This document shows positions 1-64,000 of a DNA stretch of 64,000 bases, in pieces. Where the stretch lies: contig OX597814.1 of NCBI GenBank assembly GCA_951406725.2, positions 95,170,001 to 95,234,000 of the forward strand, read 5' to 3'. The DNA comes from Octopus vulgaris. Lineage: Eukaryota. Numbering within the stretch: the first letter of the stretch is position 1; every line of letters starts with the position of its first letter. The position numbers and the translations under genes are program-made. The notes beneath the pieces were generated by a model that saw only the letters and a program-made list of their open reading frames with translations, was not told the origin of the DNA and did not search any database.

Positions 1-2795
1 ATTATAAATGATCTAGACATTCTTTTTAGATTATATAAAAGATTCTTTACACTCTGCTGTTATTTCATTGCTACTGATTTATGAGTATCATAAATATTAT
101 AAGTGAAGTATTTTTCTGGGAACAAATTACAATTTATAGCATTGCTAGTATGGGAAATTATTGCTTTGCTTAACCAGTGATCTCTGCAAACAAATTAACT
201 TGTATATTGGGGCATTATAGTATTTCCTTTTCAAATCAACTCCAGAAGTTATTTTCCTTCTGCATCCTACAGAAACAGGTTTGGATATTTATGTATTCTT
301 TTAATTGTTTCAGTTATTGGACTGTGACCATGCTGGGGCATCATCTTGGCAAGTTTAAGTTGAACAAATCGATGTCAGTACTTATTTATTTCAGTCTGGT
401 ACCTATTCTATCAGTTTCCTTTACCAAACTATTAAGTTATAGCAATGTAAACAAAACCAAAACAGGTTGTCAAATGGTATGATAAGAAACATAATGACAG
501 GCACACTCACACACACACACACATGATACATATACATGTCATATATATATGTGTATATATGCACACACATACACACATAATAGACTTCCACAGTTTTCAT
601 CTAGAGGTGGATTTGGTAGGTGGAAACTAAAACAAACTCATCATATATATGTATGTATGTATATATTTATGTATGTGTATCGTTGTATTTGTGTTTTTCT
701 CCCACAACTGCTTGACAACCAGTGTTGGTTTGTTTATGTTCCAGTAGCTTAACAGTTCAGTTTTTAAAAAAAGCCAATAGCATAAGTGCCAGGTTTTAAA
801 AAATAAGTACTAGGGTTAATTTCTTTGACTGAATCCTTTGAAGTGGTGCCCCAGTATGGCCACAATCAAATGACTGAAACAAGTAAATGATAAAAGTTGC
901 TCTCTGAATTTATTTTAGAGAAAGACAAAATATATATTCTTTCTGTAAAAGATGATTTTGATGACCAACAAAAATAACTACTTTTAGATTATAAGGAAAC
1001 AAACATATTACTTGAGCAAATTTATCTGATTATATTTAACTAATCAGCTTAGCTAGTAGTGTGCAAATGAATTTAAAAAGCATGAAGGACACTGATCAGT
1101 TGGTATTTACAAGATATATTTGTACACAAATGTGGTGAAGAATTGATAATGTGTAACTGATAAAATTGTGTAGCAAGTTGGTATTAGTGTAATGTGACAA
1201 AATAAAAAAGAAGCAGCTGAATGATAAGATCTAAGAGCCATGACTGTTGCAGGCCCTGATGAGGGCAATGCATATGAATTTTAACATGGATTTTATCATC
1301 ATCATTTTAGCATCCACTTTTTCATGCTTGCAACAGTGGAACAGAGATCAATGAGGTAGATTTTCTACAGTTTAATGCTCTTCTTGTCACAAACCTCACC
1401 TGTATCCAAGCAAGGTAATACTGGTTTCAAATTTTGGCACAACGCCAGCAATTTCAATGTCAGTGCTCAACTGGTACTTATTTTATGGGCACCAAAAGAA
1501 TGGGAGGCAAAATCAACTTTGGTAGAATTTGAATTCAGAATGTATGCACAAACGAAATGCCACTAAGCATTTTGCCTGGTGTGCTAACAATTCTACCAGC
1601 TCGCTGCCTTAAAGGAAAGTAATATTGCAAGACATGCTTTTGCAGAATACTGAAAATGAATGACATTGCTTGTATGACTGTGACACTTGTTAGTAACGTC
1701 AAGGAGACACAAACATTCTATAAAGTAAAATGGTGAGCAAGTTGTGAGTTCTATGCTATTGTAATAATGAGTAGGAAGGATTCAGTATAATAGTGCCAGA
1801 TATGGAGAGTAAGACAAATCAGTCTGAGAAATGAAGGAGTGGAATAAACTTAGGTGGAGAGGGTATACAACTATTGGTTCAACAGTACAGAAGTCATTAT
1901 ACTAGCGACAGAAGAGACAGAGAGAAGAAACAGCGTATATGTGAGATAGTTGTTGGAGAAATAGATAATACCCAACACCAGGATAGGCCTTTTGCCTTGT
2001 GAGTTCAGAAGTTCCCTTTTGTTTGTTTCTTAGGTAGGTCCACCATCCATCACCAGCTTGCCAGGCTTGTCATGACATCACCATATTACTCATTTATGGT
2101 AGCTGAGTGGACTAGACCAACATGAAATGAAGTGTTTTTACTCAAGAACACAAAGCATTGCTCAATCCAGGAACTGAAACCACAATCTTACAATCATGAA
2201 TCCAACACCCTAACCACTAAGTCACACATGTCCACCAGTTGTTGAAGTACTGTGGCTTTTCTTGAGGACAGTCTTACAGGAATTCTCAATCATTTTTTAT
2301 CTTTAGACCCCTTTATTACTATTTTATTCTAGTGGACCCCCATAGCCATTCATTGTTTAAAAACTAGTTTTCTAAAAACTTCTTTCAAAATACCTATTTT
2401 GTTTTACATACATCAACTTGTGTAAGTTGAATTGAGTAAAATGTTAGAGAAAGAAACTTAGCTGTTTCTTGCAATACATCAAAAGCAAATTTTTTTCAGG
2501 GGCCCTTAAAATATTATTGTGGATCTTTAAATTTACTGTTTTGTTGTGTGGACCCCAAAAATCTTTTATGGACCCCAGTTGGGAACCACTGGTCTAGGGT
2601 ATTCACCTATGAAGAAATTATATTTACCCAGATAAATGAAGTTTGCGATATATGGAAATATGGTGCATTGCAGCCCCATCCAAGCAAACATTAGAACAGA
2701 AAATCAGATACTAAAACAATGAGGATAATGTTGACAACAATGATGATGATAATGATGGCTACCTTTAAAATTAAAGATGAAATTAGTATATTTAC

Positions 2796-2878
2796 CTGAC
2801 GTAACTGTTGCCTTAAATTTTCATTTTGCGTAATTATAGCTAACTGGCATTCAAGATCACGATAGACTGACCGATAAC
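2796..2878 (-). CDS. PGS1: PGS1 near-C-terminal coding exon (83 nt, phase 1 start, phase 0 end)
   Basis: (G)YRSVYRDLECQLAIITQNENLRQQLRQ matches PGS1 GYRSV.RDLE.Q.AI.T.N..L.QQL. Acceptor is a pyrimidine tract ending TTTCACAG, donor GTAAAT. It completes the Gly codon split with the 17852 exon. Confidence 0.94.
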
Positions 2879-5228
2879 CTGTGAAAGAAAAAGAAATAAG
2901 ATTTTGTTGAAAAAGTGGCTGTTTTACATGTATGGAAAAATAATGGATGTAAAGCAACTGAAGCAACTTCACACATGTATTCATGCATGCGGGTGTGTAT
3001 ATGTATGCTCACATGAATGTATGTTAAACTATACATACAACATACGTATACATATATACATATGCAAAAAAGTATGTACACACACACATACACACACACA
3101 CACAAACACACACAAACACATTATCATCACGATTTTAACATCAACTTTCCTGTGATCAACCAGCCTTCACTTGTTTCCAAGTAATGTAATAATTATAATT
3201 ACACACACACACACACACACATTGTTTTACAGCTATTTCCATGTTTCCATGTGTATAATTGGTCAGTTGGTTGACCAGTGAGGAAAAAGAAAAACAAATA
3301 GTTGTTTTGTTTTTCTTATTCCTCACATTTGTCTTTATAGATAATGCCATCCCTACCTGCCCTCATTACTGAACTATGAAAGAAGAGGGAAATCTGCTTT
3401 TGAAAACCAAACTGGGGAAGGCAGAGTTATCTAACTTGCTCAGGGGTGACTACAACACAGAATAAGATTTGAACTTATGACTATATGGTTAGAGGTGAAG
3501 CACTTTTAACTTTCTGAAAGGCAATGAATATACACAGATTGAATATGGTCTGAACACACACTCTCTCTCTCCCCTCCTTACTTTGCATCTAAGCAGACAA
3601 TGTAGAACATGCATAGTTAAGAATGTAATTCACTTAACAACAAATGGAAGTAAGCCAACCGAAATGTAGAATGATGGAATCAATAAATTTTATTATGCAT
3701 GGTTAAACAGGAAGTGATAGTCCTTTGAGAAATCATTCTAATAGGCAGAACCTAATAATTTATACTTTGACAAGTTTGAAACAAAGTGCCAGATTATCCT
3801 CAAATAAGAATGCAAAATTCTTCAGGATTTCAGCAGTTCATTGAATTGAAACATTTTCCATCAGTTTCAGCATTCAGTTGTTTGGTTTATCAAACTAACA
3901 CTTTTGGTACAAACCCATTTGAGGTCAATTCTAGCCCTTTAGTGCAAATTTCCTGCTATAAGGTGATCTAAGTTAAAATCATCCCTCAAAATTTCCTGTT
4001 AAATTATGTTCCAAACACCTGTTTAATAATGTCTAGATTGGGCTAGATGGATCTCAACTAATTGGTATGATGTTTAGACTATGTGCCGCCCCATATTAAA
4101 ACCAACTTCAAACTGTGTTTGATAAATATTTATTTATACATGTGCATATCACAATATTTTCATAACTATACAGCTAATTGCCAGGGTTGTATTGCAATCT
4201 GCCAGTAGTAAATATGCGGTTCATAGTTGAATTAATAATGGATAAGAATGGCTTCAAGAGGTGACAAAATGCTCTGCTCTTCATAGCTGATTCCTTTAAC
4301 CTCAAGTTGAGCAGCAAGCAAGGAAACAGTCTTCTCAAGGATTAGTTATCTTTGTTGTGCATCTATCTCTGGTGTATTTGCCTGCACTTCTACTTTTATA
4401 ACACCCATTTGTGCAGGAGCATCTGGAACTTTCAATAATATGGAATGATATTGCCACAAGATGACTGGTTAGAATTCAGGGCAAGTAGCCTCATCTGACA
4501 TGGTTTGATCTTAGTTTACCAAACCTACATAGTTTCAAATTTAGACCTTGCTACAATAATGACAAATGCATTTTCCCTAACTTCTTCATCACTTTCAAAA
4601 TTAATTGAAATGAAGGAATTTCAATAAAGATATGGTAACAAAAGTGTTAAATTAAGTGTAAATAGTCATGTATTCCACAGGTGTATGTACCTTTAACATA
4701 TTTCTGAGGTTAAATTAACACAATACTACATTAACCAAAATTAAAACAGTACAAACCATTAAATAAGGTTTTGTACAAATTTCTGTTGATTCAGTTTAAC
4801 ACACTCACACACATCAGGTATGTCTGAGCCTATGGTAATAGAAACATATAAAAGGGTAAAGAACCCCTTCGATCATGAATGAGCATGGGATTGCACCTAG
4901 AAAGTTCCCCTCCAAGGCACAAGTCCGGGTAAGGTTGTTTATGGAAGATCAGCAGTTGCCCATGTATACCAGCCTCTCCACACTCCAATGTTATCTAAAG
5001 GAAAGGCAAAGGCCGATACAGCTTGGCACTAGTGACATTGCAACTCATTTCTACAGCTGCGTGAACTGGAGCAATATGAAATAAAGTGTCTTGCTCAAGA
5101 ACACAACACACAGCCCAGTCCAGAAATCAAACTCACTACTTCATGATTGTGAGCTCAATGCTTTAACCACTGAGCGAAGAAAGAAAGAAACAAACAAACA
5201 AACAAACATACACACACACACACACATA

Positions 5229-5573
5229 CAGGGTGACTCAAAAATTGCCATACATAGGAACAATTTATCTTTTTATAAGAAACAGTTTATAAGAAGTTTT
5301 TTTTTTAATTATTTAACAGGCTCTATATGGTTACCGTTGTTTTGAATACACATTGCAATACATTTACCCCAACTCATTGGGAACTCATAATAGCACATCT
5401 GGTGATACTTGTGCAAATGAGTTAGGTCTTTTATCTTTCCCCAATACACCATGCCTTTCAAATGCCCCCAAAGATAGAAATCAAGAGGGATCAGATCAGG
5501 GGATCTAGGGGATCTTATAAACTGTGTCTTATAAAAAAATAAATTTTTCTTATGAATGGAGACTTTTGAATCA

Positions 5574-5578
<5 letters not shown>
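5229..5578 (-). mobile_element. Tc1/mariner-type deletion derivative
   Basis: TA|CAGGGTGACTCAAAA ... TTTTGAATCACACTA|TA termini. Internal minus-strand PRSPDLIPLDFYLWGHLKGMVY motif. Confidence 0.82.
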
Positions 5579-5641
<63 letters not shown>

Positions 5642-5643
<2 letters not shown>

Positions 5644-5942
5644 CATCATCATTTAGCGTCCGTTTTCCATGCTAGCATGGGTTGGACGGTTTAACTGGGG
5701 TCTGTGAAGCCGGAAGGCTTCATCAGGCCCAGTCAGATTTGGCAGTGTTTCTACAGCTGGATGCCCTTCCTAACGCCAACCACTCCGTGAGTGTAGCGGG
5801 TGCTTTTTACGTGCCAGACAGAGCTGGCAAACGGCCACGAACGGATGGTGTTTTTTTGTGCCACCGGCATGGGGGCCAGGCGAGGCTGGCAACGGACACA
5901 AACGGATGGTGCTTTTACGTGCTACCGGCATGGGGGCCAGGC
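5642..5942 (-). mobile_element. RTE LINE 3' end (tail plus about 3 array units), inverted relative to 23884-25207
   Basis: Reverse complement of the tail and GGTGCTTTTACGTG array units at 24284-25207. Starts at (CAT)n. Confidence 0.88.
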
Positions 5943-5943
5943 G

Positions 5944-6432
<489 letters not shown>

Positions 6433-6602
6433 ATTTTTAAAAATTGGATAGAAATGGCTTTTCTGATAATTTTTCCACTTTAATAATTTATAAACATCAT
6501 CTAATTAATGAAGTGGAAAAATTAGAAAAGTCATTTCTATTCATTTTTCCAAAAATATAGTACTGTACCAAGGACTTTCTATTTCTTAATCTATTATATT
6601 AC

Positions 6603-6638
<36 letters not shown>

Positions 6639-6686
6639 GCACACACACACACGCATGCATGCACAAACACACACACACAAACACAA

Positions 6687-6721
<35 letters not shown>

Positions 6722-7540
6722 GTAAAGAACACTGAATAAAAGTGATTGGATGCTGAATACCACATGCAATGCTAGAAGATTAAACTTTGGAGAATAGCCA
6801 ACAAAAGCAGATGTGTGTTATTGATTATAACCTGTTAAAGGGAATAAAACACATCTCAAAAGGAAGACAATTCAAAAGGAACGAACGCACTATGAAGATT
6901 ATAATTGCTGTTATTGTTGCTGTTGTTACTGTTTAGCTCCAAGTCCAGCTTCTTTCAAGCAAACATGTGATCAAAGGTAACTCACCATTGTATAGGTCGT
7001 CTACCTTTTTTTTTTCTCAACTACATTATTTACTGTGCCTTTCTTTAAGAAGAAAGACCCAATGGATTTGAGAGAGATTTGACTACTATCCTTAGCAGGT
7101 TAGATGACCACACAGAGGCACTCTTGTTGTCTCTGGTTGATTAGGCAAAGAAATGACACATATGGTGTTGGGTTCAACTCCACTGAGTGGCATCTTGAGG
7201 AAATGTTTTTTATTATAGCTTCAAATGGACCAGTGCCTTGTCAATGAAATTTGGTAAATAGAAACTGTATGGAAACCAGCTGTGTGTGGGGGGAGTGTGT
7301 GTGTGGGGGAGTGTATGTATGTGTGTGTGGTGGGGGCATGTGTGGTGTGTGCGTGTGTGTACATACATGCATATATGTATGTATGCATATGTGTCTATAT
7401 CATCATAATCCTTATTCAAAATTTGTTTGACCCATGCTAGCATGAGTCAGACAGTTTGACAAGATCCACTGAGCCAGATGACTGCCTTGAGCTCCTGTAT
7501 CTCTTTTGGCATGTTTCTGTAGCTAGATGCCTTTCCTAAC

Positions 7541-7599
<59 letters not shown>

Positions 7600-9154
7600 T
7601 ACACGCACACACACACATACATACACACTGAGCCTACAACAAACACATTGCTCACACACTTTTGCAGCATTTATCTCAAACCTACATATAGCAGGCCTTT
7701 GTCGATATATTTTGATAAAATATTTACTCAGCATAACATATTGAATACTCTCTACTTAGTTCATGAAACCACTTGGAATTCCTCATATTATTTAAATATT
7801 TACACACAAGGGATAAACCTGTGAGATTAATACACTGGACTTCTAGACTGCTAGATATGAATCACGACTTCACACTTTACTAGTTTTAGTTTTATGATGT
7901 CGGCCTGTTCAATTAATATAGCTCTTCACCATCTGTCTGATTGCTAAAAGTGATCCTCTCCAATTTCATAATTAAATTCAATGGTAAGATTTAGAAAAAA
8001 AGCTACAGAGTTTTTAGCAATGGTAAAAACGAAAAAGAAAAAGAAAAAAGGGGAAAGAGAAAGAAAATGAAGTGAGAGAAAAAAACTATTCCAACAAAAA
8101 TCTCATCCATGTTAACATTGACGTATATATGTAAAAAAAAGGAAACCATGAAAAAAAAAGGGTTATAAAAATAATTTGACAAAATGTAGAAGATGGGAAT
8201 TTAATTAGTATTAGGTATTCGTTCAGCACCTTGAAATAATTAAATAATATCCAGTAGTGTGTCTCTATCAAATCAACAACAGCTATTTACTGATGGCATT
8301 TTGCCCAATTAAAGCTGGATTAGTTAATCTAACCTAATGTTTCTCGATCTTTTTTATGGGTTCCCCTTCTTCATTCATTCTACATTCCTCCTTCATATTC
8401 ATACTCATGTGGATTTTCAAAGAAATTAATAATAAACTCGGTGCCTCCTTAGAAATGTTTTCAATCAATACCCACTTGAATAATACCAATGCCCCCTAAG
8501 GGCCAGAACACTCACTTTGAAAATACTGGTCTATTTTTATCTAGCAGTGTTGCCCTTGACTATCTCTCAAATTTGGTTTACCTGTTCAGTGAGAAAACAC
8601 AGAGGAGGAGGAGGAGGAGGTTCAAGGCTATAGTAAAATTGCAACACAGCTATTCTATCAAACCTTGAAAGGACTTGAAACTGGTCCAACAACTTCTACC
8701 TCATCTCACTCACCACCCTTTATTCAACATCATTTGGAGACTGTTTGTAAATAATTTCATAGTCTTTAACACATCCAATATTCATCTCGGTACTTTTCCC
8801 CACATGTTTCCAAACAAACCAAATAATGATTTCTCCCACTGGCACAAAGAAGATTTTCAGAGGAGCGTATGAGGGAGGGGGTACATAGTTGATTGAATCA
8901 ACTTTCGGTACAAGCCAGGCACTATTTTATTGACCCTGGGAGGGATGAAAGATAAAGTCAATTCTATCAGTGAAATCTCTTAATAATAATTAATTCCTCT
9001 CTTGAATTGGCAAAAGTTCTCCCCTTAAAATATACTCACAGCCACCTGGGGCCAAGCCTATTTGGGGTTATCTATGATATTCCTTAAAAGGAGGAGTCAG
9101 CAACATTGAACAAAACACTGTAGATTTATTTTTTCAAGTACAGTATATTGACAA

Positions 9155-11826
9155 CACTAGGCAACCAAATTTTTGCTACTATTAGATGAAATGGTGCTAA
9201 TAGGTAATTTGGGAGTGTTGATTCCGAATCTGCAATCATGTTTTTGCACTATCATTATTATACTGCTTTCAAAATTACAATAATGTGAAAATTCATGACA
9301 AATAAAATGAATGTTATGTTAAGTGTAAATTACCATTATTTGGTATAAGAACAATAGAAACTAGGTGGGCAAGTAACTCTGAAACCAATAAAACACAAAA
9401 CAAAAGTGTAAAGTGAATATTATTAATTTTACGTTTTTCAAAAATAGCTTTGGCATCTTCTTTCATGCTTATGTTGCATGTCTGTTTCTCGTTTTAAAAA
9501 CCAGCAGTAGTCTGTCAGCATGTTTGGCATAAGTGGCTTTCTAGCTCTTTGATTTCTTGATGAAATCATTTACCAAGCTCATCACTTACATCACCCATAT
9601 TGGGTGGGAAAAAAATCAAGATGAGAATGGAGAAATTGAATTTTTAGAGACATTCTTACCCCAAGTTGCTTATAAGCTTTCAAAAAAATCATTCACAATT
9701 ACAACGTAGTTAGATGATTTTTCATTTCCCCCAAAAATTTTTACAAGAGAAACAAACTTTTCCCAAGCAGTTTTCTCTACTTGGCTTAATTTTTCTAGAA
9801 AAAGATCATCACGAATTAGTGTGTGAATTTCTGGTCCATTAAAAACACCAGCTTTGATCTTAGCTTCACTCTTGCTAGAAACAAATTTTTCATTGAGATA
9901 ATAATAATATATAATAATAATAATGAAATTATTGTATACGGTGCTCAATTTGAATCCTTCACCGTCTTCATTCATGGCCTTAACAAAATTCTTAAACAAA
10001 CCAAGTTTAATGTGTAAGGGAAGAAGGTAAATTTTCTAAGGGTCAACTAAAAGGATATATTTAATGTTGCATTTCTCTGGAGTGAAATCACTTCTCTTTA
10101 GCCACTCTTTCTCGTCACAGTGATGCTTGTCATCTCTGCTGCTCCAAAGGCACAAAAAGCACTGATGCTTTGTATACCCCATTTGCAACCCAAGAAGCAA
10201 ACTTTCAAGTCCCTGCATATATTCCACTTGTGTTCAGAATATTTAATCAAGTGCAAAATTTAATCCATTGATTCATAAGTTTCCTTTAATCCTACAGCAT
10301 GTGCTAGTGGTGTTGAAGGTTTTTGCCATTATGCAGCAAAACAGCTTTTAGACTTGCTTTGCTGGAATTTAGAAAGAGTCTACATTCTTCAGGATTATGA
10401 CCATACCCCATCTCATGTAGGAGTCTTTCAACATCACAGCAAAAACAAATACCGTCCTTCTCCATAAAAAATTCATACAATTCTGTATGCTGTTTTCAAA
10501 AATAGGAGCATTTTACACCATCATGATACCATTGTTTGAACCTGGAGCCCAGTAGTTCTGACTTTTCTTTCTTTAAACCCATGTCTTTAAATAATTTAAC
10601 TCAAGTTCACTTAATAAATGAGGAACTTTTTTTGAAGATCCTGGTTCATCACAATGATCTGCTGTACCACTTGGTATGCCTTCAATTGGAGTAGATGCAG
10701 TGCTTTCTTCACTTAAACTTTGTCAAAAGATGAAGGAGGTTCTGGAATTGGAATATTTTCAGCAGCATAAACAACTGCTTTTAAAACTGAAGGGCAATCT
10801 GGATAATCAATCTTGTATTTGTTCTTCTTAGAATAACCAGTGATGTTGGTTAAGCAGAAATAACAACCGGTATACTGGTTTGTTGGTTCACGCCATATCA
10901 TTGGTACTGCAAATGGCATACTTTTCCGTTTACCATTCAGTCATTGGGTTAGTGCTATGTAGCAGTTTTTGCAACAAATATAAGGTGCCCATAGTCTATC
11001 TTGGTCCCCAATTTTGCACCTAAAGTAAAACTTGTAAGCATTTCAAAATTTCTTTGTATGCTTATTTCTCTGATTTTTTTAATGTAAATTTTCCACACAA
11101 GTAACAAAAGCTGTCTGGGTGATTAACACAAACTTTTCTGCTCATCATAAATACATACAGTAATAACCTAAATCAACACTAAAGGAAGCCTATCAGCAAA
11201 CTAAAATATAAAATTTATCAACAATAAATGTTACTATAAAACATCAAAATATATTTCTCAACAAAAAAATCATTGAAATTATCATAGAATGCACTGAGGC
11301 TATGGTTATCATGAAACAATTTTTTCCATCTCAAAATTTCAAACATTGATCACTTTAATAAATAATTAAACTTACTACTAAACTACTTTTCATATAACCT
11401 GGCTCTCTTATTTAATGTACTTTGTTTTAACAGCACTAGCAGTTATCAAGAAAAGGGAGTCTGGGTGGCTTACTATAACCTAATATCAATAGTCTAATGT
11501 GAGGAGAACTTTACTATAATTACAGCGATAATAAAGTAAAATAAATTCTCATCTTGTGAGGCAATTTAACAGGTAGCCTACATTTCCCTCTATCAGCACT
11601 TATTTTTGTTTCGGTGATGAGTATATGAATGAAAATCGAAAGCAAATAGCCGACTACTTTGTCACTATTATCAATTGGTTGGAAAATCTGATGCTGTGAA
11701 TAACTAAAAAATTACACATGCTGTCTGAAAACTGATGTCATATTCGAATTCAGCACCCTAAAATTACCCTAAATCATCTGAAAAAGTTTATATAGCATGA
11801 CAAAAATATTTTTTTGTTGCCCAGTG
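9155..11826 (-). mobile_element. Full-length decayed DNA transposon, Chapaev3-type (CMC group)
   Basis: TIRs CACTAGGCAAC(9155) / GTTGCCCAGTG(11826). Subterminal inverted match TAGGTAATTTGGGAGTGTTGATTCCGAATC vs TATTCGAATTCAGCACCCTAAAATTACCCTA. CAC...GTG ends, flanks CAA / TAA (degenerate 3-bp TWA TSD). Family assignment is from recalled motifs and end structure. Confidence 0.8.
9437..11148 (-). pseudogene. Disrupted transposase of the Chapaev3-type element
   Basis: Fragments across frameshifts and stops: MMSRKVCVNHPDSFCYLCG, GDQDRLWAPYICCKNC, MPFAVPMIWREP..CYFC, LLGLQMGYTKHQCFLCLWSSR, LPLHIKLGLFKNFVKAM, SEAKIKAGVFNGPEI, GDVSDELG.FHQEI, MLTDYCWFLKRE. Confidence 0.88.
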
Positions 11827-12302
11827 TAATGTATATGCTTAAATCTTTCTGTCTGAGATGTGGTCACTTCTGATTCATTTCTTCAACTAATTACAAGTCT
11901 TCTATTAAAATAATGATTTCTTAATTGAAATAAGGATGTAAATTCATAAAGGAGGAATGTCATTATTTGAATTTATTTTAGTATTTTTCATCTTTTACAT
12001 GTTTCAGTCATTGGGCTGTGGCCATGCTGGGGCGTTCCCTTGAAGGGTCTATTAAACAAATGGAGCCCAGTATTTATTTTTAAGTCTGATGCTTATTCTA
12101 TTGGTTTCTTTTGCCAAACCACTAAGTAATGAGGATGTGAACAAACCAACACCAGTTGTCAAAAGGTGGACAAACACAAACGCACACACATAATTGTTGT
12201 TTGAGCAGCACAAGCCTTAGTAATTATTACCAAAGAGTAAAAAAATCATACAATAATACAAATCTTTTCCATGAAAACGTTAAATCATTTGTTGATAAAT
12301 CT

Positions 12303-12439
12303 AGGCTTGCTTCCCAACCACATGGTGCCAGGATCAGTCCTACTGCGTGGCATCTTGGGCGAGTGTCTTCTACTATCGCCCCAAGCTGACCAAAGCCTTG
12401 TGAATGGATTTGGTATACAGAAACTGAAAGAAGCTTGTC

Positions 12440-12496
<57 letters not shown>

Positions 12497-12830
12497 GCAT
12501 TAGGAAGGGCATCCAGCTGTAGAAACACTGCCAGATCAGACTGGACCTGGTGCAGCCTCCTGGCTTCCCAGACCCCAGTCAAACCATCCAACCCATGCTA
12601 GCATGGAAAACGGACGTTAAATGATGATGATGATATATATATATATATACACACACACATGTAGATGTGTACATATCTACATGTGTATGCCTTGTGTCTG
12701 TGTTTGTGCCCCACCACCACCTGACAACTGATGTTGGTGTGTTTACATACCTGTAACTTAGCAGTTCGGCAAAAAGATCAATAAAATAAGTACTAGGCTT
12801 TAAAAAATGACTGAAACATGTAAAAGGTAA
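12303..12830 (+). mobile_element. tRNA-SINE family A (hosts a nested RTE tail)
   Basis: GCTTGCTTCCCAACCACATGG...GTGGCATCTTGGGCGAGTG...GACTGAAACATGTAAAAG. Confidence 0.8.
12493..12635 (+). mobile_element. RTE 3' tail nested in the microsatellite of a tRNA-SINE
   Basis: TTGGCATTAGGAAGGGCATCCAGCTGTAGAAAC...CCCATGCTAGCATGGAAAACGGACGTTAAATGATGATG, inside the (TA)n of SINE 12303-12830. Confidence 0.85.
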
Positions 12831-12971
12831 AGGTAAGTATTTGGGAATTTTCTATTATTCCTTTTTACCAAACAGTAATAGCTTTTGTTGGTGGCTTATG
12901 TGTTTGTTTGTTTTGAGGTTTTTTTAATCATTTTTCAAAGCCATTTATGCTAATGTTGCCACTGTTTAGAT

Positions 12972-13246
12972 TAGTGGTTCTGAACCAGGCTCCACATGGC
13001 CCTTCAGGGTCCACATGACCCTTTGGGGTCCAAATAAGATTTTGTTGTTAAAAATTTATGTTCAGTAGATAGCTTATACTTTGACAATACACAAAATATT
13101 TTAATATTTTTTTAATGCAATTCTTAATATTTAATAACAAAAATACAGTGATATTTCTTTTATATACAGCGAATGGTTACATAGGTCCAGTAGAGCAAAA
13201 TAGGAATCAAAGGGGTCCATAGGAAAAAAATGGTCAAGAACCACCA
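12972..13246. mobile_element. hAT (Charlie-like) MITE
   Basis: TIR TAGTGGTTCTGAACC / GGTCAAGAACCACCA. 8-bp flanks GTTTAGAT / GTATAGAC resemble the NTCTAGAN target. Confidence 0.7.
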
Positions 13247-13624
13247 GTATAGACTCAGATCAGACCTGTGACCAATGGCGTTCCAATTATGACCACCCAG
13301 TCACTGTATTTATCAAGGACTATACATTGAAGGCAGAGTATAAACTGAGGGATAGTTGTCAGCTATTTCTTGTAGTTGGAGTAATAGCATAGAGGCTTCT
13401 TAAATTATCGGCTAGTTTTTTATTAGGATTAATTTCTTCATTAAAATCACACAATAAGTTTAGATCGTCATTTTAATTACTACAAAACTCCTAGGGGAGT
13501 GTCTTGAATTTTATGAACAGAGACATTGGTATGAAGATATCAATAACCAAATGCTTAAGCAGTAATTTATCTATCCTGACAATCTATCAATCCATCCATC
13601 TGTTCATAACTACTTTTGAGGGAT

Positions 13625-13664
<40 letters not shown>

Positions 13665-14355
13665 ACACAAACATAATGCCAGCTAAAGCAAGAAGCATAG
13701 AAAATAAAATCTATTTGTAAAGCTAAATATAAAATGAATACAACATAAATAAATAAAGGTAAGGAAGTGTGAAAGGAACAACTTTTTTGTATGTTTAATT
13801 TTTGCTCTTTCTTGTGAATCTTTCCCTGTTCCCTGTCAGTTGTTGCTGACAGATGAGTGTTGACAGCATAACAAACCTCAACTATGATAAGACTGAACAC
13901 ATGTTGACAACAGGGACCACAGCAAGGGTGGAGTTGAGAGAAAAGGAAAATTTTTTTAAAAATTAAAATAAAAAAAAAGAATTGTGAGAAGAGGGGAAAA
14001 AAATTATAGAAAATATAAAACTGTCTCTTAGGAAAAATAAATAAATAAAATAGTAAATTGAGTGAGAAAAAGAGGACATTGTGTTTGAAGTTAATTTATA
14101 TCCTAAAGACTTAACTATGTGCACTAGAGAAATTCCAGTCCTCTTGGAAAAATAAAATAAAACTTGGAAAGAGGAAAGCATTTGGAGGTATTGAAAGATA
14201 ACATAGCAGAAGGCTGGGGACGTGAAGAGGATTAAGGTAGAATATTCCTCAGAATAAACACTGAGCCTAACAATTTTATAAACAAAGAAATTGTAAACAG
14301 CATTAAGGTGGGAGAACATTGGTAGCAAAATTAACTTAATGGATATCATCCTTAC

Positions 14356-14409
<54 letters not shown>

Positions 14410-15812
14410 AAGAGAGAGTGTATGAGAGTGGGGTGAGATAATCCTTTCTACTATAGGAACAAACAAAGCCTGGAATTTTTAGGGGAGGCAGGCTAGTCAA
14501 TTACATCAATTCCGGTACTCAACTGATGCTCATTTCATCAACCCAAAGGATGGAAGGCAAAGTCAATGTTGACAGAATTTGAACTCAGAACATAAAGACA
14601 GTTGAAAAGCTACTAAGCATTTTGCCTGGCATGCTAACAATTCAGCCAGCTCACAGCTTTAGAGAGAAAAAAGATTATAAAACTAGAAAGCTTAAATGAC
14701 AGAAAGAAAATATCTCCTTCTATGTCTTGAGTCAAAATATTTGAAAAATAAAAATGGAAATTTTGAAAAAAAAAATCCCTTTCATTTATAATGTAAAACC
14801 AGTTTGAGGAGACAATGATCAGATGCTATGAAATATATAAACATCTGCTAAGTACTGATGAGGTTTTGAAGGTCTGTACTTATCTCCAGTTTTTATGGAA
14901 TTACCATGGGTGAGAGATGCAGTCCCCCCATGACATAAAAAAACACCAGTCATTTCAGCTAACATTCACAAATGATCTAACAAAGTTCAACTGAGGTGTA
15001 CAGAATTAAGTGTACTGCCAAAGCACAGTGGATTTCAACTACCAATTAGACGATAGTCAAAAGTATTATAGATTAATAAACCTTATCTGTTAGATAAAGT
15101 AACTGATAAGGAATTATACTGTAACTTGTTTTTCATTCTTGTCAAATAAATACATCATCAGCTGTTGAGGTGAACTAAACTCCTTTCACTGCTACTCAAT
15201 GCCTCCACCATTTAGGTAAAACTCATTGCCTACAATTTTTTAAGCAATGAGGCTTATGTCCTTAGGGGATATTGAGAGGGTTTCTAAGTTGTATATGTCA
15301 TTTGTAGATGGTTGTACTGCAAATATCACGTGCATGATTTGGGCATCAGGGTTCCACTCATCAACTGCTCTAAGCAGCAGAGACAGTAGGCTGCAAGCAC
15401 AAAGTTATGCATACACCCCTTTAAGGGTTGAACAGAGTTGCTATCAGTTGCCATTCATGAGAAGGTGATAGCATTTTCACCACAAAGTTTACCAACATTA
15501 TCTTCAACATTGTAGCACTGTTAGTGAGTTTAGGTTACTATTTATTATACTATATTTCACTGAAACAAAAATCTAATAATACAAAAGATGGCATTCATTC
15601 ATTAATTCATTCATTCATTCCCTCCCTCCCTCCTACTAATCCTCTCTTCCTCTCTCTCTTTAATACAGCAAACCCAAGCTGAAAGGCAGTTCTTATAGTA
15701 TTGAGTTATATGAATAGTTATATTGTAATTACTCTAACAACACAACCACTACATCCTTCCCTTTGATGTATAAACTCTAAGCAAGACACCTCTAAGCAAA
15801 ACGAAAAATTAA

Positions 15813-16266
15813 TGCAGATGTGACTGTGTGGTAAAGAAGCTTGCTTTCCAACCACATGGTTTCAGGTTCAATCCCTCTATGTGGCACCTTTGATAAGTGT
15901 CTTCTACTATAGCCCCAGGCCAACCAAAGCCTTGTGAGTGAATTTGGTGACAATAACTGAAAGAAGCCCATCATATGTGTGTGTGTGTGTGTGCGTGTGT
16001 GTGTGTTTGTGTGTGTTGTGCATGTGTGCATGAGTGTGTGTGTCTGTGTGTCTTTGTGTTTGTCCCACCACTACCTCTTGACAACCAATGTTGATGTGTT
16101 TATGTCCCCATAACTTAGTGGTTCAGCAAAAGAAACCAATAGAATAAATATGAGGCTTAAATAAATAAGTCCTAGAGTCGATTTATTCAACTAAAATCCT
16201 TCAAGGCAGTGCCCCAGCATAGTCACAGTCAATTGACTGAAACAAGATAAAAAATAAAAGATAAAA
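15813..16266 (+). mobile_element. tRNA-derived SINE with CORE-like domain (family A)
   Basis: A-box-like GTGACTGTGTGGTAA, B-box GGTTCAATCCC, CORE-like GTGGCACCTTTG.AAGTG, central microsatellite, tail CCCCAGCAT..CAGTC..GACTGAAACAAG. Other copies at about 290-600(-), 600-897(+), 11990-12190(-), 17550-17775(+), 33829-33980(+), 46490-46640(-), 49395-49565(+). Confidence 0.85.
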
Positions 16267-16463
16267 GCCTCTATATGGTTTCTTGATATGTCAAAAATAG
16301 CAGCCAAATCTCCTCAAATTCGACACACAATATCATTTTACAAAAAATATGGGTATATTAGTCACTGTAATCCTAAATATATATTAAAAAAAAAAGACTG
16401 GATGGCCATGGCTGAAATGCATTTAATCAAAGAGTTGCTCTACCAATATTGACCTGTGATTAC

Positions 16464-16681
16464 CCCTGTAGCATTTAAACTGGTCATATCCGGCCCAAAC
16501 ATTCTCCCTTGTTTTATGTTCAGATTGGCCAAATCTAGCCTCTTACACGTACCCTACAATGTCTTTCTAAAAATAAGAACTTGCATCATCAATATTTCAA
16601 AGCTATGAGATATAACATGATTAATTCAAAACAATGTGACATAATTGTTACATTTTAAAAAGTAATTTGAATGCTGAAGGG
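16464..16681. mobile_element. piggyBac-like MITE, family 1
   Basis: CCCTGTAGCATTT ... AATGCTGAAGGG termini, TTAC/TTAA flanks. Related copy at 36027-36521. Confidence 0.75.
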
Positions 16682-16685
16682 TTAA

Positions 16686-16905
16686 CCCTTTTGTTACCGT
16701 ATTTATTTTGAGATGCTCTGTGTTTCTTTCAATTACTTTAAATATAACAAACAATTTAGTAAAATAACTTCGTTATCATTCAGCTAGTGTTAGGAACATA
16801 AATTGTGACTAAGGTTTGGTGGAAGATTTTAATTCAAAACTTGTGAAAACAAGACATTTGTACTCAAAGCAAGAGCCGGTTTCAGCCAGGTTGGTAATGA
16901 AAGGG
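16686..16905. mobile_element. piggyBac-like MITE, family 2
   Basis: TTAA|CCCTTTTGTTACC ... GGTAATGAAAGGG|TTAA, 220 bp. Inverted copies at 47308-47527 and 47834-48053. Confidence 0.88.
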
Positions 16906-17089
16906 TTAAACAACAACAGCTACAATAATAAAACTGTTACATGCAATGTCATTACCAGTTCGAATATGCCAGTGGCAAATTCAAACTTATAAGCAGGCCA
17001 TTTACTGTGTTTTGTCATGGAGAAAATTTCTCGCTGTAGACAAATGGTATAAATACACCAAAAACAGCTCGCAGCACCACCTATCCAGA

Positions 17090-17137
17090 CTGTGAGATGC
17101 AAGCATTTCAGAGTGGTTATCTCCTTTCCAGTCACAG
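17090..17137 (-). ncRNA. Type I hammerhead motif, intact stems, mutated core
   Basis: CTGTGA-CTGGAAA-GGAG(ATAACCA)CTCT-GAA-ATGC(TT)GCAT-C|TCACAG. Stem I is a perfect 6 bp, the site is AUC, and the core differs from CUGANGA at two positions. Confidence 0.72.
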
Positions 17138-17425
17138 AAACTAGAATGTGGTGCTACGAGCCGATAAGTGAAATAATCTCTCTAATACTATTCGAGTCAT
17201 CACACGTCAGCTGGTAACGCTGACTGGTGGCTCACCATAAATAAATTACAAGGTGGGAATGCTAAGCAGTGGTATGTATAAGTGCAATGTTATTACCAGT
17301 TCGAATATGCCAGTAGCACATTTTGAACTCTTAAACTTAAAGCCATTCACTGTGTTTTGTCATAGAGAAAATTTTTTGCTGTAGACAAATAATGTAAATA
17401 CAGCTCACAGTGCCACCTATCCAGA

Positions 17426-17471
17426 CTGAGATGCAAGCATTTCAACATGGTTATCTCCTCTTCAGTCACAG
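17426..17471 (-). ncRNA. Type I hammerhead motif, intact core, weakened stems
   Basis: CTGTGA-CTGAAGA-GGAG(ATAACCA)TGTT-GAA-ATGC(TT)GCAT-C|TCAG. There is a 2-nt deletion in the stem I 3' strand, and stem II is mostly G-U. Confidence 0.72.
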
Positions 17472-17851
17472 AACTGGTTATAACTTTGCATTTATAGACA
17501 TCACTGCTTAGTGCTCCCACCCCGTAAAACTGTTACAATATATATAAATGGCAGGCATGGCTGTGTGGTTAGGAAGCTTGCTTCCCAGCTACTTGGTTTC
17601 ATGTAACACCATGAAATTAGAGTTAAGAGTGCCTTGGTTGGTGTGATATGATGCTGGTGGCACCTTTGGCAAGTGTCTTCTGCTATAGCCCCGGACCGAC
17701 CAAAGCTTTGTAATTGAATTTGGTAGGCGGAAGTTATTGCCGTGTGTGTACATGCGTGTGTAAGTGCTTGTGTCTCCTAACAGAGTAGGAAATAAACTGG
17801 TCAATATAGTTATTCAATAACATTTTACAACATAGAATACAGTAAACTCAC

Positions 17852-18077
17852 CAAAATTTGAAGAACCAATTAAAGTCAGACTTGGCAGCTGGTCTTTTGA
17901 AATGTAATACCAAAGCCCTTTCACATGAAATGTCCATTTATTGCGATAGTATTCATATAACTGAATGCGTTTTTGTTGCTCAAATGCACAGAGTTTTTGA
18001 TGAAACTGCCGAGCAACTTGGATATAAAGATATGGAATGGCACCAGCTGCCCCACTGGCACCATAAAAGCCATTCAC
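17852..18077 (-). CDS. PGS1: PGS1 internal coding exon (226 nt) with the second PLD-type HxK motif
   Basis: VNGFYGASGAAGAIPYLY...YYRNKWTFHVKGLWYYISKDQLPSLTLIGSSNFG matches PGS1 NGF.GA.G.AGAIP / WTFH.KGLW / TLIGS.NFG. Acceptor CTCTTTACAG, donor GTGAGT. Confidence 0.96.
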
Positions 18078-19184
18078 CTGTAAAGAGAAGAAGAAATAAT
18101 TTCAAAGTGGCTATTTGAATATAATTTCTAGAGACATAGAGATGAAATAATAATCAGTGTAGAGGGTGGAAGAAGTGATAAAATTGGGGCCAGAGATAGA
18201 GTAGGATTGAAGAAAACTTTAGGAACATCTAACAACAAAAATTTTTCTCTTTTTTTCTTTTTTACAAGCTGGAGAGTATTAGAACCAGCTGAAAAGATAT
18301 CACCAATCTAAGATAAGTAGGAGGTTGGCTACTGCAAATATGATGACCAATCTATTGAAAAAAATGATGATGGTGATGATGACAAAAGCATGAATGGTGT
18401 GATAGAGATGATGTGTGAATCCAATTTGATTAGACTACCATCAAAGAGACATTTACTAACTACTATTATCTTCAATAGCAACCCAGCTTTCCTGTTTCCC
18501 CAACAACACAGATGGATTATTGCAAGTGCCAGCGGGAGAAGCTGGTCTCTATGTCACATGGTCAATTTTCAAACTGGCAAGACTGGACTTCTCAAAGTTT
18601 CAAGATGAGTCATACCAGAAACAAAATCTATTTACATTACTGTGTATGGAAATTGTCTCCAAAATACAGTTATTCTGTATTTTGGAGACAGTTCTCATAG
18701 CCAATAAACCTGCAACGTTTCTTTTTAGAGTTCAGTAGCTTACACTTTAGCTGTGCTAGAATGTAAATAGTTCGGAAGGTCAGAAGGCTAAGTTGATCAT
18801 AAACTGGACTACTTGGTCATAATATTGTGTTTCTGATTTGGGGGGTAAAAACAAACACAACATAATGTTACATTTTTGGTTTTGTTTTTAACCCAGTCTT
18901 CAATCTATGTGTCAATAATAAGTGACAGATCTCATGAGAATGTTATTTGCAACAGAGGTAGTTTTTATGCAGATTCAAAAATGATTTATCTCACGTCCAC
19001 TTAACACCATGAAATTGAAGCTAAGAATGACTTGGTTGGTGTGATGTGATGCTGGCAAATGAAGATATATTTCATTGGCTGTGTGAATAGTAACCAAACT
19101 GACTTGTGAACATTTCAGTAAATATTTATTGCAAGTCATAAAGATATCTGGCATTGGCTGTTTACAGTGAACAACATAGATATT

Positions 19185-19260
<76 letters not shown>

Positions 19261-21297
19261 ATCTCTCCCCTCTCTCTCTGTGAAAGAGATGTTTTGAAAT
19301 TATAGAAAGCTCACTGTATGACAACATGTAGTCAGCCCCAAAATATATGAAGTCAACTGCACAAATTTCCATGATAAAAGTGGTCCTTGGCTGTCTGTCT
19401 TTAGTCATCTGTGCTCTAAGCCATGTGCCAAACAGTTTTTATAGGGGTCTAGAAGCCAAATTGTAGAAAGTTCAGGAAAACTACATCATGCAATAGCCTC
19501 AAGCTGATTGGTCAATTAATACACCAATTACATGAAACCATGACGGTTCGCTCATGGTGTTTGACTGAGTATGTAGCAGTTAGGATTTCAAATCACTATT
19601 TAAGGGACTGGGAGCCCTTTTGCACTGATTCATGTTTTAAATGTCTGTCTCTAAAGTCACAAAAGAACTGTTTACAACTGGTGGCATTATTTGATGGCTT
19701 AGTCAGAACTAGAACAGCAGTGAGGCCTCCAAGACTGATAAGAGGAAGAAAGTCATCATGTGCTTCATGGTTTTAGCAGAGTGGACTTTGCTAACAGCTG
19801 CTAAGATACAAGGCATGGTGTTAAACTGGACATCAAATTAAGTTTACATCATAAAAATATGTACAGGTCATCTTATGACATTCTGCATAGGGTTTTGTCT
19901 ACCCAATTTTCATTCACAAGGCTTGAGACAACTCAAAGTTTTGATAGAAGATACTTTCCAAAGGCACCATGCAGTGAGACTGAACCAGGAACTATGTGAT
20001 TGAGAAACAAACTTCTTAATTCCACATCCAATAACGAGGTGAGGAAAACCATATTCTTGAGGCAATGACAGTTTATCACGGAAAAGATTCCATGAGAATC
20101 ATATAGGTCTCCCAACAGCTAAGTGAATTAATGTTACAAAGAATTAGACACCTGCAGTTGATTTGAAACTAAGACCAATATGGCAGCAGCAGCAGTGGTA
20201 GCAGTGGCAGTAGTGGTGGTGGTGATGGCAGTGATGGTGGTGGTGGTGGTGGTGGTGGTGGTGGTGGTGGTTCAATATGTTTATCCACTCAGCCATTTCT
20301 CCATCCACCACATTGATATACCTATGGTCAATCTGAAGTATCCTAAGCAATATCTAAATTGCTGAATATCCCTGCTTGAGAATAAATCAATATTCTTTCC
20401 AATAAATCCTGCATATGAATTTTTCTTCCTGTTATTTCCCATTAGAATGACTTCTAGAAGGAAAAAAAAAAATCAATGACTGATAGCAAAGCACAATGGG
20501 TGAACTTTTGACCAGCAACTTAACATGCACTGATTCCAGCATTTGTTGTGTCACCTTTGTGTCAACACAACAATCTCAGACAATAGAAATATTGGTGATG
20601 GCAACAGTGAGAGTAACATGGATGATGGTGATGACAGAAAGTAGCAACAGCATCCTCATCACCACTTCCACCACCATCACCACCACCACCACCACCACCA
20701 CCACCACCACCATCATCATCAACAACAACAACAACAACAACAGCAGCAGCAGCAGCAACAACAACAACAAAACAATGGGATGGTGATTGTGATGAAAATG
20801 ATAATGAAAATAGTTGTGGTGGTGGTGCTGGTGCTGGTGGAACCGACAGCAAAGATGGTGGTAGTAGAAGTAATGATATAAATTTTCTAAGATTATTTTG
20901 GGTAATTAGTGTTACGGGGGGGGGGGGGGGTTGTCGGTTAAGTGATTTGATTTGACAGTTTACATTACAGAAAGACAAACAGGAATCAAAAGTCAGAAAA
21001 AAGATTCTAATATCATGCAAGAGGAAGTAGGGAAGGAAGCGCCTTCCTAAATTAAATGAACCTTATTGAATATTTTGCTATTTTTACTTTTTCACTCTAT
21101 AATATTCTTTCATGGAACCTTGAACAGTTTTGAAAAAGAATATATCAAGTTTTCTCTTGCCCTAACAAGTCAATCTTGAAGTATATTTTATTGACAAAAT
21201 TCTCTCTCTCACTCTTTCTACACACACACACACAGACACACACACTAACACACATACACACAAACATAAATATACATATATATATACATACATATGC

Positions 21298-21337
<40 letters not shown>

Positions 21338-21512
21338 AAAATAGGATAAAATCTTTATAAGAAATTATCAAGTAGTTAGCGTGAAAAACCTCATAAGGGA
21401 AAAATTTATTAATTATTCCCTTTAAATATATTTATTTATATTAAGGGCATTACTATACATAAATGCCTCATACTAGGAGAGACTCTTAAAGTCAAAACTA
21501 CCATAATAAAAT

Positions 21513-21580
<68 letters not shown>

Positions 21581-22102
21581 ACAAGCATACATGTGTGTGT
21601 GTGTGTGTTTGTCTTTGAGTTAGTATTAGGCCCCACCACCTCTGCTAGACAACCAGAGTTGGTTTGTTTACATCCCCAAAGAGAACCTCCAGAATAAGCA
21701 CTGGACTTAAAAATAAGTACTGGGGCTGATTTGTTTGACTAAACAATTCAAAGCAAAGCTCCAACATGGGCCACATTCCAGTGATTGAAACAAGTAAAAG
21801 AAAGAAGACACTTTAAAACATAAACTTAACATAGTTAGTTTCACATCCCAATCCTCTAACCATCATCAAAATTGAAGGACAAACCAGAGAGAGAGACTAC
21901 TGAAAAATACATTTAAACATGTTCAGCAAAACTGCTATTTCAGTACTGGGGGAGGGTCTACAACAAGACTCAGAATATCATTCAAGAGTTTTATTATGTT
22001 ATTGAGGGCTGTCATCAAGATTCTTTTGAAGCAGTTTGATATATGAAGAGAGTAGGGGGAACCATCACATATTTTCATTTCTCAGATTCCAAAGAAATTA
22101 TT

Positions 22103-22139
22103 GGTGGTGGTGGTGTGGTTCTTCTTCTTCTTCTTCTTC

Positions 22140-22179
<40 letters not shown>

Positions 22180-22330
22180 CCTCCTCCTCCTTCTTCTTCT
22201 TCTTCTTCTTCTTCTTCTTCTTCTCCTCCTCCTTCCTCTTCTTCATCATCAACATCATCATCATCATCATCATCATCATTGTCGTCGTCGTCGTTGTTGT
22301 TGTGGTCATCATCATTATCATTATCGTCAT
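22103..22330. repeat. Compound trinucleotide microsatellite (TGG/TCT/TAT/TCC/TCA/TCG/TTG)
   Basis: Successive triplet motifs, read directly. Confidence 0.95.
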
Positions 22331-23191
22331 TTTAATGTTCACTTTTCTATGCTTGTATGGGTCAGGTGGAAATTTTTTTGAGGTAGATTTTTTTATATGG
22401 TTGGATGCCTTCCTGTCACCAAATATCACCTGATTCCAGGTAAGTTTAATATTTCCCCTTAATCAGACGTGTTTTCTCAGGAGATTGGGGATGAAGGACA
22501 CTGCTTGCCCTGATGGTCACATTTGTTTATAACAGTCATGCAATGTCAACACGAGGAGACAATAACACACACATCTGCATACATGCAGACGCACACATAC
22601 AATGAAGATGATGATGGTAGTGGTGATGATGGTAGTGGTGACGATCATGGTGCTAATAGTGGTGGTGGTGGTGGTCGTGATGATGATGATGATGATGATG
22701 ATGAATGATGTACCATTAAATTTTTAGTTCTTTTCTTGAGTTCAAATCACCCCCAACTCATGCTTCTTCGCATTTCTTCCATACTGCTCCAAATCTGTAT
22801 ATTTACAAACTTAAGCAACCATAGCTAGCCTAACTTACACCCACAATGATTTATTGCTAGTGTAGTTTTGTGTTTTCTGAACTATTAACCTCATATTTTT
22901 GTGTCTCTACACAATGTTTCAATCAGTATGTTCTCCAATCATTTTCTAGACAAAAAAAAAAATTCCCAGTTAGTTTTTATTTGCTTTCCATATAAACAAG
23001 ACATTTTCACCTTACTTCTGCCCCCTTCTCTTACATACTTTCCAGTTCATATCCTTTACTTATAAACTTGCTGCTGTACTTAGAAACCTTTCACACATTT
23101 TCACTTAAAACATCTTCATTATGATAATAATTCAACCATTTCTTGTTCAATTTTCTTTAAAAAAAAATTTTAATAAAAAATAATAATAATC

Positions 23192-23282
<91 letters not shown>

Positions 23283-23650
23283 CTAATAGCCCCATCTCTC
23301 TTTCCCTTTTCCCATATTTCCTGACTGTTCTGGTATTTCATTATGAATCTTCCTCTCAATCTCATCACTACCACACTGTTACTACTTCAATGTCTGACCC
23401 CTTTCTACTGGTATAAGTCTTATATCCCCAGACATGGCTTCTTTTGCAACAGTGTTAAAAGAATAGACAATTCAGACAGAACCCTGATGGTAAACCTCTC
23501 AACACTCATAAAGTTTTGTATGCTACAATAAAGAGTAGCTGTTAAGGTGCAATGCTACTCCAAAATGAAAATAATATAAGGAAAGAATGGTTACAAATGA
23601 TACAAAAGCTACTTTCCAAGATCACGGGTCACAGCAAAAATCATCTAATT

Positions 23651-23835
23651 CAGTGCCCCACAACCTTTTTTCACTTGCGGTACACTTATATTCTTTTCAA
23701 AATTCAGCAGCACACCTGAACTAAAAGTATAACTAAAAGTATAGGGAAGAAATTATATTTAGGTTACACTGGGGCACACCTAGCATCCTCTCATGGCACA
23801 CCAGTGTGCTGTGGCATACTGGTTGTGGAGCACTG
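23651..23835. mobile_element. hAT-like MITE
   Basis: TIR CAGTGCCCCACAACC / GGTTGTGGAGCACTG with internal GCACAC motifs. Confidence 0.7.
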
Positions 23836-23883
23836 GTGTAGTTCACTTCTCGTCCTCAACACACACATACACACAAATCAAAT

Positions 23884-25207
23884 ATGCAGAACAATGCTAG
23901 TATGCTCCGTTGGATGTGTAATGTCAGTGTTCATAGTCGACAGAGTGTAAGTGTAAGTACCTTGAGAGAAAAGTTGGACTTAAGAGGCATCAGATGTTGT
24001 GTGCAAGAGAGACGATTGCGCTGGTATGGTCATGTGGCGAGAATGGATGAAGATAGGTGTGTGAAAAAGTGCCACACCCTGGCAGTTGAGGGGACCTGTG
24101 GAAGAGGTAGACCCAGGAAAACCTGGGTCGAGGTGGTGAAGCACGACCTTCGAACTCTAGGTCTCACCAAAGAAATGACCAGAGACCGAGACCTATGGAA
24201 GTATGCTGTGCGTCAGAAGACACGGCAAGACCAGTGAGAACAATCAAAATCAAATCATATATCAGAAAGCAGGGGTTAAGTGACCCACCCGTTCGTGTCC
24301 GCTGCCAGCCTCGTCTGGCACCCGTGTCGGTGATACGTAAAAGCACCATTCACTCGTGGCCGTTTGCCAGCTCTGTCTGGCCCCCCGTGTCGGTGGCACG
24401 TAAAAGCACCATCCGTTCGTGTTCGTTGCCATCCGTTCGTGTTCGTTGCCAGCCTCGCCTGGCCCCGTGCCGGTGACATGTAAAAGCACCGTCCGTTTGT
24501 GGCCGTTTGCCAGCTCTGTCTGGCCCCGTGTCGGTGGCACGTAAAAGCACCATCCGTTCGTGTCTGTTGCCAGCCGTGGCTGGCCCCCGTGCCGGTGACA
24601 CGTAAAAGCACCGTCCGTTCATGGCCGTTTGCCAGCTCTGTCTGGCAACCGTGTCGGTGGCACATAAAGGCACCATCCGTTCGCGTCCGTTGCCAGCCTC
24701 GGCTGGCCCCCGTGCCGGTGACACGTAAAAGCACCGTCCGTTCATGGCCGTTTGCCAGCTCTGCCTGGCCCCGTGTCGGTGACACATAAAAGCACCATCC
24801 GTTCGTGTTCATTGCCAGCCTCGGCTGGCCCCCGTGCCGGTGACACGTAAAAGCACCGTCCGTTCGTGGCCGTTTGCCAGCTCTGTCTGGCCCCGTGTCG
24901 GTGGCACGTAAAAGCACCATCCGTTCGTGTCCATTGCCAGCATCGCCTGACCCCGTGCCGGTGACACGTAAAAGCACCATCCGTTTGTGGCCGTTCGCCA
25001 GCTCTGTCTGGCACCTGTGCAGGTGGCACGTAAAAAACACCCACTACACTCGCGGAGTGGTTGGCGTTAGGAAGGGCATCCAGCCGTAGAAACACTGTCA
25101 GATCTGACTGGGCCTGACGAAGCCTTCCAGCTTCACAGACCCCAGTTGACCCGTCCAACCCATGCTAGCATGGAAAGCGGACGCTAAATGATGATGATGA
25201 TGATGAA
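23884..25207 (+). mobile_element. 5'-truncated RTE-clade LINE (ORF2 C-terminus, 3' UTR array, (GAT)n tail)
   Basis: ORF 23884-24237 MLRWMCNV...VQERRLRWYGHVARM...GRGRPRKTW..VV..DL...RDRDLWK is the canonical RTE C-terminus. It is followed by a 60-bp array, the shared tail GGAAGGGCATCCAGC...CCCATGCTAGCATGG and (ATG)n. Confidence 0.9.
24284..25042 (+). repeat. About 61-bp tandem array, 12 units, alternating A/B (about 122-bp higher-order unit)
   Basis: Anchor GTAAAAGCACC (or a variant) recurs near 24338, 24400, 24480, 24541, 24602, 24664, 24725, 24786, 24847, 24908, 24968 and 25030. Units alternate GCCAGCTCTGTCTGGC and GCCAGCCTCG.CTGGC. Confidence 0.95.
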
Positions 25208-25213
25208 TGGATA

Positions 25214-25407
25214 CTCTTTTACTTGTTTCAGTCATTTGACTGTGGCCATGCTAGAGCACTGCCTTTAGTCGAGCAAATTGACCCCAGAACTTATTCTTTG
25301 TAAGCCTAGTACTTATTCTATCGGATCTTTTACCGAACCGCTAAGTTACGGGGACGTAAACACACCAGCATTGGTTGTCAAGTGATGTTGGGAGGAGGAG
25401 GACAAAC

Positions 25408-25500
<93 letters not shown>

Positions 25501-25661
25501 ACAGGCTTCTTTCAGTTTCCATCTACCAAATCCACTCACAAGGCTTTGGTCGGCCCGAGGCTATAGTAGAAGACACTTGCCCAAGGTGCTACACAGTGGG
25601 AATAAACCCGGAACCATGTGGTTGGGAAGCAAGCTGCTTACCACACAGCCACTCCTGCGCC
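25214..25661 (-). mobile_element. tRNA-SINE family A, near full length
   Basis: Ends in CTTACCACACAGCCACTCCTGCGCC (reverse-complement tRNA head). Confidence 0.88.
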
Positions 25662-25949
25662 TAAATAGATCAAATTCTTTAAGATTGTTGATGAGCTATA
25701 CTGCAAACTTGTTTAAATCATGCCAACATAAAGCAACAATGAGAAGGACAATAATGATGACAATCATGCCACCACTGCCAATGATGATGAGGATGATGAA
25801 TTTTCATCTTTGTTTGATCTCAGAACTTTTTGCTTTAAATGCAAAATACCAACACTCTATTCTATATAAGTAAACAAAAACAAATTTGATAATCAAAACA
25901 CAGTATCCTTAAATAACCACGTGCTAGAATATTATATAGTGTATAGTGA

Positions 25950-26280
25950 AGGCTTGTAGCTTGGTGGTTAGGGTGTTGGGCTTACAATTGTCAGGTTGTG
26001 AGTTTGATTCTCAGACCAGGCTGTGTGTTGTGTTCTTGAGTAAGACACTTTATTTCAAATTGCTCCAGTTCACTCAGCTGTAGAAATGAGTTGCAATGTC
26101 ACTGGTGCCAAGCTGCATCGGCCTTGGATAACATTGGTGGTGCAGAGTGGGGAGGCTGGTATGCATAGCCAACTGTTGGTTTTCCATAAACAACATTGCC
26201 TGAACTTGTGCCTCGGACAGGAGCTTTTTCTAGGTGAAATTCCATGGTCATTCATGACCAGAGGAAGTCTTTACCCTTTT
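25950..26280 (+). mobile_element. tRNA-derived SINE family C (V-domain-like central segment)
   Basis: tRNA-like head, then GTGTTGTGTTCTTGAGTAAGACACTTTATTTC. Related copies at 4853-5175(-), 2000-2230(-), 27000-27265(-), 39893-40090(+), 41808-42050(+). Confidence 0.75.
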
Positions 26281-27333
26281 AATATTGTAATAATATTACA
26301 TATTGTATAATATTAAATATTATCTCATAAATAACAAAAAGACTGCTATTAAAATATGTTTTTAAAGGGTTTTTATTTAAAAATAAATTCTAAGCATATT
26401 GTCTTTGCAAACTCTCTAAAAGCAGTAAGATCAATGTAAGATTCATGTTCAGGGTAAACACAGGCAGGGAGACTGATGTTCTGGGTAACACAGCTGTCTT
26501 AGCAGCATTATAGGCCTCTGGCCAAATCAATGCACTGGGTTCCTAGACCCCTGAGGACCCCAAGCATCTGCCCAGTGTGCCCATATTTTAAGAAAGAACT
26601 GCTGGGGAAAATACCTTGGAAATAATGTTTTCTACTATAGGAACAAGGCTCGAAATATTAGGGGTGGGAGCTAGGCAATTTCATTGGCCTCAGTACTTGA
26701 CTGGTACTTATTTATTGATCCCCAAGAGGATGAAAGGCTAAGTCAACCTCAACAGAATTTGAACTCAGAATGTAAAACCAGAAGAAATGCTACTAAGCAT
26801 TTTGTCCAGTGCAGTAACAATTCTGCCAGCTTGTTGCCTTAGGATTGGATTGGAAACAATGATTAGTGTGGGGCATGGGAGGGAAGAGAACATAGACACA
26901 ATACATCATAATGGTTACAGTAAAGAAAAAAACCCAGAGTCCAAAGATAGCATCTCTGTGGGACAGAGTTTGGACTGTGCTGTGAGAAACTTCATGATAA
27001 TCAGTGTAAGAGTAAGTAAAGTTACCTTCTTGAGTCATATTGACTCATAAGGGCTGGTTTACTGGACTCCATGGCATATATATTGCCCACCTGTATGGGT
27101 CACCAGTCTGTCGCAGGATTACTTCTTTTCCCCATCTGAGTGGACTGGAGCAACATGAAATGAAGTGTTTTGCTCAAGAACACAACATGTCACCTGGTCC
27201 AGGAATCGAAACCACAATCTTATGATCAAGAGCCCAACACCCTAACCACTAAGCCAAGCACCTCCATATGCCAATCAGTGACAAAGACACAATGAATGAA
27301 GTAAAAATAAATAAATGAAACAGAAAGTAATAC

Positions 27334-27710
27334 CTCAGGAGAAGCCATCATTATTTTAAATCTGGCACAAGATTTCTCTAGGATTAACTTTAGGTAGTGG
27401 TCAGTAAGATTGAAATAGCCAGAAGCCAGCAGAATCTCATCTTCTTGTGTAGCTGATCTTAGAAGGTGTTTTGTAATTTCTTCATCATCCAAAATTCCAA
27501 GTGGTCCCATTTGTATGAGAGGGTAGACAAAAGTATCTGCGTTGCTATCAGAAGAGTCAGATTCAGATTGGTTTGGATTAGAGTTGCAGACAGAATTCTT
27601 GGGAGAAGAAGACTGCGAAGAATTAAAGCAATTTTCATTGACTGTTTTACGAAGTAATGCTAAGACTTTATCCCTGGCTTTCCACTTAAACCGCGATCCA
27701 TCATCTGAAT
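27334..27710 (-). CDS. PGS1: PGS1 internal coding exon (377 nt, phase 1 start, phase 0 end)
   Basis: Translates (D)SDDGSRFKWKARDKVLALL...DTFVYPLIQMGPLGILDDEEITKHLL...LASGYFNLTDHYLKLIL...IMMASPE, containing PGS1 motifs DT..YPLIQM, GYFNLT and ASPE. Acceptor TTTTAATTTCAG, donor GTATTA. Phases fit both neighbouring exons. Confidence 0.94.
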
Positions 27711-29406
27711 CTGAAATTAAAAGCAGATGATATTACAACATTTTCAACTGTCGAGCCAAGAACATCCACATGCATATAAATTCATAAATACAAATAGACA
27801 TTATAAATGTATGTGTTATTTATGTGAATAGATAGCAAGAGGTATATACATATATAGATATACTCAGACTAAACAACAGATACTTACATGTGTGTGTGTG
27901 TGTTATGATGATAACGATGATGATTGATTAAAAATAAAGCTTTTACTTTCTTTTTAAAGTCCAAAGTAGATTCTAATGTGTACATTATCATTGAAGCAAA
28001 TTAATTCCAAATCTCTTTACACTTTATAAAATGAGACAAGTCTGTGTGTGTGTGCATGCACGCATGTGCAAGCATGCGTGCGTATGTGTTACTAGAAGGA
28101 GATAGCTTGTGAAAGATGAAAAACATTTAACAAGGAGAAAAAATGGGTGATACACTTCTAGCATGTATGAGAGAACAGAAGGAATAACCAGTTTTAACCC
28201 AGTTACTGTGAAATGAAAGAGGTTACAAATAAAGATCATGTTTCACTGAAGAAGTCTAATAAAGCTAAAACATGTTCAGAGTTGTCAATATACTGCCACA
28301 GATCAGACTCATTCCTCACTATATCCTCACATTGAATTTCAACTAATTTAAAAGTTTCAGAGTAATCCCCCCTATCTTTTTTTACCAGAATTAATGATTA
28401 AGTTGATTCCCTCCAGGTGTAATTTTATGTAATTAATATTTCTTGATTCATAACATGAAGTATTTTGGCATTGATTTAACTACAAATAAACTACAGAATG
28501 AAAGAAAGAGATGGAAACATGGAAACATGTTGTTAGACTTAGCTAACATAAGAGCAATGGGGGATAATATTTGAGAGAGAGAGAGTGAGAGAAAGAAAGA
28601 GAGAGAGACAAAGATAGAGAAAGACAGACAGAGATAGGCAGAAAGAGAGAGACAGAGAGAGAAAACGAGACAGATAGATGATGGGGAAGAGATAAAGTGA
28701 GAAGGATTAACGGTAGGAACAGAAAAAGAAATTGAACTATACCAGTCAGTGATATAATTAAAGCAATGATGGTGGTTATAACATTGATGATGATGATGAT
28801 GTTGATGATGATGATTATGATGATGATGATGATGATGGTGACGACGACATTGACGACAACGATGATGACAACAATAACAACAATGAATAATAAACGATGA
28901 TGAGTGATGATGAAGGCAATGACTCTGATGTTGATGATGACAGCAGCTCTTACAATTGTGGCTGTGTTCCTGAGTAATCTGAAGCTGAATATGACTGAAT
29001 CAGAGGTCAAAATCAAGGTCTTTGTTAAAAACTACATATTTTCTGAAAAAACTTTTATCACTTCTTGTCGGCTCCAATTGAGCCAGCCCATGTTCAAAAG
29101 TATTCTTTAAGACTGTTCATGTGGTACTTTGCAAATGTGTCTTAACTCATGCCACCATTGGAAAACAGATGTTAAGATGACACATGATGTCCCCCCCCAC
29201 CACCACCACCACCAAAAATGACAATAGATTTTCATCTAGGTTTGATCTCGGAACTTTTGTTTTAAATGTAGTGTATCAAAACCAATCCATTCCCACAAAA
29301 CACAGAAAGACTAATTGATCAACAATGCACGAAACTTCATCAAATTAACTTATATGCTACAATATTGTATGTATCCCATAAACAACATACTGTTAGTAAA
29401 CTGTGT

Positions 29407-29439
<33 letters not shown>

Positions 29440-29449
29440 CACACATATA

Positions 29450-29815
29450 AATGGCTCTCTGTCAGTTGCGACGAGGGTTCCAATTGATCCGATCAATGGA
29501 AAAGCCTGCTCGTGAAATTAACATGCAAGTGGCTGAGCACTCCACAGACACGTGTACCTTTAATGTAGTTCTCGGGGAGACTCAGCGTAACACAGAGTGT
29601 GACAAAGCTGGCCCCTTGGAAATACAGATACAACAGAAACAGGAAGAAAGAGTAAGAGAAAGTTGTGGTGAAAGAGTACAGCAGGGTTCGCCACCATCCC
29701 CTGCTGGAGCCTCATGGAGCTTTAGGTGTTTTCACTCAATAAACACTCACAATGCCCAGTCTGGGAATCGAAACTGCGATCCTATGACTGTGAGTTCGTT
29801 GCCCTAACCACTGGA
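29450..29815 (-). mobile_element. tRNA-derived SINE family B
   Basis: Colinear with 38770-39144 (GTTGATCCGATCAATGGAAAAGCCTGC...GGGAATCGAAAC). Confidence 0.85.
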
Positions 29816-29923
29816 CTATATATATATATATATATATATCAATTAAAAAAAAAACAGAGAGAAAAAAAAAAGAAACAAACAAGCAATATATTAATTAGGT
29901 GCTTGGAGAAGGAAGAGAGTAGT

Positions 29924-29960
29924 TGTTTTATGTTTCAAACATAGCTCTTCTTCAGAAACA
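29924..29960 (-). ncRNA. Minimal type I hammerhead motif (decayed)
   Basis: TGTTT-CTGAAGA-A-GAGC(TAT)GTTT-GAAAC-ATA|AAACA. Stem I is 5 bp and the core is intact. ATA probably replaces GTA by CpG decay. Confidence 0.65.
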
Positions 29961-30372
29961 GAAATAACAGGAAATAAATTAAGTAGGGTGGTAAATTTTG
30001 ATCCTTTCACCTGCACAATTTTCACTAAGAGGTTATAGAAGTTAGTGGTAACGAAATGTGTGGAGAGATAACAAATGATAAATTCATCTAAAAAAAAAAC
30101 ACGTTAGAGTTTTTGCATGTATGTGTGAAATGAAGTAGAAGTATAATATTGAAACAAAAATATCTTTTTCCTATATCTTAAAATCACTGGATAACATGTA
30201 TACATAACAATCCCAAATTGCAGAATAGATTTGTAAAATGAAAGCCTTTTCTCTTTACAATTTTTGGCGATGAAATGAGTTTCATTTTTGTGTGGAGAGA
30301 GAGAGAGAGTGGGTGGCAAAGTTTACCTAAACATTGAATGGTATAACAATCTATCATAATTATATCATTATA

Positions 30373-30451
<79 letters not shown>

Positions 30452-30680
30452 GTTTAACATCTTTCCATGCTGGCATGGGTTGGATGGTTTGACTGAGGAC
30501 TGGCAAGTCAGGAGGCTGCAATGAGGCTCCAGTCTGTTCTGGCATGGCTTCTACAGCTGGATGCCCTTCCTAATCCCAACTATTCTCAGAGTGTAGTGGG
30601 TGCTTTTCAAGTTCCACTGGCACTGGCATGAATCATGCTCGAATGGTACTTTTTACATGCCACTGGCATGGGAGCCATCA
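30373..30680 (-). mobile_element. RTE-type 3' tail with long (CAT)n
   Basis: (CAT)n followed by TTTCCATGCTGGCATGGGTTGGATGG...GGATGCCCTTCCTAA and diverged array units. Confidence 0.8.
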
Positions 30681-32024
30681 TGATAAATTCATTGTATATA
30701 TTTTTACTTTCTGTAAATAAATGATTGGTGTTAAATCCAGCCTTTCTGTTCTTGATATTATCTGTACAAACTCTCATCGTATGATTATAAGGAAAATGAG
30801 TTAGTTAAGATTTATTTGTATACACCTTTATAAAGTTATACTCAATACACTTTTTTTTTTTTGCTTTGTTTCAGTTATTAGACTGCAGCCATGCTGGGGT
30901 ACTGACTTAAAGAATTTTAGTTGTATAAACTGACCCCAGTACTCATTTTTTAAAGCTTGGTATTTATTCTATTGGTTTCTTTTGTTGAACTGCTATAGGG
31001 GACAATTAAGATAAAACTTAATCTTCCCTAACAAATGTGTATACATAACTAGTAACACTACTAAGTACAATGGTAGATTAACCACTATACTGGAAGCTGA
31101 CTGGATAATGTTAAACTACATGGAGCTCTAACTCAAACAATGGTAGTCATACACACGAGATATATATGCATGTGAGTGTCTATGTGTGTGCGTCTGTGTG
31201 TGTGCGTCTGTGTATGTGTGTGCATGTGTGTGTGAGTGTGTGTATCTGTGTGCGAGAGAGAGAGAGAGTTACACTCTCTTTGCCTTGACTTCATGTGATT
31301 GTTGTAAACGAATGACACCATCATGGAAGCGCTGTTCCTCATTTCCGATCTTCCATGAACACATAATCTGGTCATGGGAAAATGTCAAATTCCCAAGAAA
31401 CAGGTGAGGGTTGGTGACAGGAAGGGCATCTGGCCATAGAAAATCTGTCCCGGCACATTCCATCTGACCCATGCAAGTAAAGAGCACACATTAAAACAAT
31501 GTTGATGGTGGTGGTGGTGGTGGTGGTGGTGGTGGTGTTGGTGGTGGTGGTGGTGGTGAAGATGAGGAGGAGGATCTCTCTGGAGCTAATAAAATAGATA
31601 ATACCAGTCAAGCACTGGAGGTAGTTCAATTGCTTGATAAATCGTGGTAAGTGTTGCCAGTCGCTGCTTCACCAAAACAAAAGGATATAATCTTATACAA
31701 CCCCAAGAGCAAAAAAACAAAATGTAGAAACAGAAAGAAAAAGGGAAAACTTTAATCTATCAGCAGAAAATTGATCTGTTAAAAAGTTTAGGTCTTTAGC
31801 TGACAACACTAATACAGGTTCAGCAAAACAGCTATTTTGTAAATGTCAGCATGAAGCAAATTATCTACATTATTAGTGACAACCTTCTAACGAGTCATAT
31901 GTAACTTTATAATAATAGATGAGCCATGAATAATCATGTGTTACTTGAGTCGCACATATACATTACCTGAGCAACAGCTAAGTGTGTGTGTGTGTGTGTG
32001 CACGTGTGTGTGTGTGTGGGCGCG

Positions 32025-32101
<77 letters not shown>

Positions 32102-32658
32102 CAGACAGACAGAGACAGAAGGAGAAACAGAGGAATAGGGGGAAAAGGGAAAGGAAGAGATACAGACAAACAGGGAGTGAAGTATATAGAAAGAGTGTAT
32201 GTGAGAGAGAGAGAGAGAGAGAGTAAGACTCACATGAACTCAACAGAGTACATCTCAACTCATCTTCACTCACAAAAGGAAGGGCTCAACAAATAATTAT
32301 AGGCAATTACAAATAATTCAGAGCTGCATCACATAGGAGCCAAGTAAGAAATAAAATAGAAATGTAATTTTGATATTCAACATTAAACAAAATATAATTA
32401 CTAACTCACGATAACATTTTGCTTCTCATTTATACACATCATCATCATCATCATCATCTGATCCTCCCCCTCATCATCATTACCACCACAATCACCACCA
32501 CCAACACCACCATGATCATTTAATGTCTATGTCCCATGCCAGCATGGATTGGATGCTTATTACAGGATCTGATGGATTCAAGGATTGCATCGTGCTCCAA
32601 GTGTGGCATGGTTTCTACAGTTGGATGCCAACCCTGATACCATACACATACACACACA

Positions 32659-32689
<31 letters not shown>

Positions 32690-33104
32690 ACATACACACA
32701 CACACACACAAACACTTATACCACTCTACCATAGGTTTTATGCAATTATAATCAGTTATTCAATCAAAATTTTAATAATAGATGAGAATATTAGATGGTG
32801 GTGTTGTCATCCATTATTCAAACTCCAATCAAATAATTGCAATGTAATTACATGAAACCTATGGTACTGGACTACTGATTTCTATTAAATGAATATTTAT
32901 ACACCTATGCAGTACTGAGCACTATTTCTTCCAGTTTGTCACTAATGTATATAATAGATGTGTGTAGTAGAGAGGGAGACAGACAGATAGACAAAGACAG
33001 AGATAGAGAGAGAGAGAGCATAAGATGAGGTTTTCATCCTATTTCACAAAAATATTATAAACCTCTCTAGTAGCAGTACAACAGTAAAATGTGCCCATTG
33101 CATT

Positions 33105-33298
33105 AAGATACAAGGTAATTAAGATTCACAAGTTATAACACGGAGTCCAGTGTCATATTATCGAACACGTCTCCGAAATGGCCCATCAATGGAACATTAT
33201 ATTCATGTATTAGTATGTCCTGGTAATGTTGCATAATTTCAAATTTTCCACCGGACTCTGTGTTGTAACTTGTGAATCTTAATTACCTTGTATCTTAT
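33105..33298. repeat. About 49-bp inverted repeat with about 95-nt spacer, heading an AT-rich remnant
   Basis: TAAGATACAAGGTAATTAAGATTCACAAGTTATAACACGGAGTCCAGTG vs CACCGGACTCTGTGTTGTAACTTGTGAATCTTAATTACCTTGTATCTTA (3 mismatches). Confidence 0.9.
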
Positions 33299-33980
33299 CG
33301 TGTGAATTATTAATTCAATAAGTCTTATATTATGTTGATGCTTTATATTTTGCCTGCGTATTTATATATATATGAGCATTTTTGAATATTTTAAAATACC
33401 TACGAGTTTTTATCTTATATCATATCAACGTCTTTTGTATTTATTTTTTATATTGATTTATATATCTATATATTTATATATTTTTAATGCCAACATATTT
33501 TTAAATATTTTTAAATATTTTAAAATATTTGCGTATTTTTTAAATATTAAATATTTATATGTTTATATACTTGTATGTTTTTAATACTGTATTATCTGGA
33601 ACTTTATATTGATTTATTAATGTCTAATGAAGGTACACATATATATTGAATATTCTACTGGATAATAGGTCATGTTCCTCTAGTTTTCCACTAGTATTGC
33701 CTCTATTCATATTATAAATTAGAACTTACGAGCTCAATTTGAGCACTTTGATTCTAGCCTGTTTCTGAGCATTGTTAAAGTTAACAATCTCTATATAAAA
33801 TTGTATAATTTATATATATACATATATAGGTGCAGGCATGGCCGTGTGGTAATAAGCTAACTTCCCAACCACATGGTTCCAGGTTCAGTCCCATTTTGTG
33901 AACCTTTGGCAAGTGTCTCCTACTCGTATAGCTTTGGGCCAACCAAAGCCTTGTGAGTGGATTTAGTAGACAGCCAGTCA

Positions 33981-34012
<32 letters not shown>

Positions 34013-34049
34013 ATTGTTATTATTATTTAAAGATCATAATGCATGTAAG

Positions 34050-34096
34050 GCGCTACTAATAGTTTCGTATATTGAGAGAACATATTCTTCAGGCAC
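34050..34096 (-). ncRNA. Type I hammerhead motif, near-intact
   Basis: GTGC-CTGAAGA-ATATGT(TCTCTCA)ATATAC-GAA-ACT(ATT)AGT-A|GCGC. GUA site, one A-C mismatch at the base of stem II. Followed by AATAAA and (TA)n. Confidence 0.78.
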
Positions 34097-34959
34097 AAAC
34101 CACATATCATAACGAACTAAAGAAATTGAATAAAAGAAGAAACACAAAAAAACTGAGAAGGCAGCATATAGAAAATGCAGACAGTAAACAACGGAAAATG
34201 GAAAACAGAAAACAAAAAACAAATTAAAATGTAAAAAATAAAAAGTAAAAAGGTAAAAGAGCTATCCTCCTGAGACTTTTAATGATAAGGCTGGAAAAAT
34301 ATCAAGTCAGTTAGGAATAGGTGGAATTTTCCAATTTTTCAAAATATATTTATACATATGCATGCAACTGCTGAAAATTTCTGACCTGGAGTTCAATAGA
34401 GAGTTAAGGATCTTAGATCTAAACAGGATCTGTGCTCTTTCAGCCAAACAAAGTCTACAGTTATCTGATCCATTCACTTAAGGTATGGATATCTCAAGTA
34501 CTTTCCGTTTAATCACTTGTCGTGTTTCATTATCTTTCAAAGTCCATACATAGCTAGCCAATTTAGTAGCTTTACTTTTGCCCCTATGTCAGATGGGGGC
34601 TATGTGATTGGCATAGAGATTTTTAAATTCACCTTCACATAATCCAATATAGGTTTTCATATCAGTTGTATAGGATAGAAGAGGGTGAGTTTACAAGATT
34701 TTTAAAGGAGAATGGGTGCTAGAGGTGGGGAGAAGGGATTTAACAGGGACATACTGAGTGCAGGAAGGTAGGTGGACAGGTGAGAGAGAATGGAGGGGAG
34801 TGGGAAAAAACATTGATGGTGAGCATAGAGGGGTTGTGGGAGTGGGAGGTGATCATGGGCATGGATTTTACTTTGCGGAGCAGGTCTTCTCAAGCACAGT
34901 ATATTGCAAGTTGTCTCAGTCCTTCATCATCTCCTCTGAGAGGCTCAACATCTGAAGAT

Positions 34960-35605
34960 CCTTTCTCACTGCTTCATCCCATGTCTTTCTGGGTCGTCTT
35001 CTTCCATAGGTTCCCTCCACATTTAGATAGCAGCACTTCTTTATGCAACTGTCCTCATCCATACACATCACATGACCATACTAACACTTGCATACTACAA
35101 CTGATGTAACTTATACCCAATTTCTCTCTCAAAGCATTTACACTTTGTCATACATGCACACTAACATTGCACATCCAGTAGAACATGCTGGCTTCATTTT
35201 TTTCAAGACTTTACATGTCCTCTGCACTCACAGCCCATGTTTCACTGCCATGTAGCATAGCTGTCCATACACAAACGTTTTACAGTCTGCCTTTCACTCT
35301 GAGGAGAGGCCCTTTGTGACCAACAAAGGTAATAACTCTCTGAACTTTGCCCAGCCAGTTCTTATTCTAACAGCTATGCTTTCAGAGCAACCTCCACCAT
35401 TGCTAATTTGGTCACCTCGGTAATGAAAATTATCTATTACCTCCAAGTATCCAGTTGCACATTTGAGGAAATTTAGTTCCTGCACATTCTTAGTGTTCAT
35501 TGTACAGGTACATCTACCACACACAGTAATGGTCAAAGAGGTATTCTGCAACATAACTAAAGTATATACGCAGAAACAAGAGCTGAAGCTAACCTGTTTA
35601 AGCAT
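34960..35605 (-). mobile_element. Decayed RTE LINE ORF2 fragment
   Basis: LEVIDNFHYRGDQISNGGGCSESIAVRIRTGWAKFRELLPLL, then MLHGSETWAV and a ..WMCNV remnant. Confidence 0.85.
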
Positions 35606-35968
35606 GTGTATTTCATTTGATGTGTGACACTAATATGCATAAATGACAGAGCACAAATGAACAGGGGGAAAAACTGGATATAAGAGGAATTAGATGTATT
35701 GTGCAAGTGAGAAGACTATGCTGGTATGGGCATGGGATGCATGTTGAGGATGACAATTGCATAAAAAAAAGTATCAAGGGTTCCAGGTGGATGGAAGCCA
35801 TGGAAGAGGGAGGCCAAAAAAGCCATGGTAATATGAGGTGAAGACTGACCTTAAGGGGTTAGACCTCATGAAAAAAATGACAAAGGACCATGACTTATGG
35901 TGAAGAACTATGCTGGAGAGGATCCATTCAATCCATACAAACATGGAAAAACAGACATAAATGATGGT
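35606..35968 (+). mobile_element. Decayed RTE LINE 3' end, back-to-back with the minus fragment
   Basis: VQVRRLCWYGH and GRGRPKK.W remnants, then tail ATCCATACAAACATGGAAAAACAGACATAAATGATG. Confidence 0.8.
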
Positions 35969-36026
35969 AGTAATGTTAGAGGTTGGGATGAATAATTACT
36001 ACATTTGGGCCTCAACTTATATTTAA

Positions 36027-36521
36027 CCTTTTAGCATTTAAACCAGCCATATCCAGCCCAAATATTCTATTTATTTTATATTCAAACCTGCCTGATCCAG
36101 CCTCTCACATCTAACCTACAATGTAGATGTAAAGATCAAATTCATATCATTGAATTCTCAAAGTTACAAGATAATTCATGGAGTGTTGGTGCCACATAAA
36201 AAGCATCTATTCCAGTACCACATGCAAGCGTCCAACCCAGTACTGTGCAAAAGCACCCAGTACACTTTGTAAAAGTGGTTGGTGTTAGGAAGGGCATCCA
36301 GCTATAGAAACCATGCCAAAACAGATAATGGAATCTGGTGCAACTCTTCAGCTGGTCAACTCTTGTCAAACCATCCAACCCATGCCAGCATGGACAATGG
36401 ACATTAAATGATGATGAGGATGATGATGATTATGATTATGACGATGGTGACAACGGCAATGATGATTACATTCAAGTAATCTGAATAATAATTACATTTG
36501 AGTAATCAGAATGGTAAAAGG
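36027..36521. mobile_element. piggyBac-like MITE family 1 interrupted by an RTE-tailed insertion (about 36181-36460)
   Basis: TTAA|CCTTTTAGCATTTAAACC ... AATGGTAAAAGG|TTAA. Internal GGTGCCACATAAAAAGCA...GGAAGGGCATCCAGC...(GAT)n insertion. Confidence 0.7.
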
Positions 36522-37624
36522 TTAATGATTTACCAATATAGAAAGGCTTCTAAGCTAAAAACAAAATTTGATATCCCCAAAACTATCTCACTTGTGTTAT
36601 CAGACATCAGAAAAGTGGATGTAAAAGTAATTTGGATATAATTATTTTAAACAAACTTTTTTTTTTTCTTAAAGCAGAACTTCATTATTCTCCATTACCC
36701 TTCACTTAAAATTGTTTACACAAGTTTCATTTTGTGAAATCAATTAATCTTCATTTACATTTTGGCATTAACTGCTTCCTCTTTCTCTCTTCTCAAAAGC
36801 AATTTAAGTTAATTACTGAAAAAATATTTTAGTACTTAGATAGTGAGAACAACACATAAAAGCCTCAATGTTTACAGAAACCCCTCAACAAAAATGAGGT
36901 TATATATTGCATTGCATATGAAAGAAGCTTTACTTAAATTACCCTATAAATGGTTTTGGATCCTTTTTCACAGGTCTCTTATTTAATACAGAGTTATTTA
37001 GAATTTAATTTTACTTTCAAAGCTATCAATTGCATTGTCAATGCAAACAGAGACTACTGGCTCCATCTATCCAATAAATATAGATTGGTAATACCTTTGT
37101 CAGACACTAATTACCCTTGATGTTAGTTAAAGCCAGCAACAACATTTTGGTATCTAGGCGGTTCGCAATACAGCCAACTTTGCTTTTATGTCTAGTTGCA
37201 ACCCTTTCACAATAATTCCTTGGAGTTGTTATTTACAATAGTGTGTAATTCCCGCTAAACCAACACTAAGATAAATATTGCAAAATAATCGTGTGATCAA
37301 ATTTGTAAGTAAAATGCAGTCAGAAGAATTTCATTATTTATAATTCCTCAGTCATGGTATTTTCAAGTCTTTTTTTGATCTGACTGTTTCATCAAATTAA
37401 TAGCTAAGTGTGGGAATGTTCAGCAAGTCAATTAGATATGGACAACTTTATGGCAACCTATCATGAGACAGTAGAACATTCTGGCTTTTTTTATGAGCAA
37501 ATGTGGGTTGAATGATGTGTTGTGTGTGACTGTGTTTGTGTGTGCATGACTGTGTTTTGCTTTCCACTGAAACCACCATAAAATTGTTGGCTAGAACAAT
37601 CTAAAAAGCTACATTTTTGCATGA

Positions 37625-37679
<55 letters not shown>

Positions 37680-37722
37680 TACACACCCCAGTACATATAT
37701 ACATATATACATACATATATAC

Positions 37723-37758
<36 letters not shown>

Positions 37759-37759
<1 letters not shown>

Positions 37760-38165
37760 GGCACAGATTGGCTGTGTGGTAAGTAGCTTGCTTCCCAACA
37801 ACACGGTCATGGGTTCAGTCCCACTTAGTGACGCCTTTGGCAAGTATCTTCTACTATAGCCTTTGGCCAACCAAAGCCTTGTGAGTAGCTTTGATAGACA
37901 GAAACTGAAAGAAGCCTGCTGTATATGCATAAATATATCTAAGTGTGTGTGTCTTTGTGTCTGTGTTTGTCCTATCATCACCGCTTGACAACCGGTGGTG
38001 ATGTGTTTCTGTCACCATAACTTAGCAGTTTGGCATAAGAGACTGATAGAATAAGTAACAGGCTTTAAAAAAAAATAAGTCCTGGGGTCGATTTGTTTGA
38101 CTAAAAGGTAGAGATCCAGCATGGCCACAGTCACATGACTGAAACAAGTTAAAGAATAAAAGAAG
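37759..38165 (+). mobile_element. tRNA-SINE family A, near full length
   Basis: GGCACAGATTGGCTGTGTGGTAAG...GGGTTCAGTCCCAC...GACTGAAACAAGTTAAAGAATAAAAG. Confidence 0.85.
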
Positions 38166-38769
38166 ATAGATACCCCACTACCTTAACTACTTTCATCTTA
38201 TTCCTTCTCCTTATAATTTAGTTTTTTGTATAATACCTCTCTCTACATTATTACTATATATATATATGATTTCTATTCTATAATACTCTCTACTTTAACT
38301 ATCTTACACTACTTGGATATCCATATGTTATTCTACCATCCCCCCATATATTGTATGAACCACATTTTATTAATATAAAATCTATGCCAAATATTCATAT
38401 ACCTTCTCCTCTTTCTCAAAATATATTTTCAGCATTGGCCACGCTCAAATGGTGCTTTTTACGTGCCACTTGCACAGGAGCCAGTCCATATATTGGTGCT
38501 AAGTAAGAGCCACCGATGAGCATTAATCAAATGTGAAATTACTGGTGATCTGGTTATGCCCTGGAAGCTTTAGGGAACCTGTCTCTCTTGTCAGTCATAA
38601 GATAAGTGCTTTCTTGTGACTATGAGTTGTTTTGACTCTTATTTTTAGCAACACTGGTGCTAACTAGTACACTTAGTCACTTTAGTGACATCTGTTACTG
38701 CCTTTCGTTTGTAAACTGCAAGTAAGCCACCTTTACTATACATGTGTGTGTGTGTGTATGTATATTATA

Positions 38770-39142
38770 TGTAATGGCACTCTGGCGCTTACGATGACAA
38801 GGCTTCTAGTTGATCCGATCAATGGAAAAGCCTGCTTGTGAAATTAATGTGCAAGTGGCTGAGACACGTGTACCCTTAACGTAGTTCTCGGGGATATTCA
38901 GCGTGACACAGAGTGTGACAAGGCTGGTCCTTTGAATTACAGGCACAACAGAAACAGGAAGTAAGAGGGAGAGAAAGTTGTAGTGAAAGAGTACAGCAAG
39001 GTTCGCCACCATCCCCTGCCGAAGCCTTGTGGAGCTTTGGTTGTTTTTGCTCAATAAACACTCACAACACCCAGCCTGGGAATCGAAACCGCAATCCTAT
39101 GACCACGAGTCCGCTGCCCTAACAACTGGGCCATTGCGCCTC

Positions 39143-39144
<2 letters not shown>
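38770..39144 (-). mobile_element. tRNA-derived SINE family B
   Basis: Minus-strand head GGAGGCGCAATGGCCCAGTTGTTAGGGCAGCGGACTC...GGTTTCGATTCCCAG. Second copy at 29450-29815(-). Confidence 0.85.
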
Positions 39145-39191
<47 letters not shown>

Positions 39192-39672
39192 CACACACAT
39201 ATATATAATACAAATAAGAAAATGGAGAAACAATTCAGTTGGTTTATCAGCTTTAGGATATTAGAATGTTGACTTATTTATTTATTTAACAAAATGAGAA
39301 CCATAATAACATACATATATACATTAAAATTCAATACATATAAGATAAGAATACAATTATAAAAACCTTAATATAAATTATTAGAATCATTAAAATCACT
39401 CTTACAGCTGTTTCAGCCTATGGAAAAAGTAGTTTTCAGTGCCTATAGTTGTCCATTATATTGAGGTTGTAGGCATTTAAAAATTAATGGTAATTAATGG
39501 TAAAATATTTCTTTACCTTCACCCATTTAATACAATAAGTAAGTTAATTGCATTGCAATTAAAAACACTTGTGTATTAATAATTTGGGTATTATACCAAC
39601 AGTATATTGGATAAAAATTATCCCTTAGTGGGTTGGATCCACAACCCCTAACTTACTTGGTGTGTGTATATA

Positions 39673-39703
<31 letters not shown>

Positions 39704-40241
39704 CATCGTCATCATCATCATCCTTATCATTTAATGTCCATTTTCCATGCTGGCATTGGCTGGATGGTTTGACATGGAGCTGGCCAGGTGGGGAGCTGTC
39801 CAGACTCCAAATGTATGTTGTGACATGGTTTCAACAGCTGGATAACCTTCCTAATGCCATCCTCTTTACAGAGTGTACTGGGTGCTTTTTACGGTGCATG
39901 GCTTAGTGGTTAGGGTATTGCACTCACAATTAAGAGATTGTTGTTTTGATTCCAGACCAGACATTGCATTGTGTTCTTGAGCAAAACACTCTATTTCGCA
40001 TTGCTCTGTGTCCATTTCATCATCTGACATGTGGCATATCGTGCACCTGTCAATTTGATGCAAGGAGTGAGTTATGTGCAGCACAAAGATGGTTTAATAC
40101 ATACATACATACATACATACATACGTGTATGTGTGTGTGTATGCATTTACTTATACACACAGACATGTGCATGCACACACACACTCTCTCTCACATGCAC
40201 ATACACATACACAAACATACACACACACATATATATAACAT

Positions 40242-40471
40242 AAGGTGGCGAGCTGGCAGAAACATTAGCGCACTGGGCGAAATGCTTAGCGGTATTTCGT
40301 CTGCCGCTACTTTCTGAGTTCAAATTCCGCCGAGGTCAACTTTGCCTTTCATCCTTTCAGGGTCGATAAATTAAGTACCAGTTACGTACTGGGGTCGATG
40401 TAATAGACTTAATCCATTTGTCAGTCCTTGTTTGTCCCCTCTATGTTTAGCCCCTTGTGGGTAGTAAAGAA
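40242..40471 (+). mobile_element. SINE family D (Meta-domain-like), well preserved
   Basis: GGCGAGCTGGCAGAAAC...GAGTTCAAATTCC...GTCAACTTTGCCTTTCATCCTTTCAGGGTCGATAAATTAAGTACC. Other copies at 1430-1611(-), 14440-14660(-), 26627-26822(-), 52550-52950(-). Confidence 0.82.
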
Positions 40472-41016
40472 ATATATATAACATATATTATAATATAATA
40501 CATTATATTATATAATATAATAAATATATACACATAATAAATTATATTATATATAAAATGAACTTTTAACTGGCAAGGAAATGCATTTGTCTCAAGTATA
40601 ACAGGACATGACCACAAGTCAGTGTAAGCTTAGACTGTTTGTTTAACTGAGAAGGTTACAAATGATGGTTGCTTTAAATGATGATGTATAGCTGTCTGTT
40701 ATTAACTTGGATTTGCAGGTTAAAAAGTCAACAAACAATAATGTACTCCTCTGCCAGTTAATTGGTTCACAAGATTGATGAGAATAAGCAGCATGAACTA
40801 TACAGACTAATAGCTTATAATTCTAATGGCTTATAATACCTATATGTATACGTGTCTATATATGTTAGTGTGTGTGTGTGTGTATTCATATGTATGTATG
40901 TGTGTATGTATGTGCATATCTATTATAATTTCATCCTGCATGGCAGACTGACTGCACTCATAGACTTTTTATTAACAGTCAAAACATATTCTCAGTATTC
41001 CATGTGCATTGCTTAA

Positions 41017-41048
<32 letters not shown>

Positions 41049-41264
41049 ACATAAACGCACACCTTCGTTCATTCATTTTTGTGTCCACTTTTCCATGCTT
41101 GCATGGGTTGGATTGAACTCATTGAGGCAGAGTTTCTATGGTCTGGTGTCCTTCCTGTTGGTAACCTAAACTGTTTCAAAGTAAGGAATATTTCTCTATG
41201 CCCAGACGTGCTTTCACAGAAGATTGGAAACAAAGGAACACTACTTGTTGTCTGCCCATGGGTA

Positions 41265-41512
41265 CTTACTATAATCTGATGATCTCACTTTTATAGCAGA
41301 ATCTGTAGCAGAAACGGAAAAGAAATTCCAGGTATGGAAGCAAAACCTGGAATCAAAAGATCTTAATGTTAATCTAACAAAGACCAAAGTTGTAGTTAGC
41401 ATGTAAGTGGGCAAGACACTCCTTCCATCTTCATAAGTTGGAAAGCTGTTAAAAAGAATTCTATTCAATGCACCCAGTACAAGCTGTGGACACATAAGGA
41501 GCATAATCAACA
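41265..41512 (+). mobile_element. RTE reverse transcriptase fragment
   Basis: ..DDLTFIAESVAETEKKFQVWKQNLESKDLNVNLTKTKVVVS, the region following YADD in RTE RT. Confidence 0.75.
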
Positions 41513-41697
41513 AGTTTCAGAGATGCAAATTTCACTCACAAAGCTTGAGTCAACTTGAGGGTATATGGTAGATGATGTCAATATAGGATGCCATAATCCA
41601 CACAGTGGAACCAAATCTCTAACCATGAGGTTCCCAACAGAACTTCTTAACCACACAGCCATACCTGCACCTAAATATACATATGAGCATGCACGTA

Positions 41698-41738
<41 letters not shown>

Positions 41739-42619
41739 GTTTTTGCAAAACATACTTGATGAAATTACAATATTTGAAGAAAAATCTTAAAAGTTATTCA
41801 ATATTGTAGAGGTACATGGCTTAGCGGCTAGGGTGTTGGACTCATGATTGTAAGATTGTAGTTTCAATTCCTGGACCAGGTGATATAATGTGATTTCAAG
41901 AAAAATACTTCATTTCACATTGCTCCAGTCCACTCAACTGGCAAAAATGAGTAATCCTGCAATGAATGGACATCACATCCAAGTGGAGAATGTGTACACT
42001 ATGGAAACTTGGAAACCGACTCTATGAGTCTGACTTGAGAAGGAACTTTTTTTCACTATTCAAATGGATTCACCATGTGAGAGTGCATAAAGAACAAATT
42101 AAGAATTCATCCCTTAGAAATGTCCCATGTAATAGACATCTAGACATTTGTGCAAGTGGAAAATTCAAAATACTTGCTTTATTTTTTTTTTTCAAAATAA
42201 AGGAAACTGGTCCCCTATGAATGGTAAAAAAAGAATACTTTATAAAAATTCTAAATCCAAAACTAAACTGGAAATAGCCGACACCATTACTAAAAACAAC
42301 TTCATCTATATGGATTTGAAGTAAGATAATATCATTCAATCAATTAAGGAATAAGACATCAGTTAAATAACGCTTTATTTTTCATATACTACAGTGAGTT
42401 ACTACAGATTATTCCATAACACATGCGGTTGAACAACTGAGCAATGAAAGTGCTTACATATAACATGAAAATTTCATTCCAAAAGGATTGTGTCAGTCTG
42501 CTGTTTTTTTTTTTTTTGTAAGAATCTTTAAAACAGCTAAAAACTTTTAACAAAATCAATCAATCAGTCGGACAAACAGACAAGAGAACAAATGAACAAA
42601 CAAAATACAAACAAAATAA

Positions 42620-42666
<47 letters not shown>

Positions 42667-42879
42667 AACACACACATGGGCTTTTCAACAGTCCCTGTCT
42701 ACTAAGTTTCACTCACAAGGCATTGGTCAGCATGAGGTAGAAGCCACAGACTGGAATTGAACGTAGAACCACATCATTACAAATTGAATTTTCTTAACCA
42801 CACAGCCATGTTTTTGCTCATTATGCAATAAGGAACTACTGTTATTGACTGGTTTCCTAACACCAATATTAATTACTAA

Positions 42880-43250
42880 AGACTCTTCAGAAAGAATCCC
42901 AAGATAATGATGGACCAAATGACAACATCCTTGATGCAAAGCTAATATAGGGAAAAGTAAACTTCACAGTAATGCAGTCTGGTTTTGTTCTAGGATGTGA
43001 AACTACATATGTTTTTATTTCTGGCGAGATAACTGCGGGAAGACTATTTGGAGAAGAACAAATAAACCCCACACCTTGCATTTGTTGATATAAGAAAAGT
43101 TGTTCCATAGGGGTTCCAAAATCTTTAGTAAGTTGGAAAATCTTGATGCTAGATGTGGAGAAATGGCTTGTGCAAGGATTAAACAAGTGTGTGCCAAAAC
43201 TAGCATTGGGGAACAAGTGAACTCAAGCAATGAATATTTATGGTTTGGGA
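42880..43250 (+). mobile_element. Highly decayed RTE reverse transcriptase fragment
   Basis: Remnants QSGFVLGCETT, HLAFVDIRK, FHR.VPK and LDVEKWLVQ correspond to QFGF..G..TT, AFVDL.KAFDRVP and LGV.EWLV. Confidence 0.65.
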
Positions 43251-43680
43251 GGGCAGTTGTTATGGTTCTGCTTTTCAGCTATTTTCTATTCCTTCTGTCA
43301 CTAGAAGCAACAATGGCATTTGGAACTGGTTGGAGGAAAAGGAGGAAAAGTGAACCATGTGACATTACTCACACAGAAACACACACGTATATGTATGTGT
43401 GTGTGTATACATACACACACACACATATATATAATATCCAAGAACATGTGTGTTTCAAAAGACAATCGAAAGCACTCACACACACTTGAAAGAAACTTCT
43501 GGTTAGTGACATTCTGATGAAAGTTAGTGAAGTTCTGTTAAAGAATTTACAACTTTTTTTTAAATAATTTTTTTTTAATCTTTTTTTTATACTTAGTAAA
43601 ACTGTTGTTTCACAAAGACTTTTAAATATGTGTGTGTGTGTGTGTGTATACACATCAATATATATATATATATATATATA

Positions 43681-45445
43681 CTAGTAGTAGTACCCAGCGT
43701 TGCACAGGTCTTAATAAATTACCATTCAACTGCGGAAAGATGAGGCCTTACACTTGAGGTTTTACCACGTTCGCGCAATGCTCTTCAGATTTCAAACCTT
43801 ACTCCTCAGCCCAGCACAGATTAGAACCATACACACTTGTGGAATGCTTTTAAGGCCCATTGTGAGGCCAACGGTTTAGAAACACCTTTCCTAAGGGCTC
43901 ACTGTCTGGCATCACTCTGAAAGCGATTATCACAGACTTGTAACATTTGGGAAGATTGAGCTGCAGCAGTGTTTGCAGCATCCATTGTCCAACGTCTATG
44001 GCACTGTTCCTCATTCTCCTCGGCATGTGCATGTGGCATGTGCATGCGGCATTAGCAGCTCGGTGACGTTTCCACTGGGGACTTGTTTCAGAAGCTCTTG
44101 CAGAAGCAGTAGATGCAGCATTAGCAGATTGGTAGCTTCCTCTGTCTCTGAAGCTCGAGCAGCTGCCATTGAAGAAGTATTCACGGTTCGGCAAGTTCTG
44201 CGTTGGTCTTCGGCTTCTGCAGCACAAGCAGTCGCAGATAAGATGGTAATAGTGGCCAGGTGAGTGTTTCACTGGTCATCTGTTTCAAGAGCTCTTCTGG
44301 TGGCCACATGTTCAGCAGCTTGTGACTGATGGATGGTAGTCTCCAACGACGATTCTGAAGATTGATTTCATCTTGATTCTTCTGCTTTAGCAGTATTTCG
44401 GCCAATGGTGAACCTCTTCCATTGTAGCATGACCTAAAAAGGGAGGTTGAGGAACACTTAGCTCCAGACAGAAGGATAAAAGCAAGCGGCTGACAGGATA
44501 TGTAAGTTTTAATGAAATATGTATGCGGGTATGAAGCCATAAGTACGTCTTAGTGGAGATATATCCATAAGGTGATTTAGTAGCAGTACGGTAAGCTGTG
44601 TTGCAATGGGAGCTGGCAATGAATCACATCACTTCTCAAGGGGGCGATTAACATGTTTTCCACTATCTGCATTCGTAAGCGGATGTCAATTGTAGTTTGT
44701 TCTATGCTGGAATAAAAACATGAATGCGAATTGTCAACAGATAATGTCTAGCAGCTGTACCGTGAAACCTGAGATAACGTTGCTTATCGATTCGCGAGGT
44801 AGAGGTATTTGTCAAAAGTCCTTCCACCTAGTTTGTCAATGAGAGGTGGTACTTTATGAATGTGTTCCAACGGCATGAGGTGAAATGGCAAGGAGCAACA
44901 GAGGATGTAATAACAATTTTGTGACTTACTAACTGCAGCTGGATTAAAGGAGGAAGGGATAGGTTTGAGAGGATAGGTTGCAGTGGAAACATTGGAGCAG
45001 GATTGTGACTGGTGTTAGTGTAAACAAAAGTGGGGTTTTAAGTAAGATGCAGTAGCATAAATAAATCTGAATAATCTGGTGCCACATCAAATGCTGGACC
45101 AATAAACATATTGATTAAGTGGTACACAGCTTCATTGTGCTTCTGTAGTTCAGTTTCAGTCTTCCAGTCATCTGCTGAGTACCGTGACACCATGAAACTC
45201 TTTGGGTCAAACTGCAAATGTGTACCAAGTTTGGTTGAAATCGGATGACTTTTTGAAAAAAATCGATAATTATCGATTGAGTTTTTGCGAAAACCGAACA
45301 TTGATTGAAGCAGTTGTTATGACTAAAACATGCCTTGGAACATACCAAATGCATGTCTGAAATTTCAATCAAATCGGTTAGGTGGAACTCGAATTATAAA
45401 CCTTTGAACTTGCACACACTCATGTACACATACACACTACACACT

Positions 45446-45476
<31 letters not shown>

Positions 45477-45508
45477 TTCTGTTATATATATATATATATA
45501 TATATAGA
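43681..45508 (-). mobile_element. Non-autonomous Helitron (about 1.83 kb)
   Basis: On the minus strand: 5' A|TC(TA)n start at 45508, 3' CTAG|T end at 43681, and a GC-rich hairpin (43692-43709) about 7 nt before CTAG. The interior has degenerate RALET/RASET..R repeats (STPR-like) and CxxC..GKV remnants typical of RepHel N-termini. No Rep or helicase motifs seen. Confidence 0.8.
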
Positions 45509-46368
45509 TACACACACATGTATACAGAGTGAGAGAAATAGGAGAGGAGAAGAAGAGAGTGAGAGAAAGTGATAGAGTGCAGTAGTATGTTATCAGCAAA
45601 CTGAGGTGTCCAGCAGTGGTTGTGAAATTCAGGTAGGATCCATTTTATTTATAACTGAAGAGGGGTGAGTTAACATCCGGGATTCTCAAATTGACAAATA
45701 TCAACCCTGGCCCTATAAAAATATATGATCTTTTGTATGCTCACCCCCGGCCCCAACCTTTCTCTTTATTCATGGCAAAATGAAATAAGGCTTGCATCTA
45801 TATAAATTTTCTTCCTTGAATGTATTAAGCATGGCAATTTAGCTTCTCCCTTTGAAACCCTTAAGGGCATCCCCTATGAAAAACATTGGGCTAACTTTTA
45901 TGATGTGGTGAGTTATTCCACGACCACAAAAAATTCTGACCTAAATGCCATGCAAAATTTCAGACTGGGGCAAACAGAATAATAATAATGATGATGATGG
46001 TGGTGGGGGCGGCAGCAACGGCGATGGCAATGATGAAGATGATGATAATGATGACGATGATGATAACTGAGTACTAACATAATGCAATGAGCAAAAAATT
46101 GTCAGATCGATTACACACAACTGAAATAACAAGGGTTCATCATCATCATTTTAACATTCACTTTGTCATGCTTGCATGAATCAGAATTTATTTGGGTAGA
46201 TTTTTCTATAGTCTGACACTCTTCCTGTTACCAACTCTTACTTGTTTCTGAACAAGGTAATATTTCCTCACAGCCTGACATTTTCATAGAATATTGGAAA
46301 TGAATGACACCACTTGTATGACAATGATATTCATTTACAACTACCATGTGATGTCAAGACAAGGAGAC

Positions 46369-46429
<61 letters not shown>

Positions 46430-47307
46430 CACTTGCATGCATGCACATATGCATGCACGTGCACACACACACACACATACATACATACACATGACAAACT
46501 TCTTTCAGTTTCCATCAACCAAATTTACAAGTCTTTGGCTGGCCCAGGGCTATAGTAGAAAATACTTGCCCAAGGTGCCACACAGTAGGATTGAACCTGG
46601 AACCACATGGCTGGGAAGCAGACTTCTTAACCACACAGCACACTGAACTTAACATATAAGCAGTCAGCACATGTATATCATCCAAAGCTAAAACATGGTT
46701 TAATACTTTCCATTTATAGTCAATCAACCTATTATCAAACATTCATAGTCAATTACTTTGTCTTACTATGACTAGACATATCCATCAATGGATAAGCAGC
46801 CTTAGTGTTTTCTAAATAAAATCAGCAGGATCTGAACTCCTCTTATGCTTACACCTACTTGCAGAATTAAACTGAAAGCTAGCAAAATACTTGTTATTCT
46901 CACAACACTACAGCTAATTAGAGCTGTATGTTAATACAAATCTATAGTACCCGCTTACATCAAGGTGGGCTAGGCTTTTTGAGACGTAAGTACTCAGATC
47001 AGAAACATGATGGAACTATTGGTTACAGAATACAAACTGCTAATCCCCTCAGTTGGTTTCTGCTATCTACAAATTGAACCATCTATACTCAAGAATTGAC
47101 ATATATATTTATATATGTATGTGCGTGTGTTTGTGTGTGTGAGAGTATGTGTATGTTTGTGTCCCCTTGTTTTGACTTCATGTGATTGTAGTAAATGTAT
47201 GATATTCATTCTCAATATTGTGCAGAAACATGTCTGACCAAGGGGAAAATATTACCCTGATGGAAACAAATAAAAGTTGGTGACAGCATAGAAACAATCT
47301 GCCTTAA

Positions 47308-47527
47308 CCCTTTCATTACCAACCCGGCTGAAACCACCTCTGGATCTGAGTACAAATGTCTTGTTTTCATAAGTTTTGAATTCAAATCTTCCACCAAACT
47401 TTAGTCACAATTTACGTTCCTAACACTAACTGAATGATGGCTAAGTTATTTTACTAAATTCTTTGTTATATTTAAAGTAATTGAAAAAAACACAGAGCAT
47501 CTCAAAATAAATACAGTAACAAAAGGG
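47308..47527. mobile_element. piggyBac-like MITE, family 2 (inserted in an older SINE)
   Basis: TTAA|CCCTTTCATTACC ... GTAACAAAAGGG|TTAA, 220 bp. Confidence 0.88.
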
Positions 47528-47833
47528 TTAATAAACACTGCAAGCCTGGAAAAGTGGACATTAAAACAATGATGATGATGATGAGTTTATTACATGTCTA
47601 CAGGGTCCAATTTTTTGTTTTTGTTTTGGGGGTTTTCTTTTAGTTTTATTTTTTTAAAAGAAAGGTGCAGGTGGATCAAATGTCCTTATATAACTAGTAT
47701 TTGTTTTTATCAACCCTGGCAAGAGAAATGAAAAATGAATTTTATCAAGATTTGAAATCTGTAATAAAACTACGTTCTATAAAGCATTTTAGTCTTGGCA
47801 TTCAACTGGTCCAACAATATTCATTATCCTTAA

Positions 47834-48053
47834 CCCATTTGATACCAACCTGGCTGAAACCACCTCTGGCTCTGTAGTACAAATATCGTATTCATGAATT
47901 TTGAATTAAAATCTTCCACCAAACATTAGTCACAGTTTATGTTCCTAACACAAGCTTAGTGATAACTAAGTTATTTCACTAAATTCTTTGTAATATTTAA
48001 AATTAATTGAAAGAAACACAGAGCATCTCAAGATAAATATGGTAACAAAAGGG
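47834..48053. mobile_element. piggyBac-like MITE, family 2
   Basis: TTAA|CCCATTTGATACC ... GGTAACAAAAGGG|TTAA, 220 bp. Confidence 0.88.
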
Positions 48054-48224
48054 TTAAGCATCAAAATATTAATACACAAAACATTCTGCAGAAAGCAAGA
48101 CAAATTTTGAAACATCAAGAAATGAATAAAAAAATGAACATAGTGTTTTCCAAGTGTTAAATGACTAAAGTGGTTCTCCAGCATTGCAATTGTTGTGTGT
48201 GTGTGTGGGGGGGGGGGGTGTATT

Positions 48225-48457
48225 CTTTTATTCTTTTACTTATTTCAGTCATTTGACTGCAACCATGCTGGAACACCACCTTGAAGGGTTTTAGTCAAAC
48301 AAATCAGCCCCAGGACTTATTTCTTTTAAGCCTAGTACTTATTCTGTTGGGTTCTTTTGTAGAACTGCTAGGTTACAAGGACATAAACACACCAACAGTG
48401 GTTGCAAAGCAGTGATGGCGGGACAAACACAAAGACATGCACAAATGGACACACACA

Positions 48458-48518
<61 letters not shown>

Positions 48519-48675
48519 ATGACAGGTTTCTTTCAGTTTCCATCTAGTAAATCCACTTACAAGGGTTTGGTCGGCTCAAGGCTAAAGTAGAAGACACTTG
48601 CCCCAAGGTTCCACGCAGTGGGACTGAACCTGGAACAATATAGTTGGGAAGCAAGCTTCCTACCATACAGCCACG
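48225..48675 (-). mobile_element. tRNA-SINE family A, near full length
   Basis: Reverse complement of family A with a central (CA)n. Confidence 0.85.
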
Positions 48676-48777
48676 TCACATATATATATATTGTTATACT
48701 TGGAGATGGTCATATTTATTGGATTTTCCCTTTAGTTTTATTTTTATTATTTTTAGTTTATTTTAGTTTATAAACTA

Positions 48778-48829
<52 letters not shown>

Positions 48830-48961
48830 GTAAAGCTGAAGTGAAGTTCAAATAAGCAGTCTTTGTTTAATTGGCAAAAGATGACCATCCCCAAGTATAA
48901 CAATATCCATTTCAACATACATCAAAAATCTTGCAAAATACATACGTAAACACACACACAC

Positions 48962-48996
<35 letters not shown>

Positions 48997-50004
48997 TGTG
49001 TGCGTGTGTATGTGTGTGTATTTGTGTATGTGTGTTTGTGTGTGTGTGTATGTGCGCATGTTCTGGTCAGAACATGTTTTAGTCCAAAAGGATGGAGAGA
49101 CTTCACTGTTTCATTGCTTAACACAGGCCATGTAAGTCAAACACAACATATCTTTCTTAAACAGAGACAACTGTACCTGACTTGATAGTGAAAATTGACA
49201 TTTAGCTTAAACTTTAGTTTCTTTATTTTCATGGTTTTTGTGTTGGTTTTTCGTATTGCCATGTGTCATATAATGCACAAGTGAATATGTTTTTCTTAGG
49301 TGTGTACTGGGAGGGGAATGTGCTTAACTTGTTAGAAGAGGTCAACAAATGGGTTAAATTTAGGTTGGTTTTATGTGCTAAATATTTTGATACTCAGGCA
49401 CAGACATGGATGGCTGTGTGGTTAAAAAGTTTGCTTCCCAGCTATGTGGTCTTGGGTTCAGTCTCACTGCATGGCACCTTGGGCAAGTGTCTTCTACTAT
49501 GGCTATAGGCTGACTTAAGACCTGTGAGTGAATAGAGTAGACAGAAACTGAAAGAAGCTGTCATATGTGTGTGTGTGTGTGTGTATGAGAGAGAGAGAGA
49601 AAGAGAGAAAGAGAGAGAGAGATGGTTTGTAAATGTGCATTAGCATCATACAAGTAGGGTTGATCATTTCCTGTCTTCCATGAAAAATATGTCTATATTA
49701 ACCATGCTTGGAAACAGGTGAAAATTGGTGACAGAAAAGGAATCTAGCTATAGAAAATCTACCTCAACAAATTCCATCTGACCCATGCAAGCTTGGAAAA
49801 GTGTGGATATTAAAAAAAAATAAAAAATAAAAAATAATAATAATAATAATAATAATAAAACACATAATTTTCTTATGGTTTCTTAAACATTCTCTAGAAC
49901 AACACCATGTACAAAACCAAATATTTGGCACCCTAGGCATAACACCAATATGAACTTCCAACTTGTTGTCTCTTGAGTGAGACTTGGAGCCAACTTGTAC
50001 AAAT

Positions 50005-50053
<49 letters not shown>

Positions 50054-50081
<28 letters not shown>

Positions 50082-50215
50082 AAGAAGAAGAAGAAGAAGA
50101 AGAAGAAGAAGAAGAAGAAGAAGAAGAAGAAGAAGAAGAAGAAGAAGAAGAAGAAGAAGAAGAAGAAGAAGAAGAAGAAGAAGAAGAAGAAGAAGAAGAA
50201 GAAGAAGAAGAAGAA
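50054..50215 (+). repeat. (GAA)54 pure tract following (TAA)n
   Basis: Uninterrupted GAA triplets. Confidence 0.97.
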
Positions 50216-50820
50216 AGACGACTCTATATATCAGCAGCACATTTTTGGTTAGAGGCATGACAAGGGTTTTGCTCTCATTTTTAAAATGTGGTTGGGTGGA
50301 GTCAAAACCCTGAGTTTTTCAGTTTCACATACTTGACAGTGATCACCATAGCTTTAGCATGCTTTATTTTTTTTATTTCCTTTTATATTGGGCACATGGC
50401 CTGGTGGTTAGGGAGCTGGGTACATGGCTATTAGATTGTGGATTTGGTTCTTGGATTAGACAGTGCATTGCATCTTTGAGTAAGCACTTCATTTCATGTT
50501 GCTTTAGCCCACTCAGATAATAATGAGTGCCAGTTAGCCTTGTGACTAAGTGGCATCCAATTCAAGGAGCCTAGGACATTTACCCCACATGGACAATAAC
50601 ACCCCCCCCCCCACTGGACAATTACCCCTGAGGACAACAGATGGTGATTTAAAACTTCTTAATATATTGGAAACAGGGTAATTAACCAAGGAGGGTAATT
50701 GTCATCGGCAGGTAATTGTCCTGATACAAATTCAAGAAATACAGTTCTATATTTAAGAGATGAGGAATTATGTACATTATTTACATTCAACAGATATTTG
50801 TACTCATCTTATTTGTTGTT

Positions 50821-50866
50821 AACACAACATTTCGGCTGATATACCCTCCAGCCTTCTTCAGGTGTC
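50821..50866 (-). ncRNA. Minimal type I hammerhead motif
   Basis: GACAC-CTGAAGA-A-GGCTG(GAGGGTATAT)CAGCC-GAAAT-GTT|GTGTT. Perfect 5-bp stem II. GAAAT probably derives from GAAAC (palindromic AACGTT helix III). Confidence 0.75.
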
Positions 50867-50958
50867 TTGGGGAAATTTACCTTAGGAATGAGAACCTTAC
50901 CTTAAGGTATGAAAATCATACCTTAGGAATGAGAACCCAAGAATATATATATGTATAC

Positions 50959-51060
50959 TTTATTGAAAAGCAGCAAAAATATCACAAAAACTGTTACTCA
51001 GTGTTTCATGCTCCTGTTCGACAAACAGTTTCTGTGATATTTTTGCTGCTTTTCAATAAA
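50959..51060 (-). ncRNA. Decayed hammerhead enclosed by an approximately 35-bp stem I
   Basis: Arms TTTATTGAAAAGCAGCAAAAATATCACAAAAACTGT / ACAGTTTCTGTGATATTTTTGCTGCTTTTCAATAAA (1 mismatch). They enclose minus-strand TTGTCGA-ACAGGAGCAT-GAAAC-ACTGA-GTA. Confidence 0.6.
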
Positions 51061-51326
51061 GCATATTACTCTACTGGTATTCAAGTACTATTTTTTCCAC
51101 CTTGTATTGTATTTATGCGCTTACTCCGGCATATATATTATTTATATTATTATATATATATAGATAGACAGACAGACAAGGGTTGAAAGTTTTGTGCATT
51201 AAACTCTCAGCCCCTGAGTCACACTGTTGCTTCTGCTAAATATTAATAAAAAAATTATATATATATACTTATGTTTTGAGTTCTATTTTTTATCTGCATC
51301 ACCAAATCTCTCTCTCTCTCTCACTT

Positions 51327-51382
<56 letters not shown>

Positions 51383-51872
51383 AATACATACATACACATA
51401 AATTTATACACATATATATGTATGTAATATGTACATATATATATATGCATATGTATTTATGCATACAAACATATATATATATATATATCTGCACACACAC
51501 CTATATAATGAAGAAAGGCATCAGTGCACAGCACCAGAAAAACAAAAAACATGCCTTTAACATTTATTATTATGTATTAGAATTTCCTAATCAACTTATT
51601 AGAATATTAGAATTTTCTAATCAATTTATTTAGTCAGTTGTTTATGAGTTTATTTTATCTTTCAGAACAAAAGGGGGAAACATTACTCCGGAAATGTTTC
51701 CAGAATACCACCAATAAGTTGATAACATAACTATTTATTTCTCAGAATGATAAGGGAAGGAAAAAAAAAGTCATTGTTAATGTTATATAATGAAGAAGGA
51801 AAAAGGAACTGGAGAATGAATAGAGAAGAACAATCCAAACAAATGAATAGAATCTATTCACAAAATTAAATA

Positions 51873-51920
<48 letters not shown>

Positions 51921-52052
51921 ATGATGATGATGATAGATTAATAAATAAATGAATAATCTTTTTATTATTCGCAAGGGCTCAAAGTGATGTAATAAAATAT
52001 AATGAATGTTGAATAGGAGACTTACAATTACATGTGGAATGGGACAGACAAA

Positions 52053-52125
52053 TTATACATAGAGATGTGGGGAGGGTGGAAGCTGTTATACATAGAGATG
52101 TGGGGAGGGTGGAAGCTGTTATACA
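52053..52125. repeat. Exact 33-bp tandem duplication
   Basis: TTATACATAGAGATGTGGGGAGGGTGGAAGCTG twice, plus TTATACA. Confidence 0.95.
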
Positions 52126-52406
52126 ATGACTATGGGAATGAATTTAAAAATTACAAAAGAACACAGGAGCATGGAATGAATAAAAGAAGCACAATAATTA
52201 AAACAAGATATAATTTAGATAGAAAAATACATGGGAAACATTCAGGGTTTCTTGCCTGAGAAACTACTGGTTAGGTCTCTCTAACCAGCTTGTATTGTAA
52301 CCTTGTACATTCAAATGTGCCCGCTAATATTTTCTAAGTGGAATAGGGATAAGAAACAACCCATGTCTTCAGAATACACTTGCTTAAGTTCACTGAAATA
52401 TTTGTC

Positions 52407-52554
<148 letters not shown>

Positions 52555-53782
52555 GTTTCAAATTTTGCCACAAGGGCAGCAATTTTGGTGGAGGGGATAA
52601 GTTGATTACATCGACCCCAGTGTTTCACTAGCACTTATTTTATCGACCGTGAAAGGATGAAAGGTAAAGTCAACATCAGTACAATTTGAACTCAGAACGT
52701 AGAGATGGACAAAATGCCACTAAGTATTTTGCTTGGCATGGTAACAATTCTGCCAGCTCACTCCCTTAAAAAATTACAACAATGATGATAATGATAATGA
52801 TGATGATTTCAAATTTTGGCACGAGGCCAGCAATTTCAGGGGAGGGGTAAGACATTTACATTGATCCCAGTACTTCACTGGTACATATTTTTATCAACCC
52901 CAAAAGGATGAAAGGCAAAAGTCAATCTCGGTGGAATTTGAACTCAGAATGTTGTAGTAGTAGTAGTAGTAGTAGTAACTCTCTATTTGCCATAAGAGCA
53001 ACATAAAAGCAAAATATTAGATTGCCTTAATAATCATTAAAATTTGGTGGGATACATGTATTAACCACAAGGCGGAAAAAGCAAAATGCATTATAATGTA
53101 GAATTACATACAAACATACAGAGTAGATACCCCCCACACACACATACACACACACACACATTTGTGTATACCAAGAATAGATTTTCTTTGAAATATAATA
53201 TTCTTTATTGTTCACTTTTATCTTTTTTTATTATAGATTTTTGTTTTGCATATTTCCTTATTAGTTCTTTCAATTTGGTTTGGAACAATAAAGTTTCTAT
53301 GCCCATTGATGGTTCTAGACCCTCCCAGTCTTATCTCATGGATGAGGGGGTTATTGGTGGCATTTTTTATTACCATTTTAATCATGCCAATAACACATGC
53401 ACACATATATATCACATATGTGTGTGTGTGTGTTTATGTACGTGTGTCTGTGTTTGTGTGTTTGTATATACATATATATATCGAGAGAGAGAGAGAGATG
53501 TATGCTTGTATGTGTATGTATATATATAAGAAAGAAAGAAAGAAAGACAGAAAAAAAGAAACATATAAGAGTGTATGTTTGTGTGACTGTAGCTACATAC
53601 TTATGTATATGTGTATGTATGCATGTATGTGTATGTATATATAAAAGAAAATGAAAGAAAAATGAAAAGAATGAATGAGCGAAAGAAAGAAAGAATGAAT
53701 GAATGAATGAAGTAAAGAAAGAATGAATGATAGAAAGAAAGAAAGAAAAGAAAGATAGAAAAAAGAAAGAAAGAAAGAAAAA

Positions 53783-53817
<35 letters not shown>

Positions 53818-54453
53818 GAAAGGAAAGGAAAGGAAGGAGGGAAGGAAGGAAGGAAGGAAAACAGACAGACACTGAGTATTGTCCTTTTGTCATTTCTGCT
53901 TGCCCACAGCCCTAAGACTAAAAATATAAGGAAGCAGGAAGGGATGAACCCAACAGGAGTGGGGGGGGGACAGAATGCAATGATGGCAGATAAAAAAAAA
54001 ACTGGAATCAATGAAGGCAAAGAAAGCTGGGTTATTGTATGAACAGCAGAGGCTGTCAAAAGACAAAATATTAGATGAGAATATGTTATTATAAAAAAAA
54101 CCCTCAAGTCTAAATAGCTGGATGCCATAAACAGGGCTCTTCAAGTGGAGATAAGAAACCAGCAAGCAACTGATAGTATTTTAACAGACTTAGGCAGTTC
54201 TGTTAGGCAGGCCTGGAAGTCAGAAAATTGGGAGGGGCAAAGATTTGATAGATTAACTTGGAACAAAAGCTCAACTGGAGCATCTGCCAAGCATGCACAA
54301 GAGAATAGTTGCTTGACAATTTATGTGTGTGTCTGTGTATGTGACTGTGTTTGTGTGGTTAAGTGTGAATTGCATAGCATGAGTATGTATTTGTGCTTAT
54401 AAAAACTGCAGTGCAAATAAACAGAAAATACACTGTGTATATACGTGTGTATG

Positions 54454-54519
<66 letters not shown>

Positions 54520-55135
54520 TGCATGTGCACACATGCACACGTGTCTTGTGTACGAGTAGGTTTATGTTTGTTTATTTTATAAGTTACTTAGGGAAAAAGG
54601 TCATACTCATAAGTTTCGTAGGCCCTCCCAGCTTGGTTGGTGAGACTGATGCTGCTGATGCCCAGCTGAGACATATACAGGTCAATGCTTGTAGGTAAGA
54701 GTGGATGGAGAGGGAACTAGAGATCTGCTACAAATACTTGCAACAAACTGAAATTCCCCATAAAGGTGCCCAGGTGGTGTTAAAGTGGGTGGCATCAGTA
54801 TATATATATAGAGAGATTGTATTCAGTACATATACATATTTATTCTCACCCTATTCCCCAAACCCACACAATGTCATAGTGATGATTCTTTGAATGCCAC
54901 ATCCAAATGACACACTTACTTCTTCTTGTATATATACTCTTTCTTAATAGCCCCCTCATTTCTTTAGCTATTAAGTTTTACTTCATCAAAATCTCCATTT
55001 GCTATCCTGTTTATTTATAATTCAACATTTATGATGGAATGTCATAACTTACTTTCTATTTATTGTATTATACCCCAAGTAGTAAGCAAACCTCTCCATT
55101 TGCTCATTACTATTCTTTATGTTTTACACCACACC

Positions 55136-55171
<36 letters not shown>

Positions 55172-55221
55172 TATGCTCTTTCACAGAAAGAAACAAGGAG
55201 AGAAAATAATGAATGTGTAGT

Positions 55222-55305
<84 letters not shown>

Positions 55306-55352
55306 CCACTACACATTCTTTATTTTCTCTCCTTGTTTCTTACTACTGTGTT

Positions 55353-55390
55353 TCTTTCTTTGGAAGAGCATAGGCTCAAAATGTTAAAGA
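55353..55390 (+). ncRNA. Strongly decayed minimal hammerhead motif
   Basis: TCTTT-CTTTGGA-A-GAGC(ATAG)GCTC-AAAAT-GTT|AAAGA. Stems I and II are perfect but the core is degenerate. An inverted truncated copy lies at about 55170-55225. Confidence 0.45.
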
Positions 55391-55589
55391 CTTTTACACT
55401 TCCCGAGCATTATACTAATACATCTGTTTATTGTCTACACCACCCGTCTTTGCCTTTTGTTTTTTTGTGAATTCTCCCTATATATATATATACATACATA
55501 CATACATACATACATTATTAATTTTTGTATAGCAATGTTCAATGTTGTAACTCCATGCAGGAAAGAAGACAGCACTGGTATGGACACAT

Positions 55590-56700
55590 TTGATGGATAT
55601 GTGCCCTCGTAAGACTTTACTTAGCCAAAGAGATATATAGATCATTAACAGTTATACGAGTTTTTAAAAGTTAGGTTTCATGTATACACATGTATTGATA
55701 GCATAAATTTTGGTCTTTAATAACTATATTTGTTGATAGTTATTTTAAATATTTTATAATTGTTATTATAACTTATATATTTCTTTTTTCAATTGATAAT
55801 TGGTAGTAGTATTTTTTCCATTGATAAATATATTAGTAGTATTTATTGGATACTATATAACTACAGATTGATTATTTCATTAAGTATTTTATTATTTCAT
55901 TTTAGTTCTTAACTATACAGTTTTTGTAAGTTATTAATTAGCCAATGAGATATATGGTTTGTTAAATAGTTATAGAGTTCTTTTAAGATAGTTTGTTTGT
56001 TTGTTTACAATTAGCTTTTTCATCTTTAATCTTTTAATATATTTATAAGTAATAATGAATAATTAATTTATTAGGTCTTTATTATACGTGCATATATATT
56101 TATTGATAGAGATAATTTTAGATCTTAATTCTTATTTTTATATTTATATATATTCATTGACAATTTAGTTATTATTCAAATATTATATAATTATTTGACT
56201 TGAAATTAAATTTAATAATATGAATAGTGATTTTTTTGTTTGTTAAATATTTAGGTAATTAGATTTTGACTATAACTGAGATTAGATTATTTGTGGGTTT
56301 ATTATGTTTTTTTTAAAGACATGTTATATCTGAATAGATAAATACATTTTCTATCTATTCTTACTTTAAAAATTAATACTTAAAAATTAATATTTAATAT
56401 AATAATCGATTGTATGACATAATCTTAATCATTAAAGTTTCTAGTTTGATAATAGTTTTTTATAAGAAAAATTATTATTTTATTTATTTATTAATAAAAT
56501 ATTGTTTAAATATATTTGATTATTTATTTAAATATTATCATTTAAATATTACCTGAAGATTGATTATAACCATAATTCGAATTATTAATTGAATTTAAAT
56601 TATTGTTATTCGAATTAGGTTATGGGCATGAAACGATCGTAGTGGTTTTACTTTTTATCTTATATTAAACTTTTTAATACGTTTTGATAGTTATATATAT
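55590..56700 (+). mobile_element. Very AT-rich Penelope-like 3' remnant ending in the 56548 hammerhead
   Basis: Extreme AT content, no ORF, terminal hammerhead followed by an AT tail. Boundaries are approximate. Confidence 0.45.
56548..56646 (+). ncRNA. Type I hammerhead motif with very long stem II
   Basis: ATTAC-CTGAAGA-[about 70-nt hairpin, ATAACC/GGTTAT and TAATTCGAAT/ATTCGAATTA]-GAAAC-GATC-GTA|GTGGT. Palindromic ACGATCGT helix III. Confidence 0.75.
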
Positions 56701-57166
56701 TTAAAAAAAAAAAAATGAATAAATATATAATTAAAAAAGTAAAAAATAAAAATAAAAATAATAATAAAAATAAAAATAATAAAATATATACATATATATA
56801 AATTTATAAGTATAAATTAATAATTCAAAAAAATTTTTAATTTTAACTTTAAATTTAAATAATTTAAATTTTGAATTTTATATATTTTATATATTTTGTA
56901 TATTATATTAATTAATTTTATTTCTATGTTTTGGTTTATGTTTTTCACTGTTTGATTTGCCTAATAGTGGTTTTATCTCTAATTTAATATATATATATTT
57001 ATACTGTAAAATTAGATTTAATCCTAAATCTAATTTTATTCCTGTAAGTTTGGATTTACTCCCTAATATTATTATTATATATATATATAGAATAGAAAAT
57101 ACTGAGTACAGAATAAAGAATACAAAATACACCCACACCCATAGGAACTTATGTTATTCCAGACCT

Positions 57167-57530
57167 TCATTATCATCATCATCATCATTTAACATCTGCT
57201 TTCTATGCTAGCATGGGTTGGATGGTTTGACTGAGGACTGGCAAGTCAGGAGACTGCACCAGGCTCTAATCTGATCTGGCAAGGTTTCTACAGCTTTGAG
57301 AATGTAGTGGGGGATTTTTATATTCCACGAGCATGGGGGCCAGTCAGGCAGCACTGGCAACAACCACACTCGAATGGTGCTTTTTACATTTCACCAGCAT
57401 GGGAGCCAGTCAGGCAGCGCTGGCAATGACCATGCTTGAATGATGGTTTTTATGTGCCACCAGCACAGGACTAGTCAGGCGTGCCACCAGCACAGGACCA
57501 GTCAGGCAACCACAGGCATGGGACCAGGGG
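57167..57530 (-). mobile_element. RTE-type 3' tail with diverged array units
   Basis: (CAT)n, CTATGCTAGCATGGGTTGGATGG, then repeated CCAGCATGGGAGCCAGTCAGGCAGC / GAATGGTGCTTTTTAC units. Confidence 0.8.
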
Positions 57531-57901
57531 TTTTTATTATATATAATTATGATTATGACATAAGCCATGGTACTCTCGAAACAGCTGTCAAGACAGGACT
57601 TTTACATAGCTCTTTTTGTTTATTTTGTATTCTTTATTCCATTCTTTATTCTGTACTCCAAATTTTTTATTCAAAGTAAATATATGCTTTAAACCTACTT
57701 GTGTTCATCTTCTTTTCTACTTATATATACATATAAGCTATAAAATGCGAAAAAATTGAGAAGTTGAAAAAAATAATCCCTGCACAAGAAAGAAATATTT
57801 AAAAATGAAAATGAAACAAAAATTCAAAAAACCTAAAACACCTAAAAATATCTATAAAAAAAAACAGAATGCAAAATGCTTGATATTTCATTGAAACCTA
57901 C

Positions 57902-58083
57902 CTTCATAAGGGTGCACACCAAATTCTTCAGGAAATGTTACAGAGCAATCGGAGTTGACTTGAAATGAAAACGAAGCAACAGTTTTGATGAGCGAGGAAA
58001 AGAAGTCAGCCATTTCAGGACAGTTGTTGAAAAGAATGTAACGATCTTGACGGTTAGTAAAATATGTTTCACTAAGGTTGGCA
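57902..58083 (-). CDS. PGS1: PGS1 internal coding exon (182 nt, phase 2 start, phase 1 end)
   Basis: Manual translation: ANLSETYFTNRQDRYILFNNCPEMADFFSSLIKTVASFSFQVNSDCSVTFPEEFGVHPYE, matching the PGS1 motif GANLS..YFTNRQDRY. Acceptor is poly-T + GTAG, donor GTAGGT. Not in the ORF track. Confidence 0.93.
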
Positions 58084-58308
58084 CTACAAAAAAAAAATAG
58101 TCAAAGAAGAAAAAACAAAGTTTTAATGAGAAATTTTTTTAAGGCCATTAAGACAATTTTGAAGTCAATGATCAAAATGTTGACAACACAAATAATTCCC
58201 AAACTGTTAATTTCATTTATCATACATTTAACACAAGACCTGTGTTCTACAGATATATAAAGAAGATTGGGGAAGACATGGAGAAAAGGGCTGAAAGCTG
58301 AAGCTTGA

Positions 58309-58497
58309 GAAGAAGAAGAAGAAGAAGAAGAAGAAGAAGAAGAAGAAGAAGAAGAAGAAGAAGAAGAAGAAGAAGAAGAAGAAGAAGAAGAAGAAGAAGA
58401 AGAAGAAGAAGAAGAAGAAGAAGAAGAAGAAGAAGAAGAAGAAGAAGAAGAAGAAGAAGAAGAAGAAGAAGAAGAAGAAGAAGAAGAAGAAGAAGAA
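58309..58497 (+). repeat. (GAA)63 pure tract
   Basis: Uninterrupted GAA triplets, about 225 nt upstream (transcript sense) of the 58083 acceptor. Confidence 0.97.
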
Positions 58498-58519
58498 GAC
58501 AAAAGACAACAAGTGATAT

Positions 58520-58686
58520 TATCATTTCTGCTGAGTTCAACTTTGCTTTACGTCCTTACAAGGTTGTTAAAATAAAGTACTAATTAAGTACTGGGGTTGA
58601 TGGTATCAACTAATTCTTTCTAAAAACTGTTGGCTATTTGCCCAAATCAGCCATTATTATTATTATTATTATTATTATTATCATCA

Positions 58687-58717
<31 letters not shown>

Positions 58718-58961
58718 CATTATTATTATTATTATTATTATTATTAAGGTGGTGAGCTGGCAGAATTGTTAATACACCAGACAAAATGCTTAGCAGTATT
58801 TCACCCATCGCTACATTCTGAGTTCAAATTCCGCCAGGGTTGACTTTGCCTTTCATCCTTTTGGGGCCAATTAAATAAGTACCAGTGAAACACCACTGGG
58901 GTCAATGTGATCAACTAGTCCCTTCCCCCAAATTTCAGGCCTTGTGCGTATTGTAGAAAAG

Positions 58962-59005
<44 letters not shown>

Positions 59006-60262
59006 AATGACATATTTCCTCTGAGCTTAGATAGAAAACAGAACCTCATAATCATCATCATCATCATCATTTTTTAATGTCTGCCTTCCATGCTTGCATA
59101 GTGTGGGCAGTTTGATAGAATCTAACAAGTCTGAAGGTGGCGCTGTGTCCTAATATCTGCTTTGGCTTTCTACAGCTGGACTTCTACAGCTGGATGCCTG
59201 GCCTAACATTGACCACTTTTTTGGCTGCTCTTTTATGGCATCAGCACTAATGAATACAGAGTGGGGCTATGGTACAGAGGGAGGCAGCTTTATGCTAGGT
59301 AATGAAAGTTAGAGTATGAGGGATGGAGTTTCTTGCTGTGGAGGAGATGTGTGGCTGTTCACAGTATACAACAATGAATAGGAGTAATTATTGTGGAAAA
59401 AGACAATTGTTTTAACATTCATTCAATATGTTATAAATGTTCTTATACTAGGACAGTGTCCTATTAGTTAAGAAGAGGACTCAAAAAGATGATGAGAGCC
59501 TAGACTAGTCAAAGTATACCCTAAAGCACAAACGATGAAATCAATAGCCCTAAATAGTCCTAATACTTCCAATTATCTCACAAAATTAAACATTTAGGGT
59601 ATATCTTTACACAGTCTATCCAATCTATTTTAAAATCCCAGCCAACTGAATTTATTCCATTATAACCAACATTTTTGAAAACTTATTCTAAGATAACTAT
59701 GTCTGTAGATTTCAAACTTGGAACTTAAAATTTTCATGAGTTGGTCTAGTAAAGACGAAACTAACTTTACTTCAAATAAACCAAATAGCAGAAGAGAAGG
59801 GTAAGTTGAGAGGTTCAGTGGATGTGAAGTTGAGATGTTAGATTACTCAAGACCACCATAGTATAGTTCTTACATGCCTCTTGAGAACCTGCCAGTGGAT
59901 AGCCTAAGTAAGCTTTATTTCATGTTCAAACAGTTAGCCAAGGAAAGGGGCATCATGTGGTATAAACAACCGTCAAAATTTTTAAAACTCATCATTCCAT
60001 GTCATTTATCTTTTCCTTGTTACAGTGACTGGACTGAGGCCATATTGGGGTACTGCCTTGAAGAGTTTAGCTGAACAAATTGACCCTAGTACTTACTTTT
60101 AAGCTTATTCTACTATGCTCTTTTGCCAAACCGCTAAGTTAAAGAGAATAATAGACAAAACAACACTACTTGTCAAGCAATGGTGGTGGGATAAATACAG
60201 ACACAAACACATATATGACAGGCTTCCACACAGTTTCTGCATACCAAATCCACTCAGAATTA

Positions 60263-60305
<43 letters not shown>

Positions 60306-60709
60306 GGCAGCAAGCTTTTTAGAGCACCAGACAAAATGCTTCGCAACATTTTTTCTGACTTTATATCTTTCTTTACTGTCCACAGGGAGTTAAACATAGC
60401 AGGAACAAACAAAGGGATTAAGTTGATCCCAGTGCATGACTGGTACTTATTTAATCAACCCCAAAAGGATGAAAGGAAAAGTCGACCTCGGTGGAATTTG
60501 AACTCAGAACATAATGGCAGATGAAATACTGCTAAGCATTTTGCCCGGCATGCTAACGATTCTGAGTTTAAATGCCACCAGGGCTGACTTCGCCTTTCAC
60601 CCTTTCATGGTTGATAAAATAAGTATCAGCTGAATACTGGTGTTGATGTAATCAACTTACCTCCTCCCCCAACCCCAAATTTTCTGGCCTTGTGCCTATA
60701 GTAGAAAGG

Positions 60710-60744
<35 letters not shown>

Positions 60745-61597
60745 GGCAGTGAGCTGGTAAAATCATTAGCACACTGGGCAAAATGCTTATCAATATTTCA
60801 CCTGTAGCTGCATTTTGAGTTCAAATTCAGCCAAGGTCAACTTTGCCTTCATCCTTTCAGGGTCAATTACATAAGTACCAGTTATGCACTGGGGTCAATG
60901 TAATTGACTTAATCCTTTCCCCCAAATTTCAGGCCATAGCAAAACGGGTCACTATTATTATTATGTTCTGAGTTCATTTCTTGCTTGAATCAATTTTGCC
61001 TGTCATTCCCCCAAGGTCGATAAAATAAAGTATAATTCAAAGACGGGATGGTAGTATTAATTAATTCCCTCCCCAACAAAACTGCTGGCCTTGTGCCTAA
61101 ATCTGAAGCCATTATTATTGTTGTTGTTGTTGTGGTGGTTATTGCTGTTTTTGTTTTCAAATCAGCAGGTCTGCTTATATCCGCTACAAGAACAAGTATT
61201 TAGCTTCCCAATAATTACCAAAACTTATGTAAGATTTGTTTTTAAACAAAAATTCCCCTGCCCTTTTCATACAGTAACAATAATAAGGAGAAATTAAAAT
61301 GAAAAACCAAAGCAAAAAAATTAAAAAAATTATATAAATTAAAAGAATAAATGAAGTTTTCCATGGAAAACTACTTCTATCTCCCCCAATTAGCAAAACC
61401 AACTGACTTTTATATATAGTTACTCTTCCCTAAATACATACCCCACCCAAAACAACACACACACACAAACTTAAATCCGTAAAGCCATGAGTATATAAAA
61501 TAGATAGATTTAACAGCTGTAAATATTTGCCTTCCTGGAAGAATTTGTTATGCATATCATTCACTTCCTTCCTTAATAGCTTTGTCTTTACATGTTC

Positions 61598-61655
<58 letters not shown>

Positions 61656-62496
61656 ATCTATCTATCTATCTATCTAGCAATCTATCCCTCTATCTACCTA
61701 CCTATCTCTCTATCTATCTCTATCCTCACTCTCTCTCACTCTTAGCTAATATTACAGACGTTACTTAAATTATAAAGTTAACAGGAACAAACACAAACAA
61801 AGCAGAAGAAAAACAACAGTAACAACAATGAGAACAGCAGTTAGCAGAATCCAAAAGAAAAAGAAAAAGAAACTGGAGGCATCCTTAAGAATAAGGTTGA
61901 GGGAGTTTACCTGATGATTTAGCTAAGTAATTTTGCTATTCAAAGAAGCTGTTCACTTGATCAGGGCTTTTATGCTTTACATGAAAAGATTATGTACAGA
62001 AATAGGTCTGGAAGAAATAATAATAGTAATTCTTACTAATTTTGGCACAAGGCCAGCAGTTTTGAGGAGAGCGGGTATGTCGATTACCCTAACCCTTGCC
62101 CCCTGCTCCAGCATTTGGAGTGGTACTTTACTTTATCAACCCTGATAGGATGAAAGGTAAAAGCGGCCTCAGTGAGATTTAAACTCAGAACATAAGCAGT
62201 TGAAAGATATGGTGCTTAGCATTTTGTTTTAACATACTAACAATTCTGCTAGCTCACAACAACAACAACAATAATAATAATCCTTTCTACTACAGGCACA
62301 AGGCCTGAAATTTGGTGGGAGGGGGACTAGTCGACTACATCGACCTCAGTGTTTCACTGGTACTTATTTTATTGACCCTGAAAGGATGAAAGGCAAAGTC
62401 AAACTCAGCAGAATTTGAACCCAAAACAAAGCAGCAGATGAAATACTGCTAAGCACTTTGCCCAGAGTGCTAACGATTCTGCCAGCTCACTACCTT
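58520..62496. mobile_element. Cluster of at least 7 family D SINEs in both orientations, with (ATT)n
   Basis: Copies at about 58745-58960(+), 60418-60564(-), 60560-60710(+), 60743-60950(+), 60965-61110(+), 62030-62260(-), 62275-62496(-). Confidence 0.8.
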
Positions 62497-62512
62497 AATA
62501 ATAATAATAATA

Positions 62513-62543
<31 letters not shown>

Positions 62544-62775
62544 CGATGACGATGACGATGATGATGATGATGATGATGATGCAGTACCAGGCAGTGGTTC
62601 TTTGTGGATTCTGATCTTAAACTGATTGGAAGTGTTATCATGTACATTGTTTTGACATGGTATAAAAGATGGGCTACAGCAAATATTCTGCTTGATACCA
62701 CAGATTTGCTTGTCAGTTGTTTGATCTTAACCAGTTGAGCATGTCCCTTAGTGGCTGACGATATGTGCATCTCTG

Positions 62776-63387
62776 ATTATATAATTAGGGCTTAGTAAAA
62801 TAAATTACTTTGCCACATACTGAACTTTCTAGAAATAGCAGCCAAAAAAGTTTTTTAGCCATTTCCACTACTTAAAATATAATGTTTGCTAGATAACCCA
62901 CGTGGGTGGAAGGGGAGAGTAGGAAATCTTCGCTTGCACATTTTGAATTTGTTGGTACTGGCAGTCTGAACGGGTCATCTGAGGTGATAAGTCGCCAAAG
63001 GGTATGTTCTTTCTTTTTAGTGCTTCCAAATCCAAAATAAGAAATGTTGAGCTGACGAAAGAAATGCTGAGTTTATTTGGCTAATCTAGAAACGTTAACG
63101 TTCTCAAATAATCTTTGTACTTGTGATATTTTTCTGTTTTTACCTCCATACCTTCGTGAGTTATTTTGAGTAAACATTATCTGAGAGAAATTTTCTTTAA
63201 GTAGTGGAAATGGCTAAAAAACTTTTTTGGCTGCTATTTCTAGAAAGTTCAGTATGTGGCAAAGTAATTTATTTTACTAAGCCCTAATTATATAATGTAA
63301 TATTTTGAATTCGCCTTAAATGGTCCTTTTACATACTGAATACTTGGTGAAATTGATTAATAACTAATTAATTTTACCCTCAATTGT

Positions 63388-63420
<33 letters not shown>
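62776..63420 (+). mobile_element. Young Penelope-like remnant with perfect 101-bp inverted repeat and (TA)n end
   Basis: 62776-62876 is the exact reverse complement of 63196-63296. The hammerhead lies in the spacer, and the sequence continues past the right arm to (TA)n. Confidence 0.72.
63047..63107 (+). ncRNA. Type I hammerhead motif, intact core
   Basis: TTGAG-CTGACGA-A-AGA..GCTGAG(TTTA)TTTGGC..TCT-A-GAAAC-GTTAAC-GTT|CTCAA. Perfect 5-bp stem I, palindromic AACGTTAACGTT, GUU site. Confidence 0.8.
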
Positions 63421-63425
<5 letters not shown>

Positions 63426-64000
63426 CAAATTATTAACAAGACCACTCAAAGAGCACAAACCTCCCCAAAGCAACACCAATGTCCTCTCAACGAATAGCCA
63501 GAGATGATTTTTAAAATGAAAATATCTGAAATGAACATGAATGCTCTCACAAATGAGTATACTAAAAATGAACCCGACTGCTCTCAAATGGAAGAATAAT
63601 CCAAATACATACATATTGAGTGAGAGGTGAAGAGAGAGGAGATGAAATATTAATACAGTGATGGAGAAGTAGTGAGAGTAATAGCCATGGCTGAAAGGAG
63701 GTGAGAGAAAGTAATGGCAATGAGAAAGATGAAATGAAGTGGCAAAGAGAGTGTTGTGTGAACAAGAAAGGAAGGGGTGATAGATGAATAACAAAGGAAG
63801 GAATGAAAAAGTCAATAAATGGCATTTGAAGTGTGAATATATGTGTGTGTAAAAGAGAGGTATATTTGCATGCATGCATGTGCGTGCACACGTGTGTGTG
63901 TGTATGTGTGTATATGTGCGTGTACAATGGAAATGAGATGGTAATGTTCAACGCTGAAAATGTGTGAGTATATGTATGTATGTGTGTGCATGTACAAAAG

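Follow-up and report, generated by a model that had tools for sequence, protein, structure and literature searches.

An intron of the octopus PGS1 gene contains a 586-nt insertion that is probably a decayed non-autonomous element of the Penelope-like element (PLE) or retrozyme type. The ends of this element are PLE-like and the helix sizes of its hammerhead motif are retrozyme-like; it works like a non-autonomous PLE or retrozyme, and not like an autonomous PLE or an active retrozyme. It is likely one old, inactive member of a repeat common in octopus, most other copies of which have an intact ribozyme core. Throughout, the window is the whole 64-kb stretch of DNA analysed.

Anatomy of the insertion and its host gene

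PGS1 lies on the minus strand, the same strand as the hammerhead motifs. With the upstream exon as query, the best match was a CDP-diacylglycerol--glycerol-3-phosphate 3-phosphatidyltransferase (96% identical), and tblastn placed the exons on the minus strand at about 58097-57903, at 27711-27331 and 18078-17852, and from 2878 onward. The element sits in an intron of about 15 kb (17851 to about 2879), after the donor at 17852. Its parts, with the neighbouring exon, are as follows:

17852..18078, minus strand: upstream PGS1 exon (tblastn and splice contexts)
17525..17537, minus strand: left copy of the 13-nt flanking direct repeat, 13/13 identical to 16929-16941, its last 3 nt overlapping the inverted arm
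17471..17527, plus strand: inverted pseudo-LTR end, truncated at its 5' side, with tail; 57 nt, agreeing with the reverse complement of 17246-17302 at 46 of 57 positions
17283..17473, minus strand: pseudo-LTR-like repeat copy 1, 191 nt, beginning at the hammerhead (alignment to copy 2)
17246..17282, minus strand: 37-nt tail, found after copy 1 and in the inverted arm, missing after copy 2
17164..17245, minus strand: low-copy middle segment with local hairpins (depth and folds; no coding match in the one frame searched)
16942..17139, minus strand: pseudo-LTR-like repeat copy 2, 198 nt, without tail (alignment to copy 1; family pieces ending at 16938-16946)
16929..16941, minus strand: right copy of the 13-nt flanking direct repeat (13/13 identity to the left copy)

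The 13-nt direct repeat sits precisely at both ends of the insertion, occurs only twice in the window (chance about 2e-5 for 21x21 placements) and, judged by its sequence, is likely a target-site duplication (TSD). No empty site was found among the joints listed (15 of 359, from contigs). The inverted arm consists of a copy of the last 20 nt of the repeat and 37 further nt, and its 57-nt duplex with 17246-17302 is predicted at -65 kcal/mol. In PGS1 pre-mRNA these arms would give a 57-bp intronic duplex, in a cephalopod a plausible ADAR substrate. A separate hairpin at 18637-18707 (33-nt arms, 82% complementary) scored 41 bits with the mir-450 model, below the gathering score of 60, and may be a MITE remnant or an intronic hairpin.

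A tandem repeat with a period of about 340 nt had been proposed in the preliminary description. The period stands, at 334-341 nt, and the two full monomers do not: the direct repeats (17473-17283 against 17139-16942) are 191-198 nt long and together make about 1.6 units. They are 81% identical; of the 24 differences over 187 aligned nt, 20 are transitions (K2P 0.145). The repeat escaped Tandem Repeats Finder, and no further copies of the unit were found in the 64-kb window. Unlike in PLEs, there is no ORF between the repeats, which are separated by 143 nt with stops in all three sense frames. No reverse transcriptase (RT) or GIY-YIG ORF linked to the repeat was found among the 7 window ORFs tested against Pfam, and when one read-through frame covering tail and middle was searched as protein, 0 of 8 candidates scored. 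A possible ATG/GT donor at about 17238, combined with an acceptor before helix I, was set aside because 17142-17143 vary among copies.

Several other features of the window were recorded. Very high-copy repeats, SINE-like by guess, lie on both sides of the element (17551-17724 and 16780-16909). A GC-rich minisatellite of 61 nt has about 10 copies at 24285-25035 and a shorter copy at 5823-5943. ORF fragments at 23842-24234 (plus strand) and at 9673-10035 and 10716-10940 (minus strand) gave no Pfam match; by their motifs they resemble an RTE-type C-terminus and a DNA transposase.

Two hammerhead motifs at the locus

The following ribozyme features were located:

17426..17471, minus strand: hammerhead copy 1, intact core CUGAAGA...GAAA...AUC, broken helix II, site 17430/17429
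17090..17137, minus strand: hammerhead copy 2, all helices paired, core changed at A6 and G8, site 17096/17095
17141..17163, minus strand: upstream strand of the helix I extension in copy 2, paired to 17065-17088 (21 pairs, probabilities 0.92-1.0)

The two type I hammerheads described earlier proved real. A strict scan of 64 kb on both strands, allowing at most two core mismatches and requiring helices of at least 6, at least 4 and at least 3 pairs, gave one match (17131, copy 2), against none in 30 Markov-simulated 64-kb windows. The cores occupy 17465-17459 and 17131-17125 and, as originally stated, the predicted AUC sites are 334 nt apart on the PGS1 sense strand, the first of them 422 nt after the 17852 donor. 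A scan with hammerhead models had been recommended as a check; with the Rfam models it was negative, with no hammerhead match at E<=10 for either motif in two scans. Helix III, at first drawn with a 2-nt loop, is better read as A15.1-U16.1 plus 2 bp (A-U, U-A, G-C) under a CUUG tetraloop, a loop described as thermodynamically stable in the title of PMC10401711.

In copy 1, helix II reads G.U, G.U, AxG, G.U; helix I has lost 2 nt from its 3' arm and keeps three core-adjacent pairs. Helices I (6 bp), II (4 bp) and III of copy 2 are all paired, the first pair of helix II being G10.1.U instead of G-C, and the core reads CUGGAAA (A6G, G8A). A further 5 + 16 pairs extend helix I of copy 2 to 27 bp in total, with small internal loops (3x1, 2x3); this region has a z of -5.2, and 0 of 300 shuffles were as stable. 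Neither copy in the window combines a full CUGANGA/GAAA/NUH core with three helices in one motif, and both are predicted to be inactivated by their mutations. The A6G and G8A substitutions should abolish hammerhead cleavage. A G8C substitution abolishes cleavage by the Anolis PLE hammerhead (PMC11167929). An 'active' retrozyme has been defined by a complete hammerhead in at least two consecutive units (10.64898/2026.07.22.740005); here both motifs are damaged. Divergence between the copies was 5/46 plus a 2-nt gap inside the motif and 19/139 in the remainder of the repeat; as the motif diverged like the remainder, there is no sign of constraint at the PGS1 locus.

Copies of the repeat in other contigs

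The stretch or part of it was contained in 20 of the 24 listed runs, which carry five organism labels. The family was surveyed in the contigs of four runs (three organism labels) aligned at 80% likeness. Summed contig depth over the copy 2 motif, which is not a copy number, was 11,500, 24,732, 274 and 35,245 in the four runs; copy 1 bins had a depth of 535-1,158 in run X1. About 70-105 separate contigs per DNA run carry alternative letters over the 191-198-nt repeat, which is therefore high-copy. The expectation that other copies would retain the core was borne out in 4 of 4 runs by the majority letters at 17128, 17126 and 17110, with A6 in 84-96% of the depth, G8 in 85-89% and C11.1 in 55-62% (unphased letters; figures from the 40 of 110 rows listed). 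These letters restore CUGAAGA together with G10.1-C11.1, so the motif is intact in the family and decayed at the PGS1 locus. As read from the unphased majority letters, the family motif is a CUGAAGA core with helix II GGAG/CUCC, a three-helix hammerhead of the CUGANGA/GAAA/NUH type. Another letter occurs in other copies at 7 of the 21 distal pairs of helix I: three change from G.U to Watson-Crick, one is changed on both sides, two become G.U, and the seventh breaks unless its partner changes too. These unphased letters, which are not a covariation test, suggest that the upstream arm of helix I is native and structured in the family.

Among the 26 pieces listed over copy 2, 13 end at 16938-16946, which confirms the right boundary beside the duplication. 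On the other side, 13 stop at 17113-17125, near the mutated core, and 11 at 17140-17145, where their 36-937 extra letters do not continue the alignment; only 2 pass 17150, reaching 17155 and 17168. Organism B shares the insertion, with one piece covering 17098-17374 (5 differences) and another covering 17346-17578 (3 differences) and spanning the left junction. Contig depth is elevated over the tail region (17244-17301) and reaches its minimum in the middle bin 17186-17214, where it was 71, 276, 2.9 and 60 in the four runs. In the three DNA runs alone, the middle has a depth of 60-276 against 11,500-35,000 over the hammerhead. The middle of the 334-nt unit is thus about 90-580 times rarer, in contig depth, than the hammerhead bin. 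This deficit is probably real and its size uncertain, because divergence alone can lower depth about tenfold, as in the copy 1 bins of run X1. The repeat end is so much commoner than the middle that the family does not typically consist of uniform tandem monomers.

The scarcity of the middle bears on two accounts of the unit, both of which fall under the explanation of a PLE-type insertion. The element may be a one-off internal deletion of a full-length autonomous PLE, with tail plus 5' end joined to the 3' end. Microhomology-deleted derivatives with inverted pseudo-LTRs (pLTRs) and a TSD are known (PMC3846280), and the depth minimum at 17186-17214 agrees with such an event. That same bin, however, is covered in runs X1 and X3 by more than the contig of the locus itself, with about one contig's depth in X11, and the single frame that was searched yielded no coding remnant; a one-off deletion is a possible origin, if not a probable one. 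The second account, which does not conflict with mobilisation by PLE enzymes, takes the 334-341-nt unit for a genuine subfamily of non-LTR retrozymes that has tandem, intact, self-cleaving and circularising copies elsewhere, the PGS1 locus being a dead 1.6-mer. Unit length, a GC content of 39% and canonical helix sizes fit the retrozymes of PMC7229834. The upstream arm would be native ribozyme context, with six of the seven variable distal pairs still paired; in three DNA runs a few further contigs extend over the middle; one contig of a run guessed to be RNA covers the upstream arm; and the circular fold has a z of -2.2, with 2 of 100 shuffles as stable. The subfamily reading is nevertheless rather doubtful in view of the depth deficit of the middle and of the pieces stopping at 17140-17145. 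None of the runs listed with the sequence is on record as RNA, which says nothing on expression; one contig of run X8, whose run type is RNA by guess, is identical to 17230-17389 at depth 4. A 334-nt circle junction was absent from the joints listed (15 of 359), but contigs cannot show circles, and a religated monomer resembles the tandem.

A pattern scan of metagenomes yielded 88 loci, none of them homologous to the element (two weak blastn matches, both E=0.052). Eleven of these loci belong to an unrelated repeat of about 290 nt from one assembly (L028:830-1120, L030:2268-2553, L008:640-927, L076:427-714, L012, L031, L036, L041, L050, L072 and L084); in the four tested against the element, similarity was confined to the pattern (z -1.5 to 0.8). 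This repeat has a hammerhead-like core; helix II measures 6-7 bp in 8 of the 11 loci, an adjacent helix I was not found, and 4 of the 11 carry a tRNA-Thr(AGT) gene some 100 nt downstream. Some loci show a head-to-head inversion at the core end, L072 has a partial tandem, and the repeat is possibly a tRNA-bearing PLE-type SINE.

Strand-swap model of cleavage

It had further been suggested that the defects of the two copies are complementary, and that a double hammerhead, in which the core of copy 1 cuts the AUC of copy 2 by strand swap, severs the PGS1 intron. The division into one copy with the sound core and one with the sound stems stands; full complementarity does not, as the helix II defect of copy 1 persists in the swap. 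In the swapped structure 6 of 6 pairs form in helix I and 4 of 4 in helix III, but helix II is left unrepaired because it travels with the copy 1 core. Its energy is +8.1 kcal/mol, or +2.7 kcal/mol in a possible bulged register, whereas helix II of copy 2 has -1.2 kcal/mol. Compared with the ensemble, the swap costs 5.4-11.0 kcal/mol in a trimmed RNA (17473-17085), the lower figure applying to RNA without the inverted arm and distal helix. For the whole element the figure is 16.8-22.5 kcal/mol when the inverted regions are kept unpaired, and 49 kcal/mol if the inverted duplex must melt. The copy 2 hammerhead fold itself, with its mutated core, costs 3.3 kcal/mol in the whole element. The swap must also displace the 27-bp helix I of copy 2, which holds the site, and copy 1 lies inside the 57-nt inverted duplex, which is the first to form. 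Of nine predicted Xenopus dimers, eight did not cleave in vitro (10.64898/2026.07.22.740005).

The presumption that the motif must act as a dimer is itself doubtful, since type I hammerheads of invertebrates need no dimer for cleavage when helix III is stable (PMC7229834, PMC7761336). The energies are nearest-neighbour values, which take no account of Mg2+, proteins, tertiary contacts or the geometry of pseudoknots, and the ribozyme of the Anolis PLE depends on protein, so some weak cleavage activity is conceivable. The strand-swap model is nonetheless highly improbable, and cleavage of the PGS1 intron by the element is very unlikely.

Comparison with known elements

The kinship with retrozymes and Penelope pseudo-LTRs proposed in the preliminary description holds, and the inverted arm, the tail and the flanking duplication, which it had missed, match the PLE layout. 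This is the layout of Pen2a/Pen2_Av of Adineta vaga (PMC3846280), Pen2a_Av having two direct pLTRs of about 200 bp, an adjacent inverted pLTR, a 31-bp tail and a 9-bp TSD, and the general one in Fig. 2 of 10.1101/2021.04.23.441226. PLE tails measure 30-40 bp (10.1101/2021.04.23.441226, PMC3846280), a range that includes the one-sided 37-nt tail found here, and the tail corresponds to the distance between two internal RT start sites, the targets being AT-rich (PMC11167929, PAc of Anolis). The element shares with PLEs direct pLTRs of about 200 nt, a truncated inverted pLTR on the 5' flank, a tail at one end only, a likely TSD of about 10 nt, an AT-rich target, one hammerhead per pLTR and mostly dispersed copies. 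PLE hammerheads are widespread and mostly dispersed, being present among molluscs in Lottia and Crassostrea (PMC4209133); Octopus was not found in the two supplement files of that paper that were searched. Unlike the minimal hammerheads of PLEs described there, the present motif has a 6-bp helix I with a long extension, a 4-bp helix II without a bulged base and a real helix III. With canonical helices and no bulged base before helix II, it fits retrozymes better.

Non-LTR retrozymes are tandem repeats of 150-450 bp with a GC content below 45-50% and include a mussel family (PMC7229834). The element resembles those of metazoans (coral, mussel, axolotl) in its 334-nt period, GC content of 39%, canonical type I hammerhead, likely TSD longer than 4 nt and non-coding nature, and differs from them in having 1.6 units only, neither motif intact, inverted and tailed ends of the PLE type, and a middle rarer than the repeat end. 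Conserved intronic hammerheads have been named in amniotes (PMC7761336). The PGS1 motif is, like these, intronic and on the sense strand and, unlike them, shows no sign of constraint, its decay having kept pace with the background. Cephalopod hammerheads were not described in the literature searched, two cephalopod repeat papers included; the supplement of PMC7229834 and one file of PMC4209133 may list them.

Proposed origin and significance

The insertion was likely pasted into the PGS1 intron by the enzymes of a Penelope-like retrotransposon. Its source would have been a short non-coding RNA of 334-341-nt period, with a type I hammerhead of canonical size and a long helix I, bound in trans by a PLE reverse transcriptase/GIY-YIG protein. 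Reverse transcription from two start points 37 nt apart would leave one end with a tail and one without, and integration at an AT-rich site would give the inverted arm with its tail, the partial tandem and the duplication. Neutral decay of both repeats, about 7% each, would have followed. If the repeats were identical when inserted (about 0.07 substitutions each), the insertion may be roughly 20 My old on the octopus calibration, in which a JC distance of 0.065 corresponds to 18 My and 0.09 to 25 My (PMC13282606). In the pre-mRNA, copy 1 would lie within a long hairpin closed by the inverted arm, and copy 2, its core dead, would pair with itself; the intron would therefore stay uncut.

The locus itself is most likely a dead repeat that leaves PGS1 unaffected. 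The family is a modest lead, as a retrozyme-like unit and ribozyme with the full set of PLE insertion marks in a mollusc. It is conceivable, if unlikely, that octopods possess a retrozyme subfamily whose unit measures 334-341 nt, whose hammerhead (27-bp helix I, CUUG-capped helix III) can act as a monomer, and which still has intact copies that yield circles; the inverted arm, tail and duplication would then be footprints of Penelope enzymes mobilising the retrozyme. A PLE origin of retrozymes has been argued, mainly on vertebrates (10.64898/2026.07.22.740005). If the octopod subfamily exists as proposed, the marks at the PGS1 locus would directly record the mobilisation of a retrozyme by PLE enzymes; until now homology and co-occurrence have been the arguments for that link.
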